A stretch of 64,000 bases of DNA from Podarcis melisellensis (taxonomy: Eukaryota). The position numbers were made by a program, and so were the translations under genes. The notes beneath the pieces were generated by a model, which saw nothing but the letters and a program-made list of their open reading frames with translations, made no database searches and was not told the origin of the DNA. The stretch is taken from the NCBI GenBank assembly GCA_964234715.1, contig OZ174276.1; one strand, given 5' to 3'. Below, piece by piece: positions 1 to 64,000 of this stretch. Each line of letters starts with the position of its first letter. Position 1 is the first letter of the stretch.

Positions 1-157
1 TTGAAAATGCTTAGGCTCCAGCTAGAAAGCTGTGTCTGTTTCTGGCCACCCTGATTTAGGAAATTAAGGAGCAGATTTTGGAACTCCAGTTGGGCAGAGT
101 TCCAGAATGTATGGGAAGCCTGAATAACATAGAGATCTGTGCGCACAGGCTTCCTTT

Positions 158-3093
158 TTTTTTCCAACATAATTTTTATTGATTTGCATGGATCAAAATA
201 CAAAACTATAATATTCCACTTAATGTTTACATAGTTTACAAAGTGACTTCCTTCAACCTTTCCACAAATCATCCGTGTTAATAAAAGCCAATAGTTCCGC
301 ATTTCTTCTTTTGTAGTGCCGTTGATCATTCTGGTTCCTCTGTTTTCCTTTAGACAGTACCCTATGCTTCTTACAGAGCTCCCTTAAAACCCACTAGTGT
401 TATCTGACCATCGCTTAGATTTTCCAGATATTCCGTAAAACTTTCCCAATCTTTTATAAACCTCTGGTCTTTTATATATCTGATTTTCCCTGTCATCTTA
501 TCCATCTCCACGTAGTCTAATAATTTTGATCTCCATTCCTCTATTGTCGGCAAACCCTCTAATTTCCAGTTTTTGGCTAACAGGACCCTTGCTGCCGTTG
601 TTGCGTACTGGAACAGCTTATAGTCTTTCCTTTTTATCTCCTTTCCTACCAATCCCAGCAGGAATGCCTCGGGTTTTTTAACAAAAGTATAACTTAAGAT
701 TTTCTTTATTTCATTATACACACTCTCCCAAAACCCTTTAACCTTTTGGCATTCCCACCACATATGGTAGAATGTCCCCTCCCTTTCCTTGCACTTCCAG
801 CATTTGTTACAGGATCCGTACATTCTGGCTAGTTTGATGGGAGTCATATACCAGCGGTAAAACATTTTCATTAAATTTTCCTTAAGTGACACACAAGCCA
901 TAAACTTAAGATGTTGTTTCCATAGTTTTTCCCACTCTTCAAAATAGATGTTACGGCCAAAATCTTTGGCCCAGTGTGTCATTACCGACTTAACTTCCTC
1001 GTCAATTAGGTTCCAGTCCAGTAACTGATTGTACATTTTAGACAGAGTTTTTGTATTATTTTCCAGGATCTCAGTTTGGAATCTAGAGTTTTTGTCAACG
1101 TATCCTTTATCTTTGAAATCTTTCCTAAACATATCATTTGTCTGGAAGTAATGGAGCCAATCATAAACTTGGTCTTTGACCTGCTCATACGGCCTCATTT
1201 TCCACTTTCCTTCCTTTTTCATTAACAGTTGTTCGTATGTGGCCCAGTTAGCCCTCATATTGGTCTTTTTAACGGACATAACTTCTAATGGTGACAGCCA
1301 GTGGGGTGTTTTAGGTTCTAGCACGTCTTTGTACCTTTCCCATACCTCAATCAGTGGGCCCCTGAATATGTGGTTTCCGAATTCCTTGTGCGATCTCTTC
1401 CGCCCGTGCCACAGGTAGGCGTGCCACCCGAATCGGTTATCATGACCTTCTAAGTCCAGCACTTCTCTATCCTCCAGATTAATCCATGTCTTTACCCAGC
1501 ATAGGCAAGATGCCTCATAGTATAGTTTCAAATCTGGCAGGGCGAAGCCTCCCCTTTCCTTCACATCTGTCAACAATTTAAATTTTATTCTGGGTTTCTT
1601 CCCCTGCCAGATAAATTTTGAAATCTCCCTATGCCAGACTTTGAATATCCTAGTACCTTTAATCACGGGGATATTTTGGAAAAGAAATAATATTCTTGGA
1701 AGTACGGACATTTTGATTGTGGCTATTCTACCCCAAAATGACAATCTGAGCCTGCCCCACGTTTCTATGTCTTTTTTAATTCCTTTCCATACTGTTTCAT
1801 AGTTGTTTTTAAATAAGTCTATATTTTTTGGCGTTACCCATACTCCTAGGTATTTCACCTTCTTAGTCACCTCTAGTTCCGTTTCTCTTTGTAATTCTTC
1901 AACTTTGTCCTTGTACATGTTCTTAACTATCATTTTTGTTTTCCTTTTGTTAAGTTTAAAACCCGCTATTTTACCAAATTGGTTGAATTCTTCGAGCACC
2001 TCTTTTATTGAGTCTAATGGATCCTCCAATGTTACCACCAGGTCGTCCGCGAAAGCTTTGATTTTATATTCGTTCTGACCTACCCTTACTCCTTTTATTT
2101 TTTTGTTGTCTCTTATAGAATTAAGTAAGACCTCTAACACCATTACAAACAATAAAGGGGACAGTGGGCATCCCTGTCTTGTTCCTTTAGTTACTGTTAT
2201 TTCTTCAGTCTCTACATTGTTTATTATGAGTCTTGCCTTCTGTTCTGTGTAGATGGCTCTTATCCCATTATAAAATTTGGTGCCCACCTCCATATATTCC
2301 AATTGTTTCAGCAGGAAATCCCAGATTACATTATCGAACGCTTTTTTGGCGTCCACAAATAACAACACACCTTGTTTATCGCACTTATCTGTTAAGTATT
2401 CTATGATGTTTATTATGTTTCTTGTGTTGTCTTTCATTTGCCTGCCCGGCAAAAAGCCGGCTTGGTCTTTGTGTATACTTTCTATCAGATTGTCCTTTAA
2501 TCTCTTTGCTAGGATTCCCGCAAAGATCTTGTAGTCTATATTTAGCAGGGAAATCGGTCTATAGTTTTTAATTTGCTGTAAATCTGAGTCTTGTTTGGGA
2601 ATTAATGTGATCAATGCTTCCTTCCACGTCTCTGGTAGTTCTCTTTCTTTGAGGATGTTATTCATTACTTCTTGCAATGGGGTCAGTAGAGCTGGTTCCA
2701 TCTCCTTATAATATCTACCAGTAAACCCATCTGGGCCTGGAGCTTTCCCATTTTTTAAATTTTTAATTGTTGCTTTGATTTCTTCTATCTCAATTAGAGC
2801 GTTTAGCTTCTCTTTTTCTGCTGAGGAGATCTTGTTGATGTTCTTAGCTTTTAAATATCTCTCTATTTTTCTCATGTTATTCCTTTCTGTGTTTTTAAAG
2901 AGTCCTCTGTAAAAATCCAAAAAGGCCTTCCTTATTTCTTTGGGCTTGCTTATCTCTTCTCCTTCCACCTCAATTTTATTTATTGTATTCTGCTCCTTCC
3001 TTTTTTTTAATTGCCAGGCTAATAACTTCCCTGATTTATTAGCGTACTCGAAGTTCCTTTGTCTTAATTTTTTAACTTTGTCTTAATTTTTTA
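158..3093 (-). mobile_element. 5'-truncated L1 LINE (copy A), young
   Basis: 13-bp TSD acaggcttccttt at 145-157 and 3094-3106; AATAAA on minus strand at 175-180 followed by a short A tail; uninterrupted ORF2 remnant. Confidence 0.95.
371..3073 (-). pseudogene. L1 ORF2 remnant: RT plus C-terminal CCHC region, endonuclease domain lost by truncation
   Basis: ORF 371..2968 stays open to the truncation point (KKLRQRNFEYANKSGKLLAWQLKKRK...). Motifs GPDG, RPISLLN, QGCPLSP, FADD, CWKC..HMWWEC. DAKKAFD replaces the DAEKAFD of copy B, plausibly by CpG decay. Confidence 0.93.
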
Positions 3094-3399
3094 ACAGGCT
3101 TCCTTTGCAAGTCTCCACCACATTAAATAGAAATGAGTGGCTGATGGGGCAGGGCCAAGGAGCTGTGTGAACTATGGGGTGGGCCAGAAGCTCAGTCCCA
3201 CAACTGCTTTGTGCAATTCATGTGATGAAGTAGGCTACAACAGTCTGGATCTCCTAACTCCCCACCATAGGAATCCAATGATCTGGCACAGGGGCAAAGG
3301 AAAGGCAACATGTCATGGTGCAAAGTAAGTTCTCCTAGCTGGTAATGGGGGGAGGAGGGTAAATTGGATGTATGACTACCACTGTTGGAAGCCGAGCTG

Positions 3400-3860
3400 C
3401 ATGTTGGACTAAATGGCCCTTGGGGTCCTTTCCAACTTTATGATTCTGTGTGTACCGTCATGTCTTGTTTGGCCTTGAGTTGCTGCTATACTGGGCATGG
3501 TTAGCTGAAATAAGATGGAGAGCTTATGGTGGAAGTTTTTCAAATGTCTAAAAGACTACCATAAAAAAGATGGAGGATAATTGTTTCCAAGAGACCCTAA
3601 TAGAAGGACAAGAAACAATGCCTTCATGTTCCAGCAACACAGATTTAGTCTGGGTAACAGGAAACTCTTAACTGTAAAAACAATTTAGCAATGAAAAATG
3701 TTGCTCAAGGAAGTGATGGAATCCCCAGAGGCGATGAAAGAGAAACCAGAGAAGCATCTGACGGGAAGGATTTAATTCTGAAGAATTTAGCTATTTCAGG
3801 GTGTTGGATTCAATGACTCTTGTGGAATCTTTCCAATTCAATGGCCATATAGTTCTATGA
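3400..3860 (+). mobile_element. Degraded CR1 LINE 3' fragments
   Basis: ttggactaaatggcccttggggtcctttccaac...attctgtg and ...ttccaattc...ttctatga resemble CR1 3' termini (ATTCTRTG); the intervening sequence resembles the CR1 RT C-terminus. Confidence 0.65.
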
Positions 3861-3937
3861 AAATGAAAAAGAACAATAATCTATACAACAGAGGCTACAC
3901 TTGAAATATGCTATCGAGACTAAACTTGATATATGAT

Positions 3938-4012
3938 TTCATAGAATCATAGAATCTTAGAACTGGAAGGGACCCAAGGGTTATCCAGCCCAGCCCCCTT
4001 CAATTCAGGAGT
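3938..4012 (-). mobile_element. CR1 3' end
   Basis: tcatagaatcatagaatc...gaactggaagggacc is the reverse complement of the (ATTCTATG)n CR1 tail. Confidence 0.75.
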
Positions 4013-4517
4013 CCCTGAAAGCACTTATTACTATTTCAGATAAAAATATTAAGGTGAGTTATCTTTTGAGGGGGCAAGGTGTTTGCCAGTGTCTGTTGCA
4101 CTGGCATCCTGTGAACAGCATCTAAAATGCACATATCCCATACGATAATTCCATGTGTTCTCTGATGTATGCACATGTATTCTGCATTTCTGAAGAACTC
4201 ATGTCAATGCAACCACAGGGCAAAAAAGGAATGAGCGGGAAAACTGAGATAATGGGAGAGCTGTCCTGGGAGAAAGAGTTCAGCCTGCTTTGAAGCTTCC
4301 ACTCACTGAACCCACTACTAGTTCAAAATGATGGATTACAGGCAAGTGGAAGGAGGTCCTTTACAATATGTGCAAGGACCTGCAGTGAATTACAAAAGCT
4401 GTTGACAATATGGTGCAGGATGCTGCCTTAGGAAACTAAAAGGAACATTTATTTATTTATTATCAGCATTTATTCATCATTTTCTGCAAAGATGGCTCAA
4501 AACATCTTAAAGACCTT

Positions 4518-4871
4518 AGGTAAAGGTAAAGGGGCTCCTGACCATTAGGTCCAGTCATGGCCGACTCTGGGGTTACGGCGCTCATCTCACTTTATTGGCT
4601 GAGGGAGCTGGCGTACAGCTTCCGGGTCATGTGGCCAGCATGACTAAGCCGGTTCTGGCGAACCAGAGCAGTGCACAGAAACACCGTTTACCTTCCCGCC
4701 GGAGCGGTACCTATTTATCTACTTGCACTTTGATGTTAGGTTGTGCTAGGTTGGCAGGAGCAGGGACCGAACAACAGGAGCTCCCCCCCCCTTGCAGGGA
4801 TTCGAACCGCCGACCTTCTGATTGGCAAGTCCTAGGCTCTGTGGTTTAACCCACAGCACCACTCGCGTCCC
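4518..4871 (-). mobile_element. Sauria SINE
   Basis: Reverse complement starts gggacgcgagtggtgctgtgggttaaacc and ends in (ACCTTT)n; imperfect TSD cttaaagacctt / cttaaaaggcctt; same family as the copies at 19401 and 48732. Confidence 0.92.
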
Positions 4872-5077
4872 CTTAAAAGGCCTTGCTTACCCCATATTAA
4901 GAAAGCATGACCTAGAATACCGATGGCTAATCTGGATGGCTTTAAAAGGGGATTAGATGGATTCATGGTGGATAAGGCTGTCAATGGCCTCTGGTCATGA
5001 TATATTATCTCCAATATCCCAGCCCTCTATGCCTCTGAATCTCCAACAACATTCAGATACAATATCAGTTGTAAGCA

Positions 5078-5468
5078 CAGGAGTCAACTCCAGGGGGCTG
5101 TGGGTGCTTGGGCACTCGCAATATTATAATTGTGGCGGCCAGGCACCCACAACGTCAATGAACAAAGCCAGCAGAGAGAGGCAGGCAGCCAACCTCTGTA
5201 TGGCTGCCTCCGAGAGAGAAGCAGTTTAGCTCTTCCCTCTGCAACTAGCAAGTGAGGCACCCTTTTCCAGATGTGGAGGCAGACGCAGAAAAGGGTGCCT
5301 TGCTGGCGGTACAGAAGGAGGAAGAGGAGCCCATGGCATTGCCCCATGGATGTGAAACACAATGTGTTCGATGTCACACATACTACATGCAGGTGTGTGC
5401 GTGTGACGTCTTACGTCCATGTTATGTCAGTGGGCACCCACACTCCTGAGGGCAAGATGGCACCCCTG
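5078..5468. mobile_element. Non-autonomous DNA transposon (MITE)
   Basis: Imperfect TIRs caggagt...acccctg, internal hairpin aggcacccttttc/gaaaagggtgcct, flanking direct repeat gttgtaagca/gttgtaaaca. Confidence 0.6.
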
Positions 5469-7257
5469 GTTGTAAACATTTGTACAAGCAACAGGTTTTA
5501 ATTCCTGGGGAAATGGTCTTCTCAGTGGTGGCACCCTGCCCTCTCTAGAAAGGTTCACCTGATACCTACCTTGATGTCCTTTTGGCAACAGTCAAAGGCG
5601 GTTTTGGTTTTTTTGGGGTAAGTTTCCTAGGCCTTCGGTCTGCTCCAGTTCTCACCAGTTTTATCTGTGCCACTTGTTTTTATGGTGAGCCTATTTGATT
5701 GTATGCATTTTAAATTAATTTGCTTCTATTTTGTGTTAAGAAAGGACATTGGCCTTACATGCCATTCATTCCATGGCATGTTGAGGACTTGCAATCATAA
5801 TACCATGGAGTTGCCATGTGTGGTATTGTCGTATCTTTAGTGTCCTGTGGTCCATCTGCCAAGACAAGCTGAAGTTGCCCCCAGAAGCTGAAAGCACCTC
5901 ACCTTTCCCCTTCTATCCATTCTGATTCCTCCCTCCCGTCACGTCTGTTACAAGGCTTTGTGTCTAATTAAGGCACATTGTCCAGCCAATTGGGAAGAAG
6001 GAACTAGCTGGAGCTGTTTTACAAATAGAAACAATCCTTGTTCATTATCCCTTAATTGAGGCAACAAAAAGGTGCTGGAAAACATCCATCAGAGGCACAT
6101 TCATGTACATCGTTGGAGGGGATTGGATTTAGGAACTCACAAAAGGAACATCAAATGTTCCAATCAAGAGTTATACAGGCAACAGCGAAACAAAGACTTG
6201 GAGACACAAATACATCAGAATTAGCCCAATTACAGATTATATGTTTCCGGAAAACACATTCTTTGGCTTTCATCCAAGATTTTTAAAGCATACTTTCTTT
6301 CTTCCTTTTATAGTCACAGCACAAAAAGTTGATGCTGTTTGTTTCTCCTTCATTACCTCCAGATGCGTTTTCATTGGGCAAATATGTAAACCAGCCTCAA
6401 AGATAGCTAAGAATGAGGTAACATAATGCCAACCAGAAAACTCTTGCTCAGATTTGAACTACAGCTATTTTGAGGAACAGAAAATTTGGTTTATCTTTTC
6501 TTTCCCATCGTTTTGTTGTTGGCTTTGTTTTCTATTCTAAAATAAAATGAAATATTTTAAGAATGTTTACGTTTCAGCTACAAGCAGGCACCATAAGAAT
6601 GAGCTGATTTGTGGAGAATGTTGAGGAAGATTGCCAGCAGTAGAAGTATAGGAAGAATCAATTCAAATGTAAAATAAAAAAGAAAACAAGTCCTTACAGG
6701 ATCTGATTTGGCTGTTCTTCATCCTGGAGTAATTCTATTGATTTAGCCTTTTGCTCATTCCGTGGGCAAAGGTGGCAATTGTTTGTGTTATGTCTGGAGA
6801 AAATATCACCCCGCAGTTCAATCACTAGGTGGTACTATCATTAATTGTTGTTGTAGGTTGGACAAAGCTGGAATTCCCTTCTGATCTGTATTTCCCGTTA
6901 TTTAAGACAGCCTTCCCCAACTTGGTGCCCTCCAGACTGCAACTCCCATCACCTCTGTTCATTGGCCACATTGGCTGGAAGTTGTAGTCCAAAATAACTG
7001 GACAGCACCAGCACTTGTTCTCAAAGATTTCCAGTATGAATATACATATTCATGTTGCTTTCCCTAATAAAAAGCAAGTAGCCCTCCTGGTTTGTGAGAA
7101 AAGTTTGAAAGTATGCAGGCTTTCTCTACTAATGGATCAGAATAAAAAAAAAATCAAGAAAATGGGGAGTAGGGGTACCTTCCTGCTTCCTGTAGTTTGC
7201 TTATCTTCCTGCTTTTCCCACTGAAATTAGTTCCTGTATCTTTTCCTCTATTTGCCT

Positions 7258-7393
7258 CAGGCTTCCTCAACCTCGGCCCTCCAGATGTTTTGAGACTACA
7301 ATTCCCATAATCCCTGACCACTGGTCCTGCTAGCTAGGGATCATGGGAGTTGTAGGCCACAAACACCTGGAGGGCTGAGGTTGAGGAAGCCTA
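7258..7393. mobile_element. Palindromic hAT-type MITE (related copies near 6908-7010, 8762-8865, 30465-30582, 36090-36160)
   Basis: caggcttcctcaacctcggccctccag...ctggagggctgaggttgaggaagccta is a near-perfect inverted repeat with an actacaattcccat core; degenerate 8-bp flanks atttgcct/ttctgcct. Confidence 0.8.
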
Positions 7394-9224
7394 TTCTGCC
7401 TGGTTTCCAGTTCCTCAGTTCCCTTTATTTCCCCCCCTACACTATGCCAAAATGTATTCAAATATATTTGTGTTTGCTATCACTATCCCATTTTCAGGCC
7501 ATTTTTGCGGGGTGGGTGGTATGGAATAATGTTTTCCCCTTCTGCCGCTGCTGCCACATGTGCACTGGGAGGTAGCAGGGGGTCCATCAAACCCCTTTCC
7601 CCTCCTTGAGCAAGGTATGTGCCTACCATGTATCAGCTGTTCTTGGCCCAGCTAGTTTGCGCACTGCCTACATGCCGTGGGCTTTGTGGTGAGCTTGGCA
7701 TGGATGGGAAGGCAGTGGTGGTGGTAGCAGCAGCTATAGTCATTAGGGTTGATGGAAGTGGGGAGTTGAATTGAGGGGGAAACCCACACGCTTATGTCAA
7801 CTGTCCTGCTTGGCTAAGATGCTCCTGCCTCCTTCTCTTCATGGAAACGAACATGTTTAAAAAGACGGTGGGGAGGCTGATTCAAAGTGTGGTTTGCATT
7901 GCATTGTTATTTTGCTTGCTGTTATGCTATGCATTTTTTTATGTTTTTATATTGTAAACTGCCCTGTGATCCTTGGATCAAGGGCAGTATAGAAATTTAA
8001 TAAATTTAATAAATAAATGACTGAGGTGTCATCTTAGTGAGCTGAGCTGGGGAGCCCAGTAATGCAAGAGCAATGGGCAGAGCGGATTTTGGTCTTTCAA
8101 ATTCCAGCGGCACCCTATGTGAGCCCAAAATTTGGTGCCCTGCTCTCCTCCTCTCGCCTTCCGTTCTGTGCATGTAAAATATCAATAATCCACAAGTTCT
8201 ACCTTTCTTTTTCCAAAAAAAAAAAAAGCTTTAAAGAGAAGAGTAATTTCTCATGATCCAGAAACTCAAGCTGTACTGGTAATAATGTGCTGTTTGCACA
8301 CCACCCCAATGTTTTGTGAGAGAGCGGTATATAAATACTTTGGTAAATAAAAATATATTTATAATGAAATGTTAACATATGACTTTTCAGTTGGAGAAGG
8401 AATTAACACTGAATCATATTTAGCAATGGACACTTGCTTTTTTTCCGAATACTTATTAAAAGAGAAGATTAAAATATGTAATGGTATGCATAAAATTCAT
8501 TTTTTTAAAATTAAAAAATGCCACTGTTATCAACATTATCAGCTGCAGTAGCGCTGTGATAAGCTGAAGTGTAAGTATTTAGCATATTATAATCACGACC
8601 TTTTTGCACATGTTTCATATTTTACAGCAGAACTACGCATTGTACAATTAACAAAAGCCAGAAGGTTGGTCCTCCTATGGAAAAGGTGCTTCTGGAAGGA
8701 GTGATTTGGTGCAAGAAAGAAGCACTCATCCTCTCCGCCCCCCTTCTTGGTGTGTAGACTAAGTGTGGGGTACCCTTGGTCCTCCAGATGCTGCTGAACT
8801 ACAACTCCCAGCAGCCCCAGCAAGCATGGCAACACCTGGAGGGCCAAAGGTTCCCAACACCTGGTGTAGAATGAAGTGATGTTTAACCCAGACTGCCCTC
8901 CCAGCTGTTTGCACCATGTTAGAACTGCATTGGGAGAAGAATTGTGGGAAGTGCAATTTGGAAAGAAGTGATAGTATTTAAAGGCTTAAATACTTTTTCA
9001 GTCCTGTTTTCTGTACCCCTGCTGAAGCTGCTTCCCTCTACGAATAGTAGACTCCTGGATACCCGTTGTGAAGATAAGCCCCGTAACTCTGCTGTAACAT
9101 GAGTTCTGAGGGGACTTATTAACAGTTACATGCAGGGCTTTCTCCCCCCAGCCAGAACTTGCTGGAACTCAGTTCCGGCACCTCTTAGGTGAGCACCATT
9201 GCCATTACAAGAGAACAAGAGAGA

Positions 9225-9466
9225 AAAAGAAGAAGAGTTTGGATTTGATATCCTGCTTTATCACTACCTGAAGGAGTCTCAAAGCGGCTAACATTCTCCT
9301 TTCCCTTCCTCCCCCACAACAAACACTCTGTGAGGCGAGTGGGGCTGAGAGACTTCAGAGAAGTATGACTAGTCCAAGGTCACCCAGCAGCCACATGTGG
9401 AGGAGTGGGGACAAGCACCCAGTTCCCCAGATTACGAGACTACCGCTCTTAACCACTACATCACAC
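9225..9466 (-). mobile_element. tRNA-derived SINE with (CTT)n tail (Squam3-like), inserted in a short MITE at about 9133-9515
   Basis: Reverse complement of the family at 57919: gtgatgtagtggttaagagc head with A box, gatatcaaatccaaactcttc tail. Confidence 0.8.
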
Positions 9467-10803
9467 AGAGGTGTTCATGGTGAGTTCCAGACCTCTTTCT
9501 CTAGAAAAATGACACATGCTCATATGTGCAACAAGAGATTGAGGAGGGGCCACATCCCAGGCATCTCCGAGGAGAGCCAGCGCTAGTCAGCAAAGACAAT
9601 ACCTCAGTAGATGAGCCAGCTTTCAAAGCAATTAGTCAACTGCAAGTTAAAGGCGTAGCCACCCGGTGTTCTTTAATGTGGTTGAATGAGTCTATTCCTG
9701 AATTATTTAGATTAACTAAATGTAAAAATCAAGTTCCACACAAGCCATTGGGTCACAGAAAAGAAATGCGCCAAAGGGACTGAATTCAGAGCCACACTCC
9801 TTCTCTCTCCTCTGCATTTGAAATGGAATAGTCTCCGGATAACAACCGGAGAGGTTCAGTTCGGTGCAATTCAGGCACATCCTTTCACCTCTCTCTTAAG
9901 GACTCCAAAGTTAAGAGCTAGTTGATGCAGTACATCTGTTGCTGCAGCCTCCCACGTGCAACTGACTCAGGTCTGTGGGGAAGGATCCCCTCAAGGCTTC
10001 TCTCAGCCGTTCCTGCCACAGTTGTGACTTTGACATCCCCCCCCCCCGCACTGTTCCTTGTTTGAAAATCCTTCATGTCTGCTATGGAAAGTTTGCATTG
10101 TGGCTGGGAGTTTGTTGGTTTTTCTTTGGGTGGCGGAGACCTGCAGGCTGTTCTCATTACTTTTTTATTAGCCAATTTGAATACTCATTTAGCCCCACCA
10201 AGCGTGCTGTGGGTTTTAAATTCTTCCTTTGGAGGTGTTTGCGAAGAGTCTGCCCTTGTCGCTCCATGGAAGAGGCCCCATGCAACGTGACTGAAGGTCT
10301 TGCCATGATGCAAGAATTCATGCTGGAACAAAACTGAGAGGGGAAATCGGCATAAGGGTCTGCAGCAAATTTAAGGGGCTTTGTGGACAAAACAGGGAAG
10401 GGAAGCTTTGCTGATTAGTGCAAGAGTGGAAGTAGATCCTGATCAGAAATGAATGGAAGGACCTAAAATCAGATATTGCAAGGGATATGTGTCCCTGTAA
10501 ACATATATCTTCCTATGTGTTTCTCTAAAAATGTCTTAGCAAAACAAACACATACCACGACGTCACCACACATAGCAATTTTTACTCCCAGCTCAGTTTC
10601 ACTGGCTAATGCTTGGAGGGGACAGAGAACTGCTAAACATGATGCTGATACATGGGAGATGTGGGAGCCCTAATGTATAATGAGGCCCTCAGTCACAAGG
10701 CACCAGTTAGTAAACATGGGGGAAATACAGGCACATTTATCACAAAAACACTGTCTAGCTGTTGGTTATTGTGTGGGCTAAAGCAGCCTGTGCATCTGGA
10801 ATA

Positions 10804-11045
10804 CAGTGGTACCTTGGGTTACAAACTCCTTGGGTTACAAACACTTCGGGTTACAGACTCCACTAACCCAGAAGTAGTACCTCGGGTTAAGAACTTTACC
10901 CCAGGATGAGAACAGAAATTGTGTGGCGGCGGCGCAGCGGCATTGGGTGGCCCCATTAGCTAAAGTGGTACCTCAGGTTAAGAACAGTTTCAGGTTAAGA
11001 ACGGACCTCCGGAACAAATTAAGTTAGTAACCAAAGGTACCACTG
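10804..11045. mobile_element. Tc1/mariner (pogo/Tigger-like) MITE
   Basis: TIRs cagtggtacctt...aaggtaccactg flanked by TA dinucleotide TSDs; second copy at 40871. Confidence 0.9.
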
Positions 11046-12679
11046 TACAGGGATTGCAACATATCTGATCTCCTAATGAAACTAGTACATTTCAGTGGGG
11101 AGAATTCTGATTTTAGAAAGATATGTGGTGGCTTTTTGGGACAGAGGATAATTTTGTTCCTTCTGCATTTTTAAGCAAACTGATCCAATTTGCGTGCTCC
11201 CAGACTAATGCACAGATTGGATTGTGTACTTCTCCAAATTTTACAATACAGTTCTTGGTTCCAAAATCCTACCAAAATGATTTAAAATGTGCCACAGGTC
11301 CCCTCATATCTCTCCATTACATATCTTGTTGGAAAGGTTGTAGAATGGAATGACTAAGCCTTTTCAGGTGCAAGTGTTACACTGACACATAGGCCAACCC
11401 TAAAAGCTGGTGTGGCCAAAGTAGAAGAGTATTGTTCTCAGTACTGTATTCCTATGCAAACAGTCAGCAAAATTACTTTAAACCACGAAAGAACAAGAAA
11501 ATGAGCACATTTGAAGGGAGTGGGGGGTTCCAAAAACCCTTTTGGAACTGCAATATTACAGCTGGATACTCACGAGAGCAGCCAGTAACTAACACACAAA
11601 CCATGAACACACAAGCTTCTGGCATCAAAGTATCACAGCAGGGAAGCTATGCGAGCAGTCAGAAATTTGTGTTATATATATATATGGATATGGTTATATG
11701 GGAGTGGGTGGGCTTGGAGGCTATAAAAATCCTTTTAGCATCATGACATCACATTGAGGGGCCATAAGAGCGGTCAATAAAAATAAAATAAACACACACA
11801 CAGAGACAAATAGGTTTAATAAGAATTTTAAAACTACTGCTGGTATTGACAAAACTATGTGACTGTGCAATATTAGCTGATTACCAGTAGCTGAATTCCA
11901 GATTGGCTGACCTCCAGATAAGATATAGCCAACTTAACACAATCCGATAGGTAAACAAACTCTGATCTGCATGCTAATCTGGACAGCTCAGATTAAGGCA
12001 CTTCAAATACAAATTTGCAAAGATTTAATTCCCCAAGCATTCAAAATTCTCTCTAATAAAAAACAAAAACAAACCCTGACGATTTGCCCATCCGAGTAAC
12101 TCACCAGAAGGACTAATGAACAACAAAGGGGATGTAGATAAAGAGGAATATAAAAGGCAACTGTGAAGATCCACTGATTTTGAGTTTATTCCCCCATGGA
12201 GCCTGAAGTATTTAAGGAACCCCTTCTGCAGGATAGCCCCACAGCAATCCTCTGGATAGGGGTCAAGGCACATCCAATGCTGTAAGTTATTCTGTGGTCT
12301 CTCAGTATTTTATTTCCTTGGGGTAGCAGTCTAACTGCTTTCAGGCTAGCTGAGCTGACTCTGTCCCTTTCCCTCTCCACAAATGCACACACACACATGC
12401 ACACACACAGAGAAAATTACTCCAATCCGTCCTCAAGTATATTGGTTGCTATTGTACACTCATTTACCAATGAAATGCCTGACTATAGACTAATGCTTTA
12501 GCCTGCGGTCTAGGTAAGAGCTCGTTTATTTGTTGGGCCCTTCAAAGATAAGATGATGTTGTATTTGTACATTCTTTCAGCGCTCACATTAGAGGCAGGT
12601 TAACAAGCATTTGCCCATTTTGCCAGGTTCAAAGAAGGGAGACAGCAGGACATTGCAGCAGACAAAGGATACAGGTCCC

Positions 12680-14193
12680 GACTTCCGGTCCAGCGCGACA
12701 CCGACTCAGGCGGGGATTTCTCCACTGCGGAGAATCCCGAGCTTCTCGGAGGAAAAAGGGGCTCCGCAGGGCGCAGCGGTCCCCTGAAAAGTATCTGGAG
12801 GGTGTGCAGATACACTGGTTCCCGTGGAGCCGTAACGCGGACCTCCCGGACGTCAGGTAACTCCGTTTTTTCGGAGCGAAGAGTACGACGGGGGGAGAAA
12901 CGGGCTGAGGGAAGCCATAGCTCCCTTCGAGAAAGCGAAGCCCCGAGCCTGAAGGGGAAGCGCCGGATTCTCAGAAAAAACAAATTCGAGCTCAAAAAGG
13001 AGGTTATAACTCAGAGTGGTTATTAAAGAATTCGAACAAAAAGGAGGTCAAAAAGAGAGCTCAACCTCTATCTGAAATCATGGCGGACGCAGAGATCTAG
13101 GCAAAGCAGCGAAAAACGTGAGTGTCGCTAGCGGTCGAACTTTTCTCTCCTTGGAAACTTTCCGGAGCATTTGAAACAAAGTAACTGATAAAAGAGGAAA
13201 GTAGAGGAGAGCAACAAGTTACTATATTGCGATCAGCCTGTATATGTTTCGGATCTCCCCAGCCCCCTTACATCGGGAGGCAAGGGAAAGCTGTTAGTTT
13301 CACTTTTAAAAGCTCTGCGCAACGAAAGAACTTATCGGGCTAGAGACTCCATTGTTCCTTTTCGATGGCTGCGTGCCAGGAGGAAGAAGGAGGAGAAAGG
13401 GACTGTCCGTTTGGTTCGGCATTACTACTTAAACTAAACTTAAATAATAACTTTAACTTTTCGAAATAACCCGGCCATCAGCGCAAAAGAGACTTTATTG
13501 TGAACTTAACGGGAAGTGGGGAAGCCTCTTGGTACCTACTTCTCTGTCTCTTCTTTCTTGCATATATTTTTACCATCGGTTTTTTTTTCTTTTTTTCCCT
13601 TCGTCTGGACTCTACCCTCCGATTGCAACCTCCTGGTGGTTGGAAGGAAAATTACAACCTGGTTCTTCTTCTTCTTCTTCTTTTTTTTTTTTTGCTCTTT
13701 TTCTGACTTCTCTGGGAGAACTAATTTCTGAGGTGGGATCTCTATTTGTCGGGAAGAAGTTTAATTGGGACTTATTCTATTGGCGCCCAACCCCCGGAAT
13801 ACTCCATTTACCCAAACTTTTATGGGAATTAGCCCGATTGAGGGCAGGAAGACAAAGAAGGAAGAAATTCTTAAGAGGGTGGCCCCTTAATATATGAAAT
13901 GGATTAGCCTGATTGGTGGCAGGAAGACTCAAGATCAAGTATTGACTGGACTGATACCCTGGACTTTGGACTTAGAAGCTGATAACTAATAACTCTAATC
14001 TGTGGATTAGCCCAAGTGGGGGCAAGAAGAAGGGTCACCGATTGGGGAGACTGACTACTGGTTATAAGCACAATAGGGCCAAAAACAGACTTAAAAGTAC
14101 AACAGACTATAGAATTTAAGGGGCATTGGGGATTGTATTAGGGGGGACTAATTTGACTCTTTGGCAGAAAGGGGGATAAATAAATTGGGCGAA
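12680..14193 (+). promoter_or_regulatory. L1 5'UTR and internal Pol II promoter
   Basis: CpG-dense first ~450 bp; starts GACTTCCGG (ETS motif CCGGAAGT on the minus strand); YY1-like aatcATGGCGG at 13076-13086; (TTC)n/T tract near 13660-13700. Confidence 0.75.
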
Positions 14194-15186
14194 ATGTCGC
14201 ATACACAGAAAAAAAGTGGTGAAGGGGGGACTCCGGGGGAAAGAAAGGGATCCAAACAAGAATCAGATTTTAAAGCGGAAATATTGAAAATGTTTAGTGA
14301 AATTAGGCAGACTGAAAAGAACCTAGAAACAAAAATAGAACAATTAGATACAAAGATTGGCAAAATGGATAAGAAAATAGACGAGACGGTAAATGAATTG
14401 AAAGGACAAATCAAAGAAATATCCAAGAGAACCCATGTGTTAGAGGAGGGAATGAAAAAGACAAAATTGGAAATGAGAGAATTGAAACGGGAAGAGGATA
14501 AAATCAGGGTGGGTCTCATGGAATTCAATAAATCACAAGAAGAAATGTGGGATGCCATCTCCATGAATGAACTTCGACAACGGGAAGTTAATTTAAGGAT
14601 GAGAGGGATACCTGAAATCCACAATGAGAATATTAAACAAAGATTAACAAGAGAACTGGCACAATGGTTGGAACTCCAAGAGGTGGAAGTGGCAAATTCG
14701 ATCCAGAACGCCTTCAGGATGAAGGTAAGAACGACCAAAGCGAAGAAATATCCCGGGGACTGCTTGATAACATTTAAGGATAGAGATATGAGAAACTTGG
14801 TTCTACAAAAAAATAGGGAAAAAAGATTGTCCATAGATGGTTTTTACATAATTATTTTTAAAGACATCCCAATTAAATTGTTGAAACGAAGAGACCCCTA
14901 CAAACCACTGGTACAAATTCTTAAAAAGAACAACATAGAATTCAGATGGGAGTTCCCGGAGGGGATCTCCTTTACCTACAAGAACAAAAGGCACCGACTA
15001 TGCAGCCCAGCGGAGATAGGCAAGTTCCAAAGAAAGTATAAAGAATTAACGGTAGAAGAAGAAGACGAAATGAAAGGAGCAACCGGAGGTACCGCCGCAA
15101 AGATGAAGAATGGAGAGCAACGGGACGAGGAGGGGGAGGAGGAAGTGGAGGAAGAAGAAGAGCAAGAAGAGGAGGAAAGATTATAA
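14194..15186 (+). CDS. L1 ORF1p (coiled coil, RRM, CTD nucleic-acid chaperone), 330 aa from the first ATG
   Basis: Heptad-rich coiled coil, NLRMRGIPE at the RRM start, FRWEFPEGISF in the CTD; lies directly upstream of ORF2. The ORF track starts at an upstream TTG (14161). Confidence 0.92.
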   Translation: MSHTQKKSGEGGTPGERKGSKQESDFKAEILKMFSEIRQTEKNLETKIEQLDTKIGKMDKKIDETVNELKGQIKEISKRTHVLEEGMKKTKLEMRELKREEDKIRVGLMEFNKSQEEMWDAISMNELRQREVNLRMRGIPEIHNENIKQRLTRELAQWLELQEVEVANSIQNAFRMKVRTTKAKKYPGDCLITFKDRDMRNLVLQKNREKRLSIDGFYIIIFKDIPIKLLKRRDPYKPLVQILKKNNIEFRWEFPEGISFTYKNKRHRLCSPAEIGKFQRKYKELTVEEEDEMKGATGGTAAKMKNGEQRDEEGEEEVEEEEEQEEEERL

Positions 15187-15231
15187 AACTTAGGAAAACT
15201 TATTATTTAAATTAATTAATTTGGAAAAAAT

Positions 15232-18200
15232 ATGGCATTAAACATATGGAATTGGAATGTGAATGGACTGAATGAAAAAAAGAAACGGAATAAGGTGGAA
15301 CATCTTTTAAAGAAGAAGAATTTAGACATAATATGTTTACAGGAGACACATATAGCAAAGAAACACAGAAAGATTTTGATCAATAAGAGACTCGGAAACG
15401 AATTTATATCATCAGATAGGGAGAAGAAGAGGGGAGTGATACTGTATGTAAGGAGTAAAATCGAAGCACAACAAATTTTTAAAGACGAAGAAGGAAGACT
15501 TATTGCAGTCCAAATTAATTGGCAAGGTGAGAAAATAATGATTGTCGGGATCTACGCACCTAACGGAAATAAAACTGATTTTTATAAGAATTTGGAAGAA
15601 AAACTGTTGGAATACGCAGACCAGAAGATAATTGTAATGGGAGATATGAACGGAGTGGTGTCAGGAGAGATGGACAGATTGAGAAACAATGGTTCAAAGG
15701 AAGGAAAACTACCCAAAACTTTCTTTGAAATGGTCAAAAATTGTAATCTAATAGATATCTGGAGGTTGCGGCACCCACTGGAGAAACAGTTCACTTTTTA
15801 TTCGGAACCAAATCAGTCAATGTCCAGAATCGACCAAATTTGGATATCAAATGAATTAACGCCAAGAATCCTAGAAGTAGAAATACAACCGAGAGTTATC
15901 TCAGATCATAGCCCCATTAAATTAGAAATTAAAGGATTTGAAGAAAGAACCTATAGATGGAGACTAAATGATTACTTATTGGACGATCGAAAGGTAGTGC
16001 AAGATGCACAGAAGAAATTGAAAGAATACTTTGAAGACAACTGTAATAAAGGAACGAGGATGAACATAGTGTGGGACGCAAGCAAGGCAGTGATGAGAGG
16101 CTTCTTTATACAGCAAAATTCGATTAAGAAGAAAAATCGGGAGAAGGAAAAGAAAGAAATTTTAAAACAAATTATGGAAAATGAACAAAAATTAATCAAG
16201 AACCCAAACAGTGAAAAAATCAAGCAAAGCATCAAGGCTTTACAAACCCAGTTTGCAATGATGATTAATAAGGAGGTGGAATGGAACATTAAAAAACTGA
16301 GACAAAAAAACTTCGAATTCACAAACAAATCAGGAAAATGGCTTGCCTGGCAGATCAAGAAAAGGAAGGAACAAAACACAATAAACAAAATTGAAGTGGG
16401 AGGAACAGAGATAACTAACCCCAAAGATATCAGGAAAGGATTCTTGGAATATTATAGACAACTATATAAAAAGAAAGATAAGAACAATATGAGGAAAATA
16501 GAAAGATATTTAAAAGAGAAAGAGGTGCAAAAGATCCCGACAGAAGCACAAGAAAGGCTGAACACCCCGATTGACACAGAGGAAATAAGAACGATGATAA
16601 AAAAACTGAAAAATGGAAAGGCCCCAGGACCAGACGGCCTTAGTGCAAGATATTACAAAGAATTGGGAATATCCCTGTTGATACCACTGAAAGAAGTAAT
16701 GAACAACATATTGAAGGAAAGAGAAATCCCAGAGACATGGAAGGAGGCACTTATAACTTTTATCCCAAAAGAAGATGTGGACTTATCCCAAGTAAAGAAT
16801 TATAGACCAATTTCATTACTCAACACGGATTACAAAATTTTTACGGGAATTATAGCAGAAAGATTAAAAAAGGTTCTACAAGAAATTATCCATGATGATC
16901 AAGCGGGTTTCCTTCCAAATAGACAGATGAGAGATAATGTGAGAAATGTAATAAATATCCTAGAATATCTATCTGCAAGGAATGAGAAACAAGCAATGTT
17001 GATGTTCGTGGATGCTGAAAAAGCATTTGATAATGTGGCGTGGGATTTCATGTTGAAAAACATCGAGCAGAGAGAAATGGGAAATGACTTTTTTAACGGA
17101 ATAAAAGCAATATACACGGAGCAAAAAGCGAAGCTGCTAGTGAACAACATGATAACAGAGGAGATAAAGATCTCTAAAGGTACTAGACAGGGATGCCCGT
17201 TGTCACCATTATTGTTTGTGCTGGTCCTGGAGGTGCTATTGGACTCAATAAGGAAAAAGGAAAGTATAAAGGGGGTGACAATAGGCCGAAACCAATACAA
17301 AATTAAAGCCTTTGCTGACGACATAGTTTTGATGGCGGAAGACCCGTTGGAGACTGCAGCGGAGATATTGGAAGAAATTGAAAAATTTGGGGAGGTGGCA
17401 GGTTTTATAATAAACAGGAAAAAAACCAAAATTATAGCTAAAAATATGGAAAAAATAACAATGGAGGCATTGCAGCAACAAACAGGTATTGAAATTGTTA
17501 AAAAAGTTAAATACTTGGGAATATGGCTATCCCCAAAAAACATCGATCTGTTCCAAAACAATTATACCCCGGTGTGGAACGGAATTAAGAAGGACCTGGA
17601 AGTGTGGAATAGGCTAAAGTTATCTCTCTGGGGGAGAATCTCTATGATCAAGATGTCAGTGCTGCCAAAGATGCTGTTTTTATTCCAGATGTTACCAATA
17701 CTAAAAGGAGTGGCGATTTTTAAGGAATGGCAAAGGACGATTTCCAGATACATATGGCAGGGCAAAAAGCCGAGAATCAAGTATAAATTACTGACAGATG
17801 CAAAGGAAAGGGGAGGCTTTGCCCTGCCGGATCTGAAGCTATACTACGAAGCATCGTGCCTTTGCTGGTTAAAAGAATGGATTAAACTTAAAAATACAAA
17901 ACTCTTGGATTTGGAAGGATTTGACAACAGATTTGGATGGCACGCATACCTTTGGAAAGAAAAGAAGAAGGGATACAAAACTTTTGAAAATCACATCTTC
18001 CGGAAATCGCTATGGGAAGTTTGGGACAGATATAAAAACATATTGGAAGGGGGGGTGCCACATTGGCTATCACCACTAGAGGTTATGGGGGTCAAAAAAG
18101 TTAATATGAGAAGCGATTGGATTACCTATGGAGACTTAGTAGAGAAAGAAGGAGGAAAGTGGAGATTAAAACCATATGAACAAGTCAAAGAGCATGTTTT

Positions 18201-18993
18201 TGATTGGCTGCACTACCATCAAATAAATGAAATGTTCAAAAGGGATGTGAAAGAAAAGGGGTATAAAGAAAAAGATTCGAGATACCAAACAGAGATAGTG
18301 AACAGCGACTCCAAAACAATTTCCAAAATGTACAAAATCTTGCTGGAATGGCACACAATAGATGAGGAAGTGAAAGTAGTAATGATTCAGTGGGCCAAAG
18401 ATTTAGGATACAATATAGACTTCGACGACTGGCAGAAAATATGGAATGAGAATTTGAAATTTACGGCATGTACCACACTAAAAGAAAATGTAATGAAGAT
18501 GGTTTACAGGTGGTACATGACACCAGCAAAATTGGCAAAAATGTATAAAACCTGTAACAAATGCTGGAGGTGTAAGGAGAAGGAGGGTACGTTCATACAT
18601 ATGTGGTGGGACTGTAAAAAAGTAAGGGGGTTCTGGGAAGCTATATACAACGAACTAAAGAAAATACTAAAATACAGTTTTGCTAAAAAACCAGAAACCT
18701 TCCTTCTAGGCATAACAAGAACGGATATAAGTAGGAGAGATCTTAAACTGTTTCAATATGCTACTGTCGCAGCAAGGACACTGCTAGCACAAAGGTGGAA
18801 ACAAGAAACGGTTCCGACTTTAGAGGAATGGAGGTCAAAACTAATAGATTACGCAGAGTTAGACAAATTAACGGGGAAAATTAGATACAAAAAGGACCAG
18901 AATTTTATTGAGGACTGGGGGAAATTTACAGAGTATTTGGAAAGTATATGTGAGGATAGTACAACGCTAGCGTGTTTTAAAGAGGCTTTGTGA
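15232..18993 (+). CDS. L1 ORF2p: APE endonuclease, reverse transcriptase, CCHC domain (1253 aa)
   Basis: EN motifs NWNVNGL, LQETH, GDMN, SRID, SDH; RT motifs GPDG, RPISLLN, DAEKAFD, QGCPLSP, FADD, KYLG; CWRC..HMWWDC. Confidence 0.97.
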   Translation: MALNIWNWNVNGLNEKKKRNKVEHLLKKKNLDIICLQETHIAKKHRKILINKRLGNEFISSDREKKRGVILYVRSKIEAQQIFKDEEGRLIAVQINWQGEKIMIVGIYAPNGNKTDFYKNLEEKLLEYADQKIIVMGDMNGVVSGEMDRLRNNGSKEGKLPKTFFEMVKNCNLIDIWRLRHPLEKQFTFYSEPNQSMSRIDQIWISNELTPRILEVEIQPRVISDHSPIKLEIKGFEERTYRWRLNDYLLDDRKVVQDAQKKLKEYFEDNCNKGTRMNIVWDASKAVMRGFFIQQNSIKKKNREKEKKEILKQIMENEQKLIKNPNSEKIKQSIKALQTQFAMMINKEVEWNIKKLRQKNFEFTNKSGKWLAWQIKKRKEQNTINKIEVGGTEITNPKDIRKGFLEYYRQLYKKKDKNNMRKIERYLKEKEVQKIPTEAQERLNTPIDTEEIRTMIKKLKNGKAPGPDGLSARYYKELGISLLIPLKEVMNNILKEREIPETWKEALITFIPKEDVDLSQVKNYRPISLLNTDYKIFTGIIAERLKKVLQEIIHDDQAGFLPNRQMRDNVRNVINILEYLSARNEKQAMLMFVDAEKAFDNVAWDFMLKNIEQREMGNDFFNGIKAIYTEQKAKLLVNNMITEEIKISKGTRQGCPLSPLLFVLVLEVLLDSIRKKESIKGVTIGRNQYKIKAFADDIVLMAEDPLETAAEILEEIEKFGEVAGFIINRKKTKIIAKNMEKITMEALQQQTGIEIVKKVKYLGIWLSPKNIDLFQNNYTPVWNGIKKDLEVWNRLKLSLWGRISMIKMSVLPKMLFLFQMLPILKGVAIFKEWQRTISRYIWQGKKPRIKYKLLTDAKERGGFALPDLKLYYEASCLCWLKEWIKLKNTKLLDLEGFDNRFGWHAYLWKEKKKGYKTFENHIFRKSLWEVWDRYKNILEGGVPHWLSPLEVMGVKKVNMRSDWITYGDLVEKEGGKWRLKPYEQVKEHVFDWLHYHQINEMFKRDVKEKGYKEKDSRYQTEIVNSDSKTISKMYKILLEWHTIDEEVKVVMIQWAKDLGYNIDFDDWQKIWNENLKFTACTTLKENVMKMVYRWYMTPAKLAKMYKTCNKCWRCKEKEGTFIHMWWDCKKVRGFWEAIYNELKKILKYSFAKKPETFLLGITRTDISRRDLKLFQYATVAARTLLAQRWKQETVPTLEEWRSKLIDYAELDKLTGKIRYKKDQNFIEDWGKFTEYLESICEDSTTLACFKEAL

Positions 18994-19400
18994 AAGTAGA
19001 AGGAGTATTGTCAAAAGGCAAGCAAAGATAGAAACATAATACTTAATGGCAATATAAAATTAAGGAATGTGAAGAGAGGATTGGAAATACGAAAGATTGT
19101 CAGAAAGGTTGGGGGAGGTCCAAGTAAGGCTAAATATGTGATATATAAATGGATTTGTTTATTGCTTTTTATGGAAAACTTTAATAAAATTTATATATAT
19201 AAAAGGATACAGGTCCCACAGTCTCTTATAGCAGGAAGGGCACTCATTTTGTAAACTTTCAGCCGGGCTGTGTGTAGCAAGGAATAGGCAGACTCTCTAG
19301 ATAACTCCAAGTTGAAGTTTCTATTTGTCTTCAGAGCCTCCATGGTTCCCACTAACAGCCATGTTAGAACTAAGTGTGTCATTTGCCCACCTATAAAGCA

Positions 19401-19747
19401 GGGAGGCGGGTGGCGCTGTGGGTTAAACCACAGAGCCTAGGACTTGCTGATCAGAAGGTCGGCGGTTCGAATCCCCACGATGGGGTGAGATCCCATTGTT
19501 CAGTCCCATCTCCTGCCCACCTAGCAGTTTGAAAGCACGTCAAAGTCCAATTAGATAAATGGGTACTGCTCCGGCGGGAAGGTAAACTGTTTCCATGCGC
19601 TGCTCTGGTTTGCCATGCTGGCCACATGACCTGGAAGCTGTGTGCGGACAAATGCCGGCTCCCTCGGCCTATAGAGCGAGATGAGTGCGCAACCCCAGAG
19701 GTGTCCGCGACTGGACCTAATGGTTGGGGTGCCTATACCTTTACTTT
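19401..19747 (+). mobile_element. Sauria SINE
   Basis: gggaggcgggtggcgctgtgggttaaacc head, B box ggttcgaatccc, acctttacttt tail; TSD taaagcaggga at 19394-19404 (overlapping the head) and 19748-19758. Confidence 0.92.
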
Positions 19748-22700
19748 TAAAGCAGGGATAAGAACACACAAAGCCTGTTTATTTTTAATGGAGAATCAGC
19801 CTTATATAACCAACATTCTTAAATCTAATTAATGCATGAAGGGGTTAAGACCATAGAGTAAGCTGTCCTCTAAGGCTTAGTTAGGAAGAGGTATCAAGAT
19901 TTGTTCTTCACATTCCACCATGTGGACCCTACCAAGAAGGAGGTCTGGGCTGGTTGCTCCAAGCCCAAACCATGTGGCTTAAGCAAGCCATCCTTGTGTT
20001 TCTATACAAATAATTTAGAAACATCTACCACTTTGGAACCTTAGTTATACTGCCTGTGTTCTTACTGCTGTATGGTAAAGCACATGAATCTGACTTTTGA
20101 AGAGTTTGTAAGTAAACCATTTTTAACTTACCAAATGTGTGGTCTATTTCTACGCTTAGAGAAGTGGGGAACTTTGGAAGTAACTTAGAAGGGGATGTTT
20201 TAAAGGTCTAACAGCCTATATTTCCACACTTTTTCCTTTAAACAAGTTCAAAAAACCAACAATTTTCACAACATTGTGGTAAGGGGAGCCTGTGTGCTCT
20301 TATCCCAACTTTTATCATTATTATTAAAAGCACATTTATTCAAAAGTTCACCTTTGTCCACTGCCATAATACCACAGAACGACCACTCCAATCCTCAATC
20401 CCTCATCCCTCTCAATGTTGGCTCATCAAATACCCTCAATAGGAACCAAAGTACACAACCAAATTGAACAATTTCTACATAAATCATTCTAAGATCTAAA
20501 ATACACACACACATACATACAAATATATGGCTTTGCTTAGAGTTCCTCTGGTGTTTAACCTGGGGAGAAACCTCCAACTGTGCTTTAGGTATCACTTCAG
20601 GCAAAAATTTGGTGAAAGAAAGTTCACCTGGTCAGAGCAATTATTTCCTTGACTTAGCCACTTGATAGATCACCTGAACCAGCTATATGAGACAGCAAAG
20701 AATATCATGACTCCTTTGTCTTCCCCAGCTCGAAAAGAAAAGTCAGAAGTAATTGTGGGGTCACTTTATAAATCTAGGGCTTATCAGATTTATCCCAATT
20801 GTTAAAGGGAGAGAAAAAATAAGAAGGGCTACTGGAATGATTTCTGCTATTTTGCATTTCAGCAGAACAGAACAAGATGGGGTGCTTCCCCCCTTTTTTT
20901 AGGTAGCTACTCATATGAGGACATTTACAATGTTTTTTTAAAGTCTCTGTCATTTCTGGAAACAGTTCTCCATAAGACGCTCTTGAGTCTAGTCTGAGTA
21001 TAATTTAGATTTGAATGTCTCCTGGCAGATTTGTGGCACACATAAGAACATCAGAAGTGGCTGCTGGAACAGGTAAACAATCCATCTAGTTCCACATCCT
21101 GGTCAACCAGATACACGTAGGAAACCGGCAAGTAAGACCTATCATTAATCCCACCAGTAGTACTTATACCTTAGTGGTGAACAGGCAGATGGGAGGAAAG
21201 AATTACATTCTATGGAGGTGAGTGCCAGTGGACAATTGCACGACTCATAGCCCCTTATAGTCCCACAATGAGAGCTACTGGCCACATTCTGACTATAATG
21301 TGGCATGTGTTTGACTGCTTGGCAAAAGAAGACAGGGATAGTCTGGCAGCAGGACTGAGAATGACTTGCTTTTGTTTGTGTTTGTTTGTTTTCCCCCTCA
21401 TATCAAGAGTGTATTGTTCCCCAGAGGCACTTCCTAGCCTTTGAGAAGGCCTGAACTAAGTGCCTTTGGGGCCTTGATTAAGTATTTATCTGCATTCCCA
21501 AAACATGGTGTCATCACAATTAAGGCCACGAGAAAGCAGCCAATTTGGGGCATGTACCAGGAGCAGAGATTGCTGGCTGTGTGTACGGAAGGGAGCAAAG
21601 GGCCTGTTATTGAGCCCTGTGGGACTTTAACCATCCACCCTTCCAGAACATGCTTCAGAATCCAATCAACATTTGCTCTCCTTTAAGTGGTTTACAGCTA
21701 TCTGTAAGCAGCGTGTGTGCTGATGCCTGTTAATTAATATACCGGAGTCAACAGAAGCACATGCTGCATTGCAATTGAGCAAGATGGCAGGCTGAAGGAC
21801 TCCTGCCTTGAGTAGCGAAGACAGTGTGTGTGATGGTGCCGTCGGGCAGGAGCTCTAGGAGCCCAGTTTGAAAAGAGGAGGGAAGGAGGAATGAAAAGGG
21901 CTGAAGCTTACCTGAAAGCTAGCATTGCCTGCCTGCGGTTGAGAAATATGAACTGCATGTAATCATATCTTGACTTAGAAAGCTGGGATGTGGATAGGAT
22001 TTTGGCTGCACATTTAGCTCTTTTGCTCCCTTCCTTTGCGTGAGTGGCTGTGTGAGCAAGCAAACAAAGCAGGAAGTTTTCTACTAGTGATAGTTTACTG
22101 TTTCATCCATACCGGAAAAATATGGTTGGAAGCAAGCCAGGATATTAAACCGTGGGTTTGAAATTGATACCATGCTCCATTTTTCATTCAAAATGGCTGC
22201 TAGGCTATAACAACTCTAAGTATGAAGTCATAAGAGAAAAGCATCAATAAACCTCACTAGGAATCAAAGCTTAAGAGGAATAAAAGATGCAATGCAATTA
22301 TCTTTAAAAAAAACCACCACCCTATAGTTTTTAAAAGAAAACTTTTTACAACACATATGGAGATTATACACTTAAGAACTGTTCAAGGAAGTGTCATAGT
22401 TTATGATGTTTATGCAGATGTTCACTCTCCAGGTGGGCTGGGAAAGACTCCTGTATGAACCCCGGAGAGTCATTGCTAGCCCAATGATCTAACTTGTTAA
22501 GGCAGCTTCATAAGTTCATGCCGCACACTCCATCCCAGACTCCCCGCCATGCTGATCATCTGCCTAACAACAGAACTAGTGCACATTTTGGAGACTGGAT
22601 TGTGAGGTTCCTCCTTTTGCAATGGATGCCTCAAAGAAAATGCGGCCTGCTGTGCTCCTGATTTTGTGCTCCAGTTGCTGAAATGGGACTGTTGGCACTT

Positions 22701-23668
22701 GCCACACCATACAGCCGTTGGTCACCCCATGCCTATTCAGCTTTGCAAAAGGCCTGGCACTCACCCAGCCAAATGAGTAAAACGTGCCTAGCTGTTTAAA
22801 AAGTGTGCTACAATAGCCATCTGCCAACGAAACTTCTGCATCCTTAAATAACTGGAACGTTACCGATGCGCTTGGCAACAGAGAATGGCTGCTCTTCCTT
22901 TGATATATTATCCAGTATGCGTAGCAGGTCACAGCAGGTGTGTCACATGTGTGATGCTCCTCATACGTTCAGACACCTTTTTTTTTTTTTTTGCTGCTGA
23001 AATACACCTGGTGCATGCCAGAAATACTGCAGCTGCCACCTGCTACATACCAGGGCCATTTAGCAGCTGTCAAATATTTAATGATTCAGGCTGAATGGTT
23101 GCATTGCCCAGGAGATACACAACTTCAATATAAAGAAGATGAAGAGAGCCCCACGCCTATCCCTATGGTTTCTGCAAAGGAGAATCCTGCCTACTGAGGC
23201 AATTGAATCTGAACAGTGAGAAAAGCCGTAGAGCTTTAAATTAGCAGGTAGATGCCTTTGTGCCTGAGCAACATCAGTATTGCAAACCTAACGCTGTGAG
23301 CCACAATTGCAAAATGTCTCTTGCCGTAGCCCAAAGCTCCTCTTCTGTAGCCTCATATATTTCATTTATAGGGACAAGGACAGCAGTGAATTTGCCATTC
23401 ATTAAAAACAAATAATATCTTTCTTGGGTAAATGTTTCTCATAGAAGTGCTGCTTTGCTTTCCCTTTAATATGGTTCCCAGTGATAAATGCAACTTGTAA
23501 GGATGATTAAGACATTTCATTATGTTTTAATGTGTCTTTAGGCCTGTGCCTGGTAGTAACAGCCATTGCCACTCTCCCTCCCCAAAACAGCTTGATGATG
23601 CATTACTTACACAGAGAAAGCTCCATTGGAGAGGGGCACTCAGTCACAGTAGGAGCATCTGTGTTTGT

Positions 23669-23669
<1 letters not shown>

Positions 23670-23707
<38 letters not shown>
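23670..23707. repeat. (CA)n microsatellite
   Basis: Direct reading. Confidence 0.95.
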
Positions 23708-23708
<1 letters not shown>

Positions 23709-25416
23709 CCTGCCTGCAGCTGTAATGGAAGGCAGTGTTTGAAGGCAAATCCACAGTAACATCAGCAGAGATGCTCACAATGTGAAGGCCTAGCAATCTT
23801 GAGATGCACTGTGAGGTCAAACCTCAGGCACAAAAGAAGGAAAGGCCAGTTGACCGGCACCACAACCACATCACACATTTCGATTTCTTTATTTATAACC
23901 TGTTCTCATGTTGCATAAAAATAGTGAGACAAATGCATCTGCGAGCAGGTCTGCTACTTAGGGTGAGTGAGCTGGGATGCTGCTTGCTGTCAGCGTCAAA
24001 TGTGAGGATGTTGCCACACGGAAGCAGTCCTCAGAGGGAAAGGGAGCAGCAGAAACATCTGCAGAAAGGAGATAGTGTCAGAGAAGGAATTATCCACAAC
24101 CAGGGCTGTGCATCTTGTGCTTAAATAAGGAGAATATCCCACACTAAGATAATTAAAATTCCGTGTCAAGACAATCTCAGTTCTGCAACCAGAATAAATT
24201 GCATGGATCAAGCAAATTCGCAAGACTGTTCTTTTTTCTGTAATTTATTCCATTTTTGCTAGTTACAGAGCAGGGCAAGGAGACATGCCGGAAGACCCGC
24301 AAGTCCTGGCACTGTGCTAATAAAAAATCTTACTCAAGCCCCACCACTCTGGCTTCTGATATGTCAGTAGACATCGCCTACACACTTCAAGGCATATTGT
24401 GAGAGTTGGAAACACTCTGATTAATGAAAGAAAAGACTCTCAAGAAGCTGAGTTCTGTGCCCAGCGCCACAATCTGTGGGTTTTGTCATGGAATCAAGGG
24501 CCCAAACACACCCAGCTCCTCTTGTGGCACATGCAGTCTTAAAGTGGGCATTTCCTTGATTCAGGCTGGGGTGCAAAATCCCACCCCTTCACTCAACTAA
24601 ATTTCTTTGAGTACTCAAGCTCATTGATCCCTCTGGTGCATACGTGAGTGAGGCAGAGTTAGGAATGTAGAATTTTAAGTCACAGGAATTGGTACATGAA
24701 TGCATACCATGCAACTGTCCCGTTTTCAGCAGGACATCCTGGATTTACAGAAGCTGCTCTGGTTTCTGAGCCCAATCCCAGAAGGTTTCGGCCCATGTGC
24801 TCTGGACCAAAAGATGCAGACTTTTTGATTTTGCGCTGTAGTACGAGCATCGGACCCCCCCCCAAAAAAAACAGAAATGAAAGACATGCCATCTAACCTT
24901 TTCATTGTTCATCAACCACTCTTCTTTCTCCTTCTGCTGGAAGTGGCAGCATCAGGCAAAGGTGTGAAGGAGGGAGACAAGAGAGGGGGGCAGGGTGTGA
25001 GAGAGGGTGTGTGGCTTCTGTTGAGGTAGTGTCCCAACTTGCCTCACTCTGGTGTTGGAGGGTATGTGAATGGGCTAACCTGCCTTCGGTTCTAAGCTGC
25101 AACATTGCATGTAGCTACTATTTGCTTCCTCCGTGTAAATGAATGTGCATTATCTCTAGGTCCTAGATTCTGGCACAAACTCAGACATGCCCTGCTCTAT
25201 GTCTCAAACCAAGAAACCATTCCTAAATCATGCTATGTCCCTGAGTCAATTTCACAGGCTGGTTTCTTATACATAGAGGGTGAGATCTAATTACATCCAG
25301 CTGCAGGTCCAAGAGGGATTCTGCTAGAGGAATTCCAGTATCCAGCCCCCAACCCCTGTCTCTTGCATCCCACCCTCCAGTTCTGCTCTGGACAGCCCCC
25401 AAAACCTCTGGAGTAG

Positions 25417-25454
<38 letters not shown>

Positions 25455-25815
25455 TTATTTGTAATTTTCATTTATATACATTACAACAATAATTCAACTA
25501 TAATTCTAACATTTCGAACCTTGACTTCCTTTCCTCTCTTTCTGTGGTTCCTTGCATTTATTTTCATCATTTCCTGCATACTTTAAATTATCTTAACTTT
25601 TTCTTTTATTCATCTATGTCTCATATATGTTTTTTTTTGAAACTGCAGGTTTTTACAGTGCTCCTGCCAATGTCTTGATCTGTTTGCAATTTGAAGATAT
25701 TCAATAAACCATTTCCATTCCTTTCTAAGAAGGTTGTTGTTTTGATTTCTTATTCCTCTGGTAAGTTTCGCCATTTCTGCATATTCCATTAATTTCTGTA
25801 GCCATTCTTCTCTGC
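25417..25815 (-). mobile_element. L1 3' fragment (copy C) with (TA)n tail
   Basis: 12-bp TSD cctctggagtag at 25405-25416 and 25816-25827; encodes EEWLQKLMEYAEMAKLT..EWKWFIEYL, like the ORF2 C-terminus; AATAAA at 25454-25459 (minus). Confidence 0.88.
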
Positions 25816-26229
25816 CCTCTGGAGTAGATTTTGGGGCTATGCAGGGGCTACAGTGGGGAGAGAAGGATGGAGAAGCCCCATTGCTCTCATTGATGTCTGC
25901 TTGTGCTACATTGGATCTTGCTGTGTTTGGATAGGAATTTGTCTCTCTGCAGCCATGAATGCATGGAGAAAGGGGCAGAAAGACTTGTGCATGCTTGACA
26001 TTCCTAAAAGAGCCTTCACGTGTAGCACTGTGTGTTCAGAGGTCTCTCTCCACATGACTGAGAACTAGCTTTTCTTCCTATGCAAAATAGATTAAGAGGC
26101 AGTGATGCAGCTAGGTAATGTTTGATTCTGGATTTAATAGTTTTATGGCCCCTGTCCTTCTCTAGATGATAACACGTATTCCTTCACTTACTTCAGAATG
26201 CAGTATGCCCAGTGGGGAGAAATATGTGA

Positions 26230-26618
26230 GGGGGAGAAATTCAGTTTGCATTTAAAGGTGAACCTACATAACTTGCACTCTCTAAAACAATTAGACAACC
26301 AAAACACAGACATCCTTTGAATTTTGCACGTCTCCTGCCAAGTACTACAAACAAAAATACATGTACTAGGGTAAACTGTACATAAAAATACATGTGCTCA
26401 TGAACATGACATACAGAAACACATCATTTTAGGGAAATGTATATATTCAGTAAAATTGCATTAAGATGTGTAGATTAGGAGGAATTCATGATAAAATGCT
26501 GACGAATTTTCACGAGGACTTAAAAAAAAACTACCCACAAGCTAATGTGGAAAGCTGAACTTAAAACTGGAAAAATACGAAAGAGAGAAATTGAAATTGA
26601 CATACACACCCATCCTTA
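26230..26618. mobile_element. Degraded non-autonomous DNA-transposon-like repeat
   Basis: Ends in cccatcctta, similar to hAT-type TAGGGATG termini; family not determined. Confidence 0.35.
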
Positions 26619-27635
26619 CAGGATGGGCCCCATCCTGCCCGCTTGCCTCAAAGTCCTGCCTCGATGGTACCTCTGTTTGCAGCAGCCAAAGGTTTTAAAT
26701 CCTTTGCTAAGCTGCTGTCTTTTTTTTTTGGCAATGTTTACTCATATTTCACAGCTGTTCTGACATCCGCTTGTACAGAAGGCACTTGGTGTGTTAAGTG
26801 CTGTAATAGATCGACAAACTACATGCTCCTGTCTCCAACTGGGGTGGGCTCCTTCTCCCCTCAGCCGTGACCTTGAGTAAGGGGACAAGTTGCTAAATTC
26901 CCATGTAGCTGCTATTTCGGCTGGTGAGCCATATGGCCTTTCTAACAGCAGAGGCTCAACCTGTCAAGATTCAACCCATTCAGAAAGCAAGGCAAGGGAC
27001 CTGGGATAAGAAAGAACCAAGAGAAATTGCCGTTCCGTAGCACCATGCTCACAGTGGGATTCATTATTTCAGTGGGGGAGGGAATTAACCTTCTCTCTGC
27101 CCCCTGAAGTCTTGCGTCAGCATTTTCTGGATCAATCTTTTACAGTGATAACAGTGAGCGAACACCAGGTGCGTGTAAAATTAGGGCAAATTTGTGTTTT
27201 TTAAAAAAGGACCATCCTGTGTAATGAGGAACTAATGCACACGTGTCTCTAGCCAGGTCCTTGGTAAAAGCTCCCCCTCCCTAATAACCCTTACTATAGC
27301 AAAACTGGAACATATTAAAGGAATAAAAATGATCTGTTTGTAGGTGCCTTTCTTTTGTAGGTGAATAAACCATTGTTTAAAATGTGGCTGATTTTGTTGG
27401 CCACAAGTGATGGAAAAGGCAGCTGTTATCATGCTCTTTCTCATGCTGTTTTGTTCAAGTGTCAAGTGCTATTGGATAGGCGGGCAGGGAATTGGGTTAG
27501 GGGACCCATTTTTCCACCCTACACAGATGATAATTGCATAATGAGACTAGACCATTAAGTTCATTCAGTGCAAGTATTGTGGGGCTGATTGAGCTTTATT
27601 CACACCATTAATCCATGCAAGCTTCCTGTGTGCAT

Positions 27636-28062
27636 GTTGTTGTTTAGTCGTTTAGTCGTGTCCGACTCTTCGTGACCCCATGGACCAGAGCATGCCAGGC
27701 ACTTCTGTCTTCCAAGGCCTCCCGCAGTTTGGTCAAACTCATGCTGGTAGCTTCAAAGACACTATCCAACCATCTCGTCCTCTGTCGTCCCCTTCTCCTT
27801 GTGCCCTCAATCTTTCCCAACATCAGGGTCTTTCCCAGGGAGTCTTCTCTTCTCATGAGGTGGCCAAAGTATTGGAGCCTCAGCTTCACGATCTGTCCTT
27901 CTAGTGAGCACTCAGGGCTGATTTCCTTAAGAATGGAGAGGTTTGATCTTCTTGCAGTCCATGGGACTCTCAAGAATCTCCTCCAGCACCATAATTCAAA
28001 AGCATCAATTCTTCAGCGATTAGCCTTCTTTATGGTTCAGCTTTCACTTCCGTACATCACTA
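27636..28062 (-). mobile_element. RTE-BovB LINE 3' fragment
   Basis: ORF 27644..27973 (RVPWTARRSN...YFGHLMRR...GRQRTRWLD...VTKSRTRL) is the typical BovB C-terminus; (CAA)n tail; 12-bp TSD tcctgtgtgcat at 27624-27635 and 28063-28074. Confidence 0.93.
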
Positions 28063-28662
28063 TCCTGTGTGCATAGCTTTCTGCTTATGGGAGGGCTACT
28101 GATGAGTGTGTGTGTGGCCCAAGACACTTGGCTGCCTGAAGCAGAATAGCAAATGGCAGTGCTTCCCCAATATATATATAGGCACCATTTTCTGTTCTGC
28201 CCAGTTTCCACATGCAGCACTGTTTCTCTTCTGCTGCAGTTCAACTTCTGCCAAAAACTACATTATTCGCCTCACCTTCTGCCATGGCAAAATTATGCAA
28301 CTGATGTTTATTCCTGCAACTAATTACATAAATTAGATTTTCCCATTTCCACAATGCCATTGGGGAAATAAAACATAATTAATTACGTAGCATTTGCAGC
28401 CTGAAAGCAGCAACAGCAAATACCGATCGTAATTGTTGCATTGTTTTCCATTGCATACCTGGGACAAATAAGTGATCATTGGTGATTTCCAGTCCCATAT
28501 TGGTTGGAATTCTCACCTCCCTACATCTAAAGGTGCACATCCTAGTCAACATATTTTGGTATTTGCAGTGGAAATACCCATGAGCACATCTTCTTGAAGT
28601 AAAAATAAATAGGTTGTCATGAAATCAGCTGCACAAGACAACCACCTCACTCACCTTAATGA

Positions 28663-28664
<2 letters not shown>

Positions 28665-28702
<38 letters not shown>
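28665..28702. repeat. (GT)n microsatellite
   Basis: Direct reading. Confidence 0.95.
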
Positions 28703-28704
<2 letters not shown>

Positions 28705-30369
28705 TTTAAACCCTCTTCAATCTAGGAAGCAAACTAGCTTAGGAGTATCACTTCTTACTGTGGCTTATGGAGTTCCATCTTGCCAGAGTTAAGATGCATT
28801 TTCAGTTCATATGAAAACAGTAGAATTGCCAGGAAGGGTGAAGATTCGGCATGAGAGCATTGCTCAGGTAGGTAGGAGGATGCAAGCATGTTGTGCCCAT
28901 TCATTGTGGTGCCATTGACTGGTCTATTGAATGAGCTCTCTTCTTCCTCTTCTGATGGTAGGACGAAAGAATGAGTCAATTCCAGCAGGGGAAGCTGTGT
29001 GTTCCTGTGGGATGACTCACGGTAGAGTCAGACTTGACATTAATTTCACTAATGACTGCAATTGTCACATAACTAGCGTGGAGACATGAGGATGCCATCT
29101 TTATGGCCCATCCAACTATTTTTTTTTTAACCACTTTTAGATCATGTAAGCAATGTACCTCAAGCACCTTATCCTTGAGGGTTAAAGGTCTTCCTTGGAG
29201 GCAGGCATTCATTGCAGAGGAAATAATGAAGGAAAAACAAGGGATCTAAGCTTCAATTAGTTTAAACTGGTAGATTAATGATCTAAATCCTTAGTGGAGT
29301 AAAAGTTGATTTTCCTTCACAATTTTCACTGCAAGGGAAAATTTTAATTGGTGAGGTTGAGAGCGAAGAGCACATTTGTTTATACTTTGAGGCTAAAATT
29401 GGTTCTGCAGTGCCCCTGGAACAGCAAATGGAAAAAAGGGAGGGAAAATAATGCAAAAGATTAAAGATAGCCATTCCTCCCCGCAACCCTTGAGTGGTAA
29501 CTTTTGTTTATTAAATTGTTAAGTTATCTCACACAACTTTCTTCTGAAAAACACATCTATATTAAGGTGATGGTAATATGGAAATGTATTTAAATTTAAT
29601 CAGTTAATTAACCAATTAATTGGTTTAAAAGCATATGATTAATCAACTAGAATTATTTAATCAGTTGACAGCCCTAGAGTAAAGTGATAGGAGCTGTTCT
29701 GTGGCAGAGTTGCAGGCATCTGAACGAGGGGAGAAGGATAAGGAAGCTGCAGTCATGGGCTTGTGTGTGTATGTTTTTTTATTGTATCTGGGACATGTAT
29801 TTAAAAACGAGTTTGAGTGGGGGAGATGTGTAAGCTCTGGATCTGGAACTACCATATCCTTGGATCTGGGTAATTTTTTAAGCCGCTCAAGGGCAGGGTA
29901 AGATGGTTTGAGCAAAAACAATGTTAACTGATTTACAGACTCCCTGGACTTGCTAACAGAAGCATGATAACATGGCGATCACTACACATTTCAGGCCAGA
30001 CCACCAGAGCCAGGCATTACTGTACTGGAGTTTAGACTGGTAAAGTATATTTTCCCGTTTAGATTTCCTGATGAAACTGGAAAGACTGGGACAGAGCAGG
30101 CAGAGCAGGCAAAGGTGCAAGGTCAGGCTCCTAATACAGATGCTACATTTAATCCCTGGGATCTTCAGTCATGGCTGTGGGATATCCCTGTCTGAAATCT
30201 ACAAGAGCTGTTGCCAGTCAGTGTCCACAAACCTGAGCCAGGTAGGTCAATAGTCTGACTCGGTGTAAGCAGCTTCCTATGTGGCTCCATTCCTTGGCAT
30301 CCAACCCTTCATTATAAACAGCTCGCTTGGTTAAATGCACAGCCTCATGTTCACTCATAGGCGAAGTTC

Positions 30370-30455
30370 TTTAGCTCAGTGGTAGAGCACCTGTTTTGCA
30401 CGCAGAAAGTCCCAGGTTCAGTCTCTGGCATCTGCAGGTAGGGGTGCCAGTCAGT
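30370..30455 (+). mobile_element. tRNA-Ala-derived SINE head (related degraded copies near 30115-30280, 34612-34725, 45380-45490 minus, 56605-56770)
   Basis: tagctcagtggtagagc A box, ttgca anticodon loop, ggttca B box, followed by the ctgccagtcag body; not an intact tRNA cloverleaf. Confidence 0.7.
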
Positions 30456-31779
30456 GCACAGCTGCTGCCAGTCATGGTGACCTCCAGATATTGGACTACA
30501 ACTCTCATCATCCCAGATGCTGGCTGGAGCTGATGGGAGCTAGAGCCCAACAATGTTTTCAGGGCACCATGTTGGCCACCCCGGTGGAGACAAGACTGAG
30601 CTGGATGGATTGGTCTGAGTCATCCTCAGCCCACCAGTTCCAAGTTCAAGTCCTGGAGTCCACGACAAAATGAATGTAGTAGTTTAAGAAGCAGCTTAAC
30701 GGTCAGCGTGTCAGGTGGTAGGTGCTCACAAACAAAGGACATCGCCACAAGTAGTTACGACAACAATAGTTGCCAGGCTTTATAATTATTATAATTTTGC
30801 TATAATTATACGAGTTGCTGGAATTCGTGGATGCAGAGCTTTCCCCAGGGTGCCTAATGAAGGCGCATCTCCCCAGACCCTTTTATTCCTTGTATTGTTG
30901 TCCTCCCCTCCTCACAGCTGTTGTTCTAAAACGTTAAGTTCTAGGTCTCTCTCACTGTCTGTTTCCTCACAGCTACATCGTGCAATTACTCCTCCCTTCT
31001 CATTTTCCCCTTGCAACGTGAGTTGGCTCCCACAGACGGGCCTATCTAACTAACCCTTGAGAACAAAGCACTAAGGACAGACAATGCAAGACCCTGAATT
31101 TGAGGGAGAGAAGGCTCAAAGCAGGGCCTTCATCCAATTCTTCAGAGAGTGGTTTTAATTTTTTTTTTTAAGGAAGGGAAAGGAAAGGAAAGTGGTAGAC
31201 ACTGAATGTGTATGTGTGTGTGTGTACATGCACACACATATACATGTCCACATCCCTAATTTGCATGGGTTTAATGCTAACACCTATAATAGCTTAATTG
31301 TCAGGGAAATATATCCCCCTATTGCAGAATAGCTTGTTAGAGATATGCATTTAAACTGGGGGTAGGAGGGAGGGAGGGAGCGAGAACCCTACAGCTGAAA
31401 TTGATAATACATCCCTCACTCAAAACATTGTCTCCCAATCACCATGGTTACTGCCAGGTTTTCCGCAATGGCCCAGCATATTCATCTGTCAAGTATGCTA
31501 ATGGAGAATGGACCCTGTCACACAAAGGAGCAGGCTATTCAAACACACACTTGGCAAATAATTGTACATGTCAAAAGAAAGATGCTTGTTATTTGCCTAA
31601 TATTATCCCCCAGAAGTGCGAAATAGTTCAGCTCTCAATGCAAAATGGCTTGCCCTTATCAACTTGGCAATTTGCTGATAATTTAGACTATTACGTATCT
31701 TGGGGTGGCCAGGCAGAGAAGGAGTGGGGGGGGGGAGGTTTGGCACGATAAGTGGCCTTTTATAATTTTGCTGAAAAGC

Positions 31780-32763
31780 AAACAGGGGCATTAAGAGCAC
31801 TGGAGGTTGTTGTAACAAGGAGCATCATGGGACGTGCTGCCAGCCAATCAGTAGGATTGCTAATGGAACCCCATTTCACCTCTGTCAGGTAGCTCTTGAT
31901 GGGTGGTTAATTATAATTTAGAAGAAACAGTTTTCTCAACTGCATTTTTATTGCTATTTGTCTTCATGATGGGCCAATTTCCAATTTGTCTATTTCGGTA
32001 ATTAAGTCAAAGAAAAATGTTCTCTCTGAATTCCTCTATGCTTCTAAGCTCCTGGTGCTAGCAGCTGGAGGCGCCAAGGCTATTCTTCCTTCCTTTCCCA
32101 GAATTGTTTTGCTTTCAAGGTAACGGAGCAACATTTCCCTCTCCCATTTTCTCTTGGGATATTCATCTCAAACCACCTTAGGGAAGGAAAGGAGGGTGGA
32201 AACCCAGATGGCTCATGCAGCAGAGGTGGTAACTGTCCAGGTCTCCTGTTGGATCGCACAGAGGCTGGCACTGGGCAAGACAGCTCTCTTCCAAAGTTTC
32301 CCTGTTCTCCTCTCCAATGCACCATGAGCCTCGCTTGCAGCACCCCTTGTTATTCAAATTCCATTTGCAAACTGCAAATCTGCCAGGGTTCATGAGTGTC
32401 TCCCTGCAGCTCTGCCTGCTATGTCGGTTCCTTCCCACCCCCCTGCTGCTCTGCCAAATCGTCTCAATCACAACCCGAAGCACCTACTTCTCTTTTAATC
32501 CTGCATCACACCTGTATCCCAATACCTAAAAAATAAATAAATACCCACACCAGTCCCTATTCTGTTGATCCACTTTCCATCTTTCATTCTGCCAGTGCAG
32601 CTCCCTGCGGCAAGCCCTGCATCTTCCGATCTGTTTTGCTTTTGAACATACTCTCCCCGCCCCCACTAGGAAGAATATAACTGTGTGTGGGTAGATTTAA
32701 CACCAGTAGGAGAGGGCTGAGAGACTCGCAAGAGAACCAGGGTGCCTGCACCGCTTCACAAAG
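31780..32763 (+). promoter_or_regulatory. Candidate host promoter and non-coding first exon
   Basis: Repeat-free stretch with CCAAT box (agccaatcag, about 31842), GC box ccccgccccc (about 32655) and donor AAG|GTAACG at 32763/32764. Gene not identified. Confidence 0.3.
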
Positions 32764-32949
32764 GTAACGTTTTTATGTTTGTGAAAAGGAGGCAGGTATG
32801 GGTCTGGATTGGCCCCATTTAAGTGCCTGCCCTATCCTTAGTCATAGGAACTGCACCCTTCTCCCTGCCCCTGTGGTAGCATTAGGAACAGGACTCTACC
32901 AGATAGCCACTAACATATTCAGGTTAACTGGATGAAATGTTTCGGGATG

Positions 32950-32950
32950 G

Positions 32951-33012
<62 letters not shown>

Positions 33013-33028
33013 GGAGAGGGAGAGAGAG
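32950..33028. repeat. (GT)n(GA)n compound microsatellite
   Basis: Direct reading. Confidence 0.95.
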
Positions 33029-33391
33029 ATGGGATACCTTTAAGAATCTCAGTGGCCTTTGGAGCCTGGTTGTATGCTCAGCTTTACTGCTCCTTCAGAC
33101 CATTTCTCCACTGCCCAATTTCGTTAGGACTTCTTTCTCTTTTATTATTACTTACTAGTTTATATCTAGCTTAATGTCAGAATAGGCTCCTTCACTATAT
33201 GATCCGGGCCAAACAGAACTCTCAGCGTCATCAAAAAAACTATGGCTCCCAGAGTTCTTTGGGAGAAGCGATGACTGCTAAAAATGGTATGATGTGGTTT
33301 TAATAGTATAATGCAGGTGGGGCCTCTGGATACGTGTTCAGGTAGTAGGAGGAAACATCCTGAATGTCATGGCCCTCTTGTTGTTTCTATG

Positions 33392-33693
33392 GGCTTTTCA
33401 ACAATTACATTTCTTCTGCTCTTTCCAAGCATGGCCCGTGCTTTAAACTTCAGTGTCTGAGTGCCCTGAAGCTTTCCCCATGGAAACCCGCTCTTTAAAG
33501 CTCAATTGGAGCAGATGGCAATCTGTACCCAAATTGATGTTTGCTCCAATTGAGAGCTAAAGCGTAGGTTTTCATGGGGGGAAACTACGCAGGGGTGGGG
33601 TGGGGAATAAATCACACAAATGCTTGGACACTGAGTTTTTAAACATGGACCTGTGCCTGGAAAGAGGGGGCAAAACGTAAGTGTGGATAAGCT
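33392..33693. mobile_element. Palindromic MITE (Harbinger-like termini ggcttatccacactt); related copies at 43010-43315 and 62230-62324
   Basis: Long imperfect inverted repeat centred on ctttaaagctcaattggagca...tgctccaattgagagctaaag; the three copies share a (g)tgtggataagc end. Confidence 0.7.
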
Positions 33694-36600
33694 TGATGGG
33701 TCACCTTGCCATCATCACAGCACCACAAGACCTGGAGGCCTAGTTGCCTCAGCTACAAGGATGGATTCTCTCCTCCTGAGACCCACACTGCTGGCCCTGT
33801 GTGAACACTCATGCCTCTGAAAAATGGGCAAAGGAGTATTCATAAGATGCACCTCTTGTTTCAGCTGATCTCTGATTCAGAGGTGACCTTGTGATTGACA
33901 TGACCAACTGTGGGTTGGAGAGAGGCTTCTGGCGGAGGAGCTCAGGCTGCCAAGCAGGTGGAATTGGGATAACAGCTTGGTAGGGATTCCCTCTTTGCTT
34001 TTAGTTAGATTGCCAAGTGAATTAAATTAAAACAGCTGATTGGATTACCCTGATATCGTGGAGGCATTCACATTTTATCACTCCTGTTGTGGGAGGACTG
34101 TTTTGCATACTGAGTCCGGAAGACTCTCTCCTACAGCTTTTGAATCTTATTTGACATCTGCTGGAGGTTCATCTCAGTTGTTTGGATGGGTTTGTGGGGC
34201 TGATTCTCCCCGCCCCACTTAGTCACCCATACCCTTTTGGGGAATTTAAAAATATTTCTTCGCATTCATCTTTTAACATTTTTAGTGCTAGCTGTGCTTT
34301 TGAAGTCTAAAAAAATGGCATAAATATTAAAGGAAAGAAAGCATTCCCCACCCCCTCTGGAGCTAATAGGGCAGTTTATGAAGTGGTTATTCTCTCCCCT
34401 CCCTTTATCCAAAAATATGGGGTGATTTGAGGGCTGTGTATCGGCAGGGAAGTGGAGGTTTGGACTTCTCATATAATTTGGTGGGTATATCTGTACATAT
34501 ACCTTCACAACTCAAACATAACTCCCCTCACTATCCTGGCAAATATTAGTCTAAACTCTCCACAGGTGTCACAAACCACATTCCACAGACACCCCTCCTA
34601 AGCGGAAAGGCTTTGGCTCAGTGGTTGAGCATCAATTTTGTATGCAGAAGGTCTCAGGTTCAATTCCTAGCGTTTCCTGTGAGAAACTCTGGGGAGCTGC
34701 TGCCAGTTAGGCAATAGCCAATCTGGTCCAGCATCTTGTTCTGACAGTAGCTATCTCAAGGAGGTTCCAGCATTCCTGTACCACAGAATCCAGCGGGCTG
34801 ATTCTCCAGCACATAGCACATGGTACTACAAGAAGTCTATCTGACTGATGAGGCCAAGCTACAACTCTCAATGAGCCAACTCCAGTTCCCCTCCTCCGCC
34901 TCACCCCACCCTTGCATTTTGCTTATATGGAGTTTTATATCTGCCTCCCTCGCCATCATTTTGGATACACTCTGTCTGGCCTAAATGGCACGTGTGTGTT
35001 TTAAACTTTGAATATCTATGAAGAAGTTTGGGCCCCACGATTCTGCTTGGATCACTTTGGGGCAGCCTTGAAAGGCCCCCACTTTGTTCTGAACATGCCC
35101 CCTACCTCACCTCAGATTTGGATAGAGTGGTCACACAGCCCTAGCAAATATTCCCTACCCCCTCTCTGACTTCTCTGCTTGACAGTAACTCCAGAATGTG
35201 AGGTCATCTGGAGGTCTTGAGAACACTTCATCTTCCTTGGATTCCATTTTACGGTCGGCACTATTACTGAGATAATGGATGTGAAGTGCGGCAAATACCC
35301 CAAATGCACTATATAAATGCTAAGTATTATTTACCAGGCTGCTATAGCCATCACACAGAAAGAAAGCCTCAGTATGGGGTCCTCATTTCTTTATGAGAAA
35401 GGCTCCTTGCTGTTTTGTGTTGCTACTAGCACCCCCCACCCCCGTTGCCTCTTCTGATCCCAAAGATCTCACTGTCAGAACATACTGCTGTATGTAGGGA
35501 ATGGAGCTGTTGTTTCTAAACTCCATAGCTTCAGGGAATCCCTGTGTGAAGCAAAGGATTCTGGAAAGCAGTTTAGGATAGATGACATCAGAGGTATCCA
35601 ACAGGGTGTGGTTTGGATGTTGCCGGACTGTATCATCGATTGGTTGGTGGATTTTTAAAATTTCTTTACCGATTAATATATATATATAACATAACTCTAA
35701 GTGGCATACAGAAAACTGAAGCAACCACAGACAATTTAAACAAAATATTACAACAATGCACAGTTACATGTTTCATTAATACAAAATTACTAATACATAA
35801 AAATCAATTCATTTTCCTTCTGACACAACCCTCCCTCTGAGCCTCTGGGTTCTCACCCAGGATCCAAACATACTCTCAGCCCACCCACAAAAGTCTCACC
35901 ATGAGAAGAGTTCCTGGAAACAGCAGACATCACCCTAGTCTCTCACTCTAGACTTGCTTTTTATGGGCAGACTTCAAGGTGGATGCAGGTTTGTTGAGTT
36001 TTCCAGTGGGTCAAGAGGACGGGGAAAGGGCCCTTCTCTACTCACAGCTTTTTCTTCACCCTCTGTCCTCTCCTCTTCCTCTAGCTGCTGGCCATGCTGG
36101 CTGAGGCTGCTGGCAGCCAGTAGTCCAACAACATCTGGAGGGAACCACATTGACTACCCTTGTATTACACACTCAATCCATGTGGGTGCTGGCCAGGCTT
36201 GCCGGACCCTACCATTCCTTTGTGTGAAATGAGATGATATCTTAGGGCATGTCCCACACCCATGCAGCTGTGCATTTCAGAGGCCAGTATTTATTCTGCC
36301 CTGTACTGCCCTGCCTTAGGTTAGAGCTTCTATGTGGTCCTGAATGGCATCCTAGCCTGTTCTTGTTCCTTGGAGACAACCAGTCCCTGCAGGCTTCCTT
36401 TTAGGTCTGAGAAGAGATGCATTACTTCCAGGGAGCCTGAGATAACACAAAGCAATCATGTACTCAGTATGTGACATTATTTACTAGCTGTTGTTGCATT
36501 GCAATTTTGCTCGGTTCAGAATTCACATTGTTAACCTCCTGTGCATTGTGTTTCATACAACTAAGGAATGCATTTCATTTTCATAAATGGGGAATAGACT

Positions 36601-37081
36601 GGGGAGTGTTGCTTTTTAAACGATGGAATGCATTTTGAATTAGACTGTGAGAGGAAGGTGATGCACGTGAAAAGCTGGGAGAAAGCCACACAGCACGGCT
36701 GGAGGTGCTGGTTCACAGGAGGTTAAAGGATTGGCATCTGCGCTTCCCTGTGGTGGTGGTTGTTGCAAAATGCCAATTACATAATGAGCAGGAGAAAAGC
36801 AAACGATCTAATCGCCTATTAAAATATTTCCAAGCGGTGAAATTAATACAATTCCCTCCTCATAATTTACTTGCTCCTGTACAAAAATTAACATAGATAA
36901 ATAAATTTTAAAAAGGAAGAGAAATATATTTTCCATTAAAATGTGATAATGGCTGCATGACGATGCTCCAGCACATGAATCTGGTTTTATTAATTCACCT
37001 CCATGCAATTGACAACATTCAGCCTTTGGCTTTCCACTGAGCAACATAGCAGCCCAGAATTAAAATGGACGTGCTACTCAT

Positions 37082-37253
37082 GGGCTGGATCTAGACATAT
37101 CAAAGATGCATTTCAGTTTAAAGCATTGTAAATTTAAACAGGGAAAACAGGCAGAGAAAAATGGGGCTCCACATCGCCATCTCATGGCACAATGTTATAT
37201 CGCATATACAACACATATAAATCGGTTTTCCTTTACCAGTCTAGCTGAGTCCA
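37082..37253. mobile_element. Short MITE carrying a CTCF-like motif
   Basis: Termini gggctggatctagac ... gtctagctgagtcc. Confidence 0.45.
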
Positions 37254-40200
37254 TAGTTTCTTCAAACCACTAGGCAAAAAGAGAGAGCCAGTCAGTCACT
37301 CCAGGGATCTACATGCCTTTCCTCTTCGGCCCAACCCTTCAGCCTGATCTCAGCCAAGGAACCATTACCATATCCTTTCTTTCTGTCACATTATTCATAT
37401 TCAATCTTTTCACAAAGGACAAGGAAACAACCATCACCTGGAAATTGGGGGCATCGTCTGAAATAAGTGACCCAATTTCCAGCCATGTCACAACAATGCT
37501 GCTCTGGGAAAGTGAGATGTGCCATTTGGCTGCCACAACTTAATCATTCCTTTGATGTGGCAGAACATGGCCAAGGAATGACTTGGAAGCTCTGCTCAGA
37601 GAGACCCCCCAAATGGCACCTGCCAGATGTAAAGGGCCCAAAATAATAATTGGTATTTGCTTCTGTCTCTTAATGCAGCATTTTCTGCCTTAGCTTGTCT
37701 CCTGCTCTGTCCTCCAAGGCTCAGGAGGGATGAAGAGGATGTGCTTTCCCCAAGCTTGGGCAGCAGAAACCTGTGGTAATGTCTAAAGTGAGATGAGAAC
37801 CACAGGATGTGGCCTGAGTCACAGGATGTGTGTGTGATTTACCTTCCCAGCTTGACGAGCTCCATCTGCCCCTCACTTCCCTCCACAGCACATGCAGAAA
37901 CCACCTCCTTGACTGTGGGACCCGCTATTGGTCTTGTCCTCTCAATCTGCCGGAGCCTGTCTTCACATGCAGGGAAAGTCCCTAACCCACTGAGACTCAT
38001 CTGTTACCCTCACCCAGTTAAACAGGCCAGTCAAAGCCATTTCCTGGAGTCTGGCCGCTGTTGCATGCTGACAGCTTTTGGGAGCCACAGGTGAGAACTG
38101 AGTGCAGGATGGGAACTAAAGGTGAACAAACTACCCCAGAAGGAGCATGACATGTCCCCCACAAGAGATACCACCCACCCCTAACACCCCATACACCCCT
38201 GACAGGATACTTCAGTTCAGAATTTACCACTATAGCACTGTTGTGGACTGATGGATTGTGGCACCTCAAACATAGGCACAGTGTGATGCTACGGGGAAGG
38301 AAGGTGCTGCAGCAGTATATAAAAGGCTGCAATGTGGAATCTTTTTATTCAATGTATTATAAATTATACTAAAAAGAAACAGTCGCTGAGTTTTGCAATA
38401 CACACATTAAAATTTAATTATCTAATTAATCAAGCATTTAACAACCAGATCAATCAATAGACCCATCCAATTGTCAGTGTGCTGCATTTCAGTTTTTTGT
38501 ATTCCTTGTGATGTTTTCTGCTGTTTCTCCTGCCTGAAATCTGAACTGCTCAGTGGTTCTGTGCCTTGCTAAAATTACAAATAGACACTGTCCTTTATAA
38601 GGGCAGCATTGAGTAGCAAGCACTCTTTCCCCCATCAAATGTTTCCCACAATTCTATCTAGCCTTAAGCAAATGAAAAACAACTAATTTCTTATTTCCAT
38701 AAATAATGAATAGCAAAATGCACTCCCACGTGAAGAATGAAATGTTGATAAGGTCTTTTCTGACAGCCTTATGAGGTCTGGAGTATTCACTCTTCTTTCA
38801 TAAGAACATAAACATTGCCCAGGTACCACAAGACCACTGTAAGTTGTCTTGTATCCACCTGTGAATCAAGAATTACTTGTCAATGATATTTCATGATATG
38901 AATATTCTTAGGACCAGTTACTAGGTATTTAAGCTGTTTCTGTTTAAGCTCTTACGCCCAGGCTGTATGTCACAGGGGTAAGATATATGATGGCCAGTCA
39001 TGTGAAAGGTCCCACACCAGCTTGGTATCTACCTCATTTGGGGACACTGAAGACCATGTGCAGTGTTCTGAGTTACCCCCTCTTGCATACATTTACTACA
39101 GTAAAGAGGAACCTGGTCACATGCAAGTGGCTTTTCAGTAGCAACCATCTTGCCAATGTGTGTGTCTTAATTGACCCTGAGGACAGGGGGCTTGTACAAT
39201 AGAGTTCAGAGCAAATAATTTCAGGGGCCGTATAGCATTTCCCTGGCACTACTTTGCATTTCCTGCTTCAGGATGAAACCTCTTAGGAATCACAGAACAT
39301 TGCCCTGTTTCCCCAAAATAAATATTCTTCAGCGCTGTAGCACATTTCTGCAGCAAATTCTGCCAGGTGCTGCATAACATGACCGGCTGCAAATGGCCAC
39401 ACTGCAGCCATCATGCATTCCCTACTGTGATGGCATCTGGGAACTGCATTGCTGATAAGGAATACATGGGGTGTGTGCTGGTGTGTGTTTGGAAACACAC
39501 AAATAAACAGTTATGGCTAAACAGTGATTTAATTCTGTCTGAAGGTCCTTCATATAACTGTTTCATCAACGTTCCTCACACATGACTGAGAAGAACCGAA
39601 TATGCAGGGCCCCAGCACCCTCTTCCTAAACTAGCCAGAAATAGTCCCATTATTCAACAGACACTTGTCTAACCGTTCCCTTTTGTGGTTTGACTATCTA
39701 GGGTCTGCAGCTGGCTGCTGCTTGTTCTTGCCGTAATTGCTCCTCTTCTGGCGAATCACGAATGTATGCGGCAGGATTTCTTGTTTTATTATTGTTGTTA
39801 TTATTTTAGGATGAATTTTTAAATGGCTGTAGTGTTATGAAAAGTGCCGGCCGCACGAGGCATAACAATACTGCCAGAGCCGCAAATAAAAGGGTCATTG
39901 CTGTGCTCAGCCTCTGAGAGCAGCCTCCTGCCTGCGGAGTGTCTGTGCGAATACATCACCCCTTTCCCATGGTAGTTCTCCAAGTGAGACTCTGACAATG
40001 GGACAAAAGGCAATCCAATAAAAAGCAATTTACTCTGCTGACTATTTCCGCTGTCTCCAGAGGTTCTGCTGAAGATATTGCCATGCATATGAGGAGACAG
40101 ATATTCTCCCTTCCCCACCCCAAATCACAGCACACATTCAGCGCTTCTCTGCTTTTTGTTCCCACAATTTATTTATCTATGGGTTTTTTAGGCCTCACCT

Positions 40201-40870
40201 TTGGGGCTAATGAACCCCCCCCCCCCACACAAAAAGAAACAGCTTAAAGAGCTTGTGTGGGATAGTTAGTAGTGGCCGGTGCTAAGCTTTCTGCTTCCTT
40301 GCTGATCCCCCTCATGGTAACCAGCCATGGCATGAATGTTGGGAAGTCAGTACAGTAACGCAGCCCCAGCAGCTGCCACTGGGTATAGAAGAGAGCGTCC
40401 TGAACTTGGATGGGGCAAACCATCTGAGTTCAAATCCACACTAAAGTCTTGCAACTCCCAAGAGAGGCCTAGGCTTCTCCCCCTCCACTACAAAGTTTGG
40501 GGGTGGACAACTGTATTTCATTTTCCTCAGAGGCCTTCTTTCCTTTTCTCTCCGAGTCATAGTTGTAGGACACAGCAGCAGCATTTCTGGGTCCAAAGCC
40601 TGTTAATAGAGGCACTTAAATAATGCAGAGTCTGTCCAGAGAGAAAATACTGGTAACTGAACAAAGTGGGCGAAACAGTATATAACATAAGCAGAAAGAA
40701 ACAGGCTTCGTTCAGGTAAGGGTTGGATTCAGCTAAGCATCCACAAGAAAACTCCCTCACAGCTCAACTTCCTAGCACCCAACAGAGCACATGCTACCTC
40801 AACAAAGATCATGCCATTTTCCTGTTTCCATGTAACACCCCCACTGGTTGTCTTTGGGCAAGTTGATTTA

Positions 40871-41098
40871 CAGTGCTACCTCGAGTTACAAACACCTCAG
40901 GTTACAAATGCTTCAGGTTACAAATTCAAGTTACCTTGAGTTGAGCACTTTCCCCTAGGATGAGAACGGAAATCGTGTGCCGGTGGCGCAGCGGCAGCAA
41001 GAGGCCTCATTAGTGAAAGCACGCCTTTAGTTAAGAATGGTTTCAGGTTGAGAATGGACCTCCGGAACGAATTAAGTTTGTAACTAGAGGTACCACTG
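40871..41098. mobile_element. Tc1/mariner (pogo-like) MITE
   Basis: TA|cagtgctacctc...gaggtaccactg|TA; same family as 10804. Confidence 0.9.
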
Positions 41099-41606
41099 TA
41101 TTGACAACAGAGTTAACCTTTAAGTTATGAACTGAATGTTCTTTCCCGTTGCAATTCCAGCAATTGGAACAGCACAAAGATATCGCACTTTGCTAACTGT
41201 AAGGAATGTATGACTACCCTTTGTGCCTCCCCCATTCTAAGGAAGGTGAGAACTGCCTTCTATTTCTCCTCAGCACAATTCAAAACAAAATAAAAACAGT
41301 TCAGTTTATATTAAGATTTCCTGTCAACAGATTCAATGCACTTATCCACGGTTGTTTTGTTGTCATCATAAAAAAAAACTCCAAGAAGGGAGGAGAAATA
41401 GATGGAGAGCAGCATTCCCCCACCAACCTGGTTATGCTGTAATTAAGGTGAAGCCAGATGGTCTGATTATGTCAATAAGGCCCTTATGAAAAAGGCCTAA
41501 ACAAGGATGTTGGCAATGTTTTAGACACAAAGGAAGTCTTTAATTTCTGCTTTCAAAGTCAGCTCTGGTTTTCAGCTGAATTCTTTCAAGTGAGAGTATG
41601 AAGTAG

Positions 41607-42096
41607 AGAGTGATAAAGAGTAGAAGAGTGATAAAGTTCCCACAAGGAAAGAATGGATCTCAAAACTAGTGGAATATGCGGAGTTAGACAGCTTGTCTGA
41701 GAAAATAAAGAATAAACCAAAACAGGCATTTATTTCAAAGTGGGAAGTCTTTAAAATATACTTGAAAAATATTTAAAGTTTAAACTCTGTCACAGCATTT
41801 GAATAACTTCAGTAGTAGTTATAAGTATGTAGTTAGGGATAAGGTAGTTTAACCATATTTAAATTTTGACAAGAATGTATTATGTAATGTCAGTAAATTA
41901 AGGAAGAAAAAATGAAGTATGGAGTGGACAGGAAGTCGGGTCTACAGTAACAAGACCATTTTTATTTTATTCTTTTGTGAACAATATTGAGTCTAGTTGT
42001 TGTTCTTTCTTTCTTTCTTTCTTTGTTTTGTGTCATTGTATGTGGATAATTGTACTTTTTGTTGAATAAAGTGAAAACAACAATCATAAAAAAGAT
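41607..42096 (+). mobile_element. L1 3' fragment (copy G)
   Basis: 12-bp TSD agtatgaagtag at 41595-41606 and 42097-42108; encodes VPTRKEWISKLVEYAELD..KWEVFKIYL; AATAAA at 42065. Confidence 0.85.
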
Positions 42097-45000
42097 AGTA
42101 TGAAGTAGCTTCAGTGGGTGATTTCAGTCAGATGGGGGAGAATAAGAAATCAGCCTATTGCATTACACTGCCCAGATTTGGCCTACCAAAGTGGCTGATT
42201 TAGCATTGCATTATAAATAAGTTTTGTTGGCCGGATAACGAACTTGCAACAATTTTGGGGTGGATGTATTTTTGTTGGCAGAACTCTTGCTGAATCAAAC
42301 TGAGAATATTTTCTATGAACCCCATAGATGTAGGTTTATATAACTCTTCTTTTATTAACAGACATTAGTCAAATGAGATGCAAATATTCCCTTTTCAGAA
42401 AAGTGGCCTCTGTGGTTCTCCTTTAGATCTCGAACTTTTAACTTGATATTATTGCAATGTGTGCCTTGGAGGATAAGAAACACAAAAGGTAACGTGGTTT
42501 GTCGGATCAGTTTCTGCTAGTAAAAGCTTTTCTTTGAGTTTCAAAGAGGTTGGCTTGAAGGCAGGTTCCATAACACTCAAAATTGTGCATGCTTTCATCA
42601 AATGAAGTTCCTTCAATGAAAGATGCTCCTGCTGTGGGAGGTCTAGCTTCTGAATAGCCTTTAAGTGGATTTAAGTGCAAGTATATCTGTGGGGTCTGCA
42701 GTAGCTTTAAAATGATACTTCTCTTAGGGCCCCTAACAGTGGTAGTAGCTGCTTAGAATATCTAATGATACTTACCTTATTTACCTTAGTTTTGTGGCTT
42801 GTACCAGCCTTTGTTGCAGAGGTGGATTTAGGGTAGTACAACCAGTTCGGTCGCACTGGGTGTAGAGCTGCAATGGACACCACAACTATGATTTAGAATG
42901 GAGTGTGAGAGGTGGGGGTGCCAAATTTGCCATTGCACAGGGCATCACCAAAATTTGAAACCCTAAGGTCCATTACTATCAGTTTGGGCAATTTTGTTAT
43001 TCCTACTTTTTCCCTTACTTATTCACCCCCCCCCCGCTCTTTCCAGGCACAGCCTATGTTTTAAAGCACCATGTCCTAGTGCCCTTTTTATTATTATTCC
43101 CCACAAAAACCTGCTCTTTAAAGCAGAATTAGAGTAAACGTCAATTGGTGGAAGACTCAAATTGATGTTTGCTCCGATTCAGCTTTAAAGAGTGGGTTTT
43201 TGTAGGGAAAGATTGGGGCAAAAAACCCACCAAACAACCATCACTTGGATGTGGATTGTTAAAGTACAGACCTCTGCCTAGAAACAGCAGGGCAAAAAGT
43301 AAGTGTGGATAAGCCCGTTTTCTTCCCTACTGAGTTCTAGAAAGACAAAGGTCTTTCCTCTTAAGGAGGAAGAAGCTGGCAGCTGCGGTCACTCCCTGAA
43401 CTGCTTGTAAGTAAGAAGTCTTGGAGGAATGAAACCTGAGGTTCATGAAGAAGTGTCCCATACACCAGCTTCCACTATGGAAGAGACTGGCAGAATTATC
43501 AGAAAAACTAGCGCTGTGCACATGACTCAGTCAAGGCCTTGGACCAAACTGAGACAATTCAAGTGGATCTAGGCATCGTTTAATTCAGGTTGAGACAGCT
43601 TCAAATTACTGTGGGGAGGGTTGGGTAGCTCAGAGCAGTCCAGGGCTGCTAGAGAGTGGGGTGTCGAGCACGAAAGAGAGGCAGGCACCGAGCAAATAAT
43701 AATAATAATAAATAAATGCAAAAAGGCAGAGAGGATTCTACCCGACTGGCTGTATCTTCTCAGGAGAAGGTAGGAGATCCCACCTGGCCCCTCCTTCCCA
43801 CCTGGTGCCCTGCCCCCTGGAGCAGATTATGGTGATTTGTTTTTAAGGCTGCTTCTAACTTTACAAATTCAAAGGAAATGTTTTATATCCCACATTTCTT
43901 CCCAAGGCTCACAGGGAGACTAATGAGAAGGCTGTTTAATACAGGCGGGTATTTGCAACACTTTCTTCCCTCTCAGAATGGGTCTCTCCTGCCTCTGTGC
44001 ACCTGGCACTGCTTGTGTCAGAAAGAATACCTCCAGCTTGTCAGTTGTTATCTGTGTAACCTCTGTAAGCGAAATAAATAAAATAAAAATACTGTGTGTG
44101 AACAGCCCTTACTATTTCATTCCTCTGCCAAGTGAAGTGTTTTTATCACAAGGACCTTTTGATAAGAAAACACTTCTCTAGTACCAGAAGCTTCTCTAGT
44201 ACCAGACGCTTCTGTATAAATATAAAAAATAAACATGGAGTGAGTACTTTTCCAGTTTTAGGCTTCGAAATATCCCAGAGTTTAGTGATCCAGATATTGC
44301 TGAATATTTCAGTACCTCCTTAATTTTCACAGCGATAAGAATGCTTGTTGTTGTAAAATGAAGTGTATTGCTTTGCGCTTCATTGGATTGAGGTCTTAAT
44401 CTCTGCCCCAGGAAGTCTTACTGAATGCAGCACTTGTTTATTTACTTGTATATACAGCAGGCTTCCTTATTTAATATGATCTAATCCAAGAGGTTCCCAG
44501 GTTGTGACTGCTTGAGCTTTTGCAAGCCATCCTATCAGTGTAAACACTGATGCAAATAGATCTTTGGGATAACCTTTGGACTCCATTTCCTTTTTGACAT
44601 TTATCACATTAGTGATGCATCAGGCAACCTGGTACAGTTTGGTTCCACTGTTTGTCTCTATGCTTAGAGGAACCTGGTGTTGGAATAAGAAGGGTTCTGC
44701 AGGTCAGAAGAGATGGATTTTGGCCATGGGGATCATTTTTCCAAAAAATAAAAAAAATGGAGTCATGCAGACAAGATTATACAAGGTATTAGGACCGTGA
44801 GATTGAGGAGGAAATAGTTTGGGACTGGTAGGCCAGTCAAGGTTGTTAAACGGGGGAGAGAAAGGAAGAGCTCTTCCTAAGGAAGTCCTTAAACAGCATA
44901 GAAACTAAAACAAAGGCTGCAACTTTGTCCATATTCAGCAGTGGCAACGTTTTGCTGACATGAGTAATCCTATCAGAACGCACCATAAGAGAACTTTCTG

Positions 45001-45537
45001 AAAAGCTAAACAATATACTACCCATAGCTAGGATTTTATAGTATCCCCAAAATATATCTTTATGCACTAAGAACAGAAGAAAAGCTATGATGGGTTAGTC
45101 CAATAGCCCATCTAGTCTAACAGTCTGTCCTGACAGTGACCAGCCAGATATCCATGGGAAGCCTGCAAGCAGTGGCAGACTTTGGGGCCTCAAATTTCAG
45201 TGGTGCCCTGTGCGATGCCAAAATCCAGCTCGACCCACCTCTCGCCTTCCGTTGGACATCATGGTTGTGGTGCCCCAGAAGCTCCGCTTCCATACATCTG
45301 CAGTTAGGAACACTTTGCAGCTTGAGCCCCAGAAATGGGTGTTCAGAGGCAGTTTATTCCAATGGGAAAGCAGTGGCTTTTCAGGGTTTCAGAGAAGGGA
45401 GTCTTCCCCAGCCCAATCTGGAGGTGTTAGGGATTGAATATGAGGCCTTGTGCATGCAGAACAGTTGATCTGCTGTTTTGCTATGCCCCTTCTCTATTGG
45501 ATGCCCAAAGCACCAAATAAGTAGTCTTGGAACAATC

Positions 45538-45540
<3 letters not shown>

Positions 45541-45571
<31 letters not shown>

Positions 45572-45596
45572 GGAGAGAGAGAGAGAGAGAGAGAGA
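45541..45596. repeat. (CA)n(GA)n microsatellite
   Basis: Direct reading. Confidence 0.95.
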
Positions 45597-48500
45597 CCTG
45601 GTTCAGGTGTAGCAATTTTAAGCCTACAAACCATGGTTTATGAGCCTAGCCCTGCTCAGGAGTACACAATGGACTTAACACACAAGGAGGAGAGAGCTTC
45701 TGTGATCATGCTAGCACTCGCCCACAGTTTCCCTTTGCATGTTCAAAAGCAACTGTGTGCAGTGAGAAAGACTACTGTACTCACAGATGCACCCAGCATT
45801 TTCGAACCCTACTTTTCTGAGATCCCCCATTGCATTTGGACAGGGAAGCTATAATTTAATCCCTCCTAATTAACCATGTTCTGTGAAGGCCTCGCCAAAC
45901 TGGGCGACTGGAAGATATGAAAAGTATCATAAACCAGAGCAAAGTCCCTCCTATTGAGACAGCTCCCCACCAAAAAAAAGGGGGGGAGAAAAAAAAATCA
46001 CATGGACACTAATGGGATTTAAATTGGCTGTAATTATCCAAGAAAGAGATCTTGGGGTCACAGTAAAAGATGCACTGAAATCATCATCTCAGCATGTGGC
46101 CACAGTGAGGGAAAAAAGAGATGAAAATTTGGTGTGATGACTTATTAGGAAAGCGACTGAATAGAAGTAAATTATTCTCTCTCAAAACACTTGAATTCTG
46201 GGTCATCCAATTAAAGTGATTGTCAGTAATTCCAGGACAAGAAACAGGAGGAGCATCTTCATACAGTGATGCACAATTATTTATGAAATTTATTGTCACA
46301 CTTGGTTGTTATGGCTACTAACACATATGGATTTTAACAACAAATTTGACAAATGCATTGTTCTGTCAATAGATGCTCATTGTAATATCAAGATATGGAA
46401 CTTCCACGTTCAGTGACAGTATATTTCTGAAGTCCCTGTTCTGGTTAAATGTACTGTTTGAGTAGTTAATTAAGGTATTTGTGTTTTAATGAGTACCAAC
46501 CCACATGGATCAATACATCTTTGGACCTGAGCCTAAAGAGTTTTAGGGTTCCCCACATGGCTGCTTTCAGGATTGAGGAGCAAAGTGTGTCCTCTTGGTG
46601 TGTCCTTTTTTCTCTTGGTGGGCAACACCAATTATCTGAGCAGTGCTGGGCAGCTGAGTCCAGCCACTATTATCTTTCTCATAATGTCCAAGCTGTAGCA
46701 GGATCCCAGGGCATTGTGGGAAATTTTAAAAACATAAAACATACAGTTAGGTATTTGGGCCCATAGCAAAGGTAGGAATTATTTAAACTGGAGACGCTTA
46801 TACCACTTAAAGATGGAACTTTATTCTCTGAGGGAACATTCCCTCCAACAGCTAGGTAAAGCTACCCAGCCTGGCTTCTATTTTCCTTTTAACCTAGCAT
46901 ACCACCTAATATTAATGTCCACTTTTATGAATATTGAGGCTGGGTAGTTTCTATTTCATTTTTTCTACCTATCAAGGAACCAGGGTCTTTCACCTACAGA
47001 AGGAGACATAACAGAGTAACAACCAGCTTTTGTATTTTGAAAGATAAAGAATCAGCTGCACTCTCTCTCTCTCCCTCCCAACTTGCCTAGCCAGACCATC
47101 CAATTGAAACAGGTAGTGTAATACTGGACTGTTTCCTCTAACCTTTTTGGTACAAAGTTGGTCCTGGGCTTGCATGACATATTGTCCCCTACTTCACTCT
47201 TTGGGCGTGTGTGAATAAATGAACCAGGAAATCTAGAGAACAGGAACACATGATCCAACAGCCTTCTTTTCCAGCGAGAGACAACCCTCTTTGGCACCCC
47301 TTTCTTTTCATGGTGAATAAGAGTGAGGAGCAGGTGAGGGAGGCTATTCCTCTCTGCCATGTCCCCAAGCACAGTCATGTTGCCAAAGAATTTCCCTACT
47401 AAACATAAAGACTAGGATGCTAAGTGTCCTCTTCTGGTACCAACCATTCCCCCCACCCCTCTGAGGTGGGCTTCTGAGTAAATGGAAACTCCAGGTGGGG
47501 AATGCTATTTTCTTCACCCAGAAGTATGCAACATTGTGGTTCTGCATCACCACATACAGCTGCTCTCAAGGTGTGTGTGTGTGCATGTGTGCGTGCATGC
47601 ATGCGCGCGCATGCATGGCGGCCACTAGAAGGAGCATCATACAGGATTGGTGAGCTTTGTTTCTCTCTCAACAACCCCACTCCTCAAAATGACAGAGCAT
47701 TTTGCCACTTTTTGCGATCAACAGCTGCCTCCAAATAGCTGAATAGTGAAGTTAGTGGATTAGATTCCAACCTCATCCTTCTGTCAACTATTAAGTGAAA
47801 CATTATGCAAAGGAAAGGGATGAGTGTGCTGCTTGTTTCCTTTGTAAGAACCAATAATATACAAAACAAAGACCAAATGGAAGTGCTCCAGATTTCATTT
47901 GGGTGCCGAAGGTTGAGTGGTGGTTGGATATTACTTCATGCAAACACCCTAGCCGTTCCTCCCTAATGGCCAACATAACCCCTTTGCTTCTTCATGCAAT
48001 GGCATTTTAAATTCAGATTTAATGGAACCATAATTGTGTTTATTGAATAAATACCAGTGTCTGATGAAGACGATATTCACTGAGTTTACAGAGTCCAAGC
48101 TGCAGCTTCTGCATACCTATTACAGGGTTGTTAAGCCTCACTAAATGTGTTTGCAATAACCACCCAGTATTTCCTTATTAAACAATAACTCTCTCTACTG
48201 AGTCTAAATTAAACCCTTGTTTGAAACACTTCATTTAAAGCATTATTGGGAAACCAAACCTGGGGGGGGGGGGTTGGAGAGAACTAAACCCCATGTTGTG
48301 TCTTGCACCATTATATCTTATGTGTAAGTTTTAATACCGGCTGCAATTGTCTTAAGCCTCTGGCTAGTCTCCTAGTCAAAAAGACACACACAGCTTTTTA
48401 TAAATGAGGCTCGCTCATGAAGTTAGAGAGCAATTCTAGGCACAAGAACCTGGTGTAAAGTTAAGCCAATGTAAAGTTATACCAGACCCAAACCCTGTTC

Positions 48501-48731
48501 AGCAGCAGGGCTGCTGCGCTGTCTAAGCCAGGCAGAGGGGAAACAAGTCTTTAAAATAGTGTTCTATGTTGGGTCGCCATGTCACATGATTTAGCTTAAT
48601 TTAGCAACTTACACTCACCTTAGCTCAGGCAGCTGGAGCCCTGACTGAGCTGGGATGAACAAGTTATGCCAGCACTTCTTCAACTGAGCTGGGCTTGGGG
48701 ACTTAACACTAGCTAAACCTGGGTGAAAAAA

Positions 48732-49087
48732 GGGACGCGGGTGGCGCTGTGGGTTAAACCACAGAGCCTAGGACTTGCCTATCAGAAGTTCGGCGGTTCG
48801 AATCCCCATGACGGGGTGAGCTCCTGTTGCTCTGTCCCTGCTCCTGCCCACCTAGCAGTTTGAAAGCACATCAAAGTGCAGGTAGACAAATAGGTACCGC
48901 TCTGGCGGGAAGGTAAATGGCATTTCCGTGCGCTGCTCTGGTTCGCCAGAAGCGGCTTAGTCATGCTGGCCACATGACTCGGAAGTTGTATGCCGGCTCC
49001 CTCGGCCAATAAAGCGAGATGAGCGCCGCAACCCCAGAGTCGGCCACGACTGGACCTAATTGTCAGGGGTCCCTTTACCTTTACCTT
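48732..49087 (+). mobile_element. Sauria SINE
   Basis: gggacgcgggtggcgctgtggg head, (ACCTTT)n tail, TSD taaacct(g/a)ggtgaa plus extra A residues at the 5' junction. Confidence 0.93.
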
Positions 49088-49464
49088 TAAACCTAGGTGA
49101 ACTGTGCCAGAACTCTGCTGCATTCCTAACTGCTCGTTTTGCCAAATGTTGCAATAGGATTGCCACCTTAATCTCTTGTCTTAATCCTTACTTGCCTGTT
49201 TCAACTCTTTTCAGGTAAAACGACAACAGTTTCAGGACTGATTCAAACATGCACTTATGAGGTGGAGTCATCCTCACTCTGGGATTCCCTGTCCCATCTC
49301 AGTTTCAAATAGGAAACAATTTCTCTCCCTGGAATTGATCCAACATGAATATATTGGAGCAAGTGAAGCCAGAGAAAGTTAGTTTTCCTTTCAATGTGGA
49401 AACTTCCACAGTTTCCATATCAGGATGGTTTCAGACATAACAGTCCACATCCTAATGAAGCAAA

Positions 49465-49698
49465 GTTACAGGGAACCAGGCAGAGGGCCTTCTTGGTAGT
49501 GGTGCCTTTCCTGTAGAATGTCCTCCCATCAGATGTCAAAGAAATAAACAATTATATGACATTTAGAAGACATCTGAAGGCAGCCCTGTTTAGGTAAGTA
49601 TTTAATGACTGATGTTTTAATGTACCGGTATTTTTAATCTTTTGTTGGAAGCCGCCCAGAGTGGCTGGAGAAACCCAGCCAGATGGGTAGGGTAGAAA

Positions 49699-49747
<49 letters not shown>
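49465..49747 (+). mobile_element. L2 LINE 3' end with (ATT)n tail (same family on minus strand at about 51100-51190)
   Basis: agggccttcttggtagtgg...gaagccgcccagagtggctgg...gatgggtagggtagaaat(att)n resembles squamate L2 3' ends. Confidence 0.7.
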
Positions 49748-49751
<4 letters not shown>

Positions 49752-51066
49752 AGCTCTCCGTATTAGAATGCTTAAAAAAAGTTCTGGGTTGTCTTGCAAA
49801 GCAGAGAGTCTTATGCACTTACAGCACATTGATTTATGCACCAGACAAGGTGGTGCATGATACACAGGTGCAATAAAAGGCACAAAACGAAACAAGCAAA
49901 ATCATCATTAAAATTGCCGACTCATTGTAATAAAGTGTAAACAAAGGAACAGGTCTGCGGGCATATAAAAAGCCTTGAAGGGTGTTCTGAAAACTCCTGC
50001 CAAATCACTGCTGGAAAAGTGTTCCAAAGCACGGGACCTGCAACATTAAATACATCTACTTGGAGCCAGTTGAGCTTCTGAAACAACTAACAGTGCTCCT
50101 CTGAATGATTAGCCACACATGTGCCCAGAACTGCCTTTCAAGGGCAGGAAGGCAATGAAGTGTAGGTATGAATGTTCTCACACACATGCACGAACGCACG
50201 ATACGCAGCTACCCAAGTGGGCCCAATGGAGCTAGTTATAAATCTAACAACTTGGCAAGCTCCACACTCCTTCTGTTGTCCATCAATAATTCACTACCAA
50301 GATGCTTGTTGGAGGAGCACCTTCTGGATACATCACAGGAAGCTGTAACTGCTACTTTGCCCCCTCTGACATCTCCATAGAAAAGGAGGCGGCGGCGACG
50401 GGGGGTGGGTTTGGTACTATTTCACTTCAATATCAATAATCCGATCCGCAGATCTTATAGAAGCCACAGAAAAAGCAAGGAAAGGCTGGACGCACCAAAC
50501 AAGCGACTGGCAGTGTGTTTATTTTACCTCCACGCAGCAAAGACCTTATATGGACAAAGGGTGTGCGTGAAGAACTTTGCTTCCCTCTGTAAATCACCCT
50601 CGCTGGATCTGAGTGCATCACATCTGTGTTTGGAGATGGTGTCTGGGCCAGAAGCAAGAAGTTCAGTGGTGGGGCACCCACTGACGCTGCAGCCCATGAA
50701 AGTGCCCTCTGTTGTTTCTCCCCATCCTTCCCCCCTGCGGCCTGCTCACCTGCTTTCTCCAAGCGAGTGAGCTGCGATGGGAGCAAGGAGAAAGAGCAGC
50801 AGAGTCATCTTTCCCTCTTTCTCCAGTGTGGATGGAGCAGTCAAAAAATGGGTAGCAGTGATGAGGAGGGAGGGTAAGACAGCCGGAACTGCCACTGATA
50901 GGCAAGGGAGGAAGGTAATTTTTTTAGCCTTTTCCTGTGAGGATTTGAGCTGCCATCCAGTCAGCCGTCTAAGGAAATAACTGCATGGCAGGAGCATCGC
51001 TGTCCTCCTGCCCTGAATGTTGGCATAAGCTCTGCTCCTAGATCTGATATGGGAAATAGTAGTAGT

Positions 51067-51099
<33 letters not shown>
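51067..51099. repeat. (AAC)n microsatellite
   Basis: Direct reading. Confidence 0.9.
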
Positions 51100-51100
<1 letters not shown>

Positions 51101-52920
51101 CATATATTATTTATACCCCACACATCTGGCTAGGTTTCCCCAGCCACTCTGGGCCGCTTCCAACAGGAGATTAAAAATACATTAAATTTTTTTTCAGATG
51201 AGGATCTGCTCTTAATCAAGGACAATGGGGAGAAGTTGCTGCCTTTCTAGGCATCCGGAATCAACATGGACAGAACCAAATAACTGTGATGCAAGAACTG
51301 TGGCTTTAAGAACTTGTGCATGCTTCTTCCTTCTCCCACCCATTCCTTTTCCCTCACGCGCCATGTTCTTTTAGATATTGAGTCTGAGGTACAGTAAGTT
51401 CACAAGCAGGTCCTGAGTGCAGCCGCATTCTCCTGTCAATTCACGGCACGGGATAAGGGGAGGTTGGTCCAGTACTAGTAAATAGGAATCCATTTGCGTA
51501 AGTTCTTATAACATTGGGGCATTTCCTCCTTAAATCCTCAAACATAAAAAAAAATCAAAAGAAGGAATAAACAATTACAGCAATTCAATTGCATGTTTAC
51601 CCTCTCTTCTTGTGACACTGTATGATTCTTGGATCTCAAATTTACTTGAAAATCTGATTTCATATTATCCCGCTATGGCTTCTGTTTCTTCCAGGAAGGC
51701 AAGGTTCATCCTCTTGTCCCACATTTGAAAACAGTGAAGTAATAATAAAGACACATGAACAGCACAAATGCAGGTGCTGGAAGGAATGGAGGATTTTAGA
51801 GTGGTTGCTATAAGAGAAAAGAGACCAAGGTGTCCAATTCCCTTTTGTATCCTGAAGTGTTTTGCACAAACCTGCAGCAACGGGGTGCAAAGTTCCCCCG
51901 TGCCTCTAAAAATAAACTGGTTAATTGAGTCACACTGCATCAGTTTTGCAATTTGCTACAAAGAGAAAAGGTCTCACCGTCTTCACGGTACAATTTTCTG
52001 TCTTGAAAGGCTTGGACAATTACTGCATTTTTACCTTTTCCCACCGCTGCACGGACACTTCCTTCTTCTTAAAGAGGCTATGAACATTTCAGCTTCAGCT
52101 TAATAAGAAAAGACTGATGTTTGCACTTTGCCAGGAGATTGCACGTGCTGAAGTTTCCACTTGTATAGCTAAGAGGATAATTGAAAAAGATTCATAAAAT
52201 GTGTGAACAAAGCTTTTCAAGCTTTTTAGGGAAGCTGGTGGAGGCTGATGGGTTCTTTAAGAACAGAGACAAAGAGAGCAGGGTGGGTGGTGAGAGAGAG
52301 ACTTGTTTTCTGCCTATTTTATTTCTTCGGTTTCTTCAGAAGCTCCGTCTTGGCATTCAGTAGGGATCCCTGGTGATCTGATCTCCAGCTGGTAAAAAAC
52401 AACAACACTGAAGGTCCAGCTCTCTTCCAGTGGTGTCCATTGGGGCTGGTAGGGCAGAAAGCAGGGAACCCAAAGAGTTGAGAGGAGCCAGAGCCAATGA
52501 CAGGCAGACTGAACTAAGTCTAGCTTTGCCCTCATCATCTTTCTGCTGAGTTTTGCAAGGAGAACACAAAGACAAGGCCGAGACTAAGGAGGAGGACTCT
52601 GACAGGCAGTGCCATGATCCCCTGGGCAGGGTGTAAGGAAAAAGGTAGGCAGGTGGGGGCTGGATGAAGGCAGTTTGAGATTGGTGTTTATTTGAAATTG
52701 TCCCATTTGCCCTTATGGACCAGCCTTCCCCGTTCTCTTCTGTGTTGCCAACCTCAGTCAATATTGAAGGTGGGGGGAATAGTTTCTCTCCTGCCACATT
52801 TCAGCGTATGCAGTTTAGCAGGGTGATCTGTGGTAGGCCATTCTCCCAGATGGATCTTAAGATCAAACTTCATTTTAGGGCAACTTACTTGTACTCATGT
52901 CCACTCAGAAGAGACTCCTT

Positions 52921-53172
52921 TTTTAAAAATATATATTTTATTAAATTTTCTGTTTTACAATTTCAAATAAACATTTTGCATACTTAAGATATTAATGACT
53001 TCCCTTCTTCTCTTTCCATGGTTCATTTTACATATATCCCTGCATATTTACAAAAAGTATACCAATCAGTTTTCCATTATTGCATCCATCAAAACTTAGT
53101 TACACTGTTGAATTTATATTAATGCTGCCAGAGTTTTCAGCTGTACACAATTATTTTCCATATATTCAATAA
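52921..53172 (-). mobile_element. L1 3' fragment (copy D)
   Basis: 7-bp TSD actcctt at 52914-52920 and 53173-53179; FIEYMENNC ORF2 end; AATAAA at 52937-52942 (minus). Confidence 0.75.
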
Positions 53173-53571
53173 ACTCCTTCTGTCAAGCGACTCCTTTCCT
53201 GGCACCCAGGTGAGGGAGCTGGCATGGCCCTGAACATGCCTGAAAACAAACAGCCTCCTCCTGTCTCAAATTGTAGCAAGCCCTGATGATTTCTAGATAA
53301 GTACTTCTATGGACTGCAGGCCATGCCACCCGGAAGAATGGGCATATCTTTTAAATGCCCAGGTGCAATGGAAGCTTATCTGTCCCCCAGGCCTCTTAAC
53401 TGCCTCCTGGTTGCTTTTTTAAAATCGATCCTGTGAGCATGTAAACCCTTACAGAGAAGCAAGCCGTGTCAATTCACAAGTCAGCCAAGCAGAAGAGTTT
53501 ACAGGACCTTGGACAGCTGCAAGAGAAAAGTTGCCACTGTGGAGCAACGCATTATGTGGGCTGACCACGCT

Positions 53572-53822
53572 TGGAGTCTATAAAATTATGCATGGCAGAG
53601 AGAAAGTCTACAGAGAGAGGTTTCTCTTCTTCTCCTCTGTTGTAACACTGAAACCTGGAACCGTTCATCAAAATTAAATGTTGGAAGATTCAGGACAAAC
53701 AAGAGGAAACACTTCTATACACAGTGCATAGTGAAAACAATGGGATTGGCTACCACACAGCAAAATGAGGGCCACCAACCTGGGTGGTTTTAATAGAGAT
53801 GTAGACAAATTCATGGAAGGAT
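53572..53822 (+). mobile_element. CR1 LINE fragment
   Basis: gtctataaaattatgcatgg...acttctatacacag...gacaaattcatgga resembles the CR1 ORF2 C-terminus. Confidence 0.7.
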
Positions 53823-54256
53823 GGGGTGAGGAAGACCACCGCTGCCCTACTGCGCTTTTCAAAGGTTTTAAAAGGGCAGGAGGTAAAAGGAATCTGTCAC
53901 CATTGCTACTTTAAGGCCTCCCCCCCAAAAAACCAATTGCTTAATATTATATAATTTTATTATTTATAACCTACCCATCTGGCTGCCCTCTCAAAACTGG
54001 AATCCAGTTCCACTGCCCTGGGTTTCCTTGTGCAGGAAGGATCATTTCATTTCTTTGGTGCCTTTAACATAGAATCATTCTAGGACATTGTGGAAATTAG
54101 ATGCTGCTGCGCTGCCTGCCATCATTAGGACCAGGTAAGCCATCACTTGCACCAAGTAATGTAGGAGGAGCCCCAGCAGAGAGCCCTTTGGCAGGGTCCC
54201 CTCATACACCTGGAGCTGGCTCACTTATTCTCTGGTGAGTATGCCTAGGTTTGCAG

Positions 54257-54259
<3 letters not shown>

Positions 54260-54336
<77 letters not shown>
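54260..54336. repeat. (GT)n(GA)n compound microsatellite
   Basis: Direct reading. Confidence 0.95.
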
Positions 54337-54338
<2 letters not shown>

Positions 54339-55856
54339 CTCTCACACAGGCTCACACATGCACACACTCTCTCTACCCTAGAATCATTAAAACTGGATTC
54401 TGTCCTGAATTGCAATAAGAGCCCTCTACTTGCTACTACAAGTGATCTAGGAGGGCAAGAATGATGAAAAGAAAAGCTTAACTTAGCAAGATTGTCATGG
54501 AGACCAGGCCCGTATGCAAGAGCCCTGGCGGCTGCCCACCAGGAAAGAGGCAGGTCTCCGAAGGAGGTGCAGCAATACCATGGAAACCCAGGCAGGCATT
54601 GCTGCAGTTGGCAGAGGCTGCCCGTCAGGCTACCTGAGCTCTTGGTAACCCCAGTCACCTCCCTTGGCTTCGGCGACATTATTCTGGAGTTGTGCCTTTG
54701 CTCCTGCAATTGGAAGATGACCTGCTTCATTTTTAACAGATCCACAGATAAAAAAAGAATCTCGGTGTGCCTGCATTTTTATGAAAATGGAGCAAAGCGT
54801 GGCGCGCAGAATTCAATCTCCCATTGGAGATAAAGCGTGTTCATTTACCAGCTCAGGAAAAATCAATACCTGTGATTTGATATGAGCATTTATATTCACT
54901 TAACTCTTTTCTGTCACAGAGCCATGCAGAGGAGAACAGGAGAGCTCTGTTTAATGCAGCAATATCTCTCTGTGTGTGGGGTGGGCATGTGCACCTCCCA
55001 GTACCTCCCCTGAACACGACTGGAAATGGGTCAAAACTAGGTTTCCAGTCATATACTCATTTACCTGCGAGTAAGTCACTGAATTCAGAGGGGCTTACTT
55101 CTGGGTAGATATGTATAGAACTGCACTACACAATGTTTTATTTTTACCTTGCTTTTTTGTTCATTGGTGTGTCTTTTGAAAAGTGCTTTTTTGCGTTTGA
55201 CAATTTTTGGCACTCCTTGCGAACACAGTTGCATTATTTTGATGCTGTTCTATTCAATTCCGCTTCCTCTTTCCCACTTTTCTTTCACTGTCCTCAGCTC
55301 CATTTTCCCGTCCTGCTACATAAACCTGTTGGGTGTGGCAACCTGGCAGACTTTATTTATTTATTTTTCATTGAGAAAATTCCTAGACTGCTTAACATTT
55401 TTTAAGTGAGGTACCACATTTTTTTTGGGGGGGGGGAACCCTCTCATTTTATAATGCTGTTCACGTCACAGCACTACACCTAGCATGACAACAATTTGCA
55501 GAAGTGGTTGCATAAAATCTTGACAGTTTGTGAGAACCAACTGGATTAAGCAAAAGCAAATCTGAGCAAATCAGGTTGAGGGCCGCGGGAGCAAAAAAGA
55601 TGGAATATGCCTCCTACGAGGGTGAGTAAAAGGGCACCAGCCAGCTCCAAAATGGTTTGAATGTTCAGTGCTGTCGGTCCTTATTTGGTGATCTGTGGAC
55701 TTCATCAAATATGCTACTTTCAAAGCATATATAAACGTTACAGAATATTGCATGCAGCTCTATTCAAGAGCTGAGACAAAACAGGAAGAGCATTATCTGA
55801 ATCTTTTCTGCCATATAAAATGCACCCTTCTCCTTTTTCAGTGGCATGTTTTACAG

Positions 55857-56104
55857 CAGAAGTAGGCAACCTAAGGCCCGGGGGCCGGATGTGGCCCAAT
55901 CGCCTTCTCAATCCGGCCCGCCGATGGGCCAGCAATCAGCGTGTTTTTACATGAGTAGAATGTGTCCTTTTATTTAGAATGCATCTCTGGGTTATTTGTG
56001 GGGCATAGGAATTCGTTCATTCCCCCCCTCAAAATATAGTCCAGCCCAACATGGTCTGAGGGACGGTGGACGGGCCCATGGCTGAAAAAGCTTGCCGACC
56101 CCTG
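55857..56104. mobile_element. hAT (Charlie-like) MITE
   Basis: TIRs cagaagtaggcaac / cttgccgacccctg; 8-bp TSD ttttacag / ttttaaag. Confidence 0.82.
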
Positions 56105-56232
56105 TTTTAAAGGGTCAAAAACCAGTGTGGAACTCTTCATGCAGCAGCTGTGCCCCTTGATGACCTCTGGAGTGCTCCAGAGTGCCTCTTCATGACACCC
56201 TTATTACCTGGCATTCTGGCAGTAATGGTGGT

Positions 56233-56308
56233 GCTCCTGCATTGCAGAGGGTTGTGCTAGAGGACCCTTGGGGTCCCTTCCAACACTACAATTCTATGAT
56301 TCTATGAC
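56233..56308 (+). mobile_element. CR1 3' end
   Basis: gacccttggggtcccttccaac...attctatgattctatga. Confidence 0.8.
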
Positions 56309-57918
56309 TCCAGAGTAAGTTCTTTGGCAGTCATGGTCTCCAGCAGCTTTGGTTCTCCTTTGTGTTTAGAAGCCAGTGTTCCTTCCTAATAATACTGACA
56401 TTATCATACAGCGAATCAGATTTGATGATACAACTATGCCAGTAGTGCTAGGAAGAAGAAATCCTTCTAAAACAGAAAACCACATGGAAGCTGAAGACAC
56501 CCATGCCAGTAAACAGCAACTGATGCTTTTGAGAGGGGTTTTTGGGGGGAGGGCAATCATTTTGAGACCCTTAAAACCCAGTATGTGCCTGAAATATTTG
56601 GGGAAGGGCCCATAGCTTAGTGACAGAGCTCATGTTTTTCATGCAGAAGGTCACAGGTTCACCCCCTAGTAGGGGTGAAAAAACTCCAGTCTGAAACCCT
56701 GGAGAACTTCTGCCAGTCAGAGTAGATACTGCTGAGACAGGTCAATGGTCTGAACTCAGTTTGAGGAAACCTCTGTTTCTTTTCTAAGAGTACAGTTCGG
56801 CCCCAGATGAAATCAAACTGAAGGCCACAGTCTTTACAAAGAAGATATTGAAGTTCTAATATATAGCTTTGCATAGAATGGGCACATACAGATGCGAACA
56901 GAGGACATTTCAGGCTGCTGAGACTGCAGTCGTTTCTGTTCTCTGTACAACGGACTGCTTTTCTCCTTAACAGACCAGGAACTGTCTAGAGCAAATATTC
57001 CTACCAGAATAAGAGAAGCAAAATTAACATGCATAGCTAAACCTTGGTATACTTGGATACCTTTGCATACAGCCAACAATAGTACAACATAAGACTTCTA
57101 CTTACAGTCACAGCAAGTGCCAAGGTGACATGATAGTAAAATCAAACAATAATGGCAAATCATAAATGTTCTCACATCCACATTTTTTTAAGGGAAAGAA
57201 TGCTTACGGTCCAATGGGGAATCACACCTCTAAATGGTGCATGCAATTACTCCACCCCTGACCCCTTGGTCCTTGTCCTAACAGTGCAAATGCACATTTT
57301 TGTAGAACCCGCTGGAAACCCAAATAAAAATGTATAGCTTAGCAGTAATCTGGAAACAATAGACTGAGCAGAGAGCTTAGCATTTTGCATTATATTGCAT
57401 GTTTGTTTTCTCCTGCTGGTTAACCTATTGTCAGCAAGGGCAGGATATGCCAAGAGATTGTTATAACGAGCTACTTAGTGTAAGTGATTAAATGCTTGCT
57501 GGTTTCTGTACGGGAATCCAGAGTTATGCTTTAGCCATCTCATTCTATCTGTGGAAGATATTGCTTGAAAGCCTGCATGTACTCCCCAGCAGGGATACCA
57601 CTGTGTCCATCTTAGGGTGCTGGATCTAACCCTTAAGTTGTTCTAACTGAATTTAATATTGTCTTTTTACACTTTCTACCCACCCAGGGACCTTATGCTG
57701 AATGACATGTAATAAATTTTATTCACAGCAACAACTGCCCTGGACATTGGCCACATACTGTTAGATACTCCAGTGCATCAGGAGAGAAGGTACCTGCAAC
57801 ATTTCCTGCCTCTTTACTTCCTGGTTCTTTTACTTGCCTTCTCCCTCTGCTGTGTGGCACACCTGGATAACATTTGTCATAACTGATGAGAGAGGGAGAG
57901 GATAGCAAAGCTAGGTAG

Positions 57919-58208
57919 AGCCAGTGTGGTGTAGTGGTTAAGAGCAGTAGACTCATAATCTGGTGAACTGGGTTCACTTCCCTGCTCCTCCACATGCAGC
58001 TGCTGGGTGACCTTGGGCTAGTCACACCTCTCTGAAGTCTCTCAGCCCCACTCACCTCACAGAGTGTTTGTTGTGGGGGAGGAAGGGAAAGGACATTGCT
58101 AGCCACTTTGAGACTCCTCCAGGTAGTGATAAAGCGGGATATCAAATCCAAACTCCTCCTCCTCCTCCTCTTCTTCTTCTTCTTCTTCTTCTTCTTCTTC
58201 TTCTTCTT
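57919..58208 (+). mobile_element. tRNA-derived SINE with (CTT)n tail (Squam3-like)
   Basis: agccagtgtggtgtagtggttaagagc head, gggttc B box, (CTC)n(CTT)n tail, 8-bp TSD ctaggtag at 57911-57918 and 58209-58216. Confidence 0.88.
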
Positions 58209-61200
58209 CTAGGTAGGGCGTGAATGGTCATCAGAAATTATGCCGGCCTTGTTTCCATTTACACCTGGCGATCTAAAGGTACTTGTCTGGTGGACCCAGC
58301 AGGAGGTGACAATTCCACCTGTCTTCCCTTCTCCAAGACCACAGGTAGTGCATGTTATTTTCCCCAGCATGCAAGGGTGCTAACATGGGGTGTCAGATTT
58401 GATTCGCAGCCATTTTCCCCACCCCTTCAGAAAACCGGAGGCTGGTTTTGTCCATTTGTCTCTAACACATGGTGTGTGCTTGCAACTGAAGAATAAATGA
58501 ACTGATTGTTCTGGGGCTGAGGCGGTGCACTTTGATGGGATCAGACACACGGCCCCTCCTGTTCCTTAGCCAAATCTTGGCAGCAGGTACTAACAAGCAC
58601 TGTAAGGGAGCTGCATAACAATGCCAAGGGGAGTTGCCTATGGCGTTGGAGGGGTACTGTCAACTCTCTTTGCCAGTGTTGGACCACTCTGCTTGCTGCC
58701 TCCATTTCTGGCATGGACGCGGAGAGAATAATCAGGATGCTGGAGAGGGGAAAAATAAATAATAAGCAAGCAAAGCCAGCTTGTCAGTGTTCAGGAATTG
58801 GAATTAAGAGCGCTGACCAGCACTGACCTTTTGTTTACATTTCCCTCTGAAACGAGGAAATAATTGCAGTTTCTATATGATGCTGCCTTCAAATTACACC
58901 CTCTCTCCTTGCTTTATTCAAGACCAGCCAGTGATGACATTAGAGTCCTGAATCAAAACTAAGTGGTTACTATGGTGTCAGGCTGAAATTATGAATCTCA
59001 GAGTCCGCCTGCTTGGAGAAGGAGCAGAGATGGACACATAATTAAAACTGGGGTGGTGGGGGGGGGGAAGAGAAAGAGAGAATAGAAACCACATTGTATC
59101 TGAATAGCAGCAAGATTACATTTCCTAAGCTCTGGTTTAGAGGGGGGGAAATTAGATGTGCTTAGAAATGCAGTTAAATGCATAATCAAGTTGCAGGAAC
59201 AATTCGCTCAGCTTGTATTGCTGGCCTCAGCTTTACCACCTACCTGCTGGTCCGCCACCCCTCCCTCCCTCCCAATAGTTAGTGTTGAGAATAATAATTT
59301 TCGAAAGGTAGTGTAACAATGCATTTGGCACTTGGAAAGGGCTCAAGTGCCCTCCGCTGTGGTTCTTCCCCATAGAGAGCAGCGACAAGCAGCGAGATGA
59401 TTGAGGAGAGACGCAGAAGAAAGTCTGGGGTATCGGGAAGCAGGACTGATTTTGTAATTTCAGCTGTCATTAGCCGAGCTCATTGTGGGCTTGATAGATC
59501 TATGCTGCTTTGTTACAGTTAAGTGGACTGATTGTGGAACACAGAAACATTTTTAGTGACATGACGGCTAATTTAGAAAAGGGGAAAGAAAGAACATGCA
59601 TTATTCCGTAATTGAGTCTCACTCCCAGAACAGCCCTGCCTGTAGCTAAAGTCACTTGGGAATTTGATACTGGTCTTGCAGACAGATGGCAAGGAGGGGG
59701 TGAAATATTTTCATCAGGGAATTTAATACAATGTACCAAATGCATTTTCAACCTGGGTGGGGCAGGCCAGTGAATTGCAAAAGCCACCTGCCTCTTCCCT
59801 CATCCCATTTTAAGACTGAGAGGTGAGGACGGCAAATGAGAAAGCATCAATTCAAAGGCAGGCAGAGCAGAGCAGCTCAGATTTGGTCCACTGACAACCT
59901 GCAGAGCCTGTGCTGGTCTGGCCCCCTCCTTACTCAAGGGCCCCATTTCAGGGTTTTCTACTGATTACTAGAAGCCTGGTTGATGATGCTGGTAGCTTCT
60001 ACCCACCTCCTTATTTGGCCTCATTAATTGCCCTGCCTCTGTCATCTCTCATTCTCTCGTCTATGTAGACCTAATCAAATAAGCAAGCTGCTGGTCGAAG
60101 CTACACTTTGTATAGCCATTATCACTGTTCGTACTGATTTAACATACCAATTAATCTCTTCAAACTTTGGCCTGCTGTCTACTTTTAATTTCCCCAAGAT
60201 ATAAGTGCAAAAGCAGCCTCCCTCTGGAGCACTGTGACGCAGGGCACAAAATCTTAGAAAAATACATGCCTATGGATGATCTGCAAGCATGTGTGAACAT
60301 ATGATCGAGGATATGCCTTAACAGACTTTGCCACCAGCGGTTCAATGAACCTATCTTTGCTCGGGACTATAATAATTGGGATTACCCAGTATCTAGGAGG
60401 CCACAAGAGAGAAGCAGTTCATTATGCTTGGCTCGACAGTTGCCCGGCAGTGAAATAAATGGGTTCCAGTATGATGGAGTTAAATCAAGTCCAATTGACA
60501 AAGGCAGCTCTTCAAAGCTCAAGTCCTTAAACTTCACAGTTTTAAATCCAAGCATTTGTCGAAGAAGAGGATATTCACATCCGAATTAGTAATTTGAAAG
60601 GCACTATTTGTTTCAGCTCCGTAGATGACTTTGTTAACGAAGGTCTTGTTTCAGAGAAGTACTTGAGAATGTATTGAAAACCCATTGACTGCAACAGACT
60701 TGACTTATGTACTTGAAGTTAATGACACAGCTCAGCGCTTCATTGTATGGAGATGCTTTTTATAACTAAGATGTAATTCTGACTGTGGAATCTATATGCC
60801 CAGAGATGATGGCAGAACTATGACCTTAAGTTAAATTAATGAAGGGTTAATGTACAATTAACAACAGCTAATCAATGTCTATCAACTGAGGCAATGTCTT
60901 ATAGTTGTTCTTAGACTGCAGGCAGCATATTTAGGGATGTTGCTGTAAGACAATCATATTTATCCAGCAACTGAGAAGAGGGAAAGGAAATGGGGTATCA
61001 TGCTCATTTTTCAAATCTACTAGATTTGAAAAGAGAGAAAAAGAATAAGTAGCTAGCTAAGTTGGAGGGAGGAGCTGGAGAAGAACTCTGGTGTAATAGG
61101 GTTTTTATTTTGAAGGTAGGTATTATGAGTCCCCGAACCAGTGGTTTACGTGTTTCAAAGACATCACTTAATTTTAGAAATTTTCCTTGTTAAATTGGAA

Positions 61201-61231
61201 CTCAAAAGGAGTAGATCACAAGGGAGAATTA

Positions 61232-62213
61232 TTATTATTTTAAAAAATATTTTTATTGAATTTTTAATCTTTAACAAATTTACATCTTATAATCTAACCA
61301 CAGAGTATATTCCCTACCCCCACCCCACCCCACCCCACAACTTCCCCTAACTTCCCTTTCTGGTTTGTAACATATTAACTTGTAATGCCTGTTATCTTTC
61401 CTAAATATAATAATCTTTAAATTAACCTTCTATAGTTATCTTGTTAATTGTAAGCATTTTTAGTCAAACCCTGCAAGTGAGTCCATTTCCTTACATTGTT
61501 TCTGTAGGTACAACATAAAAGATTCCCAATCTTTATAAAAATCTCTGTGTTCCTTGTCCTTAAATCTTTCAATTAGCTTCACCATTTCAGCGTATTCCAT
61601 CAGTTTTTCTTCCCATTGTTCCTTTGTTGGTATTTCGTCAGCTGCATTCTAGCTGCTGTTGTGGCATACATAAATAGTTTCTTCTTTACTTCTGGCAAAT
61701 CTTGACCTAAAATGTCTAGCAAAAACGCTTCTGGTCTCTTAGCAAAAGTTATCTTAAACATCCTTTTCATTTCATTATAAATCATTTCCCAATAGTTTTT
61801 AATTATTCTGCAATTCCACCACATGTGAAAAAATGTACCTTCCGTTTCTTTACATTTCCAGCACTTATTAGAGCTTGTTCTATACATTTTTGCATGTGTA
61901 ATATACCATCAATATATTTTCATATAATTCTCTTTTAACAATATACAATCAGTAAACTTTAAATTATTTTTCCATAATTTCCCCCACTCTTCCATTTGTA
62001 TATTATGTCCTATATCTTGTGCCCATTTAGTCATTTCAGATTTGACCTCTTCATCTTTAGTCTCCCATTCTAAAAATAAATTATACATTTTCTTTAAAAG
62101 TTTGTTATTGTCATCTACAATTTCTCTTTGGAATCTGGATATGGTATAACCGAATCCTTTCTTATTATCTTCTTTAAAGACGTCATTTAACTGCTGATGT
62201 TGCAGCCAGTCAT
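61232..62213 (-). mobile_element. L1 3' fragment (copy F), frameshifted
   Basis: ORF 61600..61887 has CWKC..HMWWNC and PEAFLL; TSD aagggagaatta / aaggaagaatta at 61220-61231 and 62214-62225; AATAAA at 61252-61257 (minus). Confidence 0.9.
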
Positions 62214-63323
62214 AAGGAAGAATTAGAACATATCCACACTTAGCTTTGGTCTTGCTCAGACATGGAGTTTTTAAGTGTGGACTGTGCTTTGAAAGAGTGG
62301 AGTAAAGGAAAATGTGGATAAGCCGTTACTTGTACAGCAGTAAAGGAACAAAATTGGGGAAATCCTCTAATCCATACCTTTGAGAAATGTCATGGGGCCA
62401 GGTAAGACTGTAAAAGTGTATCTGTTCTGAGGAATTTCCAAAATAAGGGGAATCCATTGTAAACTGCTTTGAAGTTCTATTAGAATCAAACAGTATATAA
62501 CTTTTGTTAAGTAAAAAACAAACAAACAACAACCAGTAGATCTAAAGTAAAGCATTCAGATAAATATTAATACTGTGCTCTGTGACTGTACTGTTCTGAG
62601 AGCGATGAAATCTTGTGGGGTTCTATGGATTTTGCTAGTTGTGACTTTTGGATAGCTGAGGCTAATTGCTTAAAAGAGCTCCTTATCCTAACTGCAGAAT
62701 TGCCAGTTGACACCTGGGCAATTTGCAACAGATTAGGAACGGATATGGCAAGAGCACCACACATCGCATTTCCACAATCAATACAGCTAAAGAGAGAAGG
62801 TCTTTAAAAACAAACAAAAGCCCCTTTGCATCTTTTGCATCCTAGTTCTATACAAATGAAGAAACCAAAAATGCCTACTCAGACAATGGGAGCAGTGCAC
62901 TGACTTGATTCGGGAGCTATTTCTAATATTTTCTAGGTTCAACTGTCCTTTAAATTGCTGCCATTAAAAAGGCTGCATTGACTCTAGTAATTATTACGTC
63001 AACTTTGTTCCATGAGAGGTAATCGCTCCCTCCAACACATGCTGAGGGCTCTTTTGAGACCCTGCCAAAGAAACAGAGTCCAGTTGTTTAGGCAGTTGGT
63101 GGGATTCAGCTGCATAATCTTATGACGGCTGACTGAACTGAATAAACATGCAGCAGCCTACATGTGCAATGGACAGTTCGCAACCCAAGATTGAGACATG
63201 CAGGGCCCCAGAAACCTGGCACAGTTTCATTTATGTATATGGAAATCTATAGACCTCTGCACATTAACAACTATCCTAGTGGTGAACAATAAAAATACAA
63301 TAAATAAGATAGATAAAAAACAG

Positions 63324-63924
63324 CCCAAAGATTAAGGCCTACTGGGAAATGATCTATAATGAAATTAAGAAAGTCCTTAAGTGGACATTTGTAAAGAAAC
63401 CAGAGGCTTTTCTCTTGGGCATGGTCGGCCAATTGGTACCAAAGAAGGATAGAACATTTTTTATGTATGCAACCACAGCAGCAAGAATCCTGTTGGCAAA
63501 GTATTGGAAGATGCAAGAACTACCTACTCTGGAAGAATGGCAGACGAAGGTGACTGAATTTATGGGACTGGCAGAGATGACCGGCAGAATCCGTGACCAG
63601 AGGAAAGAGACAGTGGAGGAGGATTGGGGAAAATTTAAAGTATATCTTAAAACTGTTGTAAAATTATGGACTGATAAGATGTGAAGGGGTAAGAAACAGA
63701 GAATTACAGCTGTAAATGATAAGGTTAAGAAAATCTAAAGAGAGTTAATTAGAATTGATTGATGGGTTGCTAAAAAATGGAAAAACAAGGATGCAGTGAA
63801 AGGGAGGTATGGGGAAGTCAAATTTTATTTGTATGTATTTGTTTTTTTGAAGTGTGTTTGTTTTCTTTTTTGTTTTGTCTGTTGTATATTTTGAAAACCA
63901 TTAAAAATCATTTAAAAATAAAAA
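63324..63924 (+). mobile_element. L1 3' fragment (copy E)
   Basis: ORF 63349..63684 is the ORF2 C-terminus (KKPEAFLLG, YATTAAR, PTLEEW); 11-bp TSD ataaaaaacag at 63313-63323 and 63925-63935; ATTAAA at 63900. Confidence 0.92.
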
Positions 63925-64000
63925 ATAAAAAACAGTTTTCAAAAAAAGAAAAGAAAAAGATATTGCCCTTCAGTCAACTCATTCTTCTCAGAAAGCCAGT

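Follow-up and report, generated by a model that had tools for sequence, protein, structure and literature searches.

Complementary words at the two ends of a lizard L1: the evidence leans towards coincidence of a promoter word and a 3'UTR purine tract rather than RNA circularisation

The analysed window, a stretch of 64,000 nt from Podarcis melisellensis (GCA_964234715.1, contig OZ174276.1), contains a full-length L1 retrotransposon, here called copy B, whose first nucleotides are complementary to a purine word in its own 3'UTR. The question is whether the two ends of the transcript pair, or whether both words are kept for reasons of their own. The complementarity of a 7-bp core is real, and the evidence leans to a coincidence of an ETS promoter word and a 3'UTR purine tract over RNA circularisation. 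If real, such pairing would give LINEs their first described cyclisation element based on base pairing between the 5' and 3' ends, and paired ends would provide a cis-acting selection of full-length templates or link the 5' end to the place where reverse transcription occurs. We know of no such answer to the question of full-length versus truncated copies in mammals. The extension of the start word and the 3' box described below are useful facts even if the ends do not pair.

Copy B bears the marks of target-primed reverse transcription (a 16-bp duplication, AATAAA and a TA-rich tail), both of its open reading frames are intact, and it is apparently a recent insertion. The ORF1 protein, itself devoid of a Pfam match, is 59-71% identical to Podarcis proteins labelled L1 RRM-domain in UniRef. 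In ORF2 an APE-type endonuclease (PF03372, 1.7e-18) and a reverse transcriptase (PF00078, 3.5e-42) have been identified; its closest relatives are L1 ORF2 proteins of Podarcis (best: Podarcis muralis) and Anolis. The start of the element at GACTTCCGGTCCAGC, proposed in an earlier note made from the sequence alone, was confirmed, as this 15-mer directly abuts the target-site duplication, and nine contigs from three runs break exactly at 12680 into unrelated flanks. The 3' end, formerly placed at 19203, lies at 19201. The coordinates are collected in Table 1.

Table 1. Coordinates of copy B, its parts and the 3' boxes of the other L1 copies in the window
Feature	Position	Strand	Remarks
Full-length L1 (copy B)	12680..19201	+	flanking duplication, ORF1, ORF2 with endonuclease and reverse-transcriptase domains
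Target-site duplication, 5' copy, 16 bp, AAAGGATACAGGTCCC	12664..12679	.	identical 16-mer at 19202-19217
Target-site duplication, 3' copy	19202..19217	.	repeat of AAAGGATACAGGTCCC
5'-terminal 15-mer GACTTCCGGTCCAGC	12680..12694	+	abuts the 5' copy of the duplication; its first 9 nt form the conserved start word of L1
5'UTR of copy B	12680-14193	+	long, begins with GACTTCCGG
ORF1, 330 aa from first ATG	14194..15186	+	homologues named L1 RRM-domain proteins
ORF2, 1253 aa, endonuclease and reverse transcriptase	15232..18993	+	Pfam domains, homologues
Purine box AGAAAGGTTGGGGGAGGTC, ends in heptamer GGAGGTC (19114-19120)	19102..19120	+	3'UTR of copy B
AATAAA poly(A) signal, then short TA-rich tail	19183..19188	+	read from sequence
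GGAAGTC box, copy A, 5'-truncated L1 (ORF2 374-3076, minus)	245..251	-	
GGAAGTC box, L1 3' fragment C	25523..25529	-	
GGAAGTC box, L1 3' fragment D	41931..41937	+	
GGAAGTC box, L1-type 3'UTR fragment G, no ORF2 remnant detected	52997..53003	-	
GGAAGTT box, L1 3' fragment E; second GGAAGTT at 61349-61355	61339..61345	-	
GGAAGTC box, L1 3' fragment F	63813..63819	+	

Natural copies, not family consensus sequences, were compared, and two full-length lacertid families were available: that of copy B and a second, divergent Podarcis family (L003). The Logan contigs with ORF1 (L005, L006, L007, L010 and L004) all begin within the 5'UTR and therefore supply no 5' terminus. Two loci were set aside: a P. 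raffonei ORF1 gene (L002), where the upstream DNA is not 5'UTR and an inverted ORF1 copy adjoins, is not a canonical L1, and the P. lilfordi locus L009 is rearranged.

The L003 element starts, at its position 8113, with the same nine nucleotides, GACTTCCGG, as copy B; the remaining 5'UTRs of the two are unalignable and their ORF2 proteins are about 54% identical. On the minus strand the word reads CCGGAAGTC, an ETS/GABP-type core. When the core CCGGAAGT was looked for at or near the start, CTTCCGG was found within the first 10 nt of copy B, L003, L008 and the fish element L011, and also within the first 10 nt of the published anole and zebrafish consensus starts. The fish element is a wrasse L1 flanked by a clean target duplication, and its first letters are AGGCTTCCGGG. 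The consensus of anole clade 1 begins with GACTTCCGGTGN8ATGGCG (GACTTCCGGTG...) and that of zebrafish with GGACTTCCGGTT, matched to the XrpFI factor site; the conserved start word was there interpreted as a transcription-factor site, and no relation to the 3'UTR was drawn (Boissinot and Sookdeo 2016, PMC5381506). The anole clade-2 start word GGGNGCTGCGCATGC and the frog start word were absent from all loci searched. Lacertids share the published GACTTCCGG word of anole L1, and a wrasse L1 shares its CTTCCGG core, which supports an ancient ETS/GABP-type internal promoter.

Two known starts are comparable. The first 9 nt of copy B, a full-length element whose start is defined by its target-site duplication, match the anole clade 1 consensus exactly, and its 5'UTR is, like that of the anole clade, long and CpG-rich; in contrast to the anole consensus, TCCAGCGCG comes next in copy B, the ATGGCG box is missing, and the host is a lacertid. 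In mammals the L1 start carries a YY1 box, described as positioning the start site of the internal promoter (Athanikar 2004, as cited in PMC5381506). Like the lizard word, it is a factor site within the first ~20 nt, conserved while the remaining 5'UTR turns over; the factor class differs, the lizard word being a predicted ETS/GABP-type core. GABP sites upstream and YY1 sites downstream of the start site are recurrently paired in ribosomal-protein promoters.

The other end was examined in 13 lacertid 3'UTRs: the seven L1 3' ends of the window and six from Podarcis loci and a Logan contig. In all seven window ends a run of purines closes with GGAAGTC, GGAGGTC or GGAAGTT. The earlier reading of GTTGGGGGAGGTC in copy B was seen again at 19108-19120, and a recount likewise gave GGAAGTC in five of the six other copies (A, C, D, F and G), copy E having GGAAGTT. 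In 13 of 13 UTRs the box is a polypurine tract, rich in A and in G and closed by GGARGTY, and it lies 50-145 nt upstream of AATAAA; the chance expectation of the heptamer is about 0.06 per UTR. Its positions 1, 2, 3 and 5 are invariant, and the variants are, as had been claimed from fewer copies, only G-U-compatible: A4 to G in three of the 13 (copy B and two P. raffonei copies, which read GGAGGTC) and C7 to T in two. Lacertid L1 families with as little as 30-50% of the ORF2 C-terminus in common all retain the box. It was missing from two Varanus 3'UTRs (L001), which belong to 5'-truncated copies with no duplication found. In local folds of 12 of the 3'UTRs no hairpin recurs, and the box is neither consistently accessible nor more accessible than average.

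The conserved lacertid box seems to be undescribed so far; according to the 2016 survey of vertebrate L1s, non-mammalian 3'UTRs are mostly without a G-rich tract, and no such box is mentioned (PMC5381506). Mammalian L1 3'UTRs possess a G-rich polypurine tract of unknown function (Howell and Usdin 1997, as cited in PMC5381506). Both tracts are purine-rich, contain G and are retained across families; the lizard box differs in being short (about 20 nt) and in its fixed terminal heptamer GGARGTY. Other readings of the box were considered and rejected: the four G-runs of a G-quadruplex, judged by eye, are present in some copies and missing in others, and no reading of the heptamer as a splice donor, a nuclear-receptor half-site or a microRNA seed suits every copy.

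The pairing itself was evaluated by computation. The duplex drawn in the earlier note (7 bp, a GG bulge and 6 bp with three G-U pairs) is correct and scores -15.6 kcal/mol in RNAduplex; its 7-bp core holds one G-U pair in copy B, while in L003 all seven pairs are Watson-Crick. Of the proposed checks, comparison with mononucleotide-shuffled 3'UTRs favoured the real sequence (p = 0.019 for copy B, p = 0.028 for L003), whereas covariation was uninformative, since the 5' word never varies and the 3' variants are one-sided and wobble-compatible; the latter give weak support to pairing. The second, 6-bp helix did not hold as a specific pairing: cognate 5'/3' pairs rank 4th and about 7th of 13 and have no advantage over non-cognate ones, so this helix is a composition effect, not co-adapted between families. 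The bases immediately 5' of the heptamer, opposite G8 and G9, are purines in 12 of 13 copies, and the core helix is therefore unable to extend beyond 7 bp. Within copy B five internal sites pair more strongly with the first 15 nt than the 3'UTR site, which takes 6th place; an equal or better site occurs in 17% of its 210-nt windows, and its sense strand has ten GGRRGTY sites. In full-length minimum free energy (MFE) folds, which are unreliable at 6.5 kb, the 5' end of copy B pairs with 15258-15345, and the 7-bp terminal helix forms in L003; UTR-only cofolds give this helix a probability of 0.6-0.99. The 100-nt T-rich 3'UTR of the wrasse L1 offers no complement, its best duplex of -6.1 kcal/mol being outdone by 95% of shuffles, so that here the start word is retained without a 3' partner, and the two words do not occur together wherever the 5' word is found, the wrasse element having the CTTCCGG core alone.

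These results are probably best explained by two separate cis-signals of lizard clade-1-type L1, for neither of which the complementarity is needed. The word GACTTCCGG at +1 would be the start-site word of an internal promoter, its opposite strand CCGGAAGTC offering an ETS/GABP-type site, and would play the role of the YY1 box at the mammalian start; the literature shows its fish-to-lizard conservation and a factor-site match, and the identity of the factor that binds it is inferred. Lying inside the transcript, the word is copied into every full-length daughter. The 3' box (A-rich run, G-rich purine run, GGARGTY) may act at the RNA level, most likely by binding a protein (a factor for export or stability, perhaps, or the reverse-transcription machinery of the element), and would be the lizard counterpart of the mammalian polypurine tract. 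We know of no protein partner of the box. Even without pairing it is a candidate recognition element for 3'-end handling of the weakly polyadenylated lacertid L1 RNAs. A 5' word of pyrimidines and a 3' word of purines will pair on paper. Against two separate signals stands the improbability of exact complementarity between two conserved heptamers, estimated, before allowing for post-hoc choice, at roughly 1 in 500 when the box is taken as a purine-tract end and at 1 in 16000 when the heptamers are free to vary. Moreover, the invariant heptamer positions are not predicted by a plain purine-tract constraint, all box variants are wobble-compatible, the L003 fold closes on the 7-bp helix, and the UTR cofolds form it.

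The same observations speak for a minimal RNA cyclisation, in which the capped 5' GACUUCC would pair with GGARGUY of the 3'UTR (7 bp, about -9 kcal/mol) and so join the ends of the 6.5-kb RNA, to the possible benefit of full-length templates, of translation or of 5' joining during insertion. We consider such cyclisation unlikely, and it is equally doubtful that the promoter word doubles as one arm of a cyclisation signal in lacertid clade-1-type L1 RNAs. Under cyclisation the 5' word, being also a promoter word, would be fixed, leaving the 3' box free to drift solely by G-U-compatible changes. That fits the presence of the exact complement in two divergent full-length families (copy B and L003), the box with wobble-compatible variants only in every lacertid 3'UTR, the advantage over shuffled UTRs, and the helix in the L003 fold and the cofolds. 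It is opposed by the shortness of a helix blocked by purines opposite G8 and G9, the unspecific second helix, the ten equivalent and five stronger partner sites inside the copy B RNA, the fold of copy B in which the 5' end pairs elsewhere, the ordinary accessibility of the box, the absence of covariation with an invariant 5' word, the Varanus UTRs without the box and the fish L1 that retains the 5' word with no partner; besides, deep conservation of the start word in L1 has been published, with its interpretation as a transcription-factor site (PMC5381506). Long RNAs of other systems have their ends joined by terminal complementarity, such as flavivirus 5'CS/3'CS and the influenza and bunyavirus panhandles. 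Those viral helices are longer or helped by extra elements, covary and are required by the polymerase, in contrast to the 7 bp without covariation of the lizard L1. Viral panhandles also act as RIG-I ligands (PMC7827607). The nearest cyclisation precedent, and one from a retrotransposon, is CYC5/CYC3 of Ty1, likewise short complementary words near the RNA ends; however, Ty1 belongs to the LTR elements and is reverse-transcribed in particles with a tRNA as primer, CYC5 adjoins the primer-binding site and not the capped end as in the lizard L1, and the Ty1 pairing is backed by genetics and SHAPE data (PMC7969010, PMC3592414). A literature search found nothing comparable reported for any LINE.

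It is very unlikely, going by the motifs, that both words are ETS-family DNA sites in opposite orientation, the 3' one serving as an enhancer, an antisense start site or a partner of the 5' site through a dimeric factor, e.g. the GABP tetramer. The sequence preference of one protein would then account for the complementarity; GGAA is retained in ten of the 13 boxes, and on its bottom strand the box resembles the start of the element itself, GACTTCC. GGAAGT consists of the ETS core and its flank, and the box of copy D, ACAGGAAGT, is a textbook ETS1/ERG-type site. However, the three GGAGGTC boxes, including that of the intact copy B, lack a GGAA/T core, which points to a constraint at the RNA level; the base after GGAAGT is C or T instead of the usual G or A, and no CC precedes the core, unlike at the 5' site. 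Little probability is likewise given to the 13-bp duplex of copy B being a chance match of a C-rich leader to a G-rich tract, with no conserved feature. The low rank of the site, the frequency of equal windows and the cross-pairs as good as the cognate ones agree with chance, but families and species alike keep the 7-mer core at either end; it is thus not a private accident of copy B, and chance survives as an explanation for the second helix only.

The full-length L1 on the plus strand of the window, copy B, begins with GACTTCCGGTCCAGC and possesses a 5'UTR of 1.5 kb. Its 3'UTR of about 210 nt carries GTTGGGGGAGGTC at 19108-19120 and AATAAA at 19183-19188, followed by a short TA-rich tail. 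The proteins nearest to its ORF2 are those of Podarcis muralis, with an identity of up to 88% over 84% of the query, which places the genome among the lacertid lizards. In the flank at 12560-12679, contigs of run X4, which bears the same species label, and of runs X5 and X8, which are from other organisms, show no differences up to 12679 and past it run on into non-L1 sequence. These contigs suggest that the copy B insertion is absent at the same site, and such apparently empty sites mean that it may be recent or polymorphic. A tRNA-like SINE head (GGGTGGCGCTGTGGGTTAAACC...GGTTCGAATCCCC) is located at 19390-19480, about 190 bp past copy B; in L003, a P. muralis locus, a member of this family lies in reverse-complement orientation near 16400-16700, where it interrupts the 3'UTR of an L1.

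Coordinates of copy B and its parts in the window
Feature	Position	Strand	Remarks
Full-length L1 (copy B)	12680-19201	+	perfect 16-bp target-site duplication on both sides
Target-site duplication AAAGGATACAGGTCCC	12664-12679 and 19202-19217		16 bp, perfect
ORF1	14194-15186	+	
ORF2	15232-18993	+	endonuclease and reverse-transcriptase domains

The genuinely new item is a fixed heptamer box of lacertid L1 3'UTRs. A tblastn search with ORF2 located the 3' ends of five further L1s in the window, and a sixth is a 3'UTR-only fragment (copy G). All seven 3'UTRs contain a purine run, A-rich then G-rich, with the heptamer at its end, 50-145 nt upstream of AATAAA. The heptamer is GGAAGTC in copies A, C, D, F and G, GGAGGTC in full-length copy B and GGAAGTT in copy E, and the earlier note had counted the six other copies correctly. 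Six further 3' ends, from P. muralis, P. raffonei and P. lilfordi loci and a Logan contig, carry GGAAGTC (three), GGAGGTC (two) or GGAAGTT (one). The heptamer is thus present in 13/13 lacertid L1 copies, at a chance expectation of about 0.06 per UTR, in families whose ORF2 C-termini are only about 30-65% identical. Positions 1, 2, 3, 5 and 6 are invariant; the variable ones are 4 (A or G) and 7 (C or T). Judged from these ends, all of them natural copies, the box is truly conserved. The 3'UTR section of Boissinot and Sookdeo 2016 (PMC5381506) does not mention it. Two Varanus L1 3'UTRs, both from elements with truncated 5' ends, have a purine run and no GGAAGTC.

Two elements differ in this region. 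In fragment E (61300-61338, minus strand) the box is doubled (GGAAGTT twice), and behind it comes a (GGGGT)n run with an evident potential for G-quadruplex formation, which sets E apart from the other copies. The L1-like ORF2 C-terminus at about 2273-2330 in L003, 39% identical to copy A, precedes a very short 3'UTR that lacks the purine box; this element may belong to another L1 clade, one in which the UTRs are short.

The 5' word of copy B is conserved and already known. The second full-length L1, at 8098-15073 in L003, is 42% (ORF1) and 54% (ORF2) identical to copy B, and the two 5'UTRs give no blastn alignment. It has the duplication AAAAATGGAAGCAAG, the start GACTTCCGGGACGCC and GGAAGTC in its 3'UTR. 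It was inserted into the 3' part of ORF2 of an older L1, splitting the reading frame of that host; a further GGAAGTC box, belonging to the host, lies downstream. At the homologous place, an older copy from P. lilfordi (locus L008) shows GGCTTCCGG. Contigs of three sequencing runs under two species labels (5, 3 and 1 contigs) break exactly at 12680 and enter unrelated A-rich flanks, which shows that many insertions of the copy B family, as represented by these contigs, begin at one first base. On the opposite strand the 5' word reads CCGGAAGTC, which we take to be an ETS/GABP-type core. GABP and YY1 sites are recurrent together in ribosomal-protein promoters. The anole clade-1 L1 consensus starts with GACTTCCGGTGN8ATGGCG (Boissinot and Sookdeo 2016, PMC5381506), and the zebrafish L1 with GGACTTCCGGTT, matched to an XrpFI factor site; these conserved starts have been likened to that of mammalian L1, which is also conserved and contains YY1 (PMC5381506). 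Anole clade 2 L1 is an example of another start, GGGNGCTGCGCATGC.

Similar words occur in other contexts. A repeat family at window positions 11004 and 41057 and at 20036 of L009, a P. lilfordi locus, reads ...GTTAAGAA(C/T)GGACCTCCGGAAC(A/G)AATTAAGT...; its word differs from the L1 start by a single change (GACCTCCGG), and by context it is unrelated to L1. In Varanus komodoensis (L001, 4600-4900), GGTGGTCTTCCGG(G/A)TGGCGGCAGC occurs twice, about 246 bp apart, upstream of a broken L1 ORF2; an ETS-type core is followed directly by the YY1-like ATGGCGGC, recalling the anole L1 start consensus. At a P. raffonei locus (L002, 7787-11032), a gene that consists of an intact ORF1 alone and is annotated as glutamic acid-rich protein-like has an inverted, 81%-similar ORF1 copy 1.4 kb upstream, with no L1 5'UTR in between; the gene may be an ORF1 that was rearranged or co-opted.

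The earlier note proposed that L1 RNA may circularise by pairing of its two ends. The words at 12680 and 19108-19120 are exactly as it gave them, and its duplex (7 bp, a GG bulge, 6 bp, three G-U pairs) is the one returned by RNAduplex, at -15.6 kcal/mol; it also beats shuffled 3'UTRs (p = 0.019 for copy B, 0.028 for L003). The 13-bp two-helix model itself found no support. Only the 7-bp core is common to the copies: in 12 of 13 the heptamer is directly preceded by purines, with which G8 and G9 of the 5' word cannot pair. The second helix sets a C-rich leader against a G-rich run, and the one that L003 forms is different and comprises 4 bp. When 5' ends were crossed with boxes, several non-cognate boxes paired equally well or better (the cognate pair ranked 4th of 13 for copy B and about 7th of 13 for L003), so the extension is a composition effect, not co-adaptation. 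The first 15 nt have five partners inside copy B that are stronger than the 3'UTR site (-20.6 to -16.6 vs -16.4 kcal/mol), an equal or better site is present in 17% of its 210-nt windows, and its sense strand carries ten GGRRGTY sites. Predicted folding gives mixed evidence for the helix. Cofolding of the two UTRs alone gives a helix probability of 0.6-0.99. When the full-length RNA is folded, the MFE structure of copy B (6.5 kb) pairs the 5' end with 15258-15345, and that of L003, which has a perfectly complementary box, is closed by the 7-bp helix. Locally, the box is as accessible as the remainder of the 3'UTR.

Probably, then, two separate signals are present: the known ETS/GABP-type start word and a lacertid 3'UTR purine box, putatively acting at the RNA level. 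In a wrasse (Xyrichtys), an L1 bounded by a clean 16-bp duplication begins with AGGCTTCCGGG, its 100-nt, T-rich 3'UTR has no complement of the 5' word, and its best duplex (-6.1 kcal/mol) is worse than 95% of shuffles. The 5' word accordingly predates the box and persists without it, which fits a promoter role and makes pairing unnecessary. A minimal 7-bp interaction between word and box is unlikely. It would nevertheless account for two independently conserved heptamers being exact reverse complements and for the five variant boxes, which come from at least three lineages, all showing only G-U-compatible changes; short 5'-3' cyclisation words are used by the Ty1 retrotransposon (PMC7969010, PMC3592414), and no description of such pairing in L1 was found in the literature search. 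It would also suit GGAGGTC, without the GGAA core, in copy B, an intact element apparently missing at that site in other runs. The same variant argues against the box being no more than a DNA site for ETS factors.
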